The notes below the pieces were generated by a model. That model ran no database searches. It was not told the origin of the DNA and saw only the letters and a program-made list of their open reading frames with translations. Below are positions 1 through 64,000 of a stretch of 64,000 nucleotides of DNA, one piece after another. Numbering within the stretch: position 1 is the stretch's first letter; the number at the start of each line of letters is the position of its first letter. Source of the stretch: Alphaproteobacteria bacterium (GTDB taxonomy: Bacteria; Pseudomonadota; Alphaproteobacteria; UBA9219); the NCBI GenBank assembly GCA_028866275.1, contig JAGWIK010000001.1, forward strand, positions 139,306 through 203,305, read 5' to 3'. Both the position numbers and the translations under genes were made by a program.

Positions 1-284
1 CTGACCGTGCTATTCTGTCGCCTTTATGGGGTGTGAATGCAGATTTTACCGAACACCCGATCAGCTACAGGGAAGCCTTGAATGGCTGGAAACTGGATAA
101 GGAAACGGCGCACGGAATACTCAACATATCCGGCGCATCGGCTTTGGCTGCCGGCGCCGTTCTGATGGATGCTTCCTCCTTCGGGGAAGAAAAGATTCCT
201 GACGATGTGCGACAGGCGATGCTGCGCGAAATTGCCGAGACAACGGATATCCTTAAATGTGCCGGAGGTTATTATGAGCCTTGA
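1..284 (+). CDS. 3' end of an unknown gene (partial; reading frame is open to the window edge)
   Basis: The frame containing the 33..284 ORF has no stop back to position 3. The C-terminal 94 codons end at TGA 282-284 and overlap the next gene start. No family recognised. Confidence 0.35.
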   Translation, partial: DRAILSPLWGVNADFTEHPISYREALNGWKLDKETAHGILNISGASALAAGAVLMDASSFGEEKIPDDVRQAMLREIAETTDILKCAGGYYEP

Positions 285-1407
285 TATTGTTCGCATCGAG
301 CTTTTTGTCATCGAATTGCCGCTTCTTAAACCCTTTACGACCAGCGTTGGCAGCGTTTATTCGCGCCGACTGGTTCTGGTCAAGATGACCGACCGGCAAG
401 GCGTTGTCGGCTGGGGCGAGGCTACGCCTCTTGCGGAACCGATCTACAAGCCAGATTATTTCGGCTCGACCCTGGCTGTGCTGGAGCAAATTCTGGCTCC
501 TGCGGTGCTGCGCCACGGTGTCTACGAAACACCAGAAGCATTGGATGACTCGTTGGCTTTTGTGCGCGGTCATTACTTTGCCAAGGCAGCACTGTCTATC
601 GCGGCTTATGACATTGCCGCGCAGAAGAAGAACCAGAATTTGGCCGAATATCTCGGCGCGACCAAGACGGAAGTTGCCCTGTCCCACACCATTGCCATCA
701 CCAAATCTCCGCAAGAGATGCTGGATGAGGCGGCCCAGGCTATTGAAGACGGCTATAAGGACATAAAACTGAAAATCGCGCCGCAGGCCGATTTGTCCTT
801 TGCTCGCGCGTTGCGTCATAAATATCCTGATCTTCCACTCATGGTCGATGCCAATGCAGCCTACCGCTATAATGACAACACATTGCGGCTATTCCGCGAG
901 ATCGACGAATTAAACTTCTTCTGTATCGAGCAGCCCTTGGACTGGAATGATCTTTACGACCATTCCCGCCTGCAGAAGCAGATCAGAACGCCCATCGCGC
1001 TGGATGAAAGCGTGGACTGCGTTCATGATCTTGAACAAGCTCTGGCACTACAAAGCGGTCGTCTGCTCAACATCAAGATATCGCGTGTGGGCGGGTTAAC
1101 AGCGGCAAAGCGTCTGTATGACCTGGGACGTCAAAGCAAAACCGGACTGTGGGTTGGAGGCATGATCGAAGGCCCGATCGGCTTGGCTTCTGTCATCGCT
1201 TTTAGCGCTTTGTCGGGGCTTGAGTATCCGGCTGACTTTATTGACTCGCATTATCTTATCGAAGGCTTTGCGGATTATTTTGATAAAGAACCGTACACGC
1301 TTGCCGACGGCAAACTGACGCCCCATTTTACAAGATCAGGGCTAGGGCTGGCAATTAATTACGATCATATTTGTCAAAAAGCCGTAACCTATCTATTGAC
1401 CTTCTGA
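274..1407 (+). CDS. Enolase-superfamily enzyme (o-succinylbenzoate synthase / N-acylamino-acid racemase / dipeptide epimerase-like)
   Basis: The 169..1407 ORF has an internal ATG at 274 preceded by GGAGG. Catalytic signatures are present: KxK (IKLKI), MVDANAAY, CIEQP, ALDES, NIKISRVGG. About 377 aa. Confidence 0.8.
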   Translation: MSLDIVRIELFVIELPLLKPFTTSVGSVYSRRLVLVKMTDRQGVVGWGEATPLAEPIYKPDYFGSTLAVLEQILAPAVLRHGVYETPEALDDSLAFVRGHYFAKAALSIAAYDIAAQKKNQNLAEYLGATKTEVALSHTIAITKSPQEMLDEAAQAIEDGYKDIKLKIAPQADLSFARALRHKYPDLPLMVDANAAYRYNDNTLRLFREIDELNFFCIEQPLDWNDLYDHSRLQKQIRTPIALDESVDCVHDLEQALALQSGRLLNIKISRVGGLTAAKRLYDLGRQSKTGLWVGGMIEGPIGLASVIAFSALSGLEYPADFIDSHYLIEGFADYFDKEPYTLADGKLTPHFTRSGLGLAINYDHICQKAVTYLLTF

Positions 1408-1416
1408 AAAAAAATC

Positions 1417-2196
1417 ATGCCCCATTTATTGTCTGCAAAAGAACCGAAATCTTTCAGAATGATACGGGAGAAGAGGGATCGGTCTTTTCTTTTCGTATGT
1501 GACCACGCCAGCAACAAAGTTCCATCCATATTAAATCACCTGGGCCTTCCTGACAGTGAGCTGGGGAGGCACATCGGTTACGATATAGGATCTGCACGTG
1601 TTACGGAAATTCTGGCGAACCAGCTGGGTGCTGCGGCTATTCTTCAAAATTACTCACGGCTTGTAATTGACTGTAACCGTTTTACGGACGAGCCGTCGTT
1701 GATACCTGAAGTCAGCGATGGGACAATTATCCCTGCCAATATTAATCTTTCCACTCAGGACAAAGCCGCGAGGATTGCAGAAATCTTTGATCCGTATCAT
1801 GAGGCCATCGCGGGCACACTGAAGCGCCTTGAGAAAAATAGCCCACCTGTCACGGTAGTGGCCATCCATAGCTTTACCCCTTGCTTGCAACAGAATGGTA
1901 CACAACGACCATGGCAGATCGGAGTTTTGTGGAGGAACGACAAAGAGTCTGCGCACAGGTTGATCAGTTTCCTGCAGCAGCATACGACATGGGCTGTTGG
2001 AGAAAATGAGCCGTATTCGATGATTAATGATAAGAGTTATACCATCAATAGCCATGCTGAAGCCAAAGGCAGGCCTGGGCTTCTTATTGAGATTCGACAA
2101 GATGAAATATCCACAGATGTTGGGCAACAGCGGGTTGCTGAGGTCTTGTGTGCTTTTTTTGACGATTGGGGCAAGAACCCCAAATGCCTCCGGTAA
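1417..2196 (+). CDS. N-formylglutamate amidohydrolase family protein (FGase-like hydrolase)
   Basis: 259 aa with family-like motifs (FVCDHASN, VAIHSFTP). Lies 9 nt after the upstream gene and is AT-rich. Confidence 0.6.
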   Translation: MPHLLSAKEPKSFRMIREKRDRSFLFVCDHASNKVPSILNHLGLPDSELGRHIGYDIGSARVTEILANQLGAAAILQNYSRLVIDCNRFTDEPSLIPEVSDGTIIPANINLSTQDKAARIAEIFDPYHEAIAGTLKRLEKNSPPVTVVAIHSFTPCLQQNGTQRPWQIGVLWRNDKESAHRLISFLQQHTTWAVGENEPYSMINDKSYTINSHAEAKGRPGLLIEIRQDEISTDVGQQRVAEVLCAFFDDWGKNPKCLR

Positions 2197-2304
2197 GTTC
2201 CGTGACAACAAGGAAACAACAAGGAAAAAGCACTCTTCCCCATAAAAAATAGGTTTTCTATCCTGACAGGGATAGCTGCGACTTTTTTTGATGGGGTTCT
2301 TGCG

Positions 2305-3150
2305 TCAGGGTTCGGCAAAAGGGTCTTTGACGTTAACGCCCGGTGGGATGATGCCGTTCGGGCGGCCGGGTTTGAGAAGATAAATGTCCTCGGCATTATC
2401 CAGCGTTCTTTGCGTTGCCATGATGTCGCGAATGGGGGCTCTTTCTCCGAAAATGTAACCTTCGTCACGATAACCATGCGCGCTGTCGCCGTGAATGTGG
2501 CGTATCCAGCAATTGCCGGGATTTTTCTCGGCTTCCAGCCATTCCGGCGCATAGCGCATCCACCCCATCGTTATCGCGCGGACCGTGACGCCGTGGTTGA
2601 TGATAACCGCATGGCGGATGTCGTGCTTGCGCCAATCATCCAGCAGTGTGCCGAAAAAATGTTTGACTCTGATGACGATGTCGATGCGGCTCTCGCCCAA
2701 AGGCGATTTGGCGTAAACTCGTCCATTGAAGTCAATATGCTTTTGATAATCGGCGGCCTCGTTCGGGTGCTGTTCCGTGTAGGAACCGTCATCCAGGCCA
2801 TCGAAAAGCCCTGCCTTTTGTTCAAATAAAAACGGATCCTCGCGATAGGTCAGGGTGCCTGAAGCATGATCAAATTTTCTGCCCAAGGGGCGCAGGACAT
2901 GAAAAGCCGTCTCGCGCGCGCGGTAATACGGGCTGTACCAGACGCGGATTTTCCCGAAATGCTCCGGGTCTTTCCCTTGCGCTTCGAGAAGATGGTTGGC
3001 AAGAAAATTACCGGCACTCTCGGCCTGCTCGACCCCTCTCTCCGTCAGGCGGATCGCATGATCTGCCTTGGTTTGATAAAGACGGCGATTAATATTGCCT
3101 TCGGTTTCGCCATGGCGAACAAGGTAGAGATTGATTTTACTGTCGGCCAT
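2305..3150 (-). CDS. Histidine phosphatase family protein (phosphoglycerate-mutase-like)
   Basis: N-terminal LYLVRHGETEGN is the RHG catalytic motif. 281 aa. Confidence 0.8.
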   Translation of the reverse strand: MADSKINLYLVRHGETEGNINRRLYQTKADHAIRLTERGVEQAESAGNFLANHLLEAQGKDPEHFGKIRVWYSPYYRARETAFHVLRPLGRKFDHASGTLTYREDPFLFEQKAGLFDGLDDGSYTEQHPNEAADYQKHIDFNGRVYAKSPLGESRIDIVIRVKHFFGTLLDDWRKHDIRHAVIINHGVTVRAITMGWMRYAPEWLEAEKNPGNCWIRHIHGDSAHGYRDEGYIFGERAPIRDIMATQRTLDNAEDIYLLKPGRPNGIIPPGVNVKDPFAEP

Positions 3151-3324
3151 TTTGACTTCTTTCTAACAGACAAAACCGTAATATGGGCTGTAAGCTTAGG
3201 CCATCTTCGGTGTTGTGCGAACATAAAATTGGGGTCCGGACATTAACCATAATGCTGCGGCGCGCTGGATTATATTGCCTGGCATATCTGTTCTTGGTAG
3301 CGTTTTGGGGTATTGGAATAACGG

Positions 3325-4407
3325 ATGGACATGATGTCGCAAGGCGAAAAAGAACAAGGTCTTCTGGAACGGGCTTATCTAGCATTTGATCGAGCAGGAC
3401 GAAATATGCATAAACCGGCGCCATTTCCTGATGCGCCCCATGATGCGGCCAAACACATTCAGCAGGCGATCGCCTATGCGCGCGAGAACCCAGTTATCGA
3501 TCTAGATGAAGCCATAAGTAAGGTAAATGCAGGAGAAGCGCCGCCGTCTCTTAACAATCCCATCCTGCAAATTATGAGTGATATTTGGGGCGACATGGAC
3601 GAAGACGCAGGCATTGGCGGTCTCAAGAGAGAGCCGGGTGCGATGACGTTAGTCGATAGGTTGCGCGAGGCAGGAAATCCGCAGACAGAAAAAGAAATTA
3701 CGCTCGCGCGTATCCACGATGTTTTTGATGATTTGCAGATTGGTGGCACAATTGGCTTGCTTATGAAGGATAGTATGCAGGGAAAGGTCGTTTACGGTGA
3801 GATCTCGCCTGAAGATGCTAACAAAATCCTCGACTATCCTCAGGCCATCCTGCAAATCGCGGAGATACATAAAAAAGCTTATGATATGCAACGGCGTTGT
3901 ACGTTGCTGCATCTTGCGGAAAAGGGTGGTTTTGTTCCCGAAATAGTCGGCGCCTATGCTGACAAAGCGTCAACCCAATATCTGGCAGATTTGGGGGTTC
4001 CGGAACTTATCAAGAATGCCGCGACTGCGTCAAAGGATGCGCGCAGAAAGTTGAATAAACAAATTAGATGGGTGATGGCGCCGACGACTTTTGTCGGTGG
4101 TGTAATCGGCGAAACCATACTGTCCCACATCTTCGAATTGTCGAGTCCGCTAAGCTCTGTGGGCGGGTATGTCGATGGCATTATTTGCTACCTGCCTGGG
4201 GCGGTTCTTTTCGGGGCAGCTGCACATCTTGTTTTGAGAAATGGCAAGCCTGCAAGGAATCTTGCGGCCATCAGAAAACCGGTGTTGGTCATCAATGAAT
4301 ATATTCAGGGTGGTTACAAGACAGCGCTGCGGCCGGGGTCGGTGCGCGATGCTGCTGTGGAATTACGGGACGTTCTCAACAAAATACAGCCATCAATACC
4401 GGGCTAG
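3325..4407 (+). CDS. Hypothetical membrane-anchored protein (soluble N-terminal domain, two C-terminal TM helices)
   Basis: 360-aa ORF in an AT-rich segment. Hydrophobic segments WVMAPTTFVGGVIGETILSHIF and GGYVDGIICYLPGAVLFGAAAHLVL. No family recognised. Confidence 0.5.
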   Translation: MDMMSQGEKEQGLLERAYLAFDRAGRNMHKPAPFPDAPHDAAKHIQQAIAYARENPVIDLDEAISKVNAGEAPPSLNNPILQIMSDIWGDMDEDAGIGGLKREPGAMTLVDRLREAGNPQTEKEITLARIHDVFDDLQIGGTIGLLMKDSMQGKVVYGEISPEDANKILDYPQAILQIAEIHKKAYDMQRRCTLLHLAEKGGFVPEIVGAYADKASTQYLADLGVPELIKNAATASKDARRKLNKQIRWVMAPTTFVGGVIGETILSHIFELSSPLSSVGGYVDGIICYLPGAVLFGAAAHLVLRNGKPARNLAAIRKPVLVINEYIQGGYKTALRPGSVRDAAVELRDVLNKIQPSIPG

Positions 4408-4421
4408 ATATCCAAAAAATA

Positions 4422-5593
4422 ATGCAGGCAATGCAACAATATTTTCGACCCCAGATTAACACGTTTACAGACAAGGCCAACTTCGTTTTGTATGGGGCTG
4501 CCGGCGCAGCTTTATGCGTGGGGGTCGAATATGCGACCAATATGCCGAAGTTAGTCATGGGGGCGGCATTTGTTGCCGCTGCTGCTTTCAACTATTTTCA
4601 TACAGTGGGGGCAAACTATATTTTGGATAGAAATTTTCCTCCCACGCCGGAAAAGAAATTGCCTGCCGGGTCAGAAGATTTACCCAATATGATGACGGGG
4701 GTCTCAGAAAAACTCGATGTTTCCTTGCCGCATCTTCATGTCATTGAGGAAAGAAAAGATAACTGGCTTAGTGAAAAGAATGGAATATTTTTGGAGGATG
4801 ATGTCAGGCCATTCACAAAAGACGACATCCGCAGTTACCGTGAACTGGAAGCAGCTGCACTCCTCAGAATAAACGCGAACGCCATGACCTATGGCACCAA
4901 AAAAACGGGCGTGATTGTTCAGGCAAGCTTGTAAAACTCCTGTTGCCTGAGGATAAGGCGTTTCTCATAGCGCATGAGCTCGGACATCAGGCGGCACGTC
5001 ATTTGTCAAAAGCGCGCGCCATTGCCATACTTGCGACGACGGCCAGTTATACCGGCTTCGCCAATTTTATCCTGACGACTTTCAGTAATTGGACGGGGTG
5101 GATGGCGCCTGCCTCGGGGATGGGTATCGCTTTAGGGTCGAGTTGGGCGTTGCCCAAAGTTCTACCTGACTCTGTGTGGAATAAGCATGGCCCTGTTCTG
5201 AAGTTTGCCAGCCCCGCACTTGGTATTGGGGCCATATTGGGCGTTTCTTATCTTAGCCATAATCCGCAGATTGCTGCGGCTTGGGGAATGGCGCTCGCTA
5301 CAAACCTAACGGCAAAAATGGTGTATGCGGGGTATAGCAGGGAAAATGAATTTCAAGCTGATCGCATCGGCGCGGAAACCATCGGCAATCCGCAACAGGC
5401 AGCCATAAGTTTGCAAAATATTCACGAGCATCTTCAGGTAAATGCGGACAAAGCTGCGGCGGGCACAGCTTTAAAAAAGACTTTGATACTTTGGGCGTTT
5501 GAAAGAGCGAAAGAACTTTTTTCCGAGAGCCCTCTCATAGACAAACGCATCAAGCGTTTGGAAAGAATGTCGATGACGCCCCCGATGCCTTAA
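4422..5593 (+). pseudogene. M48 (HtpX-like) zinc metallopeptidase split by a frameshift near 4925-4935
   Basis: ORF 4422..4934 gives the N-terminal TM region and ...NANAMTYG..VIVQASL. ORF 4943..5593 (TTG start) continues in another frame with LIAHELGHQAARH (HEXXH) and the ENEFQADRIG third-ligand motif. Translating that frame upstream of 4943 gives GKLVKLLLPEDKAFLIAHELGH. Together they form one canonical M48 catalytic core. Confidence 0.7.
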
Positions 5594-5760
5594 GGGCTAA
5601 TGGCCCTGTCCGAATACGATGCTTTTTCGGTAAGGTAGGGGCATTATTACACTGTAATAAAATCTGTGGGTAACAGTGGGGGTTCTGGTCTTTTGGTGTT
5701 ACTCGATGTAATCTAACACACTGATTGTGTTTATTTATCTTGCGTTGACATGGTAGGGGT

Positions 5761-5789
5761 CACAGGTTCAATCCCTGTCGCGCCCACCA
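5761..5789 (+). other. Fragment of a tRNA 3' end (T-arm, acceptor 3' strand, CCA); putative att-site remnant
   Basis: cacagGTTCAATcctgt-cgcgccc-a-CCA forms the T-stem ACAGG/CCTGT with loop TTCAATC, a 7-nt acceptor strand, a discriminator and CCA. No matching 5' half (GGGCGCG, D-arm) within 100 nt upstream. Confidence 0.55.
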
Positions 5790-5819
5790 TCTAAATCAAA
5801 AGCTTAGATGGTGTTTTGA
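5785..5819 (+). terminator. Rho-independent terminator-like hairpin right after the tRNA fragment
   Basis: caccatctaa-atcaaaagc-ttagatggtg is a perfect 10-bp stem, followed by TTTTG. Confidence 0.5.
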
Positions 5820-5900
5820 ATTTAGCCTTAAAATTTGGGGCAGTATCCGGGGCAGTAACCCCCTCATCCTCATCGGTTTCGCTAATTATCCGTAATCCAA

Positions 5901-7274
5901 TCATCTGTAATCCGACGTCTTGGCTGCTGACGGCGCAGGGCGGGCGCATCCATTTTTTTCCTTTGTGATGATGCGTGCGACATCGGCTGCTTGTTCGCGC
6001 AATTCCGGAACCGCGATTGATTCATACAATTTGCCTTTCAACAGGCTTCCAAGAACGTACAGGCCGTCGACTTTGTGGCCGGCAGCGTTGCAGGCAGTGT
6101 AATCTTCAGACTCAATGCCGAGCCGGAGATCGTCGGCGGTAATAAGATTGGCTTTCAGCAGATTCTGCACAAGCGGGTCGCCAAGCCTGCGGAAGTCGGC
6201 CTGAGGCCCCGTGCAGCGTACGATTTTCTGAACGGCGAGCGTTTCCGGCGACATCGACCCGCGCGGACGCCAAAGAACATCCACGCCTTTTTCGTGGGTC
6301 GTTTGTTTGATGATCGTGCCGTGATGGAGCGCCAGCCTTCCCGCCTGTTCCAATCCGCGATAGGCGTCCATGATTTTGGGCGCGCAGCGATGGCGATGCA
6401 CATCCCAATAAGCCCGCAAGTGCCTCATAAATCTGCGCTGTTCGTCACGATTTAACGATTGCCAGAGCTGTTGATTCAAGGGGCGCAGGGAATCGATGAC
6501 GGCCTGCCACGGCGTGTCCGGCGCGTCGGCGATTTCCTGGCGTATCCATTTGCACAAGCCAAGCGCTGTCGCGGGATAAGGCGGCCGCATCTTCAGTATA
6601 TGGGATTCCGGATTCGTATGTTCGCGCGGTAACAAGCCGTGTCGCGATAGAAGATGTATTTTGCCGGTCTGTTTGGTTTTTGCCATCGTAACGACCAGAT
6701 CAAGGCTGGTCAGCCCTGTGCCGACAATCAAAATATCCCCGTGGCCGGCCAGGTCTTTCCATGTTTCCGGCGCATAAGGGTTCATCTCGTCTGCGTTGCC
6801 GGAAAGTTGGTCCGGCGGGAAATTGCCCAGAGCCAGAACGATGCTTTCCGATGTCAGAATCCGGCCATCGTCGGAGCGCAATTCAAAACCGTTCTGAAGC
6901 TGCCGGACATCTGCGATGCGGCGCGTCAACAGGCTCAGTCGCGGATTTGCGGCACGGGCCTGGGCCAGAATTTCGCCCAGATAACGCCCGTAAACCATGC
7001 GCGGCGCGAAATCCTGTCTGGACAAGTTGATGTCAGGCTGCGCCTCGAGCCAATGCCAGAAATGGCGTTGATCATCTGCGAACGCGCCCATTTGCTCGGC
7101 CCGCACATTTAAAAGGTGATCGGGGTCAGTGGTGCCATAGGCAAGCCCGCGGCCCGGGATGGGGTTTCTTTCAATAAGGGCCACGGGCATGTCCGGAGCA
7201 AGCCGCGCAAGATGGACGGCGACCATCGTGCCGCAGAAGCCGGCGCCGATAATGGCAACTTTATAGTCCGGCAT
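5901..7274 (-). CDS. FAD-dependent oxidoreductase (FAD-NAD(P)-binding family)
   Basis: N-terminal KVAIIGAGFCGTMVA is a Rossmann GxGxxG motif. 457 aa. Confidence 0.75.
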   Translation of the reverse strand: MPDYKVAIIGAGFCGTMVAVHLARLAPDMPVALIERNPIPGRGLAYGTTDPDHLLNVRAEQMGAFADDQRHFWHWLEAQPDINLSRQDFAPRMVYGRYLGEILAQARAANPRLSLLTRRIADVRQLQNGFELRSDDGRILTSESIVLALGNFPPDQLSGNADEMNPYAPETWKDLAGHGDILIVGTGLTSLDLVVTMAKTKQTGKIHLLSRHGLLPREHTNPESHILKMRPPYPATALGLCKWIRQEIADAPDTPWQAVIDSLRPLNQQLWQSLNRDEQRRFMRHLRAYWDVHRHRCAPKIMDAYRGLEQAGRLALHHGTIIKQTTHEKGVDVLWRPRGSMSPETLAVQKIVRCTGPQADFRRLGDPLVQNLLKANLITADDLRLGIESEDYTACNAAGHKVDGLYVLGSLLKGKLYESIAVPELREQAADVARIITKEKNGCARPAPSAAKTSDYR

Positions 7275-7560
7275 GGTGCTGTGCTTTCTTTAACGATTGG
7301 CTTGGCGATGGTTGCCGCCGTTACTGGCGGGCGGCGCCTTGTCGTGGCAGTGAGGAGGGGTAAAGGGCGAGGTAAGGGGGGTAAGCGTAACTTTTCGGAT
7401 TTTGACACGCCAGAGGGCGCGAACTCAATCCCTGTTGTGCCGCCGCCGTTATCGCGGCTTTTTCTTTGGAAAAACCCGTCGTTGTGGGTTGCGTTTGGGG
7501 GCGCGGCCCTATACACCCCACGGGACGTTTTGCCAATCCTGACGAAAGAATATAACGCCC

Positions 7561-9411
7561 ATGCTCTCGCTTCAGAGCCTTTCCTACCGCGTCGGCGGAC
7601 GCACGCTGCTTGACGATGTTTCGGTTAATATTCCGGCGGGCTGGCGTATCGGGCTGGTCGGGCCGAATGGCGCGGGCAAGACGACTTTATTCAAGATTAT
7701 CGCCGGCGATCTGGCCCCCGACGGCGGCGCGGTTTCCTTTATCAAGGGCGCAAGCCTTGGCATGGTGCGTCAGGATTTGCCGAATGACGATACCACCATT
7801 CTGGATGTCGTGCTGGCGGCCGACACCGAACGCGCCGCTTTGATGAAGGAGGTTGAGACGACCGAGGATATGGACCGCATCGGCTATATTTACGACCGGC
7901 TTAACGAAATCGGGGCGTACGAAGCGCCGTCGCGCGCGGCGTCTATTCTGGCGGGGCTGGGGTTCAGCGATGCGGCGCAGAACAGCGCCATTTCTTCTTT
8001 TTCCGGCGGGTGGCGGGCGCGCGTGGCCTTGGCCGCCGCGTTGTTTTTACAGCCGAATGTTTTGCTGCTGGACGAACCGACCAACCATCTGGATTTTGAA
8101 TCCCTTGTTTGGCTGGAAAATTTCATGATGCGGTACAGCCAGACTTTGATTGTCATCAGCCACGACCGCGATATTCTGAACAAGACCGTCGATCATATTT
8201 TGCATCTGGAAAACCAGAAATTGACGCTTTACACCGGCAATTACGACCAGTTCGAACGCGAACGCGCGCAGAAATTGATGAACCAGCAATCGCTGCATGA
8301 AAAGCAAATGGCGCACAAAGCGCATTTGATGAAATTCGTCGACCGTTTCCGCGCATCCGCTGCCAAGGCGCGGCAGGCGCAAAGCCGTTTGAAGGCGATC
8401 GAACGCATGGACATCGTCGACGCCGTGATTGCGGAACGCGTGACCGCGTTTACCTTTCCGCAACCCAAGGAATTGAAACCGCCGATGATCCGGCTCGACC
8501 ATGTCGATGCCGGCTATGTCGCGGGGTCGCCGGTGCTGCGCGGATTGAATCTGTCGATTAACCCGCAGGACCGCATCGCCTTGCTGGGGGCGAACGGCAA
8601 CGGCAAATCGACCCTGATCAAGATATTGTCGGGGCGGTTGCAGCCGATGACGGGAACCATGTTCCGGTCGGGCCAGTTGAAGATCGGCTATTTCGCGCAG
8701 TTCCAGACCGACGAGCTGGATGTCGAGCTGACGCCGTTCGAAGCGTTGCGCGCCGCGATGAACGAACCGTCCGAAGTCAAGGTGCGCGCGATGCTGAGCG
8801 GGTTCGGTTTCACCAAAAGCAAGGCCGACACCAAGATAGGCGGGCTGTCGGGCGGCGAAAAAGCGCGGTTGCTGTTCTGCATGATGAGCTTCGACCAGCC
8901 GCATATTATGTTGCTGGACGAACCGACCAACCATTTGGACATGGATGCGCGGCAGGCCTTGATTCAGGCGTTGAACGATTACACCGGCGCGGTGATTATC
9001 GTCAGCCATGACACTCATCTGGTCGAACGCGTCGCCGATCAGCTATGGCTGGTCGCCGACGGCAAGTGCCAGCCTTTCGACGACGATCTGGACGCCTATC
9101 GCAAGCTGGTAATCAAGCAGCGGCGTCAGGAACGCGAAAAATTGCGGCAGGCGGTGCGCGCGGGCAAGGCGGCGGACGAGCCGCGGGGCGACGAATCCGC
9201 CGCCGACATCGAACGCGATATAAAAAAGCAGGAAGATGCGATTGCCGGGCTGACACAGCGCAAGCATATGCTGGAAGGCGATATCGCCCAGTGTTTCGAG
9301 CAAGGCAAGGACGCCAAACATCTGGCGCAGTTGAACGCGGCCTATGAAAAAACCGTGGCCGAACTGGCGGCGGCGGAAGAGGCGTTGCTGGCGTTGATGG
9401 AGAGGGCTTGA
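7561..9411 (+). CDS. uup: ABC-F family ATPase (Uup-like; two ABC domains and a C-terminal coiled coil)
   Basis: Two Walker A motifs (GPNGAGKTT, GANGNGKST), two signature motifs (FSGGWRAR, LSGGEKAR) and two Walker B motifs (LLLDEPTNHLD). No TM segments. 616 aa. Confidence 0.85.
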   Translation: MLSLQSLSYRVGGRTLLDDVSVNIPAGWRIGLVGPNGAGKTTLFKIIAGDLAPDGGAVSFIKGASLGMVRQDLPNDDTTILDVVLAADTERAALMKEVETTEDMDRIGYIYDRLNEIGAYEAPSRAASILAGLGFSDAAQNSAISSFSGGWRARVALAAALFLQPNVLLLDEPTNHLDFESLVWLENFMMRYSQTLIVISHDRDILNKTVDHILHLENQKLTLYTGNYDQFERERAQKLMNQQSLHEKQMAHKAHLMKFVDRFRASAAKARQAQSRLKAIERMDIVDAVIAERVTAFTFPQPKELKPPMIRLDHVDAGYVAGSPVLRGLNLSINPQDRIALLGANGNGKSTLIKILSGRLQPMTGTMFRSGQLKIGYFAQFQTDELDVELTPFEALRAAMNEPSEVKVRAMLSGFGFTKSKADTKIGGLSGGEKARLLFCMMSFDQPHIMLLDEPTNHLDMDARQALIQALNDYTGAVIIVSHDTHLVERVADQLWLVADGKCQPFDDDLDAYRKLVIKQRRQEREKLRQAVRAGKAADEPRGDESAADIERDIKKQEDAIAGLTQRKHMLEGDIAQCFEQGKDAKHLAQLNAAYEKTVAELAAAEEALLALMERA

Positions 9412-9485
9412 GACGTTGACAGCTTCTTCGCGTTTTGGGACTGTCTGCGTGAAAATCAGGCCCTGACTCCGGGGAGGGGAAGAAG

Positions 9486-10862
9486 ATGCTTTATATTCAT
9501 AATACGCTGACGCGGAAAAAAGAAGAATTCGAACCCATCGACGCCGCCGATGTCCGCATGTATGTGTGCGGGCCGACGGTTTATGATTTCGCCCATCTGG
9601 GCAACGCGCGGCCCATCGTGGTTTTTGATGTTCTGTATCGGCTGTTGCAGCGGCTGTATCCGCGCGTGACCTATGTGCGCAATATTACCGATATCGAAGA
9701 CAAGATTATGGACCGCGCCCGTGAAAACGGCGAAACGATTGAATCTCTGACTGCGCGCACGACGCAGGCTTTTCATGACGACATGGCTGCGCTGAACGCC
9801 TTGCCGCCGACGGTCGAACCGCGCGCCACCCAATATATCGGCGACATGGTCGCCATGATCGAAAAACTGGTCGCCAAGGGCCATGCCTATGTCGCCGAAG
9901 GGCATGTGTTGTTCAACGTGCCGTCGATGGGCAATTACGGCGAATTGTCGCGGCGGTCGCGCGACGAGCTGGTGGCGGGCGCGCGGGTCGATGTCGCGCC
10001 GTATAAAAAAGACGCCGCCGATTTTGTGTTATGGAAACCCAGCGCGCCGGAACAGGACGGGTGGGACAGCCCGTGGGGCCGCGGCCGTCCGGGCTGGCAT
10101 ATCGAATGTTCGGCGATGGCGGAAAAAAATCTGGGCGCGACGTTCGACATTCATGGCGGGGGTCTGGATTTAATTTTTCCGCATCATGAAAACGAAATCG
10201 CGCAAAGCCGCTGCGCCCATGACGGCGCGGTTCTGGCCAATTACTGGATGCATAACGGGTTTCTGACCGTCAATAACGACAAAATGTCGAAGTCGTTGAA
10301 GAATTTCTTTACTGTGCGCGAATTGCTGGCCCACGCGCCGGGCGAAGCGTTGCGGCTGGCGTTGCTGTCGGGGCATTACCGGTCGCCTTTGGATTTTTCG
10401 ATTGAGGCGTTGCAGGCGGCGAAGGCCAAGCTTGATCGTTGGTATGGCGCATTGCGCGTAGTGGCATATGAACCCTATGTCGATTGCAATCCACCTTCAT
10501 CTTTTGAAGGTGCTCTTTTAGATGATATGAATACCTCACTGGCGATTAGCCACATCGACAAGCTGGTCAATAATATTCATGCCAAAAGAATAACCGAAGG
10601 CGATGATGCAGCTAAGAATGAATTATTAAGCTGCGCGAGAGCGCTTGGCCTGCTGTATCAAAATCCCGAAGAATGGTTCAAATGGAAACCGGCCGGGCAA
10701 AGCGGATTGTCGGACGAAGAAATTAACGCGCAAATCGCCGCGCGATTGGCGGCGCGTCAGGCCAAAAATTATGCCGAATCCGACCGCATCCGCGACGCGC
10801 TGGCGGCGCAGGGCGTTATTCTGGAAGACGGCCCCGCTGGAACCACGTGGCGGCGCGGATAG
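9486..10862 (+). CDS. cysS: Cysteine--tRNA ligase
   Basis: HIGH-type motif (FAHLGNARP), KMSKS, and zinc-site residues. 458 aa. Confidence 0.93.
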   Translation: MLYIHNTLTRKKEEFEPIDAADVRMYVCGPTVYDFAHLGNARPIVVFDVLYRLLQRLYPRVTYVRNITDIEDKIMDRARENGETIESLTARTTQAFHDDMAALNALPPTVEPRATQYIGDMVAMIEKLVAKGHAYVAEGHVLFNVPSMGNYGELSRRSRDELVAGARVDVAPYKKDAADFVLWKPSAPEQDGWDSPWGRGRPGWHIECSAMAEKNLGATFDIHGGGLDLIFPHHENEIAQSRCAHDGAVLANYWMHNGFLTVNNDKMSKSLKNFFTVRELLAHAPGEALRLALLSGHYRSPLDFSIEALQAAKAKLDRWYGALRVVAYEPYVDCNPPSSFEGALLDDMNTSLAISHIDKLVNNIHAKRITEGDDAAKNELLSCARALGLLYQNPEEWFKWKPAGQSGLSDEEINAQIAARLAARQAKNYAESDRIRDALAAQGVILEDGPAGTTWRRG

Positions 10863-10865
10863 GGG

Positions 10866-12686
10866 TTATTCCACCGTCACGCTTTTCGCCAGATTGCGCG
10901 GCTGGTCGACATCGGTGCCTTTGGCGATGGCCGTGTAATAGGCCAGCAACTGCACCGGCACGCTGTACAGCAACGGCGCGACGGCGGCGTCGGTTTCGGG
11001 CAGGGCGATGTTCCAGAATGTTTTCGCGCCGACATGGGCGATGCCGGATTTGTCGGAAATCATAATCACCTTGCCGCCGCGCGCCGCGACTTCCTGAATG
11101 TTCGACGCGGTTTTTTCATAAAGCGCGCCGCCGGGGGCCAAAACGACCACGGGCATGTTTTCGTCGATCAAGGCGATGGGCCCGTGTTTCAGTTCGCCCG
11201 CCGGATAGCCTTCGGCATGGATGTACGAAATTTCTTTGAGCTTGAGCGATCCTTCCATCGCGATGGGGTACAGCAATCCGCGGCCCAGATACAAAACGTC
11301 GCGGGCGTCGGCCAGATGATGCGCCAGTTCCTGAATATGATGTTCGTCGCGCAGCACGGCGTTGATCTGCGCCGGAATTTCGCGCAAGGCATGCAAAATG
11401 GCCTTGGCCCGCGCGGCGTCGATGGCGCCGCGCGCCTGCGCCGCCGTCAAGGCGAGGCACAGCAAGACGGTCAATTGCGTGGTAAACGCCTTGGTCGACG
11501 CGACGCCGATTTCCGGCCCCGCCATCGTCGGCACGGTGACATCGGCCAGCCGCGCGATGGAGCTTTGCGGCACATTGACGACGGCGAGGATTTTTTGCCC
11601 CTGCGATTTGGCGTAATGCAACGCCGCCAGCGTATCCGCCGTTTCGCCGGATTGCGACACGGCGATGGTGACGCCGCCCGCCTGCATCGGCGCTTCGCGA
11701 TAACGGAATTCCGACGCGATATCGACTTCGACCGGCAGCCGCGCCAGCTGTTCGAACCAGTATTTGGCGACCACGCCCGCGTAACAGGCCGTGCCGCAGC
11801 CGACGATGGTGACGCGCGGCACGTCTTTCCAGTCGAACGGCAAAGGCGGCATCGCCAGCGCATCGTCCGGCGTGGTCAGGGCCGACAGCGTGTCGCCGAT
11901 GACGGCGGGCTGTTCGAAAATTTCCTTCAGCATGAAATGGCGGTACTGGCCTTTGCCGATCATCGCGCCTGACAGGGCGGTGATGTGAATTTTGCGGTCG
12001 ACGATTTTATCCGCGGCGTCGTGGATGATGATTTTGCCGGCATACAGTTCGGCCCAGTCGCCTTCTTCCAGATAGGCGATGCGGTTGGTCAGCGGCGCCA
12101 GCGCCAAGGCATCCGACCCCAGATAGGCTTCGCCGTCGCCGAAACCGATGGCCAGCGGGCTGCCGCGCCGCGCGCCGATCAGCAGATCATTATGGCCGAC
12201 GAAGACGATGCCCAGCGCGAACGCGCCTTCCAGACGTTTGAGCGACGCGGCGGTGGCTTGTTGCGGCGTCAGGCCCTGATCCAGATAGTCGGTGATCAGA
12301 TGGGCGATGGTTTCGGAATCGGTTTCCGACGCGAAGGCGTGGCCTTTGGCTTCCAGTTCGGTGCGCAGCGCGCGGTAATTTTCAATGATGCCGTTATGGA
12401 CGACGGCGACTTTGGCGGTGGCGTGCGGGTGGGCATTGGCTTCGGTGGGTTTGCCGTGCGTGGCCCAGCGCGTATGGCCGATGCCGACATGGCCCGCCAG
12501 CGGTTGGTCGACAAGGCGCTGCGCCAGTTGGTCCAGCTTGCCGGTGGCGCGGCGAATGTCGATGACGCCGTTTGTCAGCGTGGCAATGCCCGCGCTGTCA
12601 TAGCCGCGATATTCCAGCCGCCTCAGCCCGTCCAGCAACAACGGGGAAACAGGCCGCGAACCGATCATACCGACAATACCGCACAT
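10866..12686 (-). CDS. glmS: Glutamine--fructose-6-phosphate aminotransferase
   Basis: Starts MCGIVG (N-terminal nucleophile Cys) with two SIS domains. 606 aa. Ends VTVE. Confidence 0.95.
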   Translation of the reverse strand: MCGIVGMIGSRPVSPLLLDGLRRLEYRGYDSAGIATLTNGVIDIRRATGKLDQLAQRLVDQPLAGHVGIGHTRWATHGKPTEANAHPHATAKVAVVHNGIIENYRALRTELEAKGHAFASETDSETIAHLITDYLDQGLTPQQATAASLKRLEGAFALGIVFVGHNDLLIGARRGSPLAIGFGDGEAYLGSDALALAPLTNRIAYLEEGDWAELYAGKIIIHDAADKIVDRKIHITALSGAMIGKGQYRHFMLKEIFEQPAVIGDTLSALTTPDDALAMPPLPFDWKDVPRVTIVGCGTACYAGVVAKYWFEQLARLPVEVDIASEFRYREAPMQAGGVTIAVSQSGETADTLAALHYAKSQGQKILAVVNVPQSSIARLADVTVPTMAGPEIGVASTKAFTTQLTVLLCLALTAAQARGAIDAARAKAILHALREIPAQINAVLRDEHHIQELAHHLADARDVLYLGRGLLYPIAMEGSLKLKEISYIHAEGYPAGELKHGPIALIDENMPVVVLAPGGALYEKTASNIQEVAARGGKVIMISDKSGIAHVGAKTFWNIALPETDAAVAPLLYSVPVQLLAYYTAIAKGTDVDQPRNLAKSVTVE

Positions 12687-12839
12687 GGGATAACGCTCTT
12701 TCTTGGGGAAATGGAACAGGTGGAGTTTAGGCGGAAATTCTAGAGCAGGAAGTCAACTTGTGCGACATATTGTTACCCGGCTCTTGCCAGCCCTGTGCAG
12801 GTTTGTTAACCGTACGGAGGTAAAACAAGGGAGAAAACC

Positions 12840-13271
12840 ATGTCTGTGGCCAAGGATTTCCGCGATTTCATCGCGCGCGGCAATGTCGTCGATCTGGCGG
12901 TCGGCGTTATCATCGGCGCGGCGTTCGGCAAGATTGTCAGCTCGCTGGTCGCCGATATTCTGATGCCGCCGATCGGGTTGTTGCTGGGCAAGGTCGATTT
13001 TTCCAGCCTGTTCATCGCGCTGAACGGCGACCATTACGCCTCGCTGGCGGCGGCCAAGGCGGCGGGCGCGCCGACCATCAATTACGGTGTCTTTATCAAC
13101 AGCGTGATCGATTTCCTGATCGTCGCCTTTGTCGTTTTCATTGTCGTGAAACAGGTCAACCGCATCGTGCCGAAACCCGCCGCCCCCGCGACCAAGGAAT
13201 GCCCGCGCTGCCTGTCGAAAATTGCCGCCGCCGCGACCAAATGCCCGCATTGCACCGCGGATATCGCCTGA
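12840..13271 (+). CDS. mscL: Large-conductance mechanosensitive channel with a C-terminal CxxC-x13-CxxC zinc-ribbon tail
   Basis: [29 protein letters not shown] is the canonical MscL TM1 and loop. C-terminus [25 protein letters not shown]. Confidence 0.85.
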
Positions 13272-13293
13272 AACTTTGATAATGGAGATGACG

Positions 13294-14175
13294 ATGGCCA
13301 AAGTCGCTTTCATCGGTCTGGGCGTCATGGGGTATCCCATGGCCGGACATCTGGCCCGCGCCGGACATGATGTTACGGTTTTCAACCGTACGCAGGCCAA
13401 GGCGGAAAAATGGGTTGCGGCATATAAAGGCGCCAAGGCGCCCACGCCCCGCGCAGCCGCGCGCGATGCCGATTTTGTTTTCGCCTGCGTCGGCAATGAT
13501 GATGATTTGCGCAGTATAACGACGGGCAACGAGGGCGCTTTCGCCGGCATGAAAAAAGGCGCGGTATTCGTCGATCACACAACCGCGTCGGCGCAAGTTG
13601 CGCGCGAACTGGCCGGCGCCGCCGCGGGGCAGGGGCTGCATTTTCTCGACGCGCCGGTGTCGGGCGGTCAGGCGGGGGCCGAGAAAGGCCAGCTGACCGT
13701 GATGGCCGGCGGCGACGGCGCCGTTTATGCCCGTGCCGAACCCGTGATGCAATCTTATGCCAAGGCCGTCCAGCATATGGGCGATGCGGGGTCGGGGCAG
13801 CTTGCCAAGATGGTGAACCAGATATGCATCGCCGGTGTTGTTCAGGGATTGTCGGAAGGGGTCGCTTTCGCGCAAGCCGCAGGGCTAGATATCGGCAGGC
13901 TGTTTGCCGCTATCAGCAAGGGCGGCGCGGGATCGTGGCAAATGGAAAACCGCATGATGACAATGGCCGAAGATAAATTCGATTTCGGTTTTGCGGTCGA
14001 CTGGATACGCAAGGATCTGGGCATCTGTCTTGACGAAGCCGCCCGCAACGGCGCATCCCTGCCGGGTACCGCCCTGATCGACCAGTTTTATGCCGATGTC
14101 CAGCGCATGGGCGGCGGCCGGTGGGATTCATCCAGCCTTGTGCGCCGCCTGCGCCCCGTCAGGCGCGCGACATAA
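13294..14175 (+). CDS. NAD(P)-dependent 3-hydroxyisobutyrate dehydrogenase / 2-hydroxy-3-oxopropionate reductase family oxidoreductase
   Basis: MAKVAFIGLGVMGYPMAGHL Rossmann N-terminus. ATG 13294 is preceded by GGAG. The longer 13222 ORF would overlap mscL. Confidence 0.8.
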   Translation: MAKVAFIGLGVMGYPMAGHLARAGHDVTVFNRTQAKAEKWVAAYKGAKAPTPRAAARDADFVFACVGNDDDLRSITTGNEGAFAGMKKGAVFVDHTTASAQVARELAGAAAGQGLHFLDAPVSGGQAGAEKGQLTVMAGGDGAVYARAEPVMQSYAKAVQHMGDAGSGQLAKMVNQICIAGVVQGLSEGVAFAQAAGLDIGRLFAAISKGGAGSWQMENRMMTMAEDKFDFGFAVDWIRKDLGICLDEAARNGASLPGTALIDQFYADVQRMGGGRWDSSSLVRRLRPVRRAT

Positions 14176-14180
14176 AAAGC

Positions 14181-14207
14181 CCCGCGCAGAAATCTGGCGG
14201 GGCTTTG
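14181..14207. terminator. Bidirectional rho-independent terminator between the dehydrogenase and rpmG
   Basis: gccccgc-gcagaaatct-ggcggggc hairpin flanked by A-run and T-run. Confidence 0.6.
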
Positions 14208-14233
14208 ACTTGCGGTTGAAGCGCAAGGATGTC

Positions 14234-14413
14234 TTACGACTTCTTGCCTTCCTTGATCTTGCCTTCCTTGAAGGTGACATGCTTGCGCACGACGGGGTCG
14301 TATTTCTTCAGTTCCAGCTTGTTGGTGTTGTTCTTGGGGTTCTTCTTGGTGACATAGAAGAAGCCGGTGTTCGCCGAGCTGACCAGCTTGATGTCGTTTT
14401 TCGCTTTTGCCAT
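14234..14413 (-). CDS. rpmG: 50S ribosomal protein L33
   Basis: Not in the ORF track (59 aa): [66 protein letters not shown] lies upstream on the minus strand. Confidence 0.85.
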
Positions 14414-14513
14414 TGTCGTAATCCTGTGTCTTGCATAAATTCCGTGCGCCCGCCCGGTCGCGCCGGATGGAACAAGGCGCGCAATGTCGTGAAATAGCGG
14501 GTCTTTGTCAAGT

Positions 14514-15968
14514 TTAATCGAATAAATCTGCGGATTCAGGGGGTTGACCGGCCTCGCTTTTGCTGAATTTCAGGGCGGCCAAAGCCCTTTGCCGCGCGTG
14601 GGCATGGTCAAGGACAGGAAAAGGATAGGTTTTTCCCATCTGAACCCCCGCCCGGGCGAGCATGTCCGCGGGGGCTTTCCACGGTTCGTGGATATAGCGG
14701 GCGTCCAGCCGCGCCAGTTCGGGGATAAAGCGACGGACATAATCGCCGCGCGGGTCGAATTTCGCGCCCTGTAATGTGGGGTTGAAAATGCGGAAATAGG
14801 GCGCGGCGTCGGCGCCGCATCCCGCCACCCATTGCCAGCTGGCGGTATTGCTGCCCAGATCGGCATCGACCAGCGTGTCGGCAAACCACGCAGCCCCTTG
14901 CCGCCAGTCGATCAGCAGATCCTTGACCAGAAACGACGCCGCGATCATACGCACGCGATTGTGCATCCAGCCGGTTTGCCATAATTGCCGCATGCCCGCA
15001 TCGACAATGGGGTATCCCGTCATGCCCTGTTGCCACGCGCGCAAACCCGCGGGGTCGTCGCGCCATGGGAAACGCGCAAAGGATTTTTGCAAAGGCTCCG
15101 TGATGAAATCGGGTATTTGCGTCAACAGGTGCCACGAAAAATCGCGCCACAGAATTTCCTGCAGATATTTCTCGCCGCCGCCGTGGCGCATAATGGCGTG
15201 CCATATCTGGCGCGGGCTGATCGTGCCGATATGCAAATGCGGCGACAGGCGCGACGTGCCGTCGATGTCGGGGCGGTCGCGGTCTGTTGTGTAGCCTGTC
15301 AATGCGCGGGCCGTAAAATCGCGTAGCCGGTCTTGCGCCGCCGCTTCGCCGATATCCCATGCCTGCGCCAGTCCGCGCGGCCATTGTGCCGTGCGCGGCA
15401 CGAGCTTCAGCGCATCCAGCGTGTCGCCCTTCACCCCGTCCACGCCGCGCAGATTTTGCGGAACGGGCAGGGGGCGTTCCGGCGGCGGCGCGGCGAAACA
15501 GGCGCGGGAAAAAGGCGTGTAAACCTTGAACATCGTGCCCGCGCCGGTGCGGATGGATTCCGGCTCGAACAGCAAAAAACCGGAATGGGTCGATGTTTCG
15601 ATGCCGTCTTCGCGCAACGCCGATGCAATATCCGCGTCGCGGGCCGCGACGGCGGGTTCGTAACGCCGCGACCATGTGACATGCCGCGCGCCGGTGGCCG
15701 CGATGACGTCGCGCAAAATATCCAGAGCCTTGCCGCGCCGCAGCACAAGAGGTAATCCGCGCGCGGCCAGATCTGCGCCAAGCGCGTGCAAGGCCTGATG
15801 CAGGGCCCACGCCGCCGCCCCGCCCATCGGCGGCGTGGAATCGTCGTGAATATAAAGCGGCACAACGGGGCCGCGCGCCGCCGCCCTTGTCAGGGCGCGA
15901 TGATCGCCCAAGCGTAAATCGTTGGAAAACCATACGATAGACGGCGTGTCGAATGATGGGGGTTTCAT
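14514..15968 (-). CDS. phrB: Deoxyribodipyrimidine photolyase / cryptochrome family protein
   Basis: Photolyase N-terminal and FAD-binding domain motifs are present ([34 protein letters not shown]). The start is trimmed to ATG 15968 (MKPPSF); the 595-aa ORF extends upstream without support. Confidence 0.88.
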
Positions 15969-16025
15969 GCCTTTGCCAGTGACTTTCGGGCGGGTTTGCG
16001 ATAATCCTTTTAACCTTGTTTTCCC

Positions 16026-17822
16026 TTGCAGGTCAAAACCGTGTTCAAATTCCTTGCCCGCTGTTTCGCCGTTATCGGATTCCTGGCTGTCGCCGTTTGC
16101 GTCACCGGTGCGGTTGTCGCGTGGTACACGCAAAAACAGCAGCAAACCGAACCGGCCAAGGTCGTGTTGTCGCTCGATTTCGACAGCCCCATTGTCGAAC
16201 AGGGCGACGGATCGCCGCTCGACCTTGCGCTTGACGAAAGCAGCCCCGTGGCCTTGCTCGACATCGTGCGCGCCATCGACGCCGCCAAGGATGACCCGCA
16301 TGTCGTCGGCATCGTCGCGCGCTTCGGGTCGGAACAGCCGAGCCTGATACAGGCGCAGGAAATCCGCGCCGCGCTGGCGCGGTTCAAGAAAAGCGGCAAA
16401 TTCACTTATGCTTACGGCACCAGTTTCGGCGATTTCGGTTCGGGCGACCGCGCCTATTATCTGGCCAGCGCGTTCGACAATATATGGTTGCAGCCTGTCG
16501 GCACGGTCAGCCTGACCGGCGTGGGGCTGACGGATTTCTTTGGCAAGACGGCGCTGGACAAAGCCGGCATTACCGCCGATTTCATGCGCCGCGAGGAATA
16601 TAAGGAATTCATGGAAGACGCCCAGCGCGATGCGTTCGATCCGGCGGTCAAGGTTGAAATGCAGGGGCTGGTCGATAATCTGTCGGGGCAGATCGCCGCC
16701 GGCATTGCCGACAGCCGCAAATGGGATGCCGCGCGCGTCGCCAATTTAATGGCGCAAGGGCCCTATACCGCCGACGAGGCGCAACAAAACGGCCTGGTCA
16801 CGCGTGTCGCCTATGCCGATCAGCTCGACGACGAGATCGACAGGCTGGCTGGCAAAGACGCGCAACAAGTCGATGTCGATACCTATCTGGGCTATGCCGA
16901 CGACGGCACGGGCGGCGGGGCGCAGACCGAAGTCGCGCTGATTTACGGCCTAGGCCTTATCGCCGACAAGGATGTCGGCGATGGCGGCATTGCAGGCGGC
17001 CATGTCATGGGCGCGGACGATATCGCGGGCGCATTCGACGACGCGGCGTCGGACGCGAACGTAAAAGCGATTTTGTTCCGCATCGACAGCCCGGGCGGCA
17101 GCCCGTCCGCGTCGGAAACCATTCGCCGCGCCATGATTCACGCCGAAAAACAAGGCAAGCCCGTCATCGTGTCGATGGGCGGCACGGCGGCGTCGGGCGG
17201 GTATTGGATCGCGATGAACGGCGACAAAATCATCGCCGATCCCGGCACCTTGACCGGTTCCATCGGCGTGGTGTCGGGCAAATTCGCGCTCGACGGGCTG
17301 TTGCAGAAAATCGGCGTGACCCCCGACGGCGTGCGCACGGCGGACAATGCCGGAATGTGGCAGATGGATGCGCCTTTCAACCCGGCGCAACGCGCGCGGA
17401 TCAATGCGTTGCTCGACGAAACCTATCGGGCCTTCACCGATAACGTCGCCGCGGCGCGTAAAATACCGTTGGACAAAATGCCGGATATCGCCAAGGGCCG
17501 GGTATGGACGGGCGAACAGGCGTTGCCGCTGGGGCTGGTCGATCAGCTGGGCGGCTATGACGTCGCGCTGGAAGATGTGCGCCAAGCCTTGAAGCTGGGT
17601 GAAAACGACGTGATCGATCTGGAACCCTTTCCTGCCGCGCCGACGCCCGCCGAACGGTTGCTGAAGCTGCTGCATCATTTCGGCGCGGCGAGTTCGGCCC
17701 TGTCGTCATTGGCCGATACCTTGGACGACATTCAGGCCGTGGCCCGCCCGTGGCTGGGGCTGGCGGCTTTGTCGCGCCATCCGGTTGCGGCGCAGATGAT
17801 TTTGGGAGATACGCATGAGTAA
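16026..17822 (+). CDS. sppA: Signal peptide peptidase SppA (protease IV, 67K type)
   Basis: N-terminal TM segment and two S49 domains. The second carries the GGTAASGGYW Ser nucleophile region. TTG/GTG start near 16026-16041. Confidence 0.85.
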   Translation: MQVKTVFKFLARCFAVIGFLAVAVCVTGAVVAWYTQKQQQTEPAKVVLSLDFDSPIVEQGDGSPLDLALDESSPVALLDIVRAIDAAKDDPHVVGIVARFGSEQPSLIQAQEIRAALARFKKSGKFTYAYGTSFGDFGSGDRAYYLASAFDNIWLQPVGTVSLTGVGLTDFFGKTALDKAGITADFMRREEYKEFMEDAQRDAFDPAVKVEMQGLVDNLSGQIAAGIADSRKWDAARVANLMAQGPYTADEAQQNGLVTRVAYADQLDDEIDRLAGKDAQQVDVDTYLGYADDGTGGGAQTEVALIYGLGLIADKDVGDGGIAGGHVMGADDIAGAFDDAASDANVKAILFRIDSPGGSPSASETIRRAMIHAEKQGKPVIVSMGGTAASGGYWIAMNGDKIIADPGTLTGSIGVVSGKFALDGLLQKIGVTPDGVRTADNAGMWQMDAPFNPAQRARINALLDETYRAFTDNVAAARKIPLDKMPDIAKGRVWTGEQALPLGLVDQLGGYDVALEDVRQALKLGENDVIDLEPFPAAPTPAERLLKLLHHFGAASSALSSLADTLDDIQAVARPWLGLAALSRHPVAAQMILGDTHE

Positions 17823-18945
17823 CGCGCCTTTCGTTGTGCTGGCTGCCGGCGGCACCGGCGGCCATATTTTTCCCGCCGAAGCCTTGGCGCGCGAATTGCT
17901 GGGGCGCGGCTATCGCGTCGCGTTGATGACCGACCGTCGCGGCGCGAAATTCAGCGACGATTTGCCGGTGCCCGTGTACCGCACCCGCGCCAGCGCGATG
18001 GGCAAGGGCGTGTGGGGCAAATTGCGCAGTTTCGCCGAAATGGGCGTCGGGGTTTTACAGGCGCGCCATCATTTGCGCGACCTGCGGCCCGATGCGGTCG
18101 TGGGGTTCGGCGGCTATCCGTCGGTGCCGACTTTATATGCCGCGGCGCGGCTGGGCATTCCCATTATTTTGCACGATTCCAACGCTATTCTGGGGCGCGC
18201 CAATCGCGCCCTGATGGACAAAGCGCGCGTGATTGCGACATCGTTCCCCAAAGTCGCGGGCGTCAAGGCCGCGCCCAATGCCACGCTGGTTTGCACCGGC
18301 AATCCCGTGCGTTCGGCCTTTATGGCGTTACGCGCCCAACCCTATGTCGGTTTGGCCGACGACGGCCCGATGAAAATTCTGGTGATGGGCGGCAGTCAGG
18401 GCGCTCGCGTGTTCAGCCAGGTGGTGCCGCAGGCATTGGCCCTGATGCCCGATCATTTGCGCCGCCGCATTGTGATCGCCCAGCAATGCCGCAAGGAAGA
18501 TCTGGAAAGCGCGCGCGCGGCCTATGCCGCCGCCGGGATCGATGCCGATCTTTCAGCCTTTTTCCGCGACGTGCCCGAACGCATGGCGGAATCGCATTTG
18601 GTCATCTGCCGCGCCGGCGGGTCGACCGTCGCCGAATTGACGGTGATCGGACGCCCGTCGATTCTGGTGCCGTTGCCGCACGGCCATGCGGGCGAACAGA
18701 TCGCCAATGCCGAAGCGGTGGCCGAAGCGGGCGGCGCGTGGTTGATCCCCGAACAGGCTTTTACCCCTGAATCTTTGGCGGTGCGGCTGGAATCGCTGAT
18801 GGCTTTGCCGTCGACATTGACGAAAACGGCTGCCGCTGCGCGGGCATGGGGTAAAGTGGGCGCGGTTGACAATCTGGCCGACTGCGTCGCCGGTGTCGTC
18901 AAGAAAACATACGCATTTTCATTGGAACAGGATAAAGCGGCATGA
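17815..18945 (+). CDS. murG: Undecaprenyldiphospho-muramoylpentapeptide beta-N-acetylglucosaminyltransferase
   Basis: [16 protein letters not shown]-terminus. 376 aa. ATGA overlap with the sppA stop. Confidence 0.92.
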
Positions 18946-20414
18946 ATTGGACGGACATGGATTGGAACAAAGCGACATCGCGCGCGCATTTTTCCCCGCA
19001 ATCGGTCGGGGTGATACATTTCGTCGGCATCGGCGGCATCGGGATGAGCGGCATCGCCGAGATTCTGCACCATCTGGGATACAAGGTTCAGGGCAGCGAT
19101 CAAAATGACAACGCCAATGTCAAACGGCTGCGCGACAAAGGCATCGCCGTGCATATTGGCCACACGTCCGAAAATCTGGGCGCGGCCAGCGTCGTGGTGA
19201 TTTCGTCGGCGGTCAAGCGCGACAATCCCGAAGTCGTGGCGGCGCGCGCCGCGTTTTTACCCATCGTGCGGCGCGCCGAAATGCTGGGCGAATTGATGCG
19301 CCTGAAGTGGGCGGTCGCGGTCGGCGGCACGCACGGCAAGACGACGACGACATCGATGGTGGCGTCGCTGTTCGACGCGGCGGGGCTTGACCCGACGGTG
19401 ATCAATGGCGGCATTATCAACGCCTATGGCACCAATGCGCGATTGGGCGGCGGCGAATGGATGGTCGTGGAATCGGACGAAAGCGACGGCAGTTTCACGA
19501 AACTGCCCGCGACGGTCGCCATCGTCACCAATATCGATCCCGAACATATGGATCATTACCATGATTTCGACGCGGTGCGCCGCGCCTATGAAACTTTTGT
19601 GCAGAATATCCCGTTTTACGGCTTTGCCGTGTTGTGCGTCGATCATCCCGAAGTGCAGGAACTGATCGCCCGCGTGCAGGACAGGAAAATCGTCACCTAT
19701 GGTTTTTCGCCGCAGGCCGATATCCGCGCCGTCAATGTCGAAGCGCGCACCGACGGGTCGCGGTTCGATGTGGTCGTAACCGACAGAAAGACCGACGAAA
19801 CCCGCAGGGTTGACGGCGTATTCCTGCCCGTTATCGGGCGGCACAATGTGCAGAACGCGCTGGCGGCCATTGGTGTCGGGGTACAGCTTGGCTTTACCGA
19901 CGCCGTGTTGCGCATGGCTTTTGCCAAATTCGAAGGCGTCAAACGGCGTTTCACCCGCACGGGGGTTGTCAACGGCGTGACCATTATCGACGATTACGGC
20001 CATCATCCGGTCGAGATCGCCGCGACATTGAAGGCGGCGGTGCAGGCCAAGGGCGACGCGGGCCGCATCATCGCCGTCATGCAGCCGCATCGCTATACCC
20101 GCCTGTCGAGCCTGTTCGGCGATTTCTGTAAAACATTTAACGACGCCGATACCGTTATCATCGCCGATGTTTATGCCGCCGGCGAACAGCCTGTCGAGGG
20201 GGCTTCGCGCGACGCCTTGGTCGAAGGGTTGCGCGCGCACGGGCATCGCGACGTGCATGCTTTGCCGTCGCCGGACAGGCTGGCCGCGATGATTGCCGAC
20301 ATGGCGCATCCCGGCGACTATGTCGTGTGTCTGGGCGCGGGGACGATCAGCCAGTGGGCTTATGCGTTGCCGGGCGAGCTGGAAGAAATCTGGGGTAAAA
20401 AGAAGGCGGGGTAG
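18942..20414 (+). CDS. murC: UDP-N-acetylmuramate--L-alanine ligase
   Basis: [18 protein letters not shown] and [11 protein letters not shown] Mur ligase motifs. Overlaps the murG stop. Confidence 0.92.
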
Positions 20415-20416
20415 GG

Positions 20417-21346
20417 ATGTTCGATTCCAGCCTTATCGACAGGTTGCCGGTTAATGATGTGCGCGGCAAATGTGTCGCCAACGCGCCGTTGGCCGACCAG
20501 ACATGGTTCCGCGTCGGCGGGCCGGCAGAAATTTTATACCGTCCGGCGGATGAAGAAGATCTGGCGTTTTTTCTTGCCCATTGTCCCGCCGATATACCCG
20601 TGATGGTTATCGGCGCGGCGTCGAATTTATTGGTGCGCGACGGCGGCGTGCCGGGCGTCGTTATCAAATTGACGCCTGCCTTCGCCACCATTCGTGTCGA
20701 AAACGAGGAATTGCGCGCGGGCGCGGCGTCAATCGACCTGAACGTGGCGCGGGCGGCACAGAATGCGGGCATATCGGGCATGGAATTTTTGTGCGGCATT
20801 CCCGGCACCATCGGCGGGGGCTTGCGTATGAATGCGGGTTCTTATGGCCGCGAATTCAAGGATATTGTCGTGCGCGCCGATGTTGTCGACCGCGACGGCA
20901 CGCGTCGCACATTAACCCCGGCCCAGATCGGGTTTGCCTATCGCCACACCGACGTGCCGGTTGACACGATTTTTACCTCGACCCTGTTGCAAGGCGACGC
21001 GGGCGACCCGCATGCCATTCTGGCGCGGATGAACGATATTCAGAAATCGCGCGCCGATTCACAGCCCATCCGCGAACGCACCGGCGGTTCGACTTTCGCC
21101 AATCCGGACAATGACCCGCAGAACCGTAAATCGTGGCAATTGATCGAAGCCGCGGGTTGCCGCGGTCTTAAAATTGGCCACGCCAAGGTTTCGGAAAAAC
21201 ATTGCAACTTTCTGATCAACACCGGCGGCGCGACGGCGGCGGAGATCGAACATCTGGGCGAAGAAGTCCGGCGGCGCGTGTTCGAAAGCTTCGGCGTCGA
21301 ATTGCGGTGGGAGATCAAGCGAATTGGCATCGCCGCATCCCCCTGA
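20417..21346 (+). CDS. murB: UDP-N-acetylenolpyruvoylglucosamine reductase
   Basis: FAD-binding PCMH domain (WFRVGGPA, MVIGAASNLL). 309 aa. Confidence 0.9.
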   Translation: MFDSSLIDRLPVNDVRGKCVANAPLADQTWFRVGGPAEILYRPADEEDLAFFLAHCPADIPVMVIGAASNLLVRDGGVPGVVIKLTPAFATIRVENEELRAGAASIDLNVARAAQNAGISGMEFLCGIPGTIGGGLRMNAGSYGREFKDIVVRADVVDRDGTRRTLTPAQIGFAYRHTDVPVDTIFTSTLLQGDAGDPHAILARMNDIQKSRADSQPIRERTGGSTFANPDNDPQNRKSWQLIEAAGCRGLKIGHAKVSEKHCNFLINTGGATAAEIEHLGEEVRRRVFESFGVELRWEIKRIGIAASP

Positions 21347-21357
21347 CCACGCAGACC

Positions 21358-22107
21358 CTAGAACGGCATCAGGATATCGAACAATTGCGACCCATAACGC
21401 GGTTGCTGAACGTCGGTGATGGAACCGCGGCCGCCATATTCGATGCGGGCTTCGGCAATCTGGTCGTAGCTGACGGTATTGTCGGCGGAAATATCCTGCG
21501 GACGGATGATGCCGCGGATTTTAAGTTCGCGCACATCGTAATTGACGCTGACCTGCTGGATGCCTTCGACCACCAGATTGCCGTTGGGCAATACCTGTGA
21601 AATTGTCGCGGCGACGCGCAGGTCGATCTGTTCCTGTCGTCCGATCGACCCCTTGCCGTCGTTGCTGGTCGTGCTGCCCATATCGACGAGACTCGCCGGG
21701 CTGACGGCGGCGGGAAGGACGGAACTGAGTTTGCTTTCCAATCCAAGGAAATTGGTCAAATTGGCGGTGTCCGAATTGTTGCGCGACCGTTTGGTTTCGT
21801 TTTGAATCTGCGCCTGATCGTTGATGGTGACGATCACGGTCAGGATGTCGCCGACGCGGCTGGCGCGCTGGTCGCGGAAAAAGGCGCGTCCCCCCGTTTC
21901 CCACAGGGAATTGGGTTGGCGTTCGTTCAATGACGGCGGCGGCATCGGCATGCTGACGGGAACATAGCCAGCCTGTTTGGTCGGGTTTTCGATGGGGGCG
22001 AGTTGCGGCTGGTCGCCGATTTCGGAAATGCGGTCGAAGGCGTTGCATGCCGTCAACGACAAAAAAGTCGCCGCCAGCATGATGTTTTTATAGCGAATAC
22101 GAACCAT
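21358..22107 (-). CDS. flgH: Flagellar L-ring lipoprotein
   Basis: Lipobox LSLTAC followed by conserved FlgH core (ASRVGDILTVIV, PNGNLVVEG). 249 aa. Confidence 0.88.
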   Translation of the reverse strand: MVRIRYKNIMLAATFLSLTACNAFDRISEIGDQPQLAPIENPTKQAGYVPVSMPMPPPSLNERQPNSLWETGGRAFFRDQRASRVGDILTVIVTINDQAQIQNETKRSRNNSDTANLTNFLGLESKLSSVLPAAVSPASLVDMGSTTSNDGKGSIGRQEQIDLRVAATISQVLPNGNLVVEGIQQVSVNYDVRELKIRGIIRPQDISADNTVSYDQIAEARIEYGGRGSITDVQQPRYGSQLFDILMPF

Positions 22108-22115
22108 AAAACCTC

Positions 22116-23159
22116 CTATTGCGCCGACGCCAATTGCTGCGCGGTGCGTATGTCGACCGTATCGGGCCCGGTGACCGTGCCTTCGATGACGCGGTTGCTG
22201 CGCGTGTTGAGCAGGCGGATCACATCGCCTTGCGCGCCGTCCTGTTCGGCCTTGCCCTGCGCCGTGACGGTCATATAAGGCGTGGCGATGCGCATGGTGA
22301 CCAGCGCGCCGCGCTTGACCAGCTGCTGCGGCATGACGTCGCGGGCGTGGAACAGTTCGTCTTCGGCCTTGTCGCGCCGCAATTCGCGGCCGACAAGCTG
22401 CGATTCCTCGGTGACGACGTCGGCGGTGATGCGGTCTTCGGGCACTTTTGTCCAGTCGATGTCGTCGGCGCCGATGGTGTCGCCCGCTTCCAGCCGGTGG
22501 GCGAGGATGGGAACGGGCCGTTCGACGACGACGCGTCCCGTCACCGCGACGACATAGGGGCCGCGGGTTGTTTGCGCCGTCAAATCGGCGCGGAAGTATT
22601 TGTTGAGCGGATCATAGACAAAATTGGCCAGCGTAAAGTCGGGATCCGTGTTTTTCTTGCCATTAACCGGCAGGTCGATTTCCTGCGCCGGATTGTCGAG
22701 CGTGACCTGAAAGCTGCGCCCGTCATCGCCTGCGTTTGCCGCGCTGTTAATGACTGTGTTGCCTTTGATGGCCGAGGTGGCGGCGCTGTTTTCTTTGATC
22801 GCGGATATAACGCGGGCACGGATCATGTCGGCGGTGACGCGGGCGCAGGCCGATGTGACGGTGACATGGTCTGACGACGCGTTTTGCGACTGCCAGTCGA
22901 GGCGATAGGTGTCGGCCAGTTTGTCGAGAACGGTTTCGTCATAGACGGCGGATTTGCACGGCGCGGGGGCCTGGGCGATGTCGCGGTCGATGTCGGCGGG
23001 CACGCCGTTGAATAAATCGCTAAGCCGCACGGCAAAACGCGATACCTGCACATCGGGGTTGATGGTGACGGACGCGTCGGCGCGGCACGGCGTCGACGAC
23101 GCGATGCTGCCCGCGGTGACAAGCCATAATGCCGATAAAATGCGCAAGGTTCTGGACAT
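22116..23159 (-). CDS. flgA: Flagellar basal-body P-ring formation chaperone (SAF/CpaB-type C-terminal domain)
   Basis: Signal peptide. C-terminal QQLVKRGALVTM...QGDVIRLLNTRSNRVIEGTVTGPDTVDI is typical of FlgA. Located between flgG and flgH. Confidence 0.7.
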   Translation of the reverse strand: MSRTLRILSALWLVTAGSIASSTPCRADASVTINPDVQVSRFAVRLSDLFNGVPADIDRDIAQAPAPCKSAVYDETVLDKLADTYRLDWQSQNASSDHVTVTSACARVTADMIRARVISAIKENSAATSAIKGNTVINSAANAGDDGRSFQVTLDNPAQEIDLPVNGKKNTDPDFTLANFVYDPLNKYFRADLTAQTTRGPYVVAVTGRVVVERPVPILAHRLEAGDTIGADDIDWTKVPEDRITADVVTEESQLVGRELRRDKAEDELFHARDVMPQQLVKRGALVTMRIATPYMTVTAQGKAEQDGAQGDVIRLLNTRSNRVIEGTVTGPDTVDIRTAQQLASAQ

Positions 23160-23171
23160 GATGTTACCCGG

Positions 23172-23960
23172 TTACGTCTTCATCTGGTTGGCCGCGCTGA
23201 GCATCTGGTCGGCCGTGGTAATGACTTTGGAATTCAGTTCATAGGTGCGTTGCGCCGAAATCAGGTTGGTGATTTCTGTCACCGTATCGACGTTCGATGT
23301 TTCCAGCGATCCCTGGATGATGGTGCCGGTGCCGCTGACGCCGGGGTTCTGGGTCGTCGGCGCGCCCGACGAGTCTGTCTGTTTCAGCAAATTATTACCG
23401 ATGGCTTCCAACCCGACGGGGTTGATAAAGGTCGCCAGCTGCAACTGGCCCAATGTCTGCTGGGCGGTCTGTCCTGCAATGGTGGCCACGACCTGACCGC
23501 TGGAGTTAATAGTGATGGATGTCGCCGTCGACGGCACCGTGATGCTGGGCGTGATCTGGTACCCGTCGGCCGTGACGATCTGGCCGTTGGCGTTGAGTTG
23601 CAGCGACCCGTCGCGGGTATAGGATGTCGTGCCGTCGGGCATTTGCACCTGCAGATATCCCGCGCCATTGATGGCAAGGTCGAGGGAATTGTTCGTAACC
23701 GAAATATTGCCCTGCGTGTTGATGCGATAGGTCGCGGCGGGCATGACGCCGAGGCCGACCTGCAAACCCGATGGCAGGTAGGTGCCGCTGTCCGACGATT
23801 CGGAACCGACGGTGCGCATATTCTGGTACAAAAGATCCTGAAACTCGGCGCGCGACGCCTTGAACCCGTTGGTGGACGAGTTGGCGATGTTGTTCGAAAT
23901 CACTTCGATGTTCAACTGCTGGGCTTCCATGCCCGTGGCGCCGATGCTTAATGCTCTCAT
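23172..23960 (-). CDS. flgG: Flagellar basal-body rod protein
   Basis: MRALSIGATGMEAQQLNIEVISNNIANSSTNGFK N-terminus and conserved C-terminal rod domain. 262 aa. Confidence 0.9.
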   Translation of the reverse strand: MRALSIGATGMEAQQLNIEVISNNIANSSTNGFKASRAEFQDLLYQNMRTVGSESSDSGTYLPSGLQVGLGVMPAATYRINTQGNISVTNNSLDLAINGAGYLQVQMPDGTTSYTRDGSLQLNANGQIVTADGYQITPSITVPSTATSITINSSGQVVATIAGQTAQQTLGQLQLATFINPVGLEAIGNNLLKQTDSSGAPTTQNPGVSGTGTIIQGSLETSNVDTVTEITNLISAQRTYELNSKVITTADQMLSAANQMKT

Positions 23961-23975
23961 GATGAACCTCGTCCT

Positions 23976-24728
23976 TTAGGATGTTTGCGACAATTTATCG
24001 ATGGCGTTGTCCAGACGCGTATTTTCATTGCTGATCATGTTGGTGGCCTGTTCATAGGCGCGCTGGATCTTGATCAGATCGGTGATTTCGACGACGGGCT
24101 GGACGTTCGACTGTTCCAGCGCGCCTTCGACGATGACGTTATTGGCGGCGGCGGGCGTCGGTGCCTGCGTTGTGGTGTACAGCCCTGCGCCCGTCGGGCT
24201 TAACGCCTGATTGTTGGCGAATTCGACGACCCCGACTTTGCCCAGAATGGTGCGCGAGGTCACGGTGCCGTTTTGTACCGACACCGTGCCGTCGCCGGAT
24301 ATGGTCAGATCGGTCGATTGGTCGGGAATGATGATGGGCTGGCCGCTGTCGCTGAGGATCGGCAGGCCCGATGCCGTGACGATTTGCCCCTGGTTGTCGA
24401 TTTGAAACGCGCCGTCGCGTGTGTACTGCTTGCCTTGCGGTGTCTGTACCTGAAAATAACCATCACCCTGAATGGCCAGATCAAGCGGGTTGCCGGTATT
24501 CGAAATGGCGCCCGGCTTCATGTCGCGATAGGTGGCGCGGTCATAGACGAAGCTGATCGGCGCGGTCGATGACGCGCCGCCGCCAAGATTGCTGAGCACC
24601 GTGTCGAACTGCATGGCTTCGCGCTTGAAGCCGGTGGTGTTGCTGTTCGCGATATTGTTGGCGACGACGTCCAGAGAACGTTCCAGCGCCATCTGATCGG
24701 AAAGCAGGACAAGGCCGGGTGACATCAT
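23976..24728 (-). CDS. flgF: Flagellar basal-body rod protein
   Basis: SLDVVANNIANSNTTGFKRE rod-protein N-terminal motif. 250 aa. Immediately upstream of flgG. Confidence 0.88.
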   Translation of the reverse strand: MMSPGLVLLSDQMALERSLDVVANNIANSNTTGFKREAMQFDTVLSNLGGGASSTAPISFVYDRATYRDMKPGAISNTGNPLDLAIQGDGYFQVQTPQGKQYTRDGAFQIDNQGQIVTASGLPILSDSGQPIIIPDQSTDLTISGDGTVSVQNGTVTSRTILGKVGVVEFANNQALSPTGAGLYTTTQAPTPAAANNVIVEGALEQSNVQPVVEITDLIKIQRAYEQATNMISNENTRLDNAIDKLSQTS

Positions 24729-24781
24729 GACGGTTCTAAGCCTCCTTCAGGGACACGACCACCGTGTCCTCGCCCTCACCA

Positions 24782-24797
24782 GTGCATATGCCGTGCC
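24782..24797 (-). promoter_or_regulatory. Candidate sigma54 (-24/-12) promoter for flgFGAH
   Basis: The minus strand reads TGGCACggcatATGCA, about 55 nt upstream of the flgF ATG. GG and GC are spaced as in the TGGCAC-N5-TTGC consensus, with one mismatch in the -12 box. Confidence 0.4.
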
Positions 24798-24954
24798 AAA
24801 ATTATATGCAGGAGAATCAACGTATTGCTGGTGATTCAGGCGGGCAGTTTTGGCCGCGCGGCGGGCAGATTGTTCCACCTGTTTTGCCGGAAATTATTTT
24901 CGGAAACTATTTTCAAAGGTGGAAAAGACGGCGCGAAAGGCATAAACAACCTTC

Positions 24955-25470
24955 ATGCATACGAAAGAAAATAAAATGCCAATTTTTGCCGCGCCGCAAC
25001 GGCGGCCGGTCTGGCGGTGGCGCGCGGCTGCCCTTTTGGTCGTTGGGTCTGTCGCCGTGGTCAGGGATGCGCAAATCGGCTGGCAATCATACAGGGCTGC
25101 CGTTACGGCGGGGGCGGAGAATGCCCTTGGCGTCACGCGGCTGGATGTGCAGACAAGGCTCGATACGCGCAACCCGCCTTTATCTTCGTCGCCTGTTTGG
25201 TTGGGAGGCTGGGCCGCGCCCGGCGGTTACAGCGGCGGCATTTATGCCCAAAAAATGCCTGCCGCACGACAGGCCGGGTTTTTGGAGGCCGGGGTTTTGG
25301 CCGGCGATGAATGCGTGAAGACAACCATAACCGTTCGCGCGCCGGCGATGCTGGGCGTCCTGCGCGCAATAGGCGAACGCGCGGAAATCGATATTTGGTG
25401 TCACCGTTCCGGCGAGAATTATAACTTAAGGCGCACGAACATCATGCCGGACGTCGGATTCGCGCCATAG
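24955..25470 (+). CDS. Hypothetical protein divergent from flgF
   Basis: 171-aa ORF (alternative start MPIFAAP at 24976) with N-terminal hydrophobic segment AAALLVVGSVAVV. Its 3' end overlaps the convergent lipoprotein gene by about 50 nt. No family recognised. Confidence 0.35.
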   Translation: MHTKENKMPIFAAPQRRPVWRWRAAALLVVGSVAVVRDAQIGWQSYRAAVTAGAENALGVTRLDVQTRLDTRNPPLSSSPVWLGGWAAPGGYSGGIYAQKMPAARQAGFLEAGVLAGDECVKTTITVRAPAMLGVLRAIGERAEIDIWCHRSGENYNLRRTNIMPDVGFAP

Positions 25471-26750
25471 GCGCCGTCCATGCTGGCGGGGTAGGCGTAA
25501 CGGTCGACGACGCCGCCGACCCCAAATTTCAGATGCCCGGTGACATGGAAATCGCGGATATAGCCGACGCTGATTTTGCTGACAGTCAGGACTTGCCCGC
25601 CAAGCGTGGGGCTGCCGTCGAATAATTCGTCTTCGCCGGCGCGTTCGGCGCGCGCGAAAAAAGTATGCTTGTCGTGCAGGACGACTTCGCTTTCCAGCAA
25701 AAAGCCGTCGAGGGTATGGCCGGGGTCGTTCATTTTCCGGCCCCACGCGAAAGTCGTGGCCCAGTTGTTATCGTCGAAGGGCAGGTTGTACGTGCCGGAC
25801 GCCGTGACGCGATGTTCGTTGACGCCGGGCGTCAGCTGTTCCGGGCTGTGCAGGGAACCCCAGCTGGTTTGCAGCGACCAGTCGGCGGTGGGGTTATAGG
25901 TCAGGCGGGCCGAATAACTGTCGAGCTTTGGCGATTCAATGTCCGAACGATATTGGTCGGGTTCGCGGCCGTTGAAGGCCGATGCTTCAATTTTCCACTG
26001 CCCATGCACATAACCGCCGGTCAGCACGCCATAGGTAATATGCGTGCTGTCGAGCCAGTGATGGGTAATGGGCGCCTCGGGGTTGTCCATGCCCGACAGG
26101 CGATGCATGAAGGTTGTCGGCCCCAGCGCCGGTTCGCCCGGCAGGCCGCCATAGACAAAGACCGAAGATTTATCCGTCAGGCGATAGCTGTAAGTCGTGG
26201 CCAGTTCCATGAACAAATCATGCGGGTGCTGGCGGTCGACAAGGGGGGTGCTGCCGTTGGCGGTTTCGCCTGTCGCGAACAGCAAGGGATAGCCGTTGGC
26301 GCCCATCAGCGGATCCAGCGACATCATGGCGCGTAACCCCCATGTGCCGCGCTCGCCGACGGGCCTTTGCCCCATCAGCATGCCCATGCTTTGACTGAAC
26401 GTCTTGTTCGCGCCGCGCGGGCCGCCCTGAACATCGTAAATGCCGTTGATATAGCCTTCGGCCATCAAATCCCAGTCGCCCGCCGCAAAAGACACGCCCT
26501 GGGCCGGGGATGAATCGGGTTGCCAGCTGGTGCCCGATGCGTCGCGCGTCATGGCATAGGGGCCCAGCGCGCCCTGCATCGCCGCACCGCCGGCGCCGTT
26601 CATATGTGCCATATTCATGGCGTCCGCGTCAGGCGCGGAGGTTGCCTGCGCCACGGCGGGTTTAGGGCAGGCGGCCAGCAAAAGAAACAATGCGGCGCAG
26701 GATACGGTTTTTCCAACGTGAAAGAATCCGGCTTCGGCGGCGGGCATCAT
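25419..26750 (-). CDS. Putative outer-membrane lipoprotein of unknown function (Gly/aromatic-rich, 443 aa)
   Basis: Signal peptide with lipobox LLLAAC. Long Gly/Tyr/Trp-rich body. ATGA start overlap with the upstream chemoreceptor stop. Confidence 0.6.
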
Positions 26751-28018
26751 GATTGCCCCGCGTTGGCGGTAAAGGCCGCGACCTCATTTTGCATCTTGCC
26801 GCATTCGGCGCGGCAGGTTTGCGTTGCGGCCTGAACGTCGCGCGCAGTGGCGGTGACCTGACGCACGGCGTCGCCCAGCGTCATCATGTTGTCGCTGACC
26901 TTGGCCATGTTTTCGGTTGTGGTGCGGACATTGTCGGCGATGCGTCCTGTGGCGGCGGCTTGCTGGTCGACGGCGGCGGCGATTGACTGGCTGATCGCCA
27001 GCGAATGGTCGATCGTGCCGACAATGGCGGAAACGTCGTCGACGACAAGGCCGATCGCGCTTTGGATGGACTCGATGTGCCCCGTGATTTCCTGCGTCGC
27101 CGCCGATGTCTGATTGGCCAGAGCCTTGACTTCGCCCGCGACCACGGCAAAGCCCTTGCCCGCTTCGCCGACGCGCGCGGCTTCAATGGTGGCGTTCAAC
27201 GCCAGCAAATTGGTTTGCGCCGCGATTTTGCCGATCAGGGCCACGACATCGCCGATTTTCCGCGCCGCTTCTTTCAGCGTTTCGGCCTGTTCGCTGGTTT
27301 TCCTGACGTCTGCCACGGCTTTTTCGGCGACGTTGCGCGATTCCCCGGCCTGTTGCCCGATATGGGCGCTGCTGGATTCCAGTTCGGCCGTCGCGGTGGC
27401 GATCATCGATATGTTTTCATAGGTTTCCTGCGCTGCCGTCGACACGGTTTCGACGGCATGCGACGCCGTGGCGACGGCATCGTGCAAATGGCCGACGCCG
27501 GATTCCTGTTGCTGGATGGCTTGCAGCAATCCTGTGACGATTTTGGCGAACGCCTTGTTGAACGCATCGGCCATGTCGCGTCCGGCGCGGCGGCGGTCGT
27601 CGTCGGCGCGTTGCTGCAAGGTTTGCTGTTCCGCCTGCAACCGTTCCTTGGCCAGAGCCGTCTGGCGGAAACTTTCCAGCGCGCCCGCCAATTGCCCGAT
27701 TTCGTCACGGCGTCCGCGATAGGGGATGTCGACGCCGTTATCGCCGTTCTGCAATCGTCCGGTGATGTCGATGATGCGGCGCAGCGGCGGCACGATGTTG
27801 AAAATCATCGCGACGACGATGATGCTGCCTGCGCCGATGCCGCCAAGGCCGAAGGTCAGCGCCGTCCAGAAAGCCGCGGGGTTGTTGTGCGACACGCCGT
27901 TCAGATAAAGGGCGAAGAATACCCAGGCGACGGCAACCGGCGGTACGAAAGACAGGGCGACGCGCAGACCGATTCCGCTGCTGAAGACGCGTATGAAGTT
28001 GAAAAATTTGGCGAGCAA
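26747..28018 (-). CDS. Methyl-accepting chemotaxis protein with a minimal periplasmic loop
   Basis: Two N-terminal TM helices separated by about 9 residues, then HAMP, then a conserved signalling domain ([37 protein letters not shown]). Confidence 0.88.
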
Positions 28019-28126
28019 GATTTTCTCCCCGGCAGGAAGGACGCCGCGATTATTTCAGCCCCGCGACGGAATTGCAATTGGCGCATATGGGGTATGTCTT
28101 TTTTGACGCCAGTGTGCTTTTTGGAA

Positions 28127-28840
28127 TTATAATAAATCGGCGCGGCCGTAAATGGCGGTGCCTTCGACGCGCTGTCCGTGCGCGATCCATGTCGCCAATT
28201 GATCGCCGCGCGAAAAATGCCACCATTCCGTGGGGTTGCGCGTAAAGCCCTGCGCCGCCATCACGGTGTTCAGCAGCACGCGATTGGCGTGGGCCTGTTG
28301 TCCGGTGCCGTCAGCGGCGGCGAAATAATCGGGGTTGGAACGGTCGGAATTTTCGTCGATGGGCGACCCCATGTCGATTTCATGGCCCCGTTCGTCGGCC
28401 AGCGTGCAATCGACCACGGCGCCGGTGCTGTGCGGCGGCGGGGTCGCGGGGTCGGCGCTGGGCATGCCCCAGATGCGCAGGACTTTGGGCATCAGATTTT
28501 CACGCTCGGCATCGGTTAATCGCGCCGGATCCAACCCCTGCGCGCGGGCCAGCGCGGCCAGTTCGCGTTCGACCATAAAGGCCTGTACCGCGTTGGGGCG
28601 ATAGGCGTCGAACAGCATGATCTTCCAGCCGGGGTTTGATGCTTGCAGTTGCGCCTGTGCCTTAATCAGGGCGTCCAGTACCGATGCGCGCAGCATCCAC
28701 GGGCTGGCGTCGCCGTAAGGCGCGCCCAAAGCGGCATAGGGATGCGGGTCGAAGAATGCGAATATGTCGCGCGGAATTTCAACCAGAGGTTCGCCGCAGT
28801 CGCGGATGGGGATGGTGCGGTAGGGTTTGATCAATGCCAT
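28127..28840 (-). CDS. ddpX: D-alanyl-D-alanine dipeptidase (M15D, VanX/DdpX family)
   Basis: SxHxxGxAxD-type motif (HSTGAVVD), EWWHF, and RPNAVQ. 237 aa. Confidence 0.85.
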   Translation of the reverse strand: MALIKPYRTIPIRDCGEPLVEIPRDIFAFFDPHPYAALGAPYGDASPWMLRASVLDALIKAQAQLQASNPGWKIMLFDAYRPNAVQAFMVERELAALARAQGLDPARLTDAERENLMPKVLRIWGMPSADPATPPPHSTGAVVDCTLADERGHEIDMGSPIDENSDRSNPDYFAAADGTGQQAHANRVLLNTVMAAQGFTRNPTEWWHFSRGDQLATWIAHGQRVEGTAIYGRADLL

Positions 28841-28920
28841 AGGATGGGTATATGTTTGACAACCGGAAGAACGATAACGAATAATAGCCCCTTATTATCT
28901 TAAAAATATATAATCAGAGC

Positions 28921-29943
28921 GTGCCAATGAAATCCGTTAAAAAGGGAACTGTTTCCGACATCGGTGTAGGGTTCGAGGGCGCGCGCGCCCACTTTTTGCC
29001 GTCGCATGACGCAAATGTCCAACATTACGTTATCCCTGACGACACCTTCCCCTATCTTGCCAGACTATACAGCTTTACCTCGGAATTCGATGGAAACCCG
29101 GACGAAAGAACTGTTGCGTCGCGCCAGAGGGATTGCCGGACGTTTCTGCTCGACTTCGCCGAGCATTTATTTGCTGACGGCAATCCGATGCTGTGGCCGT
29201 ACAGCGCGGTAATGGCCGCTGTTGTCGCCGCGCAGGACGCCAAAACGCATTATGATGAAATCAAAACCGTTTTCGACAGGCTCGATCGCGAATTCGAGGA
29301 TATCGCCCGCTACGGATTGGGCGAGAAAACCGATAAACTGATGGCGTTCGTGGCTTATTTTTGCGCGGCGCGGCTGCTGCCGTTTGAAACCGCTTTCGGT
29401 CAGCGGTTGCATGGCCGGGTGGACGCCATTCTCAATGCCGCGCTGGAACGGAGCGAAACCGATTATACCGACATGCTTGTCATTGGCATGAAGGGGCAGT
29501 CGACTCCCGGCTATGCGCCGCTGTTTCCCGCCGGCGAATCCTTGCTGCTTACACATTTCCAAAGCACGGTGCAGGGAGTTAGTGATTACAGCAAATCGCC
29601 GGAAGCAACGCCGTCGACGATCGCAGAAAATCTGGTTTTTCTGGCAGAGCTGGCGGGCGGCCTGTCCATACAGTTATGCGACGAAACGCTGATGGGAATG
29701 ACCGCGACCCATGTTTTTGCGGAATCCATGCACGACTTGATGGTTGCGGACGAAATGGCGGCGCAGGAACTGGTGCGTGCCGGGCAAAATCTCTATGCCT
29801 GGCAAGAAGACCCCAATCCTTCTTTCATCGAAGTGGTGGAGAAGGCGCGCCTGTCTCTGGAAAGCCGCAAAAGGCCTATGCATCAAGGCTCGGTTTCGGC
29901 GGCCGCGCGCGCGGCCGCCCGCCCCCTTGCGCAACCGCGCTAA
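28921..29943 (+). CDS. Hypothetical protein (340 aa)
   Basis: Long ORF with an AT-rich promoter-like region upstream (28841-28920). No recognisable family or TM segments. Confidence 0.5.
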
Positions 29944-29993
29944 GTCGGGCATTTTGCGGCCTGTCCGTCCGTTTTCCGCGAAAGGTTGTTTCC

Positions 29994-32009
29994 ATGTCCC
30001 ACGCCGCGCTTGCCGCCCTTGCCGATGTTCCGGCTTCCGTCGATCCTTTGCATAAGGATATGGCCAGCGCCATTCGCGCGCTGGCGATGGATGCGGTCGA
30101 ACGCGCCAAGTCGGGCCATCCCGGCATGCCGATGGGCATGGCCGACGTCGCCACGGTGTTGTGGACCAAATTTTTGCGTTTCGACGCCGCCAATCCCGGC
30201 TGGCCCGACCGCGACCGTTTCATTTTGTCGGGCGGGCACGGGTCGATGCTGCTGTACGCGCTGGCGCATCTGGCCGGCTTTCAAAAAATGACGATGGAGG
30301 AAATCAAAAATTTCCGCCAACTGGGCAGCCACACTGCCGGCCATCCCGAACGCGATGTCGACCTCGGCATCGAAATGACGACAGGGCCTCTGGGGCAGGG
30401 CATCGCGCACGCCACGGGCTTTGCTCTGGCCGAACGCATGCTCAACGCGCGCTTTGGCGACGGGCTGGTCGATCATCGCACCTTTGTGATGTGCGGCGAC
30501 GGCGATTTGATGGAGGGCGTCAGCGCCGAAGCGGCGAGCCTCGCCGGTCACCTGAAACTCGGCCGCCTGATCGTTTATTATGACGACAATAATATTTCCA
30601 TCGACGGCGAAACGGCGCTGTCTTTCACCGAGGATGTGCAGGCGCGCTATCGCGCCTATGGCTGGCATGTGCAAAGCGTCAACGGGCATGACCCCGACGC
30701 CATCGAAGCGGCGACCAACGCCGCGCTGGCCGTCGCTGATAAACCGTCCTTGATCGCCTGCCGCACCGTGATTGGTTTCGGCGCGCCGAAAAAACAGGGC
30801 ACGCATGGTTGCCACGGGTCGCCTTTGGGCGCGGAAGAAATCGCGGCGGCGCGGGCGCAGCTTGGCTGGCCGCATGAACCGTTCGTGATTCCGGCCGATA
30901 TTTTGTCGGCGTGGCGCGCGGCGGGCGCGCGCGGGCAGGCTGACGTCGCGGCGTGGGCCAAACGCCATGCGGCGCATGCCGGCCGCGCGGCGTTCGACGC
31001 GGCGATGTCGGGCGACATTCCTGTGGCCGCCACGCAGGCTTTGGCCGCGCTGAAACAGAAAATCGCGGCCGAAAAACCGAAATTTGCCACGCGGCAATCA
31101 TCGGGCGCGGCGCTGGACGCGTTGATCCCCGTTTTTCCCGAACTGGCGGGCGGCAGCGCCGATCTGACGCCGTCGAACAACACCCATGTCAAAGGCATGG
31201 AAGACATCGCGCCCGGTTCCTATGGCGGGCGGTATATCCGTTACGGCGTGCGCGAACATGGCATGGCGGCGGCGATGGGCGGGCTGGCGCTGCATGGCGG
31301 CGTCATTCCTTACGGCGGCACGTTCATGCAATTCGCCGATTACGCGCGTCCGGCCATTCGTCTGGCGGCGTTGATGCATTTGCGCGTCATTTACATCATG
31401 ACGCATGACAGCATCGGCCTTGGCGAAGACGGGCCGACGCACCAACCGGTCGAACATCTGGCGGCCTTGCGCGCTATCCCCAATTTGCTGGTCATGCGTC
31501 CGTGCGACACCATTGAAACGGCGGAATGCTGGGCGGCGGCCTTGGCGAATAAGACACGGCCCAGTTTGATGGCCCTGTCGCGGCAGGGTCTGCCGACATT
31601 GCGCGGCGCGGATGCCGAAAACCGCGCGGCGCGCGGGGCCTATGTGCTGGCGGGCGGCGACGGCAAACGCGACGTCACCATTCTGGCCACGGGGTCGGAA
31701 GTGTCTCTGGCGATGGAGGCGCGCGCCAAGCTGGCCGAACAGGGCGTCGCGGCCGCGGTGGTGTCGATGCCGTGCTGGGAACTGTTCGAGGAACAAAGCG
31801 CGGATTACCGCGCGTCGGTTCTGGGCACCGCGCCGCGCGTGGCGGTCGAAGCCGGCATTCGTCAGGGCTGGGATTATTATCTGGGCGCAAACGGCGCGTT
31901 CGTCGGCATGGCGGGTTTCGGCGCGTCGGCTCCGGCGGAAAAACTTTACGCCCATTTCGGCATCACGGCGGATGCCGTTGCTGCAGCCGCGAAAAAGCTT
32001 TTGGGTTGA
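29994..32009 (+). CDS. tkt: Transketolase
   Basis: ThDP-binding motifs ([21 protein letters not shown]). Start trimmed to MSHAALAAL at 29994; the 777-aa ORF start is spurious. Confidence 0.92.
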
Positions 32010-32064
32010 TATTATTGGGCAATCTTCCTAAGGTTCGGCATTCCGAATTTTAAGGGAGATTCCC

Positions 32065-33081
32065 ATGACCGCCTCCATCCGCGTTTCCATCAACGGTTTC
32101 GGCCGCATCGGCCGCCTTGTCCTGCGCGCCGCGTTCGAAGCTGGCCGCGACGATATCGAAATCGTCGCGATCAACGATCTTGCTTCGGCGGAAACCAATG
32201 CCCATTTGCTGAAATATGATTCCGTGCATGGCCGTTTCGACGGCGATGTCGCCGTCGACGGCAACGATCTGATTATCAACGGCAAGCGCGTCAAGGGTTT
32301 GCAGGTGTCCGATCCGGCCAAGCTGGGATGGGGCGATCACGGCATCGATGTGGCGATGGAATGTTCGGGCCGTTTCACCAAGCGCGACGATGCGTCGGCC
32401 CATTTGAAAGCCGGGGCGAAGAAAGTCCTGATTTCCGCGCCCGCCACCGATGAAGACATCACGGTGGTTTACGGCGTCAATCACGGCGAATTAAAGGCCG
32501 CGCACACCGTCGTGTCGAACGCGTCCTGCACCACCAATTGCCTTGCCCCCGTGGCGTTTGTGTTGAACAACGCGATTGGCATCGAACACGGCTTTATGAC
32601 CACCATCCATTCCTATACCGGCGATCAACGCACCGTCGACACGATGCACAGCGATTTGCATCGCGCCCGCGCCGCGGCGTTGAACATGATCCCGACCTCG
32701 ACAGGCGCCGCCAAGGCGGTGGGCAAAGTGTTGCCCGCGCTGAAGGGCAAGCTCGACGGCACATCGATCCGCGTGCCCACCCCCAACGTTTCCGTGGTCG
32801 ATTTCAAATTCACCACCAAACGCGCCACGACGGTTGATGAAATCAATGCCGCTATTTCCGCCGCCGCGTCGAACGGGCCGTTGAAGGGCATTCTGGGGAC
32901 CTATACCGAGCCTCTGGTATCGTCGGACTTCAACCACGATAAACGGTCGTCGATTTTCGCCTTGGGCGAAACCAAGGTTATTGACGGCACTTTCGTGCGC
33001 GTCATGAGCTGGTACGACAATGAATGGGGCTTTTCGAACCGCATGTCGGACACGGCCGCGGCGATGATGGCCGCGAAATAA
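32065..33081 (+). CDS. gap: Glyceraldehyde-3-phosphate dehydrogenase
   Basis: INGFGRIGR and SNASCTTNCLAP active-site motifs. 338 aa. Confidence 0.95.
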   Translation: MTASIRVSINGFGRIGRLVLRAAFEAGRDDIEIVAINDLASAETNAHLLKYDSVHGRFDGDVAVDGNDLIINGKRVKGLQVSDPAKLGWGDHGIDVAMECSGRFTKRDDASAHLKAGAKKVLISAPATDEDITVVYGVNHGELKAAHTVVSNASCTTNCLAPVAFVLNNAIGIEHGFMTTIHSYTGDQRTVDTMHSDLHRARAAALNMIPTSTGAAKAVGKVLPALKGKLDGTSIRVPTPNVSVVDFKFTTKRATTVDEINAAISAAASNGPLKGILGTYTEPLVSSDFNHDKRSSIFALGETKVIDGTFVRVMSWYDNEWGFSNRMSDTAAAMMAAK

Positions 33082-33096
33082 GGGGCTGTCTGGGTG

Positions 33097-33450
33097 TTAT
33101 CGGGTGCGTGTTTTTATGACGTCCCCTTCGACTTTCCATCCGGCTTCACCGTATATGTAGGGAATATACCATTGGTAGCTTGTCACGGTGACGTCCGTCA
33201 TGACGTCGCCGTCTGACTTCCTGAAAGCGTCGGTCAGAGCGTCGGAAAGATTAGGATTCGTTTTAGTGGGGATCAAAACAAAGATTTGGGATTTGTCCTC
33301 ACCCACAACGTCTTTTGTTTTGGTGGCTTTGCCCAAGTCAAATTTACTGACATTGACAATCTTGTTTGACATCACTGTGAATGTTCCCTGATTGGTCGTG
33401 CAGCCGGACAGGGCGAGGGCGATTAGCGGCAGAGCAATTTTTTTCATCAT
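33097..33450 (-). CDS. Small lipoprotein, paralog 1 (unknown function)
   Basis: MMKKIALPLIALALSGC lipobox. Start trimmed to ATG 33450. AT-rich. TAATG overlap with the upstream paralog. Confidence 0.65.
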   Translation of the reverse strand: MMKKIALPLIALALSGCTTNQGTFTVMSNKIVNVSKFDLGKATKTKDVVGEDKSQIFVLIPTKTNPNLSDALTDAFRKSDGDVMTDVTVTSYQWYIPYIYGEAGWKVEGDVIKTRTR

Positions 33451-33794
33451 TAGTTCCCCCTGGTCTTGACAACGGTGCCTTGGATTTCGATCGTCTGCTG
33501 ACCAACCAGGAACCACCAGGATTTTCTGTAAACCGAAGCATCGACCATTAAGTCGCCGTTTGTTTTTCTTAACGCGTCATCAAGCGCCCCTTTCAATGTG
33601 GGTTGGCCAAAGGGGATGAAAAGGAAGACAAACCGGGAGTCGTCGCCGACAACATTTTTAATTTGCGGCGCTTTGTCGAGATCAACCGTTTTCAAATCCA
33701 CATTTTTATTAGAGACGACCGACAAATCGGTTACATAGGTTGTGCAGCCGGAAAGGAAAAGTAAGGCCACAATTAAAGAGGGTATTTTATTCAT
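33450..33794 (-). CDS. Small lipoprotein, paralog 2 (unknown function)
   Basis: MNKIPSLIVALLFLSGC lipobox. Shares with paralog 1 the pattern V.SNK.V....DL.KA....VVG.D.....L.IP ... DAL..A.RK..GD.M.D and a C-terminal KTR. Confidence 0.65.
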   Translation of the reverse strand: MNKIPSLIVALLFLSGCTTYVTDLSVVSNKNVDLKTVDLDKAPQIKNVVGDDSRFVFLFIPFGQPTLKGALDDALRKTNGDLMVDASVYRKSWWFLVGQQTIEIQGTVVKTRGN

Positions 33795-33922
33795 GTTTCT
33801 TCCTTGTAAAAACCACAGGTTGAAATTTATCGGTTTTTCTTTGGATTACAAGGTGTTTTGTTATGGTGGGGGCTGTAAACAACCGGGGGTGCGCAAATGT
33901 TTAAACCAACAAGGTACAGGTT

Positions 33923-34897
33923 ATGGTGGTATTAGTCACCGGCGTCGCGGGCTTTATCGGCTTTCATGTCGCCAAGACTTTGCTGGCGCGCGGGGACGAG
34001 GTCATCGGCGTCGACAATCTGAACGATTATTACGATGTTGCGTTGAAACAGGCGCGGCTCGATCTGCTGACGCCGCACAAAAACTTCTTGTTCCGCAAAA
34101 CCAGCATTGCTGACAAAGATGCGATGTTGCCGTTGGCCCGAACGGGCATCACCCGTATCGTCCATCTGGCGGCGCAGGCGGGCGTGCGTTATTCGCTGCA
34201 AAACCCGTTCGCCTATGCGGAATCGAATCTGATGGGGCAGGTGGTGATGCAGGAACTGGCGCGCCATACGCCGAACCTTGCGCATTTCGTTTATGCCAGC
34301 TCGTCATCCGTTTACGGCGGCAACACCAAAATTCCGTTCGCGGTCGGCGATGCGGTGACGAAACCCGTGTCGTTGTATGCCGCGACCAAATGCGCCGACG
34401 AATTGATGGCCTATACTTACGCGCATCTGTACCGCATCCCGATGACGGGGCTGCGTTTCTTTACCGTCTATGGCCCGTGGGGACGGCCCGATATGGCGGC
34501 TTATATTTTCACGCGGCAGATATTGGCGGGCGAACCGATCAAGGTTTTCAACCACGGCAAGATGCGGCGCGATTTCACCTATATCGACGATATCGTCGCG
34601 GGCGTTCTGGCCGCTTTGGAAAAACCTCCCGTTGATAAAGGCGCGGAACCGCCGGTCGCGCTGTATAATCTCGGCAATTCACAGGCCGAGGATTTAACGC
34701 GCTTTATCGCCGTGCTGGAGAATGCGCTGGGCAAAAAAGCTATTATCGATTTACAGCCGATGCAGCCCGGCGACGTGCCCGAAACATTCGCCGATATCGC
34801 GGCCAGCGCGCGCGATTTGGGTTTCAAGCCCATGACGGGCATCGAACAGGGCATCGAAAAATTCGTGGCATGGTATCGGGGCTATCACGCCGGTTGA
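33923..34897 (+). CDS. NAD-dependent epimerase/dehydratase (UDP-glucuronate 4-epimerase-like SDR)
   Basis: VLVTGVAGFIGFHV Rossmann motif and YAATK catalytic motif. 324 aa. Confidence 0.85.
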   Translation: MVVLVTGVAGFIGFHVAKTLLARGDEVIGVDNLNDYYDVALKQARLDLLTPHKNFLFRKTSIADKDAMLPLARTGITRIVHLAAQAGVRYSLQNPFAYAESNLMGQVVMQELARHTPNLAHFVYASSSSVYGGNTKIPFAVGDAVTKPVSLYAATKCADELMAYTYAHLYRIPMTGLRFFTVYGPWGRPDMAAYIFTRQILAGEPIKVFNHGKMRRDFTYIDDIVAGVLAALEKPPVDKGAEPPVALYNLGNSQAEDLTRFIAVLENALGKKAIIDLQPMQPGDVPETFADIAASARDLGFKPMTGIEQGIEKFVAWYRGYHAG

Positions 34898-35268
34898 GGA
34901 AGGCGCGGTTGAGGAGGCTGGAGGCTCTGCGGCGATGGCACCAAGACGGCAGGAAGCCTTCTTATGAACATTGCAGCCCAATGCAACGGCATATCTCGCT
35001 GAAATCCGTACCCTTTTACATGTTCTCGTAAAACGACGCCATGCTGGGCTACGGCCATGAAAGAAACGCTGCCTATTGATTTGTCCAGGTCAACGATGCC
35101 TTCCCATTCTTTTTCGCTGCGCGTGTCGTCTTTGTAAACAGTCAAGAGATTGCCGGTTTCAACAAATTCGCTGCTGGTTCCGTTAGAGATCATCCAGCCA
35201 ACGCCTTCCATCCCCGTTTCGTAATACAGGCATAACCGGCCCGTGATTTCTTTCTTGGCTTCTTGCAT
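34885..35268 (-). CDS. Hypothetical small protein downstream of xthA
   Basis: 127-aa ORF starting 3 nt after the xthA stop. Lower GC than its neighbours. Its last 12 nt overlap the epimerase 3' end. The Pro/Gln-rich tail looks like read-through, so it is weakly supported. Confidence 0.3.
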   Translation of the reverse strand: MQEAKKEITGRLCLYYETGMEGVGWMISNGTSSEFVETGNLLTVYKDDTRSEKEWEGIVDLDKSIGSVSFMAVAQHGVVLREHVKGYGFQRDMPLHWAAMFIRRLPAVLVPSPQSLQPPQPRLPQPA

Positions 35269-35270
35269 GG

Positions 35271-36062
35271 CTATCCCACCTCCACAATCACCGGCACATG
35301 GTCGCTGGGTTTCGGTTCCCACCCGCGCGCGTCGCGCATGATGGCGGCGCGTTTCAGCGACGGCGCGAGGTCGGGCGTCACCCATATATGGTCGAGCCGA
35401 CGCCCGCGGTCGGAGGCGTCCCAATCCTGCGCGCGGTAACTCCACCATGAATATAATTTTTGGTCGGCGGGCGTGAAATGACGCACGGCGTCGTGCCAGC
35501 CGCCGGCTTTCTGCCACGCCGCGCATTTTTCGACCTCGACCGGCGTGTGCGACACCACGCCAAGCATTTGTTTGTGCGACCACACGTCGTTTTCCATCGG
35601 CGCGACGTTGAAATCGCCGACCAGAATGCGGGTTTTGCCGTCGCTCTTGCGTTTTTTCCACCACGCCGCGCATTCGTCCAGAAAACCCAGTTTATGCGCG
35701 AATTTCGGGTTGGCGACAGGGTCGGGAATATCGCCGCCCGCGGGCACGTAACAGCAATGGATTTCCGTGCCGTCGGGCAGGGATGCGAACGCATGGCGGC
35801 AATCCTCGCGGCCCTGCCAGTTTTTGTGGCCGGCACCGGACAAAGGCTGGCGCGACAGAATGGCGACGCCGTTATAACTTTTCATGCCGATGAAATGCTG
35901 GTGCCTGTACCCCTTGGCGGCCAGCGCCTCGCGCGGAAAGAACGCGTCCTGCGTTTTCGTTTCCTGCAAACAAATGACGTCGGGATTTTCTTCGTCGATC
36001 AACCGTTCAATAAGCCCGATGCGCAGCCGGACGGAGTTGATATTCCATGTCGCGATTTTCAT
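35271..36062 (-). CDS. xthA: Exodeoxyribonuclease III
   Basis: MKIATWNINSVRLR...VICLQETK, the ExoIII/AP endonuclease family signature. 263 aa. Confidence 0.92.
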   Translation of the reverse strand: MKIATWNINSVRLRIGLIERLIDEENPDVICLQETKTQDAFFPREALAAKGYRHQHFIGMKSYNGVAILSRQPLSGAGHKNWQGREDCRHAFASLPDGTEIHCCYVPAGGDIPDPVANPKFAHKLGFLDECAAWWKKRKSDGKTRILVGDFNVAPMENDVWSHKQMLGVVSHTPVEVEKCAAWQKAGGWHDAVRHFTPADQKLYSWWSYRAQDWDASDRGRRLDHIWVTPDLAPSLKRAAIMRDARGWEPKPSDHVPVIVEVG

Positions 36063-36071
36063 GAATGCCGG

Positions 36072-36713
36072 TTACGACGGATTATCGAAGGTCGGTGCGA
36101 CGAAAAAGAAATAATTGTCAGGGAAATTCGCGACTTTGGTCATATTGTCCAATGTCACGCCGGTCATGTGGCCTTCGGCGTCCACCACTTTCCATTGCCG
36201 CAATTCGATCGGGTTGTTGTCGAAAACCAATGTCAGGCTGCCCGCGGCGGGGTCTTTGGTTTGTTCCAGCGTGACGTCGATCAGGCCGGGCGGGGTCTGG
36301 AATTTGGTCACGGTGACGTCGCCGCTTAATTTGACGGGATCGCGCAGGATGAATTCGGCCAGGCTTGACCCTTCCTCGACATTGGTTTGCGCTTTCAGGT
36401 CGTTGTTCCAGATATGGACGAAATCGCCGTCGGCGATGACGAAATCCTTGTCCGGCGGGTCATAGGTCGCGCGCATCTTGCCGGGGCGCGAAATCGCCAT
36501 CTTGCCGTGCAGCATGCCGCCGGCATCGTCGACTTGCAGGAAATCGGCGGTGACGTTTTTGAGGCTGTTCAGATAGTTCTGGATCAGGACGATGTCGGCT
36601 TTTTGCGCCGGCGTCAGGGCGGCAGGCACGGCCGTGCCGGAATCGTCGGCGAAAGCGGGCGAAGCGGGTGCGGCCAAAACGGCCAGCAAGGCGATAAGGA
36701 TGCGTTTTTTCAT
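36072..36713 (-). CDS. lolA: Outer-membrane lipoprotein carrier protein LolA-like
   Basis: Signal peptide MKKRILIALLAVLAAPASPAFA, LolA-like length and pattern. Start trimmed to MKKRIL. Confidence 0.7.
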   Translation of the reverse strand: MKKRILIALLAVLAAPASPAFADDSGTAVPAALTPAQKADIVLIQNYLNSLKNVTADFLQVDDAGGMLHGKMAISRPGKMRATYDPPDKDFVIADGDFVHIWNNDLKAQTNVEEGSSLAEFILRDPVKLSGDVTVTKFQTPPGLIDVTLEQTKDPAAGSLTLVFDNNPIELRQWKVVDAEGHMTGVTLDNMTKVANFPDNYFFFVAPTFDNPS

Positions 36714-36763
36714 GTCCGGCAGAATGGGGGAAGAATGCGGCAAAAGAAAGGGGGAAATAACCC

Positions 36764-37918
36764 TTATTTTTTAATGCGCTCCGCCGGAAACAGCAACGTC
36801 ACCGTGGTGCCGTTGCCAAGCTCGCTGACCAGATCGAGCGTGCCGCCATGCAATTCAACCAATGCCTTGGTCAAGGGCAGGCCCAACCCCGTGCCCTGAT
36901 GCTTGCGGCTTAACGCGCTTTCGATCTGGCCGAACGGGGTCAGGGCCACGGCGATGTCGTCGGGCGCGATGCCGATGCCGCTGTCGATGACGCTGATTTT
37001 CATATGGCCCGCATCGTCGATCATCGCCGACAAGGTCACGCTGCCGCCTTCGGGCGTGAATTTGACGGCGTTGGTCAACAGATTGGTCAGGATCTGTTTC
37101 ATCGCTTTTTCTTCGCCGCGTAACGCGGGAAAATCGCGCGGAATGTGAATGTTCAGCCGCACCTTGCCTTCCTTGGCGCGGGCCGCGACCAGACGCACGA
37201 CCGATTGCACCACGGCGTCGATATTCAAGGTCGTGTCGTGAAGCTGGCGTTTGCCGGCTTCGATTTTCGACATGTCGAGAATATCGTTGATCAGCGACAG
37301 CAGCAATTGGCCGCTGTCGTAAATATCCTTGGCATATTCCGTATATTGCGGCTGGCCCATGGGGCCGAACATCTCGCCCTTCATGATTTCGGAAAAACCG
37401 ATAATGGCGTTCAAAGGCGTGCGCAATTCGTGGCTCATATTCGCCAGAAATTCCGACTTGCTGCGGTTGGCGAAATCGGCCTGTTCCTTGGCGCGGGCGG
37501 TCGCCAGTTCGGCGCGTTTGCGTTCGGTGATGTCGTACATCGCGCAATCGAACACGTCGTTGCCGTCCTGCTCCTGCGTGATGTGGCCGCTCAGGCTGAC
37601 CCAGATAACGCGCCCGTCCCGCGTGCGGATTTCGGCTTCGCGGGCGTGGCGGCCGCCGGCGCGGATATCGGCGATCCAGGCGTCGCGCTGGGTTTGATCG
37701 ACGAACAGTTGTCCTTGCGCGTCGGGCCGGGCCGCCAGCAAGGCATCGGGCGTCTCATAGCCCAGAATGGCGGCGGCGGCGGGGTTGGCGCTGGCCCAGA
37801 CATCATTCGCCGCGATACGGAAAATGCCGATATCGGTATTTTCGAAAATCGCGCTGTATTTGCGTTCGCAGGCCTGAAGCGCGGCGGCGAGCTGGTCGTA
37901 TGACGGCTGGTCTGACAT
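36764..37918 (-). CDS. PAS-domain sensor histidine kinase
   Basis: PAS region, H-box FLANMSHELRTPLNAI, and N/G1/G2 ATPase motifs. Start taken at ATG 37918 (MSDQPS). Confidence 0.85.
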   Translation of the reverse strand: MSDQPSYDQLAAALQACERKYSAIFENTDIGIFRIAANDVWASANPAAAAILGYETPDALLAARPDAQGQLFVDQTQRDAWIADIRAGGRHAREAEIRTRDGRVIWVSLSGHITQEQDGNDVFDCAMYDITERKRAELATARAKEQADFANRSKSEFLANMSHELRTPLNAIIGFSEIMKGEMFGPMGQPQYTEYAKDIYDSGQLLLSLINDILDMSKIEAGKRQLHDTTLNIDAVVQSVVRLVAARAKEGKVRLNIHIPRDFPALRGEEKAMKQILTNLLTNAVKFTPEGGSVTLSAMIDDAGHMKISVIDSGIGIAPDDIAVALTPFGQIESALSRKHQGTGLGLPLTKALVELHGGTLDLVSELGNGTTVTLLFPAERIKK

Positions 37919-37953
37919 GGGGTTACCATGCCTGCGCAACCCCTAAAAACCGG

Positions 37954-38721
37954 TTAAAGGGGTTGTTTCCACCCGTGCAGGTTGATGATCTCGATGGTCG
38001 CCGGAATATGACCGTTCGCGTCGCCGAAACGGTCGCGATACAGCCGCGCGGCCTCGAAAAACACCGCGCGGCGCGTGGCGGCGCGTGGGCGCTGGCTGTG
38101 GGCATTGGTCTGGCCTGTGCCGCGCAGGTCGCGCATCAGGGCGAACATGTCGGGATAAACGACGGTGACGGTTTCGATATCGGCGACGGGCAGGGCAAAG
38201 CCGCCGCGTTGCATCAGGATGCTGGCGGTCTGCAAATCCAGCGTCGGCGACAGGCGCGGGCTGATGCCGCCGGACACCGCGATTTCGGCCTCCATCAAAC
38301 AGGCGCGCAATTCGTGAAGCGTGTTTTCGCCGGGCAGCGCGGCGATGAACATCCCGTCGGGTTTCAGCACGGCGTGGATTTGCGCCAGAACGCCCGGCAG
38401 GTCGTCGACCCAATGCAGGGCCATGACGCTGGCGACAAGGTCGGCGCTCGCGGCGGCGAAGGGCAGGATTTCCGCGTCCTGCATCAACGCACCGGGCGCG
38501 TGGGTGACCCCGGCGATTTTCGCGCCGGTTTCAAGGCAGGCAAAGGGGCTGAGGTCGAGCGCGGACTCGAACCGTCGCGCGACATCGCCGACGCGTTCGG
38601 CGACAATTGCTGCCATGGCGCGGAACAAGGCATCATGTTGCGCGAACACAGGCGCGGCGCGCGCGATATGGCGGCGCAGCGCGGCGCGGTCGAACAAGGC
38701 GGGCGGTACGGGTGAAGGCAT
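37954..38721 (-). CDS. Class I SAM-dependent methyltransferase
   Basis: Methyltransferase-11-like motifs (DLVASVMALHWVDDLPGVLAQIHAVLKPDGMFI). 255 aa. Confidence 0.75.
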   Translation of the reverse strand: MPSPVPPALFDRAALRRHIARAAPVFAQHDALFRAMAAIVAERVGDVARRFESALDLSPFACLETGAKIAGVTHAPGALMQDAEILPFAAASADLVASVMALHWVDDLPGVLAQIHAVLKPDGMFIAALPGENTLHELRACLMEAEIAVSGGISPRLSPTLDLQTASILMQRGGFALPVADIETVTVVYPDMFALMRDLRGTGQTNAHSQRPRAATRRAVFFEAARLYRDRFGDANGHIPATIEIINLHGWKQPL

Positions 38722-38732
38722 GACAAAACCGG

Positions 38733-39173
38733 TTGAGGGAAGACAGTCTTATGCCATATTGGCCTGCCATGTCACGTTTCTCGATCTTCTTTGCGCCTTG
38801 GCGCTGCATGATCGCCTGTCTCGCTTTGTTCGCGATGCTGGTGCCGTCGGCGACGTTCCTGGTGCATCACCCCGCGGGCCGTCTGGCGGGCATGATGCCG
38901 AATTGCGGCATGTCCGGCATGGCGACTATGGCGGCGGATATGCAGGGCGGCCCTGCCAAGCCGTATAAAACGCCGCATAAAACAACGCCGCCATGCCCCA
39001 TCTGCCAAAGCCTGCATATCATGGCGGGCGGTTTTGTGCCGCCCGATTTGTCCGCGGCCGTCCTTGTCGCGCCGACAACCGGCATTGGCATCATCGCGTT
39101 GCCGCCGGCGGTCTTGATTGCCCGCCTGATCGCGCCGCAGGCACGGCCCCGCGCGCCGCCTTTCCGCGCCTGA
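38733..39173 (+). CDS. DUF2946-family Met-rich periplasmic/membrane protein (putative Cu(I) binding)
   Basis: N-terminal hydrophobic anchor, then a His/Met-rich stretch (HHPAGRLAGMMPNCGMSGMATMAADMQ), then PCPICQSLH. This matches the DUF2946 C-x-x-C-x-L-L signature. Confidence 0.6.
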   Translation: MREDSLMPYWPAMSRFSIFFAPWRCMIACLALFAMLVPSATFLVHHPAGRLAGMMPNCGMSGMATMAADMQGGPAKPYKTPHKTTPPCPICQSLHIMAGGFVPPDLSAAVLVAPTTGIGIIALPPAVLIARLIAPQARPRAPPFRA

Positions 39174-39246
39174 ATCCAAATATCGTTATGCAATCACGGG
39201 GCGCGGCCTTGCCGCTGCCTTTCATTTTCTTGCGAGGGGGAATCCC

Positions 39247-40164
39247 ATGTCCAAAAAACTTCTGTTCGTCACTTTGTCTTTATTGGTTTTCGCGCCGGCC
39301 GCCGCGCAGGCCTGCGCCTGCGGGTGCGGCATCTTTGATGTCGGCACCGGCACAATGATGCCGACATCGTCGGGCGGCACGGTGTGGCTGGAATATGATT
39401 ATATGGACCAGAACCGGAATTGGGCCGGCCAAGGCCCGTCGAACGCCGCCAATAATTCCGACAAGGAAATCACCACCCATTTCATCACGGCGGGCGGGCA
39501 ATATATGTTCAACCGTTCGTGGGGGGCCGAAATTGAAATTCCCTACGACCTTCGCACCTTCGATACCACCGGTGACGATGGCGGTCCGGCGCAATTCACG
39601 CATAGCGCGTTGGGCGATATTCGGGTCAAGGGCATTTATTCGGGTTTTTCCGACGATATGTCGACGGGCGTGACCTATGGGTTGAAACTGCCGACCGGTG
39701 ATTATTCCTATTCGGGGTTCGACCGCGATACGGGGATCGGCACGGGCAGCACCGACTGGTTGTTGGGCGGCTATCATATGGGGTTGCTCAGCAGCGCGGC
39801 GCATCTTGACTGGTTCGTCAACGGTCAATGGGACCACGCCTTTACGGTCAGCAGCCATTACCGGCCCGGCGACGAATGGGACGCCGCGCTGGGGTCATAT
39901 TACGAGGCCGGCGCGATGCTGGGCGCCGACAGGCTGGCGCCCCTGCTGCAATTGCTGGGGTCGTACCGGCTGCATGATGTCGGCTTCAACGCCGATCCGG
40001 CCGATTCCGGTTATCGCCGCTTGCTGATCTCGCCCGGTGTGGAATATGATGTGCATAACGTCAAACTTTACGCCGATATCGAATTGCCGGTGTTTCAGGA
40101 TGTCAATGGCAACCAATTGACGGCCTCGGCCTTGGGTAAATTCATCGTCGGTTACAGCTTCTAG
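39247..40164 (+). CDS. Outer-membrane beta-barrel protein with N-terminal CACGCG motif (MetA-pathway/transporter-like OMP family)
   Basis: Signal peptide ends AAAQA. The mature N-terminus is CACGCGIFDVG. Alternating amphipathic strands; C-terminal ...GYSF aromatic terminus. Confidence 0.7.
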   Translation: MSKKLLFVTLSLLVFAPAAAQACACGCGIFDVGTGTMMPTSSGGTVWLEYDYMDQNRNWAGQGPSNAANNSDKEITTHFITAGGQYMFNRSWGAEIEIPYDLRTFDTTGDDGGPAQFTHSALGDIRVKGIYSGFSDDMSTGVTYGLKLPTGDYSYSGFDRDTGIGTGSTDWLLGGYHMGLLSSAAHLDWFVNGQWDHAFTVSSHYRPGDEWDAALGSYYEAGAMLGADRLAPLLQLLGSYRLHDVGFNADPADSGYRRLLISPGVEYDVHNVKLYADIELPVFQDVNGNQLTASALGKFIVGYSF

Positions 40165-40178
40165 GAAAAGAGGACAAG

Positions 40179-40781
40179 ATGCGCGCAAAAATCGGAAAAA
40201 TTCTGTGTCTCGCCGTTTTTTGCGCGCTGTTCCTGCCGGGTGTGGCGCGGGCGCAGGTCGCCGTTGGCGACAACATGCCCGCCCTGACCGCGACGACGCT
40301 GGACGGCAAAAAATTCGATTTGTCGGCGTTGAAAGGCAAGGTCGTCATCATCAATTTCTGGGCGACCTGGTGTCCGGCCTGCCACGAAGAAATGCCCGCG
40401 CTCGAAGCCGTATGGCGGCAATATCGCGGTCAGGGGTTGCAGGTTCTGGCGATCAGCTGCGATCTGCCGCGCACGCGCGGCGATGTCGGGCAGGTGATGA
40501 ATTATTTCTCGTTCCCCGCCGCGATGTTCGGCGATTTGACTAAAAACGGTTTCGGCACGCCGCAATCCATCCCCGTCACCTATGTTATCGATAAACAAGG
40601 CGTGGTGCGCGATATCCTGTCGCCTGACGTCACGCCGGTGACGGAATCCGGCCTCGGCGATATCGTCAAGGATTTGCTGGCGGCCAAAGACGCGGAAAAA
40701 CCGGATGCCAAAAAAACGGACGATAAACCCGCCGCCGCGCCTGCCGCACCACCTGCCGCCAAAACGGAAAACGCCCAGTGA
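40179..40781 (+). CDS. tlpA: TlpA/ResA-like periplasmic thiol:disulfide oxidoreductase
   Basis: Signal peptide plus WATWCPACHEEMP thioredoxin CxxC motif. 200 aa. Pro/Ala/Lys-rich C-terminal tail. Confidence 0.85.
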   Translation: MRAKIGKILCLAVFCALFLPGVARAQVAVGDNMPALTATTLDGKKFDLSALKGKVVIINFWATWCPACHEEMPALEAVWRQYRGQGLQVLAISCDLPRTRGDVGQVMNYFSFPAAMFGDLTKNGFGTPQSIPVTYVIDKQGVVRDILSPDVTPVTESGLGDIVKDLLAAKDAEKPDAKKTDDKPAAAPAAPPAAKTENAQ

Positions 40782-41605
40782 TCGACCCGACGGAAAACGC
40801 GCCCGACCTGTGGCGCGACATCTTTCCGTGGCCGGACGCCGACAGCCATAAATACACGCGCGGTACGCTGCTGATACGGGGCGGGGCGTCGATGACCGGC
40901 GCGGCGCGGCTGGCGGCGCGGGCGGCGCAACGGATGGGGGCGGGGCTGGTCATTCTGGCCGCGCCGCGCGATGCTTTGCCGATATATGCCGAGGCGTTGG
41001 AAAGCGTGATCGTGCGTCCGGCGGACACGCCGGACGAATGGCGCGATCTGGTCGGCGATGCGCGGCAACCGGCTGTGTTGATCGGCCCCGGCCTTGGGCG
41101 GGGCGCGGCGCAGAAAAACGAAACCCTGACCGCGCTGGCTGTCAAACGCCCCTGCGTGATCGATGCCGACGGGTTGACGAATTTTGCCGCCGAACCCGAA
41201 ACATTATTCGCGCATTTGCATGACGCCTGCGTTCTGACGCCGCACGAGGGTGAATTCGACCGGCTGTTTGGCGATAGGGGCGGCGACAAGGTGACGCGCG
41301 CCCGCGCCGCCGCGCGCGAGGCCGGATGCATCGTGCTGTTGAAAGGCGCGGAAACCGTCATCGCATCGCCATCGGGACAGGCGGTGGTTAACCGCAACGC
41401 GCCGCCCTGGCTGGCGACCGCCGGGTCGGGCGATGTGCTGGCGGGGATGATTGCCGGATTGCTGGCGCAAAAAATGGATGCGTTCCGGGCCGCCTGCGCC
41501 GCCGCATGGGGGCATGGACGTTGCGCGGCATTACACGGCCCCGGCCTGATCGCCGAGGATATAGTGGCCGGAATCCCGAAAATGCTGCAGGAAATCGCCC
41601 GATAA
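40778..41605 (+). CDS. nnrD: ADP-dependent NAD(P)H-hydrate dehydratase (YjeF C-terminal domain)
   Basis: GPGLG, TPHEGEF and GSGDVLAG motifs. GTG start overlaps the tlpA stop. Confidence 0.8.
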   Translation: MIDPTENAPDLWRDIFPWPDADSHKYTRGTLLIRGGASMTGAARLAARAAQRMGAGLVILAAPRDALPIYAEALESVIVRPADTPDEWRDLVGDARQPAVLIGPGLGRGAAQKNETLTALAVKRPCVIDADGLTNFAAEPETLFAHLHDACVLTPHEGEFDRLFGDRGGDKVTRARAAAREAGCIVLLKGAETVIASPSGQAVVNRNAPPWLATAGSGDVLAGMIAGLLAQKMDAFRAACAAAWGHGRCAALHGPGLIAEDIVAGIPKMLQEIAR

Positions 41606-41644
41606 AAAGGACTCGGCATCCGCGCCGGTTTTGCTATAAGGACG

Positions 41645-41741
41645 GCGGGAGACCGGCGCGGGCGAATCCGGTGCCAACCCGGTCAGGGCCGAAAGGCAGC
41701 AGCCGTAACATTTTCGATTCGGGTCGTGTCCGGTCTCCCAC
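41645..41741 (+). ncRNA. ffs: Signal recognition particle RNA (4.5S/SRP RNA, small bacterial type)
   Basis: GGGAGACCGG at the 5' end pairs with CCGGTCTCCC at the 3' end. The apex CCGGUCAGGGCCGAAAGGCAGCAGCC matches conserved SRP domain IV (compare E. coli CAGGUCAGGUCCGGAAGGAAGCAGCC). A T-rich tract follows. Confidence 0.8.
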
Positions 41742-41768
41742 TTGTTTTCCCGAACATGCCTGTCCCTG

Positions 41769-42266
41769 ATGCCGGTCACGCCCGAACAGCTTTTCGCGTT
41801 TCTCGATTCCCTGTCGATTGCGCATCAAACCGTTGCGCACCCGCCTTTTTTCACGGTCGAAGACGGCAAGGACTGGTGCGGAAAAATCCCGGGGCTGGAT
41901 TGCAAGAATTTGTTTCTGAAGGATAAAAAGGGTGATCTGTGGCTGGTCGTCATGCCGTCGGAAAAACGCGCCGATCTGGCCGGTCTGGCGCAAAAAACCG
42001 GGGCTGTAAAATTTTCGTTCGGCAAGCCCGATTTGTTGCTGGAAAAACTCGGCGTTACCCCCGGTTCCGTGACCCCCTTTGCCCTGATGAATGATGCGCA
42101 AAAACACGTTCATGTCGTGCTGGACGCCGATATGATGCAGGCCGATATGGTTAATTATCATCCGTTGCATAATGCCGCCTCGACGGCCATTTCATCTGCG
42201 GATTTAATGAAATTTTTGCGTGCCCTCGACCGTCATCCTGTTATCATCGACTGCGGTACGGGCTAG
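41769..42266 (+). CDS. YbaK/ProX-family aminoacyl-tRNA deacylase
   Basis: YbaK/ProX domain pattern (KNLFLKDKKGDLWLVV, GVTPGSVTPF). Start trimmed to MPVTPEQLF so the gene does not overlap ffs. Confidence 0.7.
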   Translation: MPVTPEQLFAFLDSLSIAHQTVAHPPFFTVEDGKDWCGKIPGLDCKNLFLKDKKGDLWLVVMPSEKRADLAGLAQKTGAVKFSFGKPDLLLEKLGVTPGSVTPFALMNDAQKHVHVVLDADMMQADMVNYHPLHNAASTAISSADLMKFLRALDRHPVIIDCGTG

Positions 42267-42296
42267 ATTCTCCGCACCGCAGAAAATGAGGAAATT

Positions 42297-44102
42297 TTGC
42301 CGGAACTTTTCGCCACATCCGCGCCCGAACAAACCGGGACAGATCATGCCGGACAGGACGCCCTGTTTCCGGATATGACGTCTGCCGCGCCGCCCGCCTA
42401 TCGCGTGCTGGCGCGCAAATACCGGCCTGTGACGTTCGAGCAATTGATCGGACAGGAAGCGATGGTGCGGACTTTGTCCAACGCCATCGAAACCGGGCGT
42501 CTGCCGCATGCATGGATGCTGACCGGCGTGCGCGGCATCGGCAAAACCACGACGGCGCGCATCATTGCGCGCGCGTTGAATTGCACCGGCGTCGACGGCA
42601 AAGGCGGGCCGACCATCCATCCTTGCGGCCAATGCGACGCTTGCCGCGGCATTATGGAAGACCGCCATGTCGATGTGATGGAAATGGACGCGGCGTCGCG
42701 CACCGGCGTCGACGATATCCGCGACATCATCGACGGCGTGCGTTATGGCCCCGTGTCGGCGCGGTACAAGATTTATATCCTCGACGAAGTCCATATGCTG
42801 TCGAAGAACGCATTTAACGCGTTGCTGAAAACCCTGGAAGAACCGCCGCCGCACACCAAATTTATCTTTGCCACCACCGAAATCCGCAAAGTGCCGGTAA
42901 CGGTGCTGTCGCGTTGCCAGCGTTTCGATCTGCGCCGCATCGATGCCGATGTGCTGACGCCGTTTTTCATGAAAATCGCCGGTCTTGAAGACGCCGTGGC
43001 CGAGGAAGAAGCGATCAAGATGATCGCCCATGCCGCCGACGGGTCGGTGCGCGACGGGTTGAGCTTGCTGGATCAGGCTATCGCGCGCGGCAACGGCAAT
43101 GTCACGGCGCAGGATGTCAAGGATATGCTGGGGCTTGCCGATCGCGGGCAAAGCCTTGCCTTGTGCCGCCATTTGCTGCGCGGTGAAATGAAGGACGCGC
43201 TGGCGGCCTTTGCGTCGATGCAGCAGGCGGGGTCCGACGCCTTGCAGATTTTGCAGGATATGGCCGATTGCGTGCATATGTTGACGCGCGCGCAGGTGAT
43301 CGCCGATCTGGCGGCGGACGAAGCCTTGGCCGAATATGACCGGCGCTTGATGACGGATTTGTCGGATATCAAAATTCCCGCGCTGGCGCGCGCGTGGCAG
43401 ATCCTGTTGAAAGGCATCGGCGAAGTTCAATCCGCCGCGCATCCGGCGCAGGCGGCGGAAATGGTGCTGATCCGTCTGGCCTATGCGGCCGATCTGCCCA
43501 GCCCCGGCGATCTCGTCCGGCAATTGCGCGATCAGGCGGCGTCGGGCGCGTCTGCCCCTGCAGCATCGGGCCCGACATCCGGTGGCGGGCCCAAGGCACG
43601 TCTGGCGCTGGGCGGCGGCGGTGTTTCCATCGACGCCGCGCCTGCGCCGCAAGCCGTGGCCGCCTTGCCCCAACCCGCCGATTACCGCGCCATCGTCGCG
43701 CTGTTTTCCGAAAATCGCGAAGCCGCGCTGCATGCCCTGTTATACGGACAGGTTCATCTGGTGCGCTGCGAACCCGGCATGCTGGAACTGCAGGTCGGCA
43801 CGGGCGTGCCGGCCAATTTTGCCGGCCGCGTCGGGCAATGCCTGACCGAATGGACGGGCCAGCGCTGGGTGGTGTCGGTCGTGCCGCAAGGCGGGGCGAC
43901 GACGTTGGCCGAGCAGGATCGTCTGGCCGCCGCCGCGCGCCGCGAACGCGCGCGGGCGCATCCGTTGATGCAGGCGGTTTTTTCGGCTTTCCCCGACGCC
44001 AAATTGATAGATTTGCGGCAAAGAATGGTTGCGTCCGCGCCCGTCCGCGACGATGATGCCGCCGCACCCGATATCGAAACCCCGATTGAATTTGAGGATT
44101 GA
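42297..44102 (+). CDS. dnaX: DNA polymerase III subunit gamma/tau
   Basis: YRVLARKYRP, GVRGIGKTTTARI Walker A, a zinc module (CGQCDACRG) and the SRC motif. TTG at 42297 or ATG at 42375 as start. Confidence 0.93.
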   Translation: MPELFATSAPEQTGTDHAGQDALFPDMTSAAPPAYRVLARKYRPVTFEQLIGQEAMVRTLSNAIETGRLPHAWMLTGVRGIGKTTTARIIARALNCTGVDGKGGPTIHPCGQCDACRGIMEDRHVDVMEMDAASRTGVDDIRDIIDGVRYGPVSARYKIYILDEVHMLSKNAFNALLKTLEEPPPHTKFIFATTEIRKVPVTVLSRCQRFDLRRIDADVLTPFFMKIAGLEDAVAEEEAIKMIAHAADGSVRDGLSLLDQAIARGNGNVTAQDVKDMLGLADRGQSLALCRHLLRGEMKDALAAFASMQQAGSDALQILQDMADCVHMLTRAQVIADLAADEALAEYDRRLMTDLSDIKIPALARAWQILLKGIGEVQSAAHPAQAAEMVLIRLAYAADLPSPGDLVRQLRDQAASGASAPAASGPTSGGGPKARLALGGGGVSIDAAPAPQAVAALPQPADYRAIVALFSENREAALHALLYGQVHLVRCEPGMLELQVGTGVPANFAGRVGQCLTEWTGQRWVVSVVPQGGATTLAEQDRLAAAARRERARAHPLMQAVFSAFPDAKLIDLRQRMVASAPVRDDDAAAPDIETPIEFED

Positions 44103-44105
44103 AAC

Positions 44106-44426
44106 ATGAATATCGCGAAGATGATGAAACAGGTCAACGATATGCAGGCCAAAATGGCCGATATGCAAAACCGGCTGGGCGACATGGAAGTCACGGGGCA
44201 GTCCGCCGGCGGCAAGGTCGTGGTGACGATGAACGGCAAGGCGGAAATGCGCAAAATCAGCATCGCGCCGGAACTGATCGACGCCTCGGAAAAAGACATG
44301 CTGGAAGACCTGATCGTGGTGGCCTGCGGCGATGCCAAGGCCAAGGTCGAAGCCTTTGTCGCGGGCGAAACCGAAAAAATGATGGGCGGGTTGCAATTGC
44401 CGCCCGGCGTCAAATTGCCGTTTTAA
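44106..44426 (+). CDS. ybaB: Nucleoid-associated protein YbaB/EbfC
   Basis: 106 aa. MMKQVNDMQAKMADMQNRL... is the canonical YbaB. Confidence 0.9.
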   Translation: MNIAKMMKQVNDMQAKMADMQNRLGDMEVTGQSAGGKVVVTMNGKAEMRKISIAPELIDASEKDMLEDLIVVACGDAKAKVEAFVAGETEKMMGGLQLPPGVKLPF

Positions 44427-44432
44427 GGCCCG

Positions 44433-45023
44433 ATGTCGCCGCTCGACAACCTGATGAAACATCTGGCGCGCCTGCCCGGCCTTGGGCCGCGGTCGGCGCG
44501 GCGCATGGTTTTGCATCTTCTGAAGCGGCGTGAAGCTTTGATGCTACCGCTGATCGACGCGATGACCCGCGCCGCGCAGGACGTCAAAGCCTGTTCGGTT
44601 TGCGGCAATCTGGGCGGCGTCGATCCGTGCGAAATTTGCCGCGATCAGGGCCGCGACCGCGGCGTGATCTGTGTGGTCGAGGATGTCGCCGATTTATGGG
44701 CTTTGGAGCGCAGCCATGCCTTCCGTGGCTTGTATCATGTGCTGGGCGGCACGCTGTCGGCGCTGGAAGGCGTGCGCCCTGCCGACCTGCGTATCGAGGC
44801 GTTGCTCGAACGCATAAAACTGAATGAAGTCAGGGAGGTAATCCTTGCTCTTAATGCGACGGTCGAAGGGCAGGCTACCGCGCATTACGTCGCGGAACGG
44901 CTGGAACCGTTGGGGGTCGCGGTGTCGCGCCTTGCCCACGGCTTGCCGGTAGGGGGGGAACTGGATTATCTGGATGATGGAACCCTGGCCGCCGCCATGC
45001 AGGCACGGCGCAAAGCCGGGTAG
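44433..45023 (+). CDS. recR: Recombination protein RecR
   Basis: Hh[12 protein letters not shown], zinc finger [16 protein letters not shown], and Toprim domain. 196 aa. Confidence 0.93.
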
Positions 45024-45048
45024 GGTATTCACCAGACATTAACTATCT

Positions 45049-45078
45049 ATGCCCGACAATGGCGGGCATTTTTCTTTA
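45049..45078 (+). terminator. Rho-independent terminator after recR
   Basis: atgcccg-acaatgg-cgggcat hairpin followed by TTTTTCTTT. Confidence 0.6.
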
Positions 45079-45104
45079 AGGATCGGTTCGGAGGCTCGCC
45101 AAAC

Positions 45105-45395
45105 GTGAATATAGGCCTAGTCGTTAACGCACGCGGAAAGATGTGCCTGGTTCATGACGAACCCTTTGAAGCGACGCCGCTGTGGGTCGGTTATCATGTT
45201 GATTCTAAACGTTTAGAGATCATTTACGATACCGGTGGCACCTATCCCATCGATTGGGAGGCAACCGACGAAATGCATAACTTCTTGCTGAAAATAAATA
45301 AAATCCTTATAATTCGTATGGAAAATAAAAGACCGGTGGAAGGATTCGATACCAGCTTCCTTCATTTGCAAAACGGCAAAGTCATAGACGAATAA
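45105..45395 (+). CDS. Hypothetical small protein (AT-rich)
   Basis: 96-aa ORF with GTG start after GGAGG. Noticeably lower GC than its surroundings. No family. Confidence 0.35.
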   Translation: MNIGLVVNARGKMCLVHDEPFEATPLWVGYHVDSKRLEIIYDTGGTYPIDWEATDEMHNFLLKINKILIIRMENKRPVEGFDTSFLHLQNGKVIDE

Positions 45396-45417
45396 ATTAT
45401 TATCGAAAAGGTGACGC

Positions 45418-45876
45418 ATGACCGACCAGATCGACGATCAAGACGCCAACGGGCAGGAAATCCGTCGCCGTCAAAAAGGCGAAGGTGATGGCGAACAGGC
45501 CGGCCGCGGCATTGTCAAGATGTTGACGACCCGCAAGGCCGAACAAGTCACGGGCGAACACCGCCATTTGACCGGCGCGGATCTTATCGAAGCCATTGTC
45601 GAATTCGTCAGCGAACCGTTGATCGCCTCGGCCTCGGCTGTTGTGGAATTCGTCAAGGGCGTCAAGAACGCGGTGGCGAACCCCAAATCTTTCGCCGTGA
45701 CCAATTGGTTCACCGATTTGCAAAAACATGTCGACGATCTCAGGCTGCAGCTTGCGCGCGCGCGCGGCGCCGACGCCAACGGGTTGGCGCAGAAGCGACA
45801 ACCCGGGCATCAACCCGGCCACGGGCTTGCGCCGAAACTGAACCTGACGCCGACCGGCCCGACCGGCGCGCAATAA
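45418..45876 (+). CDS. Hypothetical protein (acidic N-terminus, Pro/Gly-rich C-terminus)
   Basis: ATG after AAGGTGA. Strong GC3 codon bias on this strand, whereas the overlapping minus ORF 45400..45873 lacks it. 152 aa. Confidence 0.5.
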   Translation: MTDQIDDQDANGQEIRRRQKGEGDGEQAGRGIVKMLTTRKAEQVTGEHRHLTGADLIEAIVEFVSEPLIASASAVVEFVKGVKNAVANPKSFAVTNWFTDLQKHVDDLRLQLARARGADANGLAQKRQPGHQPGHGLAPKLNLTPTGPTGAQ

Positions 45877-45951
45877 CTCTTTCCATTAACGAAACGGTAA
45901 GGCCGGATGGCGGAAAATGCCCTCCGGCCTTTCCCTTTTCCGAGATGATCC

Positions 45952-47586
45952 ATGACAGAATCCATGCCGCGCGAAACCATGTCTTATGACGTCCTGATTG
46001 TCGGCGCGGGGCCGGCGGGGCTGTCCTGCGCGATTAAAATCAAACAACTGGCGCAGGCCGAAAAGCGCGACATTTCCGTATGCGTGATCGATAAAGGGTC
46101 GGAAGTCGGCGCGCATCTGTTGTCGGGCGCGGTGTTCGAACCGCGTGCGCTGGATGAATTATTTCCCGACTGGCGCGACATGGGCGCGCCGCTGACCGTT
46201 CCCGCCGGCGAAGACCGTTTCTATTTTCTGACATCGCGCCGCGCTTTTCGCATGCCGACCCCGCCGCCGATGCATAACCACGGCAATTATGTCATCAGCC
46301 TCGGCCGTCTGGCCAAATGGCTGGCGGCGCAGGCGGAAAATCTGGGCGTCGAAATCTATCCCGGTTTCGCCGCCGCCGAGATTTTGTACGACGACAATGG
46401 CGCGGTGGCAGGCGTGGCCACCGGCGATGTCGGCATCGGCAAGGATGGCAACCAAACCGACCGTTTCACGCGCGGCGTCGAATTGCGCGCGCGCCAGACG
46501 GTGATCGCCGAAGGATGCCGCGGGTCGCTGGCCAAAATGCTGTTCGCCAAATTCAAATTGCGTAACGGATGCGACCCGCAAACTTATGGGCTCGGCATCA
46601 AGGAAGTTTGGGAAATCGATCCGGCCAAGCATCGCCCGGGCCATATTCAACACAGCATCGGCTGGCCGATGGATGCGCGCACCTATGGCGGGTCGTGGTT
46701 GTATCATTGGGAAAATAATCTGGTGTCGATCGGTTTTGTCGTCGGGCTGGATTACGAAAACCCCTATCTGTCGCCGTTCGAGGAATTTCAGCGTTTCAAA
46801 CAGCACCCGCATATCCGCGCCGTGCTGGAAGGCGGCAAGCGCCTGTCCTATGGCGCGCGCGCGTTGAGCGAGGGCGGGTTACAATCAATCCCCAAATTGA
46901 CGTTTCCCGGCGGCGTGCTGATCGGCGATGCGGCCGGATTTCTGAATGTGGCAAAGATCAAAGGCAATCACACCGCGATGAAATCGGGAATGGTCGCGGC
47001 GGAGGCATTGGTCGCTCATCTGGCGGGCGATGCTGTCGAAGTCGCCGATTACCGCGCACGGCTGGAAAAAACATGGCTGTGGGATGAACTATACGGCGTG
47101 CGCAATATTCGCCCCGCGTTCCGCGCGGGGTTGTGGGCGGGCATGTTGTACGGGGCGATCGACAATGTATTGCTGCGCGGCCGCGCGCCATGGACGTTCC
47201 ATAATCATGCGGACAATAAAACATTAAAGCCCGCGCGCGATTGTACCAAAATTGCCTATCCCAAACCTGACGGGGTGATCAGCTTTGATCGCCTGTCATC
47301 GGTGTTTTTGTCCAACACCAATCACGAAGAAGACCAACCCGCGCATTTGAAATTGCGCGACCCGTCGGTGGCGGTGAATACCAACCTGACGCTTTATGCC
47401 GGGCCGGAAGCGCGTTATTGCCCGGCGGGCGTGTACGAATTTGTCGAAGAAAAAGGCGCGCCGCGCCTGCAGATCAATGCGCAGAATTGCGTGCATTGCA
47501 AAACATGCGACATCAAAGACCCGACACAGAATATAGACTGGTGCGTGCCCGAAGGCGGCGGCGGGCCGAATTATCAGGATATGTAA
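45952..47586 (+). CDS. etfD: Electron-transfer flavoprotein-ubiquinone oxidoreductase
   Basis: [19 protein letters not shown] motif and C-terminal 4Fe-4S CPAGVYEF...[12 protein letters not shown]. 544 aa. Confidence 0.92.
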
Positions 47587-48485
47587 GCGCTGACACAGCG
47601 ATCGATCCCGCCCAGATCTTTGTGTATCGCGACATCCGCGAAGGCATGGGCGCGCAGCAAGGCGGCGACATCCTGCGCCTGATCAATGCCGACTTCGAAA
47701 ATGACGAACCCGTTTGCATTCAGGAACGCGGGCAATTGCGGGATCAGAAAACGATAGGGTTCAAGCCCGTCCGCGCCGCCGTCCAACGCCGCGCGCGGGT
47801 CGTGGTCGCGCACTTCAGGCATTAATGTTTCAATGTCGGCGGCGGGGATGTAAGGCGGATTGCTGATGATAATGTCGAACTTTCCCGTGATGCCGTCGAA
47901 CCAGTTGCCGGTGCGGAACGCCGCGCGCGTGTCGAGCCCAAGGCCGGCGGCATTTTGCGACGCCTGTGCGACGGCGCGCGGCGCGATGTCGATGCCCACC
48001 CCCGTGGCATGCGGCCATTCATGCAGCAACGCCAGCAACAGACAGCCCGTTCCCGTGCCGAGATCGAGTATCCGGGGGGCAAAGCTCTCACAAGAAATAG
48101 CGTCATTCCGGCGCAAGCCGGGATCCAGAGAAAAAGAACCGCTGGATTCCGGCTTGCGCCGGAATGACGACAGAACGGCTTCGACAAGGGTTTCGCTGTC
48201 CGGGCGCGGTTCCAGCGTGGCCTCGTTCATGCCGAAGGGCAGGCCCCAGAATTCGCGCTGGCCGATGATGCGCGCCACGGATTCGCGTTTTTCGCGGCGT
48301 TGGAGAAGGGTTTCTATTTTTTTGATTTCGGGAATGGTCGGTTCGCGTCGGGATTGGCTCAGCAAACCGGCACGGTCAAGGCCCAGCGCATGGCAGAATA
48401 ACAATCGCGCATCCAGCTGCGGATTGTCGACGCCTGCGATATTCAGGCGGTCGATGGCGGCGCGCAATGTATCGGCCAGCGTCAC
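47574..48485 (-). CDS. prmC: Release-factor glutamine N5-methyltransferase, carrying a 24-codon in-frame palindromic-element insertion
   Basis: NPPY motif and [11 protein letters not shown] motif. The extra segment [30 protein letters not shown] sits between the N-terminal domain and the SAM motif. Confidence 0.88.
48098..48170. repeat. About 72-bp palindromic element (RPE/MITE-like) inserted in frame into prmC
   Basis: cgtcattccggcgcaagccgggatccag - agaaaaagaaccg - ctggattccggcttgcgccggaatgacg forms 27-bp inverted arms with 1 mismatch. Other frames read ...IPAQAGIQ... and ...WIPACAGMT..., typical of this class of repeat. Confidence 0.7.
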
Positions 48486-49549
48486 GTTCCGTTCAATTCC
48501 GCCAGTTTTTCGGCTTCGTCGCGTTGGATCAGTTCGTCGATAAAGGCATCCAGCCCTTCGCCGTTGATGACGTCGTCGATGTTATACAGGGTTTTTTCGA
48601 TGCGATGGTCGGACACGCGGCCCTGCGGGAAATTATAGGTGCGGATGCGTTCGCTGCGGTCGCCGGTGCCGACCTGGCTTTTGCGTTCCGCCGCGTGGGC
48701 GGCCTTGATGGCGCGGTCTTTCTGTTCGTACATGCGGCTGCGCAGAATCTTCATCGCCTTGGCGCGGTTCTTGATCTGCGACCGTTCTTCCTGCATCGCC
48801 ACGACGATGCCGGTGGGCAGATGGGTGATGCGCACGGCGCTTTCGGTTTTATTGACATGCTGGCCGCCGGCGCCCGACGCGCGATAGACGTCTATTTTCA
48901 GGTCTTTGTCGTCGATGACGATGTCGGTTTCTTCCATTTCAGGCAGCACGGCGACCGTGGCTGTCGATGTGTGGACGCGGCCCTGACTTTCCGTCTGCGG
49001 TACGCGCTGGACGCGATGCACGCCGGACTCGAACTTCAACCGCGCGAACACGCCGCGTCCGCTGACCTCGGCGATACCTTCCTTCAGCCCGCCCAGATCG
49101 TTTTCCGACAATTCCATGACCTCGAACCGCCAACCGCGATGGGCCGCATATTTGCGGTACATGTCGAATAATAATGCCGCGAACAGCCCCGCTTCGTCGC
49201 CGCCCGCGCCCGCGCGGATTTCCAGAATGGCGTTGCGTTCATCCGCCGCATCCTTGGGCAACAGCATTTTCTGAACCTGCAGTTCCAGAACGGGAATACG
49301 GGGTTTCAGGGCTTCTATTTCTTTTTTTGCTTCGGCCGCCATATCCGCGTCGGACAACAGGCTTTCGGCGTCGGACAGTTCGCGGCGCGCGCGGTCAAGT
49401 TCGCCGATGGCCTCGCACACGGGCGTCAGGTCGGAATATTCCTTGGATAATTTTGCGAATTGGTCGGGCGCGACGTCGGGTTGCGACATCAAATGCCGCA
49501 ATTCATCGTGCCGCGCCATGACGCGGGAAAGGGTTTCGGAGAGGGACAT
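48482..49549 (-). CDS. prfA: Peptide chain release factor 1
   Basis: GGQ motif (SGAGGQHVNKTESA) and PxT-type decoding region. 355 aa. Confidence 0.95.
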   Translation of the reverse strand: MSLSETLSRVMARHDELRHLMSQPDVAPDQFAKLSKEYSDLTPVCEAIGELDRARRELSDAESLLSDADMAAEAKKEIEALKPRIPVLELQVQKMLLPKDAADERNAILEIRAGAGGDEAGLFAALLFDMYRKYAAHRGWRFEVMELSENDLGGLKEGIAEVSGRGVFARLKFESGVHRVQRVPQTESQGRVHTSTATVAVLPEMEETDIVIDDKDLKIDVYRASGAGGQHVNKTESAVRITHLPTGIVVAMQEERSQIKNRAKAMKILRSRMYEQKDRAIKAAHAAERKSQVGTGDRSERIRTYNFPQGRVSDHRIEKTLYNIDDVINGEGLDAFIDELIQRDEAEKLAELNGT

Positions 49550-49552
49550 GGG

Positions 49553-50050
49553 TTAAGGCTCGATCGCAATGGACGACAACGACTTCGTGCTGAAATAGGC
49601 GCACAGCGAAGCGCTGATTTCAGAGCTGAGCTTTGCCATAGCGTTGAATTGATGAAAAATATCGCTCTTGGGTGCGACCAGCGCCGTGTGGAGAAGGTGT
49701 TCATTGCCAATCATAACGGCATTTTCCGCATTGTTGCCGACAAGCGACGGCATGTCTTGCGTGGCTTTCACGATTTCCAGATGCGCTTGACACCACCGGA
49801 TATCGACGCCCCTGTTGGCGGGATGAATCTCGGCCTGCTCTTTGATATGCTCAACGGCGGCGCATAACGTGCCGTGTTCGTCGGTGTTCGTGATTTGATA
49901 ATCTGAAACGGTGTCTGGTGCATGAAAACACAAAAGCAGCGAGGATTCGGAGAATGCCTCGGCAATTTCCGCCAACTCATATAGCCGTTCGCAAAGCACA
50001 GACGGCAGATAACGTCGCGGCGCGGTTTCCTGATGGCCGGGTGCGAGCAT
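49553..50050 (-). CDS. Hypothetical protein translationally coupled to ispG
   Basis: ATG immediately follows the ispG TAA (TAAATG). 165 aa. Lower GC. No family recognised. Confidence 0.5.
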   Translation of the reverse strand: MLAPGHQETAPRRYLPSVLCERLYELAEIAEAFSESSLLLCFHAPDTVSDYQITNTDEHGTLCAAVEHIKEQAEIHPANRGVDIRWCQAHLEIVKATQDMPSLVGNNAENAVMIGNEHLLHTALVAPKSDIFHQFNAMAKLSSEISASLCAYFSTKSLSSIAIEP

Positions 50051-51199
50051 TTATTCCGCCGCCTGTTCCATCTTGGCTTTTTCGGCGGCGATGTCGGCGG
50101 CTTTCTTTTCCACCAATTCGACCAGATGGCCGACGATGTCTTCGTTTTGCAAACGGTGCGCGGGCTGGCCGGCGATATAGACCTGATGCGTGCCCTTGCC
50201 GCCGCCGGTAAAACCGATATCGGTCATCATCGCTTCGCCGGGGCCGTTGACGACGCAGCCGATCACCGACACCGTCATCGGCGTCGTGATGTGCGACAGC
50301 CGTTCTTCCAGAACTTCGACGGTTTTAATGACGTTGAAATTCTGGCGCGCGCAGGACGGGCACGAAATGACGGTGACGCCGCGACGACGCAGGCCCAGCG
50401 TTTTCAGCATTTCATAGCCGACTTTGACTTCCTCGACCGGATCGGCCGACAGCGACACGCGCATGGTGTCGCCGATGCCCGCCCATAACAGCGACCCCAG
50501 CCCGATCGAGCTTTTCACCGTGCCCGCGCGCAAACCGCCGGCTTCGGTAATGCCGATATGCAAGGGGTAGTCGCACGCGTCGGCCAAGGCCTGATAGGCC
50601 GCGACGGCAAGGAAAACGTCCGAAGCCTTGACGCTGATTTTGAAATTGGTGAAGTCGTGGTCTTCCAGAATCTTGGCGTGGGTCATCGCGCTTTCGACCA
50701 TGGCGTCGGGGCAGGGTTCGCCGTATTTTTCCAGCAATTCCTGTTCCAGCGACCCGGCATTGACGCCGATGCGCATGGCGCAGCCGTAATCCTTGGCGGC
50801 CTGCACGACTTCGCGCACGCGGTCTTCCGACCCGATATTGCCGGGATTGATGCGCAGACACGCCGCGCCGGCCTTGGCGGCTTCGATGCCGCGTTTGTAA
50901 TGGAAATGGATGTCGGCGACGATGGGAACATTGACCGCTTTGACGATTTCCTTCAAGGCGGCGGTGGATTCTTCGTCGGGGCACGACACGCGCACGATAT
51001 CCGCGCCCGCGGCTTCGGCGGCGAGGATCTGCTCGATCGTCGCCTTGGCGTCGCTGGTCAGCGTGTTGGTCATGGTTTGCACGCTGACGGGTGCGTCGCC
51101 GCCGACCAGCACGTTGCCGACCTTGATCTGGCGGCTCTTGCGGCGGGAAATTTGACGCCACGGGCGGTGGGCGAGGGCGTCGGAATGATCTACGGACAT
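50051..51199 (-). CDS. ispG: 4-hydroxy-3-methylbut-2-en-1-yl diphosphate synthase
   Basis: [23 protein letters not shown]-terminus and C-terminal Cys cluster (CPSCAR...GCVVNGPGE). Confidence 0.95.
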
Positions 51200-51214
51200 A
51201 TGTTCTCCTGTTCC

Positions 51215-52357
51215 TTATTGTGCCGGTGTTGCGGCAGTCAGATGGTCGGGGTCGAGATTGACGTCGCGCACCACATGCGGCGCGCCGCCGTCGATTTTGG
51301 GCAGATCGGTTCCGTTCAGCGACAGGATAATGCCCGCCGCGTTGCCGGTTGTCAGGCGCAGGCCCGAACGGTTGGGCACTTTGTAGATGTCGCCGGGTTT
51401 CAGCACATGATCGAACACGGTTTTGCCGCTGCTGTCGGTGACCATGATCCAGCTGCTTTGCGTGGCGCGGATAATCAATGCCGAAGCTTCGTTGGCGTCG
51501 CCATAGACATGATGCGGCGTGTCGTCTTTGGGGGCTTCCGTCGCCGCAGGCGTTTTCTGCACGGCGGGCGCGGCCTGTTCCGGCGCGGGGGAAGGCGCCG
51601 AAGCCGGCGACGGTTCGGCGACGGGCTGCGGAACCTTGCCGGTCAATACAATGCCGGGCGCGGCGGGCGGAATGACCGTTGTTTTGGCGTCGGGGGCGGG
51701 GGATGGCGCGGCTGATGCCGGTGTGGCCGGCGCAGGCGCAACCGCTGCCGGCGTGACGACAGGTTCGGCGATGGGGGCGGTCAATCCCGCGGCGGCGGGG
51801 GCTGCTTGCTGTGCCGTGGGCAGAACCGGCGGCGCGTTGACTTCGGCGCGGTTGGACGATGAAATGCCGTACCACAAAGCATAAATCAGAAGTCCCACAA
51901 TGGTCGCGCCGACCAGAATAATGGCCGACGGCGCGCGTCCTTCGCTCAGCGGCGCAGGCATCGCCAGAACCGGTTCCTTGCGCCGTCCTGCCATTTCGTA
52001 GCGATAACGTTCGACGGCATCCTTGCCGTTGACGCCTAAAAGATCGGCATAGGAACGCAAAAAGCCGACGACATAGGCGTCGGCGGGAAATTTATCGTAT
52101 TGGCTGTTTTCCAGCGCGACCAGAAAGTCGGGCTTGATGCGCAGATACTCGGCGATAGCATACAGATCGTCGCCGCGTTCCATGCGTTTGTTGCGCAAAA
52201 TCTCGCCGATGCGTTCGGTGCGCGGGCGCGGCTGAATCGGTTCGACCCGCGCGACGGATTCCGGCTCTTTGGGCATCGCCACGAGCCGCGCGGCATCATC
52301 CTGCGGTGCGCTTATCGGTGCGCGCGAAGGCGCATTTTTGCGTCTGTTTCCTGACAT
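51215..52357 (-). CDS. rodZ: RodZ-like cytoskeleton protein (HTH, TM, Pro/Ala-rich linker, DUF4115)
   Basis: N-terminal HTH (IGEILRNKRMERGDDLYAIAEYLRIK), one TM, a long PA-rich linker, and a C-terminal beta domain. Upstream of ispG, as in enterics. Confidence 0.75.
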   Translation of the reverse strand: MSGNRRKNAPSRAPISAPQDDAARLVAMPKEPESVARVEPIQPRPRTERIGEILRNKRMERGDDLYAIAEYLRIKPDFLVALENSQYDKFPADAYVVGFLRSYADLLGVNGKDAVERYRYEMAGRRKEPVLAMPAPLSEGRAPSAIILVGATIVGLLIYALWYGISSSNRAEVNAPPVLPTAQQAAPAAAGLTAPIAEPVVTPAAVAPAPATPASAAPSPAPDAKTTVIPPAAPGIVLTGKVPQPVAEPSPASAPSPAPEQAAPAVQKTPAATEAPKDDTPHHVYGDANEASALIIRATQSSWIMVTDSSGKTVFDHVLKPGDIYKVPNRSGLRLTTGNAAGIILSLNGTDLPKIDGGAPHVVRDVNLDPDHLTAATPAQ

Positions 52358-52416
52358 GGGCGGAGATTAGGAGATGCGGGGGTAAAAGGCAAACAAAAGG
52401 AAAAAATCCGGGATTT

Positions 52417-53427
52417 TTACCTGTTTTCCAAGGCTTTTTCCGCCTGCGCCACCAATTCGGCCATAATCTCGGCCACGGGCTGTTCGCGCGTCACCATGCC
52501 CACGCTTTGCCCGGCCATGACCGACCCGGTTTCGACGTCGCCGTCGATGACGGCGCGGCGCAGGGCCCCGGCCCAGAAATGCTCAATCTCCAGTTGTGCG
52601 GCTTCCTTGGTCAATTCGCCTTTGTCAAAGCGGGCGATGACCTCGCGCTGCTTTTCCAGAAACTTCTTGCTGCCGTCGTTGATGATGGCGCGCACGGGAA
52701 TGATGGGAAAGCGCGCGTCGATCTGTACCGACGGCATGGCATCGCGCGCCGCGGCGCGGATGAAGGACTGTTTGAATTTCGGATGCGCGATGCATTCGGT
52801 GGCGCAGACGAAACGCGTGCCCAATTGCACCCCCGCCGCGCCCATTTCAAGGTAAGACACAATCGCTTCGCCGCGGCCGATGCCGCCGGCGACGAACACC
52901 GGCACGTCGCGGATTTCCGGCAGTATTTCCTGCGCCAGCACCGATGTGCTGACGGGGCCGATATGGCCGCCCGCTTCCATGCCTTCGATGATGATGGCGT
53001 CGACGCCCATGCGCACCAGTTTCTTGCCCAAGGCCGCGGTGGGGGTAAAGCACATCAATTTGGCCCCCGCATCCTTGATTTTCTTGATCGCCGTTGCGGG
53101 TGGCAACCCGCCTGCCAGAACGATATGCGTGACTTTTTCCGCGATGCAGATATCGATCAGTTGATCGAGCTGCGGATGCATTGTGATCAAATTCACGCCG
53201 AACGGTTTTTGCGTCAGGGCTTGCGTGCCTTTGATCTCGCCGCGCAGCAAATCCGGCGGCATCGACCCGCAGGCAATGGTGCCGAACCCGCCTGCGTTTG
53301 ACAAAGCCGCGACCAGATGCCGTTCGGAAACCCACGACATCGCGCCGCCCATAATGGCGAGCTCCGTGCCCAGGAAATCGCAGCCGCGCTGCCACAGGTG
53401 ATGAAGGGCGGGGGATGTTTTTACCAT
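52417..53427 (-). CDS. Nitronate monooxygenase / NPD-family FMN oxidoreductase
   Basis: NPD family pattern (GGMSWVSERHLVAALSNAGGFGTI, IIEGMEAGGHIGP). 336 aa. Confidence 0.8.
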   Translation of the reverse strand: MVKTSPALHHLWQRGCDFLGTELAIMGGAMSWVSERHLVAALSNAGGFGTIACGSMPPDLLRGEIKGTQALTQKPFGVNLITMHPQLDQLIDICIAEKVTHIVLAGGLPPATAIKKIKDAGAKLMCFTPTAALGKKLVRMGVDAIIIEGMEAGGHIGPVSTSVLAQEILPEIRDVPVFVAGGIGRGEAIVSYLEMGAAGVQLGTRFVCATECIAHPKFKQSFIRAAARDAMPSVQIDARFPIIPVRAIINDGSKKFLEKQREVIARFDKGELTKEAAQLEIEHFWAGALRRAVIDGDVETGSVMAGQSVGMVTREQPVAEIMAELVAQAEKALENR

Positions 53428-53454
53428 AATTTTTCCTGATGTTATGTTCCGGTG

Positions 53455-54690
53455 TTATTTATCGTCCAGCCCATAGGCCGTATGCAGCGCGCGCAGGGCG
53501 AGTTCGGTATAGGCGTCGTCGATCAGAACGCTGATATTGATTTCCGACGTTTCGATGACAAGGATATTGATGCCTTTGGCGGCCAGCGTTTCGAACATCA
53601 TCGCCGCCACGCCCGCATGGGTGCGCATACCCGCGCCGACCAACGAGATTTTGGTCACGCCGGTATTGCTGACCAGCCGTTCGAACCCGATTTTCTGTTT
53701 TTCTTCTTCCAGAATTTTAACCGCGCGTTCGGCGTCGCCTTTGGTCACGGTCAGGGTGGTGTCGGCCTGCCGCCCGTCGCTCGACCCCGACTGCACGATC
53801 ATGTCGACGCCGATGCCGGCGCGCGCCAGCGGCCCGAAAATCGCGGCGACCACGCCGGGTTTATCCGGCATGTTGAGAAGGGTAAGCCGCGCCTGATCGC
53901 GCGTATAGGCGATGCCGGTGACAAGGTTGTTTTCCATTTCTTCATCCCCTTCGGTGACCAAGGTTCCGGGCAGATCGCTGCCGACATCGTTGGCGAAGGT
54001 CGACAGCACCTGCACCGGCATGCGGAAACGCATCGCCATTTCGACCGACCGCACCTGCAACACTTTGGCCCCCAGCGACGCGAGTTCCAGCATTTCTTCG
54101 TATGAGACGCGGCCCATTTTGCGCGCCTGCGCCACGACGCGCGGGTCGGTGGTATAAACGCCGTCGACATCGGTGTAGATGTCGCACCTGTCGGCCTTCA
54201 GGGCGACGGCCAACGCGACGGCCGACGTGTCCGACCCGCCGCGCCCCAGCGTGGTAATGCGGCCTTCCGGCGTGACGCCCTGAAACCCGGCCATGACCGC
54301 GACATCGCCGTCTTCGATGCGGCGGCGCAGCGCGTCGGCCTGAAAATCGACGATACGCGCCTTGGTATGGGTGGAATCGGTCAGCAATTGCGCCTGCCAG
54401 CCTTGCCATGACCGCGCGTTCAGCCCGCGCTGATGCAAGGCCATCGCCATCAGCCCCGCCGTGACCTGTTCGCCCGTGGCCACCACGACATCATGTTCGC
54501 CGCGATCATACCGCGGCGATACGGCGCGGCAATAATTGATAAGCTGATCGGTGACGCCCGACATGGCGGACACCACGACGGCGACCTTGTTCCCTCGCCG
54601 CACTTCGGCCGCGACCTTGGCGGCCGCATTCTTGATGCGGTCGATGTCGCCGACGGAGGTGCCGCCGAATTTCATGACGATAAGAGGCAT
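53455..54690 (-). CDS. lysC: Aspartate kinase
   Basis: MPLIVMKFGGTSV, amino-acid kinase domain and two ACT domains. 411 aa. Confidence 0.93.
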   Translation of the reverse strand: MPLIVMKFGGTSVGDIDRIKNAAAKVAAEVRRGNKVAVVVSAMSGVTDQLINYCRAVSPRYDRGEHDVVVATGEQVTAGLMAMALHQRGLNARSWQGWQAQLLTDSTHTKARIVDFQADALRRRIEDGDVAVMAGFQGVTPEGRITTLGRGGSDTSAVALAVALKADRCDIYTDVDGVYTTDPRVVAQARKMGRVSYEEMLELASLGAKVLQVRSVEMAMRFRMPVQVLSTFANDVGSDLPGTLVTEGDEEMENNLVTGIAYTRDQARLTLLNMPDKPGVVAAIFGPLARAGIGVDMIVQSGSSDGRQADTTLTVTKGDAERAVKILEEEKQKIGFERLVSNTGVTKISLVGAGMRTHAGVAAMMFETLAAKGINILVIETSEINISVLIDDAYTELALRALHTAYGLDDK

Positions 54691-54804
54691 AAAAGCAGGG
54701 TGTAGAAGCCAAAGGAAGCGAGAGAATTAGCACAAAATGGGATTCGACAAAATCAGATTTACAATTCTATTGTCTAGCCCATAACCATAACCCCCCGCTT
54801 TGCC

Positions 54805-55542
54805 ATGTCCAGCATCGATCCCGCCGAAATTGCCAATTTTTCCCGCCATGCCGATGATTGGTGGAATCCGGACGGCGCCCTGCGCCCGTTGCATAAACTC
54901 AATCCGGCGCGCATGGAATATATCCGCGATCGGGTCTGCGCCCATTATGGCCGTAAACCGGGCGGCCGCGACGCCCTTAAGGACATCTCGATTCTCGATA
55001 TAGGCTGCGGCGGCGGGTTGCTGTGCGAACCGATGGCGCGGCTGGGCGCGTCCGTCACGGGGCTGGATGCGTCCGATGCCGCAATAAAGGCCGCCCGCCG
55101 TCATGCGGATCTGTCGGGCCTTGATATCGATTACCGCGCCGGCAGCGCCGAGGATCTGGCGCGCGGCCACAAAAAATACGACGTGATTACCGCGCTGGAA
55201 ATTCTTGAACACGTCGCCGATATCGGCCTGTTGCTGGACGCCGTGGCGGATTTGCTGAAACCGGGCGGCATCGTCATTTTGTCGACCGTCAATCGTACCG
55301 CTAGAAGCTGGATTTTGGGTATCGCGGCGGCGGAATATATCCTGAAATGGGTGCCGCGCGGCACCCATGACTGGCGCAAATTTATCCGCCCGTCGGAACT
55401 GGCGGCGCATCTGGCGCGCGCGGGGCTGGACGCCGTCGATATCGCGGGGATCATTTACAACCCGCTGGAAGACAAATTTTCCCTGCGTGCGGGCGCGGTG
55501 GGGATGAATTACATGATGACGGCGGTTCGGGCCCATTCATAA
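54805..55542 (+). CDS. ubiG: Bifunctional 3-demethylubiquinol 3-O-methyltransferase
   Basis: HADDWWNPDG, ILDIGCGGGLL SAM motif. 245 aa. Confidence 0.9.
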   Translation: MSSIDPAEIANFSRHADDWWNPDGALRPLHKLNPARMEYIRDRVCAHYGRKPGGRDALKDISILDIGCGGGLLCEPMARLGASVTGLDASDAAIKAARRHADLSGLDIDYRAGSAEDLARGHKKYDVITALEILEHVADIGLLLDAVADLLKPGGIVILSTVNRTARSWILGIAAAEYILKWVPRGTHDWRKFIRPSELAAHLARAGLDAVDIAGIIYNPLEDKFSLRAGAVGMNYMMTAVRAHS

Positions 55543-55754
55543 ACATGGCAGAATAGCCACGCTTTGGCGTTTTTTGCCTGCGCAACTAATTCTTTGCTTT
55601 GCAAACCGTTGGTTTTTATGTAGGAAGTCAACCGTTCGCTCTTGCCTTGACCGGGAACGTCCCGAAAGGCAATACCGTCGGCGCCGCGAAAGACGCCGCT
55701 TTTCCGGAAAGCGACTCCTCTGATGTATCAAATGTATAAGGGAGATTTTGTAGT

Positions 55755-56315
55755 ATGAGTTCAACCCTCGTCGGTAAATCCATCGCTATCCTCGCCGCCA
55801 ACGGCTTTGACGAAAACAATATGACGGAAATCCAGCGCGCCATCACCGCGCTGAAAGGCAAATTCAAAACCGTCGCGCCCGAAAACGGCGTCATGAACGG
55901 CTGGCAGACCGACCATTGGGGCCATTATTTCCCCGTCGATGCGCAAATCGGCGAAGCGTTGGGTTCGGATTACGATATTTTGATTATTCCCGGCGGCGAA
56001 CGCGCCGTGACCAAGCTGAAAACCAATCTGCACACGCGCCGCATCGTCAACCACTTCCTCGAAGCGGGCAAACCGATTGCCGCCATCGGCGCGGGCGTTG
56101 CGCTGCTGGCTTTGTCGCCCAAAATCGCGGGGGTTGCGGTGGCCGCACCTGCCGAATGTCAGGCCGAATTGACCGCGGCGGGCGCCGTTATCGGTGGCGA
56201 CGCGCTGGAAGTGTCGGGCCAGATTCTGACCGCCGATGGCAGCGACGCCAAGGCTTGGGTCGAACAGGCTCTGGCCCTGTTTCAGGAAGCCGAAGCCGAA
56301 TTGCAGGCGGCCTGA
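55755..56315 (+). CDS. DJ-1/PfpI family protein
   Basis: Class I glutamine-amidotransferase-like fold pattern (AILAANGFDE, LIIPGG, AAIGAG). 186 aa. Confidence 0.75.
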   Translation: MSSTLVGKSIAILAANGFDENNMTEIQRAITALKGKFKTVAPENGVMNGWQTDHWGHYFPVDAQIGEALGSDYDILIIPGGERAVTKLKTNLHTRRIVNHFLEAGKPIAAIGAGVALLALSPKIAGVAVAAPAECQAELTAAGAVIGGDALEVSGQILTADGSDAKAWVEQALALFQEAEAELQAA

Positions 56316-57187
56316 TGACGGCGCCGGATACATCGCCATCCGGCCTTGTTTCCAGCTATGTTGATTTATTGCGGCGGCATCCGGCACAACCGGATGCCGC
56401 CGTTTCTTTTATATCCGACGCTTTGCCGCTGCGCGGTAAAAATCCGTGCGCGTTATTGCTGTCGCCCCACCCTGACGATGAATGCCTGGCCGGCGCGTTG
56501 CCGTTGCGCTTGAAGCGCGAACAGGGCTGGCAGATCATCAATATCGCCGTGACGCTGGGCAGCAAAACGGATCACAGGCCGGCGCGGTTGGGCGAATTGG
56601 CGCGCGCCTGCGCCGTGTTGGGGTTCGATGCGTTCACGCCTGCCACGATGGGGTTTGATGATGTGACGGAAGCCGCGCGCGCCGCCGACCGCGCCGCGTG
56701 GCAGAAAAAAGCCGCGCGTATCGCCGAACTGGTCGGGCATTACAAGCCGCAGGCGATTTTCATGCCTCATGCGCAGGACGCGCACCCGACCCATATCGGC
56801 ACGCATCTTCTGGGCATGGATGCGCTGGCCCTGCAACCGGTGGAATTTTCCTGCGCCGTGGTCGAAACCGAATATTGGCAACCGAACCCGTCGCCCAATT
56901 TGATGATCGGCGTCGGGGCGGCAGATGCGGCGACATTGCTGTCGGCCTTGGCGTGCCATGCGGGCGAAGTCGCGCGCAATCCCTATGATGTCCGGTTTCC
57001 GGCCTATTTAATCGACAATGTGCGACGCGGGTCGGAACGCGTGGGCGGCGCGGGCGCGCCATCCGCCGACATGGACTTTGCCATGCTGTACCGTTACGGG
57101 CTGTGGAAAAGCGGGCGGTTCATGCCGTCGGCGTTGGGGCGGATTATTGGGGCCGGCGATCTATTGAAAGAAATCCTGTCGGGTTAA
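56315..57187 (+). CDS. PIG-L/LmbE-family N-acetylglucosaminyl deacetylase
   Basis: LLLSPHPDDECLAGA is the PIG-L signature. ATGA overlap with the DJ-1 gene stop. The 423-aa ORF start at 55916 is spurious. Confidence 0.75.
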   Translation: MTAPDTSPSGLVSSYVDLLRRHPAQPDAAVSFISDALPLRGKNPCALLLSPHPDDECLAGALPLRLKREQGWQIINIAVTLGSKTDHRPARLGELARACAVLGFDAFTPATMGFDDVTEAARAADRAAWQKKAARIAELVGHYKPQAIFMPHAQDAHPTHIGTHLLGMDALALQPVEFSCAVVETEYWQPNPSPNLMIGVGAADAATLLSALACHAGEVARNPYDVRFPAYLIDNVRRGSERVGGAGAPSADMDFAMLYRYGLWKSGRFMPSALGRIIGAGDLLKEILSG

Positions 57188-57195
57188 AAGAAAAA

Positions 57196-57217
57196 GGGCT
57201 GCGGTTTCCCGCAGCCC
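57196..57217. terminator. Bidirectional terminator between the PIG-L gene and groEL
   Basis: gggctgcgg-tttc-ccgcagccc hairpin with a T-run downstream on the groEL strand. Confidence 0.6.
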
Positions 57218-57243
57218 TCGTTCTTTGGTGATGGAAAGATGGA

Positions 57244-58890
57244 TCAGAAATCCATGCCGCCCATGCCGCCCATGTCACCGGCGCCAGCGCCGCCGCCGAC
57301 GGCTTTCTTTTCGGGCTTGTCGGCGATCATCGCTTCGGTGGTGATCAGAAGGCCAGCGACCGACGTCGCGCTTTCCAGCGCGATGCGGACGACCTTGGTC
57401 GGGTCGACGATGCCCGACTTGATCAGGTCGCAATAGTCTTCCTTCTGCGCGTCGAAACCGAAATTGCTGTCCTTCTGGTCCAGCATGCGGCCGACGATGA
57501 CCGAACCGTCGACGCCGGCATTGTCGGCGATCTGGCGGATAGGGGCTTCCAAAGCGCGGCGGACGATGTCCACACCGCGGCGTTGGTCGTCGTTCGACAC
57601 GCGAACCTTTTCGATGGCGCGCGTGGCGTACAACAGGGCCGCGCCGCCGCCCGCAACGATGCCTTCTTCGACGGCCGCGCGCGTGGCGTGCATGGCGTCG
57701 TCAACGCGATCCTTGCGTTCCTTGACTTCGACTTCGGTCGCGCCGCCGACGCGGATAACGGCAACGCCGCCGGCCAGCTTGGCCAGACGTTCCTGCAGTT
57801 TTTCGCGGTCGTAATCCGACGAGGTTTCTTCGATCTGCTGACGGATCTGGTTGCAACGGGCTTCGATGTCTTTCTTCTTGCCCGCGCCGTCGATGATCGT
57901 GGTGTTGTCCTTGTCGATGCGGACTTTCTTGGCGGTGCCGAGCATGTCGAGCGTGACATTTTCCAGCTTGATGCCCAGATCGGCCGAAATGACCTGGCCG
58001 CCCGTCAGGATCGCCATGTCTTCCAGCATCGCCTTGCGACGGTCGCCAAAGCCCGGCGCCTTGACAGCCGCGATCTTGAGCCCGCCGCGCAGCTTGTTGA
58101 CGACCAGCGTCGCCAGGGCTTCGCCTTCGACTTCTTCCGCGACGATCAGCAGCGGCTTGCCCGACTGCACCACGGCTTCGAGCACGGGCAGCAACGGCTG
58201 CAGGCCCGACAGTTTGGATTCGTGGAACAGGATGAAGGGGCTGTCCAGTTCGGCCACCATCTTTTCCGCGTTGGTGACGAAATAGGGCGACAGATAGCCG
58301 CGGTCGAACTGCATGCCTTCGACGACTTCCAGTTCGGTTTCAAGGCTCTTGTTTTCTTCGACGGTGATCGGCGATTCATGGCCGACTTTTTCCATCGCCT
58401 TGGCGATCATGTCGCCGATTTCCTTGTCGCCGTTGGCCGAAATGGTGCCGACCTGCGCGATTTCCGCGTTGCTCGACACTTTCTTGGAACGGGCGGCCAG
58501 ATCGGCCACGACGGCTTCGACCGCCTTGTCCATGCCGCGCTTCAGATCCATCGGGTTCATGCCCGCCGCGACGGCCTTCGCGCCTTCGCGGGCCAGAGCC
58601 TGCGCCAGAACGGTGGCGGTGGTGGTGCCGTCGCCGGCCTTGTCGTTGGCCTTGGAAGCGACTTCGCGCACCAGCTGCGCGCCCATATTTTCAAGCTTGT
58701 CGGACAGCTCGATTTCCTTGGCGACGCTGACGCCGTCCTTGGTGACGCGGGGCGCGCCAAAGCTCTTGTCGATCACGACATTGCGGCCCTTGGGGCCCAG
58801 CGTGACCTTGACGGCGTTGGCGAGGATGTCGACGCCGCGCATCATTTTTTCGCGGGCTTCGGCGCCGTGAGTTACTGTTTTAGCAGCCAT
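57244..58890 (-). CDS. groL: Chaperonin GroEL
   Basis: 548 aa. MAAKTV...GGMGGMDF terminus. Confidence 0.97.
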
Positions 58891-58929
58891 TGGATATTTC
58901 CTTGTTGGTTGGTTGGGGTCGGTAACGGA

Positions 58930-59244
58930 TTAGGCGGCCTTCTTGGCTTTCGCCGAGGTTTCGATCACGCCCATGATGTCGGATTCCTTCATGATAAGCA
59001 GGTCTTCGCCGTCGATCTTGACTTCGGTGCCCGACCATTTGCCGAACAACACGCGGTCGCCCGCCTTGACGTCCAGCGGAACGATTTTGCCGGCTTCATC
59101 GCGCGCGCCGGGGCCGACGGCGATGATTTCGCCTTCGCTGGGTTTTTCCTTGGCGGTGTCGGGGATGATAATGCCGCCGGCGGTCTTGGTGTCGCCTTCA
59201 AGGCGGCGAACGACCACGCGGTCATGCAGAGGACGGAATTTCAT
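58930..59244 (-). CDS. groS: Co-chaperonin GroES
   Basis: 104 aa. [14 protein letters not shown]... Confidence 0.97.
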
Positions 59245-59297
59245 TTGGAATGCTCCCTGAATGGTTAAAAGGCCTTGGCGGCCATAGCGTAGGGGTG

Positions 59298-59330
59298 GAG
59301 ATAGGCTGTTCCCACCCCGATTTCAAGAGG
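59298..59330 (-). promoter_or_regulatory. RpoH (sigma32)-type promoter upstream of groES
   Basis: The minus strand reads CTTGaaatcggggtgggaacagCCTATCT, which is the alphaproteobacterial sigma32 consensus CTTG-N17/18-CYTATNT, about 55 nt before the groES ATG. No CIRCE inverted repeat seen. Confidence 0.5.
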
Positions 59331-59381
59331 TTGTTAATCGTTTTTTAATGAAAAATGTGTGCGGGCCCAGTTGCCGGCGCG

Positions 59382-59711
59382 TCAGGGGGCCAGTTTCAGG
59401 ATCAGCTTCAACAACCCCGGAAACCGCGCGTTAATATCCTCTTCACGCAGGGTGTTTTGATGCTCGACGCCTTTCTTGGTGGTGCGGATCAAGCCGGCTT
59501 CGCGCAAAATGCGGAAATGGTTGGACAGCGTCGATTTCGCCATTTTCGGGCAGGGGGCGGTGTCGGTGCATGACGCGCATGCGCCTTTGTCTTTAAGGCG
59601 GCGCACGATGTCCAGACGCATGGGGTCGGCCAGCGCCGCGAGCACGCCCGCCAGCGTCAAATCTTCTTTTGCCGGATGTACGAATTGAACCATAGAAAAA
59701 ATATAGCACAC
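59382..59711 (-). CDS. ArsR/SmtB-family transcriptional regulator
   Basis: Winged HTH (LADPMRLDIVRRL..., STLSNHFRILREAGLI). 109 aa. Divergent from an SDR gene. Confidence 0.8.
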   Translation of the reverse strand: MCYIFSMVQFVHPAKEDLTLAGVLAALADPMRLDIVRRLKDKGACASCTDTAPCPKMAKSTLSNHFRILREAGLIRTTKKGVEHQNTLREEDINARFPGLLKLILKLAP

Positions 59712-59798
59712 GCCTTGACAAAGTTCAATAGTTCAATTATATCGAACTTATGAACTAATAACCCATCCTTAAACCACACCCAAAACAGGAGAAATACC

Positions 59799-60548
59799 AT
59801 GACCAAGAAACTAGAAGGCAAAACCGCCGTCGTCACCGGCGCGTCCAAGGGCATCGGCGCAGCCATCGCCAGGGATCTGGCGGCGGCGGGCGCGCGCGTC
59901 GTCGTTAATTATGCATCCAGCAAGGAAGGCGCTGAAAAAGTAGTCGCCGATATCGTGGCCAAGGGCGGCAAGGCGGTCGCCGTTCACGGCGATATGTCGA
60001 AAGCGGCGGATGTGGCGCATCTGTTTGCCGAAACCAAGAAATCCTATGGCGGGCTGGATATCCTTGTGAACAATGCGGGCATTTATAAATTCGCGCCGCT
60101 TGAAGAGGTGACCGAAGAGTTGTTCCACAGCCAATTCAATCTCAACGTTCTGGGGCTTTTGATGGCGACCAAGGAAGCGGTCAAGCTGTTTGGCGACAAG
60201 GGCGGCAGCGTGATTAATATCAGTTCCACCGTCACGCGCATTACGCCGCCGCATTCGTCCGTGTACAGCGCGACCAAGGGCGCGGTCGATGCCATCACCG
60301 GCGTTCTGGCCAAGGAACTGGGGCCGCGCAAGATCCGCGTCAATGCGATCAATCCCGGCTTGATCGCAACCGAAGGCACGCATGTCGGCGGCATGTCGGA
60401 AGGCGATATGAAGGGATGGATCGAAGCGACGGCGCCGCTGGGACGCATTGGTCAGGTCGATGATATCGCCCCGACGGCTGTGTATCTGGCGTCGGATGAT
60501 TCCAAATATATGACGGGACAAACCTTGTTCGTCAGCGGCGGGCTGTAA
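59799..60548 (+). CDS. SDR-family oxidoreductase
   Basis: TGASKGIGAA cofactor motif, NNAG, and YSATKGA catalytic YxxxK. 249 aa. Confidence 0.88.
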   Translation: MTKKLEGKTAVVTGASKGIGAAIARDLAAAGARVVVNYASSKEGAEKVVADIVAKGGKAVAVHGDMSKAADVAHLFAETKKSYGGLDILVNNAGIYKFAPLEEVTEELFHSQFNLNVLGLLMATKEAVKLFGDKGGSVINISSTVTRITPPHSSVYSATKGAVDAITGVLAKELGPRKIRVNAINPGLIATEGTHVGGMSEGDMKGWIEATAPLGRIGQVDDIAPTAVYLASDDSKYMTGQTLFVSGGL

Positions 60549-60567
60549 GCCTGCATCCCAAAAATAA

Positions 60568-60597
60568 AGCCCCCGGGAAACCGGGGGCTTTTGTTTT
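60568..60597. terminator. Bidirectional rho-independent terminator (SDR gene / phasin gene)
   Basis: gcccccgg-gaaa-ccgggggc with a T-run on one side and an A-run on the other. Confidence 0.65.
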
Positions 60598-60615
60598 TCA
60601 GGCGCGGATTCAGAA

Positions 60616-61029
60616 TTATCCGACTTTGGCCTTTTTCATCACGGTCGTCATGGTGTCGTTGGCATGCTGGGTCAACGGATCGAACGTGTTCTTGGCCAGA
60701 CGCATCGACATTTCGGCCAGTTTGCTGCTGTTGGCGATCATGCCGTCAAAACAATCCTTCATGAATTCGGCCTGTGTTTCCGCGGCTTCCTGCGGGGTTT
60801 TGGCCGACATCATGGATTTGATCGCCGACACGGCGCGGGCGTAGGACTCCTGCATCGTGCCGCCCATGTCGCGGGTCATTTCTTCAATGCCCTGCCATGC
60901 GGCGGTGCTGGACTTCGTCGCGGCATTGACATAGGCGGACGTTGCCGCGTTGACTTGCTCGTAAGCTTGGGTCAGATTTTCGGTGAATTTGTTGGCATCG
61001 TTGGCGGCAAAGGTCATGACGAACTCCAT
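60616..61029 (-). CDS. phaP: Phasin family protein (PHA granule-associated)
   Basis: 137 aa, alpha-helical with phasin-like composition (FTENLTQAYEQVNAATSAYVNAATKSS...). Confidence 0.75.
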   Translation of the reverse strand: MEFVMTFAANDANKFTENLTQAYEQVNAATSAYVNAATKSSTAAWQGIEEMTRDMGGTMQESYARAVSAIKSMMSAKTPQEAAETQAEFMKDCFDGMIANSSKLAEMSMRLAKNTFDPLTQHANDTMTTVMKKAKVG

Positions 61030-61074
61030 GCATGAATAAAAAGTGGAAGCTGTGCGATAGAATGTTCAACCGCA

Positions 61075-61095
61075 GGTTTGCGTGCACTGCACTAT
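61075..61095. promoter_or_regulatory. Candidate PhaR-type operator (TGC-N3-GCA repeats) upstream of the phasin gene
   Basis: gtTTGCGTGCACTGCACtat lies 46-66 nt upstream of the phasin start. It contains overlapping TGC-N3-GCA units, as described for PhaR boxes. Confidence 0.3.
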
Positions 61096-61268
61096 ATGTA
61101 ATCACTGGTCATATTGTCAAACGCTATCGGTAGAACTTAAAATTAAAAAACCCTTATTTTATTGCATCGGCGAATAAGCGCTTGCCAAGCGGGGGCGATG
61201 GGGATTCTTATAAACCGGTCGCGAATCAAGAACCCGTGTTCTGCGGGTGCTGCAGAAAACCGGACGGC

Positions 61269-62585
61269 ATGAAAAAACAGAATTTTATCATATTTATCAT
61301 GGCATTGTGCTTGTCCTTCGGGGCTACGCCGGCCAGTGCGGCTTCGCATCACGCGCATCACCACCACACGCGGCATCATCCCCATCCGTGGGTGCAAAGC
61401 GGCGACAATCCGCGTTATGCCGATATCGTGATCGATGCCGATACCGGACGCATCATTCACGAAACAGATCCGAACGGGCTGCGGCATCCCGCATCTTTGA
61501 CCAAGATGATGACGCTGTATCTGACCTTCGAAGCGCTGGAATCCGGGCGTTTGCGGCTTGACCAATATGTGCCGGTGTCTCTTAACGCGTCGCAACAATC
61601 GCCCTCCAAGCTGGGGCTGCGTCCCGGCCAAAGCGTCAAGGTCGAGGATTTAATTCTCGGCATGGTCACGAAATCGGCGAACGATGCCGCTGTGACCATG
61701 GGCGAAACGCTGGGCGGCAGCGAGGCCGGATTCGCCAAAATGATGATGGCGCAGGCGCGCGCGCTGGGCATGTCGCGCACAGTGTATCGCAACCCGTCGG
61801 GGCTGCCCAACCCCGATCAGGTCACGACGGCGCACGATATGGCGATACTGGGCGACGCGCTGGTGCACCATTTCCCCGAATATTATCATTATTTCAATTG
61901 CGACGGCTTCACCTTCGAAGGCATTTACCGCCATACGCATAATCATCTTAAAGACCGTTATCCCGGCATGGACGGCATCAAGACCGGCTATATCCGCGCG
62001 TCGGGATTCAACCTCGTGGCGTCGGTCAAGCGTAACGGCATTCGATTGATCGGCGTGGTGTTCGGCGGCACATCCGCGGTCGAACGCGACAATCATATGG
62101 CACAGCTTCTCGACGCCGCGTTTGCCAAAGACGAAGCCGATATCCGCGAAGCCCGGATCGACAAGGCGCAAGGGCAGGGCGATGCGGATGCCGATGCCGG
62201 CGATGCCCATTACGTGACGTTGCCCGCCAAAATTGCCGCCGTATTTCCACCGCGCAACCTTGCGCCGGCGCAAGCTGTTCCGGCGCAACCCGAACATGCC
62301 TCCGTCACCGTGGTTCAGCCCGCCGCCGTTCCCGACGCCGCGCATCGCTGGGGCATTCAGATCGGGGCGTACAGCGACCCCGCCATCGGGCGGCAGGCGT
62401 TGGCCAGCCTTGTCGCCGAACTCCCTGACAGGCTCGGTCAGGCGACACCGCAAATTGATCCGGTTGCGGTTGCGGGCACGCAAATGTATCGGGCGCGGTT
62501 GATGAATATGGATCAACAAACGGCGCAGGGCATGTGTTCATACCTTGTTCGCCGCAGCAAAAGCTGTTTGACCGTCGCGCCATGA
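61269..62585 (+). CDS. D-alanyl-D-alanine carboxypeptidase (S11) with His-rich N-terminal stretch and C-terminal SPOR domain
   Basis: Signal peptide, then [17 protein letters not shown], the SxxK site ASLTKMMT, a KTGY-type motif ([10 protein letters not shown]), and a C-terminal SPOR-like RWGIQIGAY...YRARL. Start trimmed to MKKQNF at 61269. Confidence 0.85.
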
Positions 62586-62670
62586 TGGATGTTGCGGAGT
62601 AAGGCCTATACTTGCTAGTAACCAGCGTCCGCAGCCCGGTATGGGCGAACGGCACCCACCCCGAACTCCC

Positions 62671-63396
62671 TTTATGTCCATGCGCCCTTCGACCCGTGCT
62701 TTTGATCAGCTCCGTCCTGTCACGCTCGAATCAGGCTTTGCCAAATATGCCGAAGGATCGTGCCTGATCAAATGTGGCGACACGCATGTTCTGTGCACCG
62801 CCAGCGTCGATGAAAAAGTGCCGCCGTTCCTGCGCAATACCGGTCTTGGCTGGGTCACGGCGGAATACGGCATGTTGCCGCGCGCCACCGCCGAACGCAC
62901 CGACCGTGAAGCCGCCAAGGGCAAGCAATCGGGCCGCACGCAGGAAATTCAAAGGCTGATAGGCCGTTCTTTGCGCGCCGTGGTGGACAGGAAAATCATG
63001 GGCGAAATGCAGATCAAGGTCGATTGCGACGTGCTGCAGGCCGATGGCGGCACGCGGTGCGCGTCGATTACCGGCGGTTATGTCGCGCTGGCTCTGGCGT
63101 GCCGTTATTTGATGAAGACCGGCAAATTGAAGGCAAACCCGCTGACATCGTCGGTTGCGGCTGTTTCCTGCGGCATTTATCAGGGCGAACCCGTGCTTGA
63201 TCTGGATTATGCCGAAGATTCGACGGCCGGAGTCGATGCCAATTTCGTCATGACCGGGGCCGGAGGCATCGTCGAAATCCAGGGCACCGCCGAACATGCG
63301 CCTTTTTCCGAAACCCAGTTCGGCGCGATGCTGAAGCTGGCGCAAAAGGGATTGGCCGAGCTGGCGGCGATGCAGGCAGCGGCCATTGGCGGGTAA
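62671..63396 (+). CDS. rph: Ribonuclease PH
   Basis: RNase PH pattern (LRPVTLE..., [25 protein letters not shown]). Start taken at MSMRPS. Confidence 0.9.
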
Positions 63397-63484
63397 CGTT
63401 TTTTCTTTCCCCTTGCCTAAAAACCGTTCCGGTGTCAGAAAGTCGGCTTGTCAAATTCACCCTCTCTTTCCTCGCTACGGGTAA

Positions 63485-64000
<516 letters not shown>

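Follow-up and report, generated by a model that had tools for sequence, protein, structure and literature searches.

The attP site of a tRNA-targeting genomic island carries a fragment of the tDNA, and integration restores the tDNA while displacing its original end (PMC4383910). Among the 3919 islands of the Islander database, 3760 leave a 3' fragment, which must be present downstream of the tDNA in the same orientation (PMC4383910). By the Islander definition, the full-length tDNA is sought 2-200 kb upstream of the 3' fragment and in the same orientation, with the integrase between the two (PMC4383910). Two crossover sublocations, the anticodon loop and the T-loop/acceptor junction, are used by the tyrosine integrases that target tRNA genes (PMC4383910, Table 1). 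The anticodon-centred 'A' site is used by 2083 of the 3919 Islander islands (PMC4383910), and this anticodon-loop sublocation of islands and prophages is credited to Williams 2002 as cited in Hudson et al. 2015 (PMC4383910). A comparable arrangement can be read from the GenBank record of the Acetobacter prophage phiAX1 (LC644973.1), whose att sites are not described in PMC8566455. An intact tRNA-Val gene (45383-45457) and a tRNA-Val fragment (5329-5373) are present there on the same strand with about 40 kb of phage genes between them; a CDS annotated as 'integrase' is located 82 nt from the fragment, and the genes beyond this interval are of host type.

We analysed a 64-kb stretch of DNA, hereafter the window, from a metagenome-assembled genome (MAG) of an uncultured alphaproteobacterium. 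Like the Islander-type islands, the window contains a non-coding piece of a tDNA 3' end running from the anticodon loop to the 3' end, and its composition is anomalous upstream of this piece while native genes are present downstream. Unlike the Islander definition, which requires both the cognate tDNA and an integrase, neither of these is found within the window, where 5.7 kb upstream of the fragment are visible. The fragment is likely to be the original 3' end of a tRNA-Val gene, displaced (as attR) by a tyrosine-integrase element that used this gene, with the island on its left and the native core on its right. The features concerned are as follows.

1-5744, no strand: low-GC block with a foreign genome signature, the putative right-hand end of an island that continues past the left edge of the window
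Left edge: hypothetical protein of about 500 aa, of which only the end is in the window; it runs off the window edge intact and is the cassette partner of the menC-like gene
274-1407, plus strand: enolase-superfamily enzyme (MDE1900141.1; Pfam MR_MLE_N/C, TIGR01928)
1417-2196, plus strand: FGase-family (N-formylglutamate amidohydrolase-like) hydrolase (Pfam PF05013, 1.4e-44)
2305-3150, minus strand: histidine phosphatase superfamily protein, branch 1 (Pfam PF00300, 1.4e-22; PHROG phrog_12933, unknown function)
3325-4407, plus strand: hypothetical protein of 360 aa with hydrophobic C-terminal segments
4422-5593, plus strand: M48 (HtpX-like) zinc peptidase gene, frameshifted, in two ORFs in different frames
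5745-5789, plus strand: orphan 3' fragment of tRNA-Val(GAC), from the anticodon loop (TTGACAT) to CCA, tRNA positions 32-76; putative attR core
5785-5818, plus strand: intrinsic-terminator-like hairpin and T-run with a 10-bp stem and a 9-nt loop (inverted repeat I3, dG -12.2 kcal/mol)
5901-7274, minus strand: FAD/NAD(P)-binding oxidoreductase, YdhS-like (MDE1900147.1; Pfam NAD_binding_9; GC3 0.64)

The fragment is 45 nt in length and consists of the anticodon loop (TTGACAT) with the anticodon GAC, the 3' strand of the anticodon stem (GGTAG), the variable loop (GGGTC), the T-arm (ACAGG, TTCAATC and CCTGT), the 3' acceptor strand (CGCGCCC), the discriminator A and CCA. The preliminary description of this DNA had recognised a 29-nt stretch as T-arm, 3' acceptor strand and CCA. 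Positions 5761-5789 do contain these elements, together with the discriminator A, and the tRNA identity is real, but the match is longer than described and runs upstream to position 5745. In an alignment, all 45 nt are identical to intact tRNA-Val(GAC) genes of three other Alphaproteobacteria (L038, L120 and L123), the comparison set being at least about 120 alphaproteobacterial loci listed as containing the same 32-nt tRNA end. The chance expectation for sub-patterns of the fragment of 22-25 nt is 0 (100 shuffles). The five nucleotides preceding position 5745 (TTGCG) are mismatched to the anticodon stem CTACC, and the tRNA identity begins with the anticodon loop, at its first base, a position that corresponds to crossover sublocation class A of PMC4383910. 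The fragment is a 3'-terminal and not an internal piece of the tDNA, and it lies in the non-coding intergenic region 5594-5900. No tRNA gene was found by ARAGORN in the whole 64-kb window, which shows no complete cloverleaf of a functional tRNA. Rfam gave no tRNA match in the window even at E<=10, and the conserved 5' half of tRNA-Val (GGGCGCGTAGCTCAGCGG...) is absent from the 64-kb window when up to 3 mismatches are allowed.

Behind the fragment, the arm CACCATCTAA (5785-5794) is perfectly paired with TTAGATGGTG (5804-5813) and is followed by TTTTGAAT; the 5' arm of this hairpin overlaps the last 5 nt of the fragment (CACCA), and UUUUGAAUU is present directly after the stem-loop. Judged from its sequence, 5785-5818 would form the stable stem-loop and U-run of a Rho-independent terminator. 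A consensus terminator scan did not list this hairpin, most likely because the scan accepts loops of 3-8 nt only while the loop here is 9 nt. Both the missing 5' half and the perfect 10-bp terminator hairpin, as proposed at the outset, were thus borne out by the searches and by the pairing, stability and T-run of the hairpin. The trailer past CCA (5790-5813) contains the motif AAATCAA-N3/4-CTTAG, which is common to 3 of the 124 other tRNA-Val ends examined (L064, L103 and the viral L136); this may point to related hosts or to an att identity continuing beyond the tRNA. Two short sets of tandem direct repeats are also located in the native flank. One (5837-5860; GGGGCAGTATCC/GGGGCAGTAACC) is found past the terminator but before the FAD-oxidoreductase gene is reached at its 3' end; the other (5884-5913; AATTATCCGTAATCC/AATCATCTGTAATCC) overlaps the last codons of that gene.

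The DNA to the left of the fragment differs strongly in composition from the DNA to its right. The GC content is 0.50 in the left 5.7 kb as compared to 0.60 on the right, with values of 0.49-0.53 across 1-6000, and the switch is located at about 5.8-6.2 kb, coinciding with the fragment. The six left ORFs have GC3 values of 0.49-0.61 (mean 0.53) against a mean of 0.69 for 54 right ORFs (Mann-Whitney p=1.7e-4). The dinucleotide relative-abundance distance (x1000) to the rest of the window is 140 for the left block and 14-46 for ten other blocks of equal size; the corresponding tetranucleotide distances are 38.5 and 8.6-12.6. The signature is uniform over 1-5744, where sub-blocks differ by 19-75 from each other and by 140-148 from the right flank. 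It is nearer to that of two contigs of 52% GC, L001 and L125 (delta* 54-80, with 54 for L001), than to that of its own contig (140). Compared with the flanking chromosome, the left block shows the anomalous composition and accessory content of an island. A second, smaller low-GC islet is present at 33097-33794 (GC 0.46-0.49, GC3 about 0.55). It contains two small minus-strand ORFs, one of them with a weak match to a lipoprotein signal, and is located between gap (32065-33081) and a gene for an NAD-dependent epimerase (33923-34897).

The gene at 274-1407 is of the o-succinylbenzoate synthase / N-succinylamino-acid racemase (menC-like) type and is the second gene of a two-gene cassette whose first gene encodes the hypothetical protein of about 500 aa. 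The FGase gene starts 10 nt past the end of the menC-like gene. The closest metagenome relatives of the FGase are at most 48% identical, and in none of their loci is a menC-like gene present. No relative of the histidine phosphatase was found in IMG/VR. The 360-aa hypothetical protein has no match in Pfam, NCBIfam, PHROG or PADLOC and no relative in the JGI metagenomes. In the M48 gene, a single-base frameshift is located near 4917-4921, in ...GTGATTGTTCAGGCAAG..., just 5' of the HELGH motif. Restoring 1 nt gives a 390-aa protein in which the Pfam M48 match runs across the junction (64 bits vs 50 bits); the frameshift could mark a true pseudogene or an error in the MAG consensus. No close relative and no phage, plasmid or defence affiliation was found for the FGase, the histidine phosphatase, the 360-aa hypothetical protein or the M48 peptidase. 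PADLOC gave no match in the left block, and phrog_12933 is the sole PHROG match there. Compared with plasmid and phage records, the DNA of the left block has no match other than the tRNA segment 5745-5789. We found no phage or plasmid signal in 1-5744 and, by Pfam and by tblastn with 6 integrases, no integrase-like or transposase-like sequence in 1-5744 or in the whole window. The preliminary description was correct in calling the left side AT-richer, as windowed GC, GC3, dinucleotide and tetranucleotide measures agree that the composition is not uniform. Its list of accessory genes (enolase-superfamily enzyme, FGase, histidine phosphatase, hypothetical protein and M48 peptidase) was likewise confirmed, except that the M48 gene, said to be decayed, carries only the single frameshift.

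The leftmost 1.36 kb of the window is similar to three contigs (L001, L002 and L125) at 78-80% DNA and 85-87% protein identity, and the similarity ends at about 1364. The GC content of these contigs is 51-52% throughout. The menC-like gene is 87% identical in amino acids and 80% in nucleotides to L001/L002, and 85% identical in amino acids to L125. Five relatives of its product are found at 87, 85, 85, 83 and 82% amino-acid identity, as compared to a best value of 79% for the core protein CysS of the right flank. A protein of about 470-507 aa without a Pfam domain is always present immediately upstream of, and overlapping, the menC-like gene in L001, L002, L125, L217 and L218. The neighbours of this cassette differ in every relative examined, as is expected of accessory DNA. 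In L001, metG lies upstream and HTS, HU and cytochrome bd lie downstream; in L125, a helicase gene lies downstream; in L217, an amidohydrolase gene lies upstream, a Bro-N protein gene downstream and a zeta toxin gene about 5 kb upstream. In two relatives the cassette is located near metG in apparently ordinary chromosome. Taken together, the similarity to contigs of 51-52% GC, the changing neighbours of the cassette, the signature nearer to L001 and the closer relatives of the menC-like protein than of CysS indicate that the left block was acquired from a lower-GC alphaproteobacterial lineage. The window proteins MDE1900141.1 (menC-like), MDE1900147.1 (FAD oxidoreductase) and MDE1900149.1 (CysS) are each the sole member of their own 90% cluster, and therefore no close strain is present in the collection of 15 billion proteins.

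The segment 5745-5789 also has counterparts in independent elements and loci, several of them with an integrase beside it. The only BLAST match of the left block among phage records is to phiAX1, with 44 of 45 positions identical over 5745-5789. The window and phiAX1 have their bacterial class in common, and in both the tRNA concerned is Val(GAC). The repeat of phiAX1 is longer than that of the window, extending 6 nt further in the 5' direction (ACTACC) and about 18 nt past CCA, and where phiAX1 has phage genes and an integrase the window has metabolic and hypothetical genes and no integrase. The exact 45-mer is present in 4 IMG/VR contigs, once within an intact tRNA-Val(GAC) and three times as an orphan (L133, L134 and L136). 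The latter three, found on predicted viral genomes, lack the 5' half of the tRNA and represent copies of the attP or attR type, without protein or arm similarity to the left block of the window. In L136, an integrase lies beside the fragment on its downstream side, that is, on the arm ending next to the rebuilt tRNA. The phage-borne copies (phiAX1, L133, L134 and L136) begin 2-6 nt before the equivalent of position 5745, within the anticodon stem.

Among the matches listed, at least nine other alphaproteobacterial loci have an orphan tRNA-Val 3' fragment broken at the anticodon stem-loop (L010, L012, L017, L025, L051, L071, L078, L082 and L107). In five of them (L051, L010, L082, L012 and L025), a P4-like tyrosine integrase with Arm-DNA-bind_3, Phage_int_M and Phage_integrase domains is present directly upstream of the fragment, whereas the window has none; arms and flanks of these five loci are not similar to those of the window. 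The locus L051 has the anticodon GAC and shares the exact break position of the window; downstream of its fragment, L051 is similar to the flank of the intact gene in Acidiphilium (L024).

To the right of the fragment, the FAD oxidoreductase gene is the first gene of the higher-GC native flank and is convergent with the tRNA fragment. It is followed by the core genes ABC-F, cysS and glmS, and gap and mreB are also present in this flank; no integrase was found in it. Relatives of the FAD gene (L003 and L124; 72% and 64% amino-acid identity) and of cysS (L128 and L129; 79% and 76%) show no synteny with the window and lack a tRNA-Val at these places. An empty site was not met in the nearest relatives because they are too distant and non-syntenic. 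None of the FAD, ABC-F and cysS genes of the window is present at any of the about 120 tRNA-Val loci among the matches listed, and neither the arm 5450-5744 nor the flank 5790-5900 has a match in any fetched locus.

These observations can be combined into a model in which the anticodon loop of the chromosomal gene would have been the site of recombination with a tyrosine-integrase element that carried the 3' segment of tRNA-Val(GAC) in its attP. The attP copy of the 45-nt segment would have completed the tRNA at attL, on the left and outside the window, while the chromosomal 3' part would have stayed at attR (5745 onward) with its native terminator hairpin (5785-5818). Its native downstream neighbours, namely the FAD oxidoreductase, ABC-F, cysS and glmS genes, would likewise have been kept at attR. 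Positions 1-5744 would represent the right-hand end of the element, or its remains, with a predicted metabolic cargo comprising the cassette of the roughly 500-aa hypothetical protein and the menC-like enzyme, the FGase, the histidine phosphatase, a further hypothetical protein and the frameshifted M48 gene; the block points to a lower-GC alphaproteobacterial lineage as its putative source. The orientation of the fragment places the island on the left, which is also the compositionally foreign side. We infer that integration caused the break and that the intact tRNA-Val and, possibly, the integrase lie beyond the window. The initial claim of a displaced tRNA 3' end at an island junction agrees in this respect with the fragment, the class of the break, the composition, the side of the island, the core right flank and the integrase-linked analogues; its remainder concerns DNA beyond the window.

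Several points count against the attR reading. Integrase, transposase, phage and plasmid signals are missing from 1-5744 and from the whole window. No intact tRNA-Val was seen in the 64 kb, and the nearest relatives gave no empty site. An integrase adjoins the fragment in phiAX1 and in the five MAG analogues, while the frameshifted M48 gene takes this position here. The cassette lies near metG in two relatives in ordinary-looking chromosome, and the sequence is a MAG contig in which an assembly join is conceivable. By analogy with the downstream-arm integrase of L136, the integrase may be present at the other end of the element, or it may have been lost. In many tRNA islands the integrase is located at the tRNA-proximal end.

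Alternatively, the junction could be the trace of an old event. The fragment would then be the attR of an element that is gone as a unit, with its integrase and most of its body deleted or replaced, and the low-GC DNA would have arrived or been rearranged independently, with no nearby intact cognate tRNA in an island configuration. We consider such a fossil junction unlikely. It would account for 5.7 kb without a mobility gene where an integrase abuts the fragment in phiAX1 and the five MAG analogues, for the frameshifted gene adjoining the junction, and for the patchwork-like left block, in which the cassette is shared to about 1364 only and the later genes have no close relatives. However, the fragment is undecayed, with 45 of 45 positions identical to functional tRNA-Val(GAC) genes, and the signature is uniform across 1-5744 in the terms given above. 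Moreover, an integrase at the tRNA-proximal end would sit outside the window, and that of L136 lies downstream of its fragment.

A related possibility concerns the nature of the left block rather than the origin of the fragment. As the cassette is found near metG in two relatives, the block resembles chromosomal DNA of another lineage more than a recognisable mobile element. It is conceivable, but rather improbable, that it is an ordinary piece of chromosome of a lower-GC alphaproteobacterial lineage that came as cargo of, or alongside, a tRNA-Val-targeting element whose integrase was lost or is distant. If true, a segment of chromosome would have passed from one lineage to another with a tRNA att site as its anchor.

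It appears very unlikely that the 5' half was lost without an integrase, in a deletion, an IS-mediated rearrangement or an illegitimate recombination event with which the left DNA also arrived. The window without an integrase would fit such a truncation, as would L071, where an orphan tRNA-Val(CAC) fragment is preceded, at a distance of about 100 nt, by an IS6-family transposase gene. Against it, both the window and L051 are broken precisely where the anticodon loop begins, and the phage-borne copies start 2-6 nt earlier; no IS, inverted-repeat end or transposase similarity was found nearby.

Most improbable among these accounts is an assembly chimera, in which the MAG contig would join alphaproteobacteria of about 50% and about 60% GC near a shared tRNA and the step in composition would be an artefact. 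The MAG origin of the sequence, the large and abrupt step in GC, GC3 and signature, and the left-block signature and best homologues from another clade of 52% GC are in line with it, and the sole sequence conserved enough to bridge two genomes sits exactly at the step. However, a join through a shared tRNA-Val would leave the whole gene, since both of its halves are equally conserved, and the loss of the 5' half here makes a chimera unlikely. The orphan fragment must then have pre-existed in one parent, so that integration would be needed anyway, in addition to the chimera. The assemblers in common use also end with k-mers longer than a repeat of 45 nt, and other low-GC islets, for example that at 33.1-33.8 kb, lie inside the 60% part. 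An island on the right side of the fragment was rejected, since core genes and baseline composition are found there, no integrase is present, and it is the wrong side for a 3' fragment.

If the attR reading holds, the fragment fixes to the base (5744/5745) where a horizontally acquired block ends on the right in this uncultured alphaproteobacterium, and it names tRNA-Val(GAC) as the target gene, which is useful for the annotation of this MAG. The six left-hand genes call for caution against treating them as native when the organism is placed or binned. The locus would be a further instance of a well-known signature that is catalogued by thousands in databases such as Islander, and it raises no new mechanistic question.

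A few observations concern tRNA-Val loci elsewhere. In 12 of the about 120 alphaproteobacterial loci among the matches listed (L007, L028, L035, L041, L053, L058, L072, L079, L096, L097, L106 and L112), glmS precedes tRNA-Val(CAC) by 2-4 kb and is encoded on the other strand. In the window, which has no tRNA-Val(CAC), glmS and the fragment are 5 kb apart and differently arranged. This conserved linkage of glmS with tRNA-Val was rejected as evidence for the native locus, as all 12 cases concern tRNA-Val(CAC) with glmS divergent and upstream.

The circular Acetobacter phage phiAP1 (L131 921-968; LC644972.1 41838-41885) carries a tRNA-Val(CAC)-like 3' fragment from the anticodon stem to CCA. It was set aside as an analogue because its published attachment site is a 24-bp sequence in tRNA-Ser (PMC8566455); the tRNA-Val(CAC)-like fragment may have remained from another att site, either a second or an ancestral one. 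Lastly, three different Rhodospirillales-type MAGs (L017, at about 2410-2491, L071 and L107) have, immediately before their orphan tRNA-Val(CAC) 3' fragments, a near-identical arm in common (GGACCCAACTGCACTGAATGGGCAGAAGTTCTC, at least 33 nt), and the likeness of these arms suggests the presence of one element family at the same site.

Follow-up and report, generated by a model that had tools for sequence, protein, structure and literature searches.

The palindromic sequence that lies within prmC, the release-factor methyltransferase gene of an uncultured alphaproteobacterium, is very probably a head-to-head dimer of REP units of the CGTC-1 type. The most likely explanation of its presence there is that it lodged passively in a permissive surface linker of the protein, where it would now be translated as a disordered loop. 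PrmC with this insert probably still works, and the additional peptide would then be a by-product without any function of its own. The repeat family itself and its capacity to invade coding regions are already known; what is new here is prmC as a host gene and the uncultured lineage in which it is found.

The palindrome consists of two inverted-repeat arms of 28 nt each, complementary at 27 of the 28 positions and separated by a short spacer (table 1). It begins at the second base of prmC codon 106 and ends at the first base of codon 129. The first-pass annotation had described it as a 72-bp in-frame palindrome, and the in-frame position was confirmed; its length, however, is 69 bp, which is 23 codons and therefore keeps the prmC reading frame. 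In shuffled versions of the window (the whole 64-kb stretch of DNA that was analyzed), the expected number of occurrences of the arm pattern was 0.00, and the palindrome is the top short-range inverted repeat of the window, the others resembling ordinary terminator hairpins. Folded as RNA, it has a predicted energy of −56.3 kcal/mol (z = −9.2); folded as DNA, the value is −37.5 kcal/mol (z = −10.6). Each arm alone also constitutes a hairpin, with the order CGTC / ATTCCGGC / GCAA / GCCGGAAT / CCA. The stem of unit 1 is perfect and encodes (S)SFRRKPESS, which are PrmC residues 106–115; unit 2 has a single stem mismatch (GCCGGGAT) and in the mRNA sense encodes LDPGLRRND. Whichever strand is read, a TGA within GGAATGACG closes one of the three frames and leaves the other two open, and the three peptide readings initially proposed for the element, including VIPAQAGIQ, were reproduced.

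Table 1. Positions, in the 64-kb window, of the prmC palindrome, its component parts and the genes that surround it.
Feature	Position	Strand	Description
prfA (release factor 1)	48482–49549	-	Operon gene upstream of prmC; stop codon overlaps the prmC start
prmC (release-factor N5-glutamine methyltransferase)	47574–48485	-	303 aa, GTG start
PrmC variable linker	48072–48170	-	Residues 106–138, between helix 97–108 and strand β1; predicted to be disordered and insertion-tolerant
Complete CGTC-1 REP dimer (very probable assignment)	48101–48169	.	Whole palindrome; head-to-head, tags outward; 69 bp = 23 codons, in frame in prmC
Inverted-repeat arm	48101–48128		CGTCATTCCGGCGCAAGCCGGGATCCAG
Inverted-repeat arm	48142–48169		CTGGATTCCGGCTTGCGCCGGAATGACG
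REP unit 1	48143–48169	-	CGTC tag + stem ATTCCGGC + loop GCAA + stem GCCGGAAT + tail CCA (mRNA sense)
Spacer between units	48129–48141	-	13 nt, T-rich in mRNA sense; codes for part of GSFS
REP unit 2	48101–48127	+	CGTC + ATTCCGGC + GCAA + GCCGGGAT + CCA, CGTC-first on + strand

The CGTC-1 repeats were defined by a CGTC tag, an 8-bp stem with A/T at positions 1–2, a 4-nt loop and a CCA tail (Di Nocera, De Gregorio & Rocco 2013, BMC Genomics 14:522, PMC3733652). Head-to-head dimers predominate among them, most are found in the Alphaproteobacteria, and the intragenic dimers code for 20–30 aa (PMC3733652). All the defining features of tag, stem, loop, tail and dimer orientation are found in the prmC copy: a CGTC tag (variants TGTC/CCTC) on both units, complementary A/T at positions 1 and 2 of an 8-bp stem, a 4-nt loop, CCA after both stems and the head-to-head arrangement. 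No intragenic case in prmC/hemK figures in the published list of intragenic hosts (PMC3733652) or in the open literature that was searched, and the host in our case is an uncultured alphaproteobacterial MAG. The link to the Rickettsia palindromic elements that had been suggested for this sequence held up well, since CGTC-1 has been equated with RPE-6 in R. conorii as well as with dRS3 in Neisseria (PMC3733652). The intragenic CGTC-1 dimers of R. conorii encode SFLRKQESS...LDSRFRRND and SFPRKRESF...LDSRFRGND (PMC3733652). Compared as peptides, these are read in the same frame and are of the same hydrophilic type, SF[PRL]RK.ES...LDSRFR[RG]ND, as the prmC insert. Both RPE-6 and the prmC element are inserted in frame into housekeeping genes, where they are presumed to be tolerated on the protein surface. 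The prmC element, however, resides in a GC-rich (59%) host with a free-living-type synteny that is not a Rickettsia, and therefore the name RPE should not be applied to it, although the superfamily is the same. The better known RPE-1 is a longer and unrelated palindrome.

When the exact 24-nt arm was scanned against one genome per GTDB species, it was found in at least 119 genome stretches belonging to many phyla. The carriers listed include Alpha-, Beta- and Gammaproteobacteria, Chloroflexota/Dehalococcoidia, Planctomycetota, Acidobacteriota, Binatia, Elusimicrobiota, Bacteroidota and others, with Ottowia beijingensis, Duganella sp. and Fulvimonas soli as the cultured organisms among the matches listed; the arm is thus distributed (Chloroflexota, Planctomycetota, Acidobacteriota, Binatia, others) more widely than in the five phyla previously reported (PMC3733652). 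Among the loci listed, an inverted partner typically follows 14–40 nt after the arm, and the tags of the dimers point outward in 42 cases versus 3 of the opposite orientation. The partner is often another stem variant that is still self-complementary (ATCCCGGC/GCCGGGAT, ACCCCGGC/GCCGGGGT, ATACCGGC/GCCGGTAT or ACACCGGC/GCCGGTGT), and the loops found across the family are GCAA, GAAA, GCAG, GAAG, GGAA and others of the GNAA/GNAG type. Single units and same-strand arrays also occur, and some genomes have several loci; one of them, L005, has seven units. The same-strand copies of L005 have a period of ~62 nt and were considered as a possible CRISPR, but this was rejected because the would-be “spacers” are repeats too and because, at other sites, the unit is arranged in inverted dimers. 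A stop-free-frame test for an intragenic location, applied to 129 arms, proved to be uninformative in GC-rich DNA.

What is conserved in this family appears to be the single hairpin. In a set of 43 distinct partner units that lay outside the selection imposed by the search pattern, 98.3% of the cells of the single-unit hairpin are paired, with 45 double-sided changes, a result that none of 500 shuffles reached; slid registers of the same 43 units pair in at most 46%. The regular expression by which units were collected fixed part of the GC core but left free stem positions 2–3, which bear most of the covariation. These alignments support the view that the single hairpin is the conserved unit of the family.

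The local abundance of the repeat is low, with one dimer per 64 kb, whereas in the families described so far each genome has from tens to thousands of copies. Outside prmC, no CGTC-1-type unit was detected in the window (64 kb), in L201 (21 kb) or in L203 (11 kb), two loci from related MAGs, and no CGTC unit was detected anywhere in three insert-free relatives, L208, L209 and L210 (~21 kb each). L203 contains one other CGTC-tagged hairpin (348–375), which has unrelated stems and a 5-nt loop, and L200 and L211 have one extra unit each, positioned at the prmC stop codon or immediately behind it. The element matched no family in Rfam and nothing in the plasmid collection.

GTAG REPs are mobilized by RAYT transposases, and Bertels and Rainey reportedly recognized in 2011 that REP doublets forming hairpins, the REPINs, exist. 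Like these REPINs, the prmC dimer has two inverted REP hairpins with a short spacer that can fold as one long hairpin, and in both it is the hairpins that are conserved rather than the spacer; its tag, however, is CGTC and not GTAG. A rough regular-expression search of all frames of the window revealed neither an HUH+Y nor an NPV(R/K)AG motif of a RAYT/IS200-like protein. The element may be mobile, to judge from the distribution of its family. The hairpin of each unit is most likely conserved because some machinery recognizes these repeats and propagates or maintains them in the form of hairpins of single-stranded DNA or RNA. Prophages and IS110-type recombinases use the dRS3 repeats as sites of integration; nothing similar was seen at the prmC dimer. 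One variant found in the prmC orthologs, ATTCCCGCGAAAGCGGGAAT, fits the dRS3 pattern (ATTCCC-N8-GGGAAT; PMC3733652), but the Neisseria dRS3 repeats are intergenic and clustered, whereas the prmC dimer is intragenic. For the CGTC REPs as a whole, neither a dedicated transposase nor an association with RAYT is known (PMC3733652).

The first-pass annotation had also termed the repeat “MITE-like.” A dispersed palindromic family is indeed what was found, and with the MITEs (Correia, Coxiella QMITE1/2; PMC5896051) it has in common that it is small, non-coding, palindromic, dispersed and occasionally fused in frame to ORFs. A classical MITE, i.e. a deletion derivative of an insertion sequence that has terminal inverted repeats and owes its movement to a DDE transposase, which duplicates the target site, would account for the two 28-nt inverted arms around a short core, for the dispersal of the family and for the existence of longer composites, of 105–145 nt, with conserved internal sequence. 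The arms, however, are self-folding; the partner arms are frequently other stem variants, giving heterodimers, and not simple copies of one terminal repeat, and single units and same-strand arrays exist. The prmC element has no TA ends and no target-site duplication: the junctions in the window, L200, L201, L203 and L205 lack any consistent direct repeat, and for the CGTC repeats the literature reports neither an associated transposase nor a parental IS. We thus regard a classical MITE as a very improbable identity for the element. Coxiella QMITE2 does carry a REP, but of the GTAG and not of the CGTC type (PMC5896051).

The gene into which the dimer has been inserted was identified as prmC by a domain search (PrmC_N at 1.4e-18, plus methyltransferase domains), and its 3′ end converges on the ETF-ubiquinone oxidoreductase gene. 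An AlphaFold2 model of the protein (59 sequences; mean pLDDT 91.9, pTM 0.87) has as its top fold match 2b3t_A, the PrmC-RF1 complex, with a TM score of 0.92 normalized to the target. The GTGTG (residues 143–147) and NPPY (209–212) motifs are intact, and the family-invariant residues, including G143, G145, G147 and N209-P-P-Y212, are present. E. coli HemK can be aligned on both sides of the insert and has 2 residues where our protein has 26 (residues 112–137), which agrees with the ~24 extra residues originally claimed. The sole low-confidence stretch of the model falls within residues ~109–133 (the blocks 111–120 and 121–130 have pLDDT values of 47 and 50) and is situated between helix 97–108, the first helix of the methyltransferase domain, and strand β1 (138–142; motif I), in a loop that is not conserved. 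The palindrome-encoded segment is thus predicted to be a disordered surface loop in an otherwise intact enzyme, much as had been supposed when the frame-preserving insert was first described as a tolerated surface loop. Rossmann-type methyltransferases bind their cofactor and their substrate where the strands have their C-terminal ends; because the loop enters β1 at its N-terminal end, the insert is probably remote from the active site with its SAM/NPPY residues.

The linker that accommodates the dimer is a highly variable part of the protein. In the best 120 PrmC homologs (about 55–69% identical), its length ranges from 6 to 92 residues and exceeds 15 aa in 43 of them. At the DNA level, we compared eight loci that bear a CGTC insert (L200, L201, L203–L207 and L211) and three that are insert-free (L208, L209 and L210). 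The compared loci keep the synteny of the window, lysC-NMO-rodZ-ispG-(x)-prfA-prmC, and several also have the adjacent ETF-QO gene. The related MAG lineages with a CGTC insert in the same linker have PrmC proteins that are 64–69% identical, and their dimers are related, but not identical. The insertion had initially been thought to be lineage-specific; this is only partly correct, as it is not private to this lineage. The same 24 residues were not found in distant taxa, where their presence would have pointed to an ancestral element. Outside these loci, a tblastn search with residues 94–138 suggested that L097 (Desulfurivibrio) was a second prmC with an insert; this candidate was rejected, as its dimer is intergenic and the match involves only the repeat-encoded peptide.

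The junctions of these inserts are often precisely shared. The first unit starts at the identical nucleotide in the window, L200, L201, L203 and L205 (...YTR T/CGTC ATTCC..., with a slash at the start of the unit), directly after the “AVL” codons, and in L204 and L207 it starts after 11 and 4 extra residues, respectively. A common downstream junction, GACG-A followed by two codons and then ILD, is found in L200, L201, L205 and L206, and because of these common junctions at least these four loci would have inherited one allele. L206 retains only the second unit, and another homolog, P0005, only the first. The spacer that the inserts of 105–141 nt have in common includes a third hairpin, whose loop is AGAC and whose stems covary; the homologous spacers of the orthologs measure ~50–85 nt, and the window copy, with its 13 nt, is a short-spacer form. 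L211 carries a different heterodimer (TGTC-ATACCCGC... with ...ACTCCCGC), which has a 19-nt spacer, lies five codons further downstream and is read in the other open frame; this is clearly a separate insertion. In L121, four unrelated hairpins occupy the same PrmC linker, and other homologs have linker peptides typical of further repeat families, e.g. ...SPNPESRIPNP and ...PLPQGER.... That the linker received hairpin repeats more than once can, on these sequences, be considered secure, since two or more of the CGTC events are separate and a further family was verified in the DNA. The PrmC linker would therefore seem to have acted repeatedly in this alphaproteobacterial group as a permissive sink for hairpin repeats.

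The order of these events is less easily reconstructed. In a PrfA+PrmC tree (577 columns, 300 bootstraps), L203 and L211 form a group (93%) that is the deepest ingroup branch, and a core clade unites the window, L200, L201 and L206 with the insert-free L208, L209 and L210. Within this clade, L208 is the sister of L200 (82%), and L209 and L210 group with L206 (98%). The resulting pattern of inserts is patchy, and neither a simple single-gain nor a simple multiple-gain model fits it cleanly; a PrmC-only NJ tree is too poorly resolved to tell if the insert-bearers form a clade. The nested insert-free lineages have plain linkers of 7–8 aa (KLKTDAHR, KQGRGSKR and KLGKNGRT), and they argue against plain loss because such a native-type linker is not re-creatable after loss.

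An earlier reading, in which the AGAC-loop spacer was specific to prmC and so indicated a single ancient insertion, was withdrawn because the same composite is found in ORFs other than PrmC. The sequence SFPRKRESS-[AV]SDSE[HR]...-LDSRFRGND occurs in the short non-PrmC ORFs P0121, P0122, P0124 and P0125, and in P0123, a protein of 252 aa that contains a CxxC motif of the thioredoxin type, the composite lies in the N-terminus as called. The long-spacer composite is present in none of the 119 listed genome loci, and a peptide census of host proteins gave four candidates with a 40-aa query and, in an exhaustive HMMER search with P0122, four matches at E ≤ 0.001. Its occurrence at non-PrmC loci nonetheless means that the composite is a dispersed family; hence, the conservation of the prmC copies may reflect the family consensus and their relative youth, and not selection at the locus. 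The possibilities are one old insertion followed by erosion and allele exchange, repeated insertion with a preference for this site, or a mixture of both. A stronger version of the second would have the PrmC linker be a preferred landing site, and not merely a tolerant one, for CGTC-type and other hairpin repeats, in which case the insertions at the identical nucleotide would be independent or spread by recombination, and much younger than the host genes; we think this rather unlikely.

The pattern of conservation within the insert differs sharply from that of the gene around it. Over 28 ortholog pairs, positions that share a residue also share the codon at a rate of 84.1% in the arms (n = 314) versus 43.7% in the rest of prmC (n = 4739), and third-position identity is 72.8% versus 41.1%. 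The flanking codons vary freely up to the junction, so that the boundary of conservation is sharp. Between L201 and L205, which have a common spacer start, the first arm differs by a compensatory pair (ATTCCCGC/GCGGGAAT vs. ATTCCGGC/GCCGGAAT) that converts FPRKRES to FRRTPES with the stem retained. In the alignment of the prmC orthologs, the two local hairpins pair in 100% of the cells, with five covarying pairs; the long inter-arm hairpin has several broken pairs, which come mainly from the L203 heterodimer. Changes that preserve the hairpin and alter the peptide, together with the synonymous conservation, indicate that the hairpin and not the peptide is the conserved object.

These observations bear directly on the suggestion that the insert is an adaptive interaction loop of PrmC, selected at the amino-acid level, with the palindrome being incidental. 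In favor of such a loop, the reading frame is preserved in all the orthologs that carry the insert; L205, however, has a frame shift inside the element and is still read through. Moreover, the peptide changes are non-conservative (P/R swaps) at positions where pairing is kept, the synonymous conservation is not explicable by amino-acid selection, the segment is predicted to be disordered and most PrmCs do without it. An adaptive loop is, in our opinion, hardly credible.

Such conservation at synonymous sites is not expected for a purely neutral and old passenger; it needs a recent insertion, homogenization or selection on the hairpin. The last of these leads to a more serious alternative, that the prfA-prmC operon has in the hairpins an element that acts in cis and is under selection, and that is kept where it is because purifying selection operates at the nucleic-acid level. 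They might serve as a barrier to 3′-exonucleases on the mRNA or a partial attenuator that uncouples PrfA from PrmC levels, as a translational pause between folding units, or as a protein-binding site in the DNA. Several observations are compatible with such a role: the arms far surpass synonymous sites elsewhere in prmC in their conservation, this conservation ends abruptly at the junction, changes keep the hairpin at the expense of the peptide, and the predicted RNA structure is very stable. The literature proposes REPs as RNA elements and mRNA stabilizers. However, L208, L209 and L210, which have the same synteny, are wholly without the element, and the copies that exist are eroded: one arm has been lost in L206 and the other in P0005, and the spacer has been shortened in the window. 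Scans of the element with terminator and promoter consensus sequences gave no convincing signal. Furthermore, the same composite resides at unrelated loci and the arm is found across phyla in arbitrary contexts, so the conservation of the arms can stem from the family and not from the prmC locus. We consequently judge a cis-acting function to be improbable, and retain the passive lodging of a CGTC-1 dimer in a permissive linker as the preferred explanation.

This would be one more case in which palindromic repeat DNA is translated as a harmless protein loop, as in Rickettsia and other bacteria. It goes beyond the textbook picture only in the patchy but position-precise recurrence of inserts in the PrmC linker and in their strong conservation at the nucleotide level. 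The related lineages offer a natural series of filled and empty sites, in which the linker contains an insert at the same nucleotide, half-copies, another dimer, other hairpin families or none at all. Since the series is set in a coding region, constraint on the nucleic acid can be told apart from neutral drift, the arms having about twice the synonymous conservation of the host gene. For annotation, the recognition of such inserts avoids the over-reading of “novel” loops and helps to spot short ORFs that are spurious (…FPRKRES…, …IPAFAGMT…) as well as misplaced start codons. Finally, if the linker were truly a preferred landing site, then the filled and empty pairs (L200 vs. L208, L206 vs. 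L210, the window vs. L208) would expose the target of the CGTC REPs and the rules by which their junctions are formed.

The longer prmC inserts carry, in addition to the CGTC units (REP-type hairpins with a CGTC tag and a CCA tail), a third hairpin, likewise conserved, in which the loop is AGAC and the stems covary among loci (GTCGCGC/GCGCGAC, CTGCACCGC/GCGGTGCAG, CCGCCGC/GCGGCGG and GCCGCGC/GCGCGGC). This hairpin defines a composite element of 105-145 nt, which is also present outside prmC, in five non-PrmC reading frames (P0121-P0125). For four of these (P0121, P0122, P0124 and P0125) the ORF is probably a spurious one that runs across repeats; in P0123, a protein of 252 aa with a thioredoxin-type CxxC motif, the called N-terminus begins within the composite element (VSDSERMTQ...LDSRFRGND), and its start codon is probably misplaced.

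The PrmC linker exceeds 15 aa in 43 of the 120 close homologs, and it also houses other families of hairpin repeats (L121:3001-3927, a further prmC locus, and the homologs P0007, P0008, P0023, P0026, P0028, P0055, P0064, P0070, P0073, P0076, P0080, P0092 and P0095). The linker of L121 contains four unrelated hairpins of 8-9 bp each, and the linker peptides of homologs include the types GFGI[QR]D...SPNPESRIPNP and PLAGG.../...PLPQGER. Two related prmC loci have an extra single CGTC unit at the 3' end of the gene, the typical position of a REP.

Coordinates of repeat units, inserts and other structured features
Feature	Location	Strand	Remarks
Extra single CGTC unit	L200:2115-2141		on or just past prmC stop codon
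Extra single CGTC unit	L211:10938-10964		on or just past prmC stop codon
prmC insert with AGAC-loop hairpin	L201:10317-10421
prmC insert with AGAC-loop hairpin	L203:6317-6424
prmC insert with AGAC-loop hairpin	L204:2849-2953
Locus of such an insert	L206:2136-3017
Locus of such an insert	L207:58-996
Same-strand tandem CGTC arrays	L005:3084-3314 and L005:4920-5068		Dehalococcoidia MAG CBDBDN010000005.1
Bacterial small SRP RNA	window 41646-41743	+	Rfam RF00169, 60.8 bits
Terminator-like hairpin	window 45892-45938		A/T runs on flanks
Terminator-like hairpin	window 57187-57226		A/T runs on flanks
Terminator-like hairpin	window 60560-60597		A/T runs on flanks

In the window, the GTG start of prmC overlaps the prfA stop codon (GTGA, 48482-48485), which suggests translational coupling of the two genes, and at their 3' ends prmC and the convergent ETF-QO gene share 13 nt (47574-47586). 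The PrmC called by NCBI is two residues shorter, at 301 aa. The SRP RNA was the only Rfam match in the 64 kb; the three terminator-like hairpins bear no relation to the CGTC family and look like ordinary intrinsic terminators, possibly bidirectional.

The exact 24-nt arm TCATTCCGGCGCAAGCCGGAATCC is common to genomes from many phyla (at least 119 loci, L001-L119), and the identity of this non-coding 24-mer across phyla could reflect either horizontal spread or very strong sequence constraint. The arrays of L005 have a period of 61-64 nt, with a single gap of 83 nt, and their CGTC units are interspersed with half-units, CAACCGTCA(T/C)TCC, that lack the hairpin. In the published description of the family, head-to-tail units are termed negligible (Di Nocera, De Gregorio & Rocco 2013, BMC Genomics 14:522, PMC3733652).

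The apical sequence of the hairpin is GCGCAAGC in the window unit at 48143-48169 and GCGAAAGC in its relatives. Here and in the family generally, this apex probably has the sequence of d(GCGAAAGC), a DNA mini-hairpin well known for its extra stability; such a match would favour folding of the CGTC unit as single-stranded DNA.
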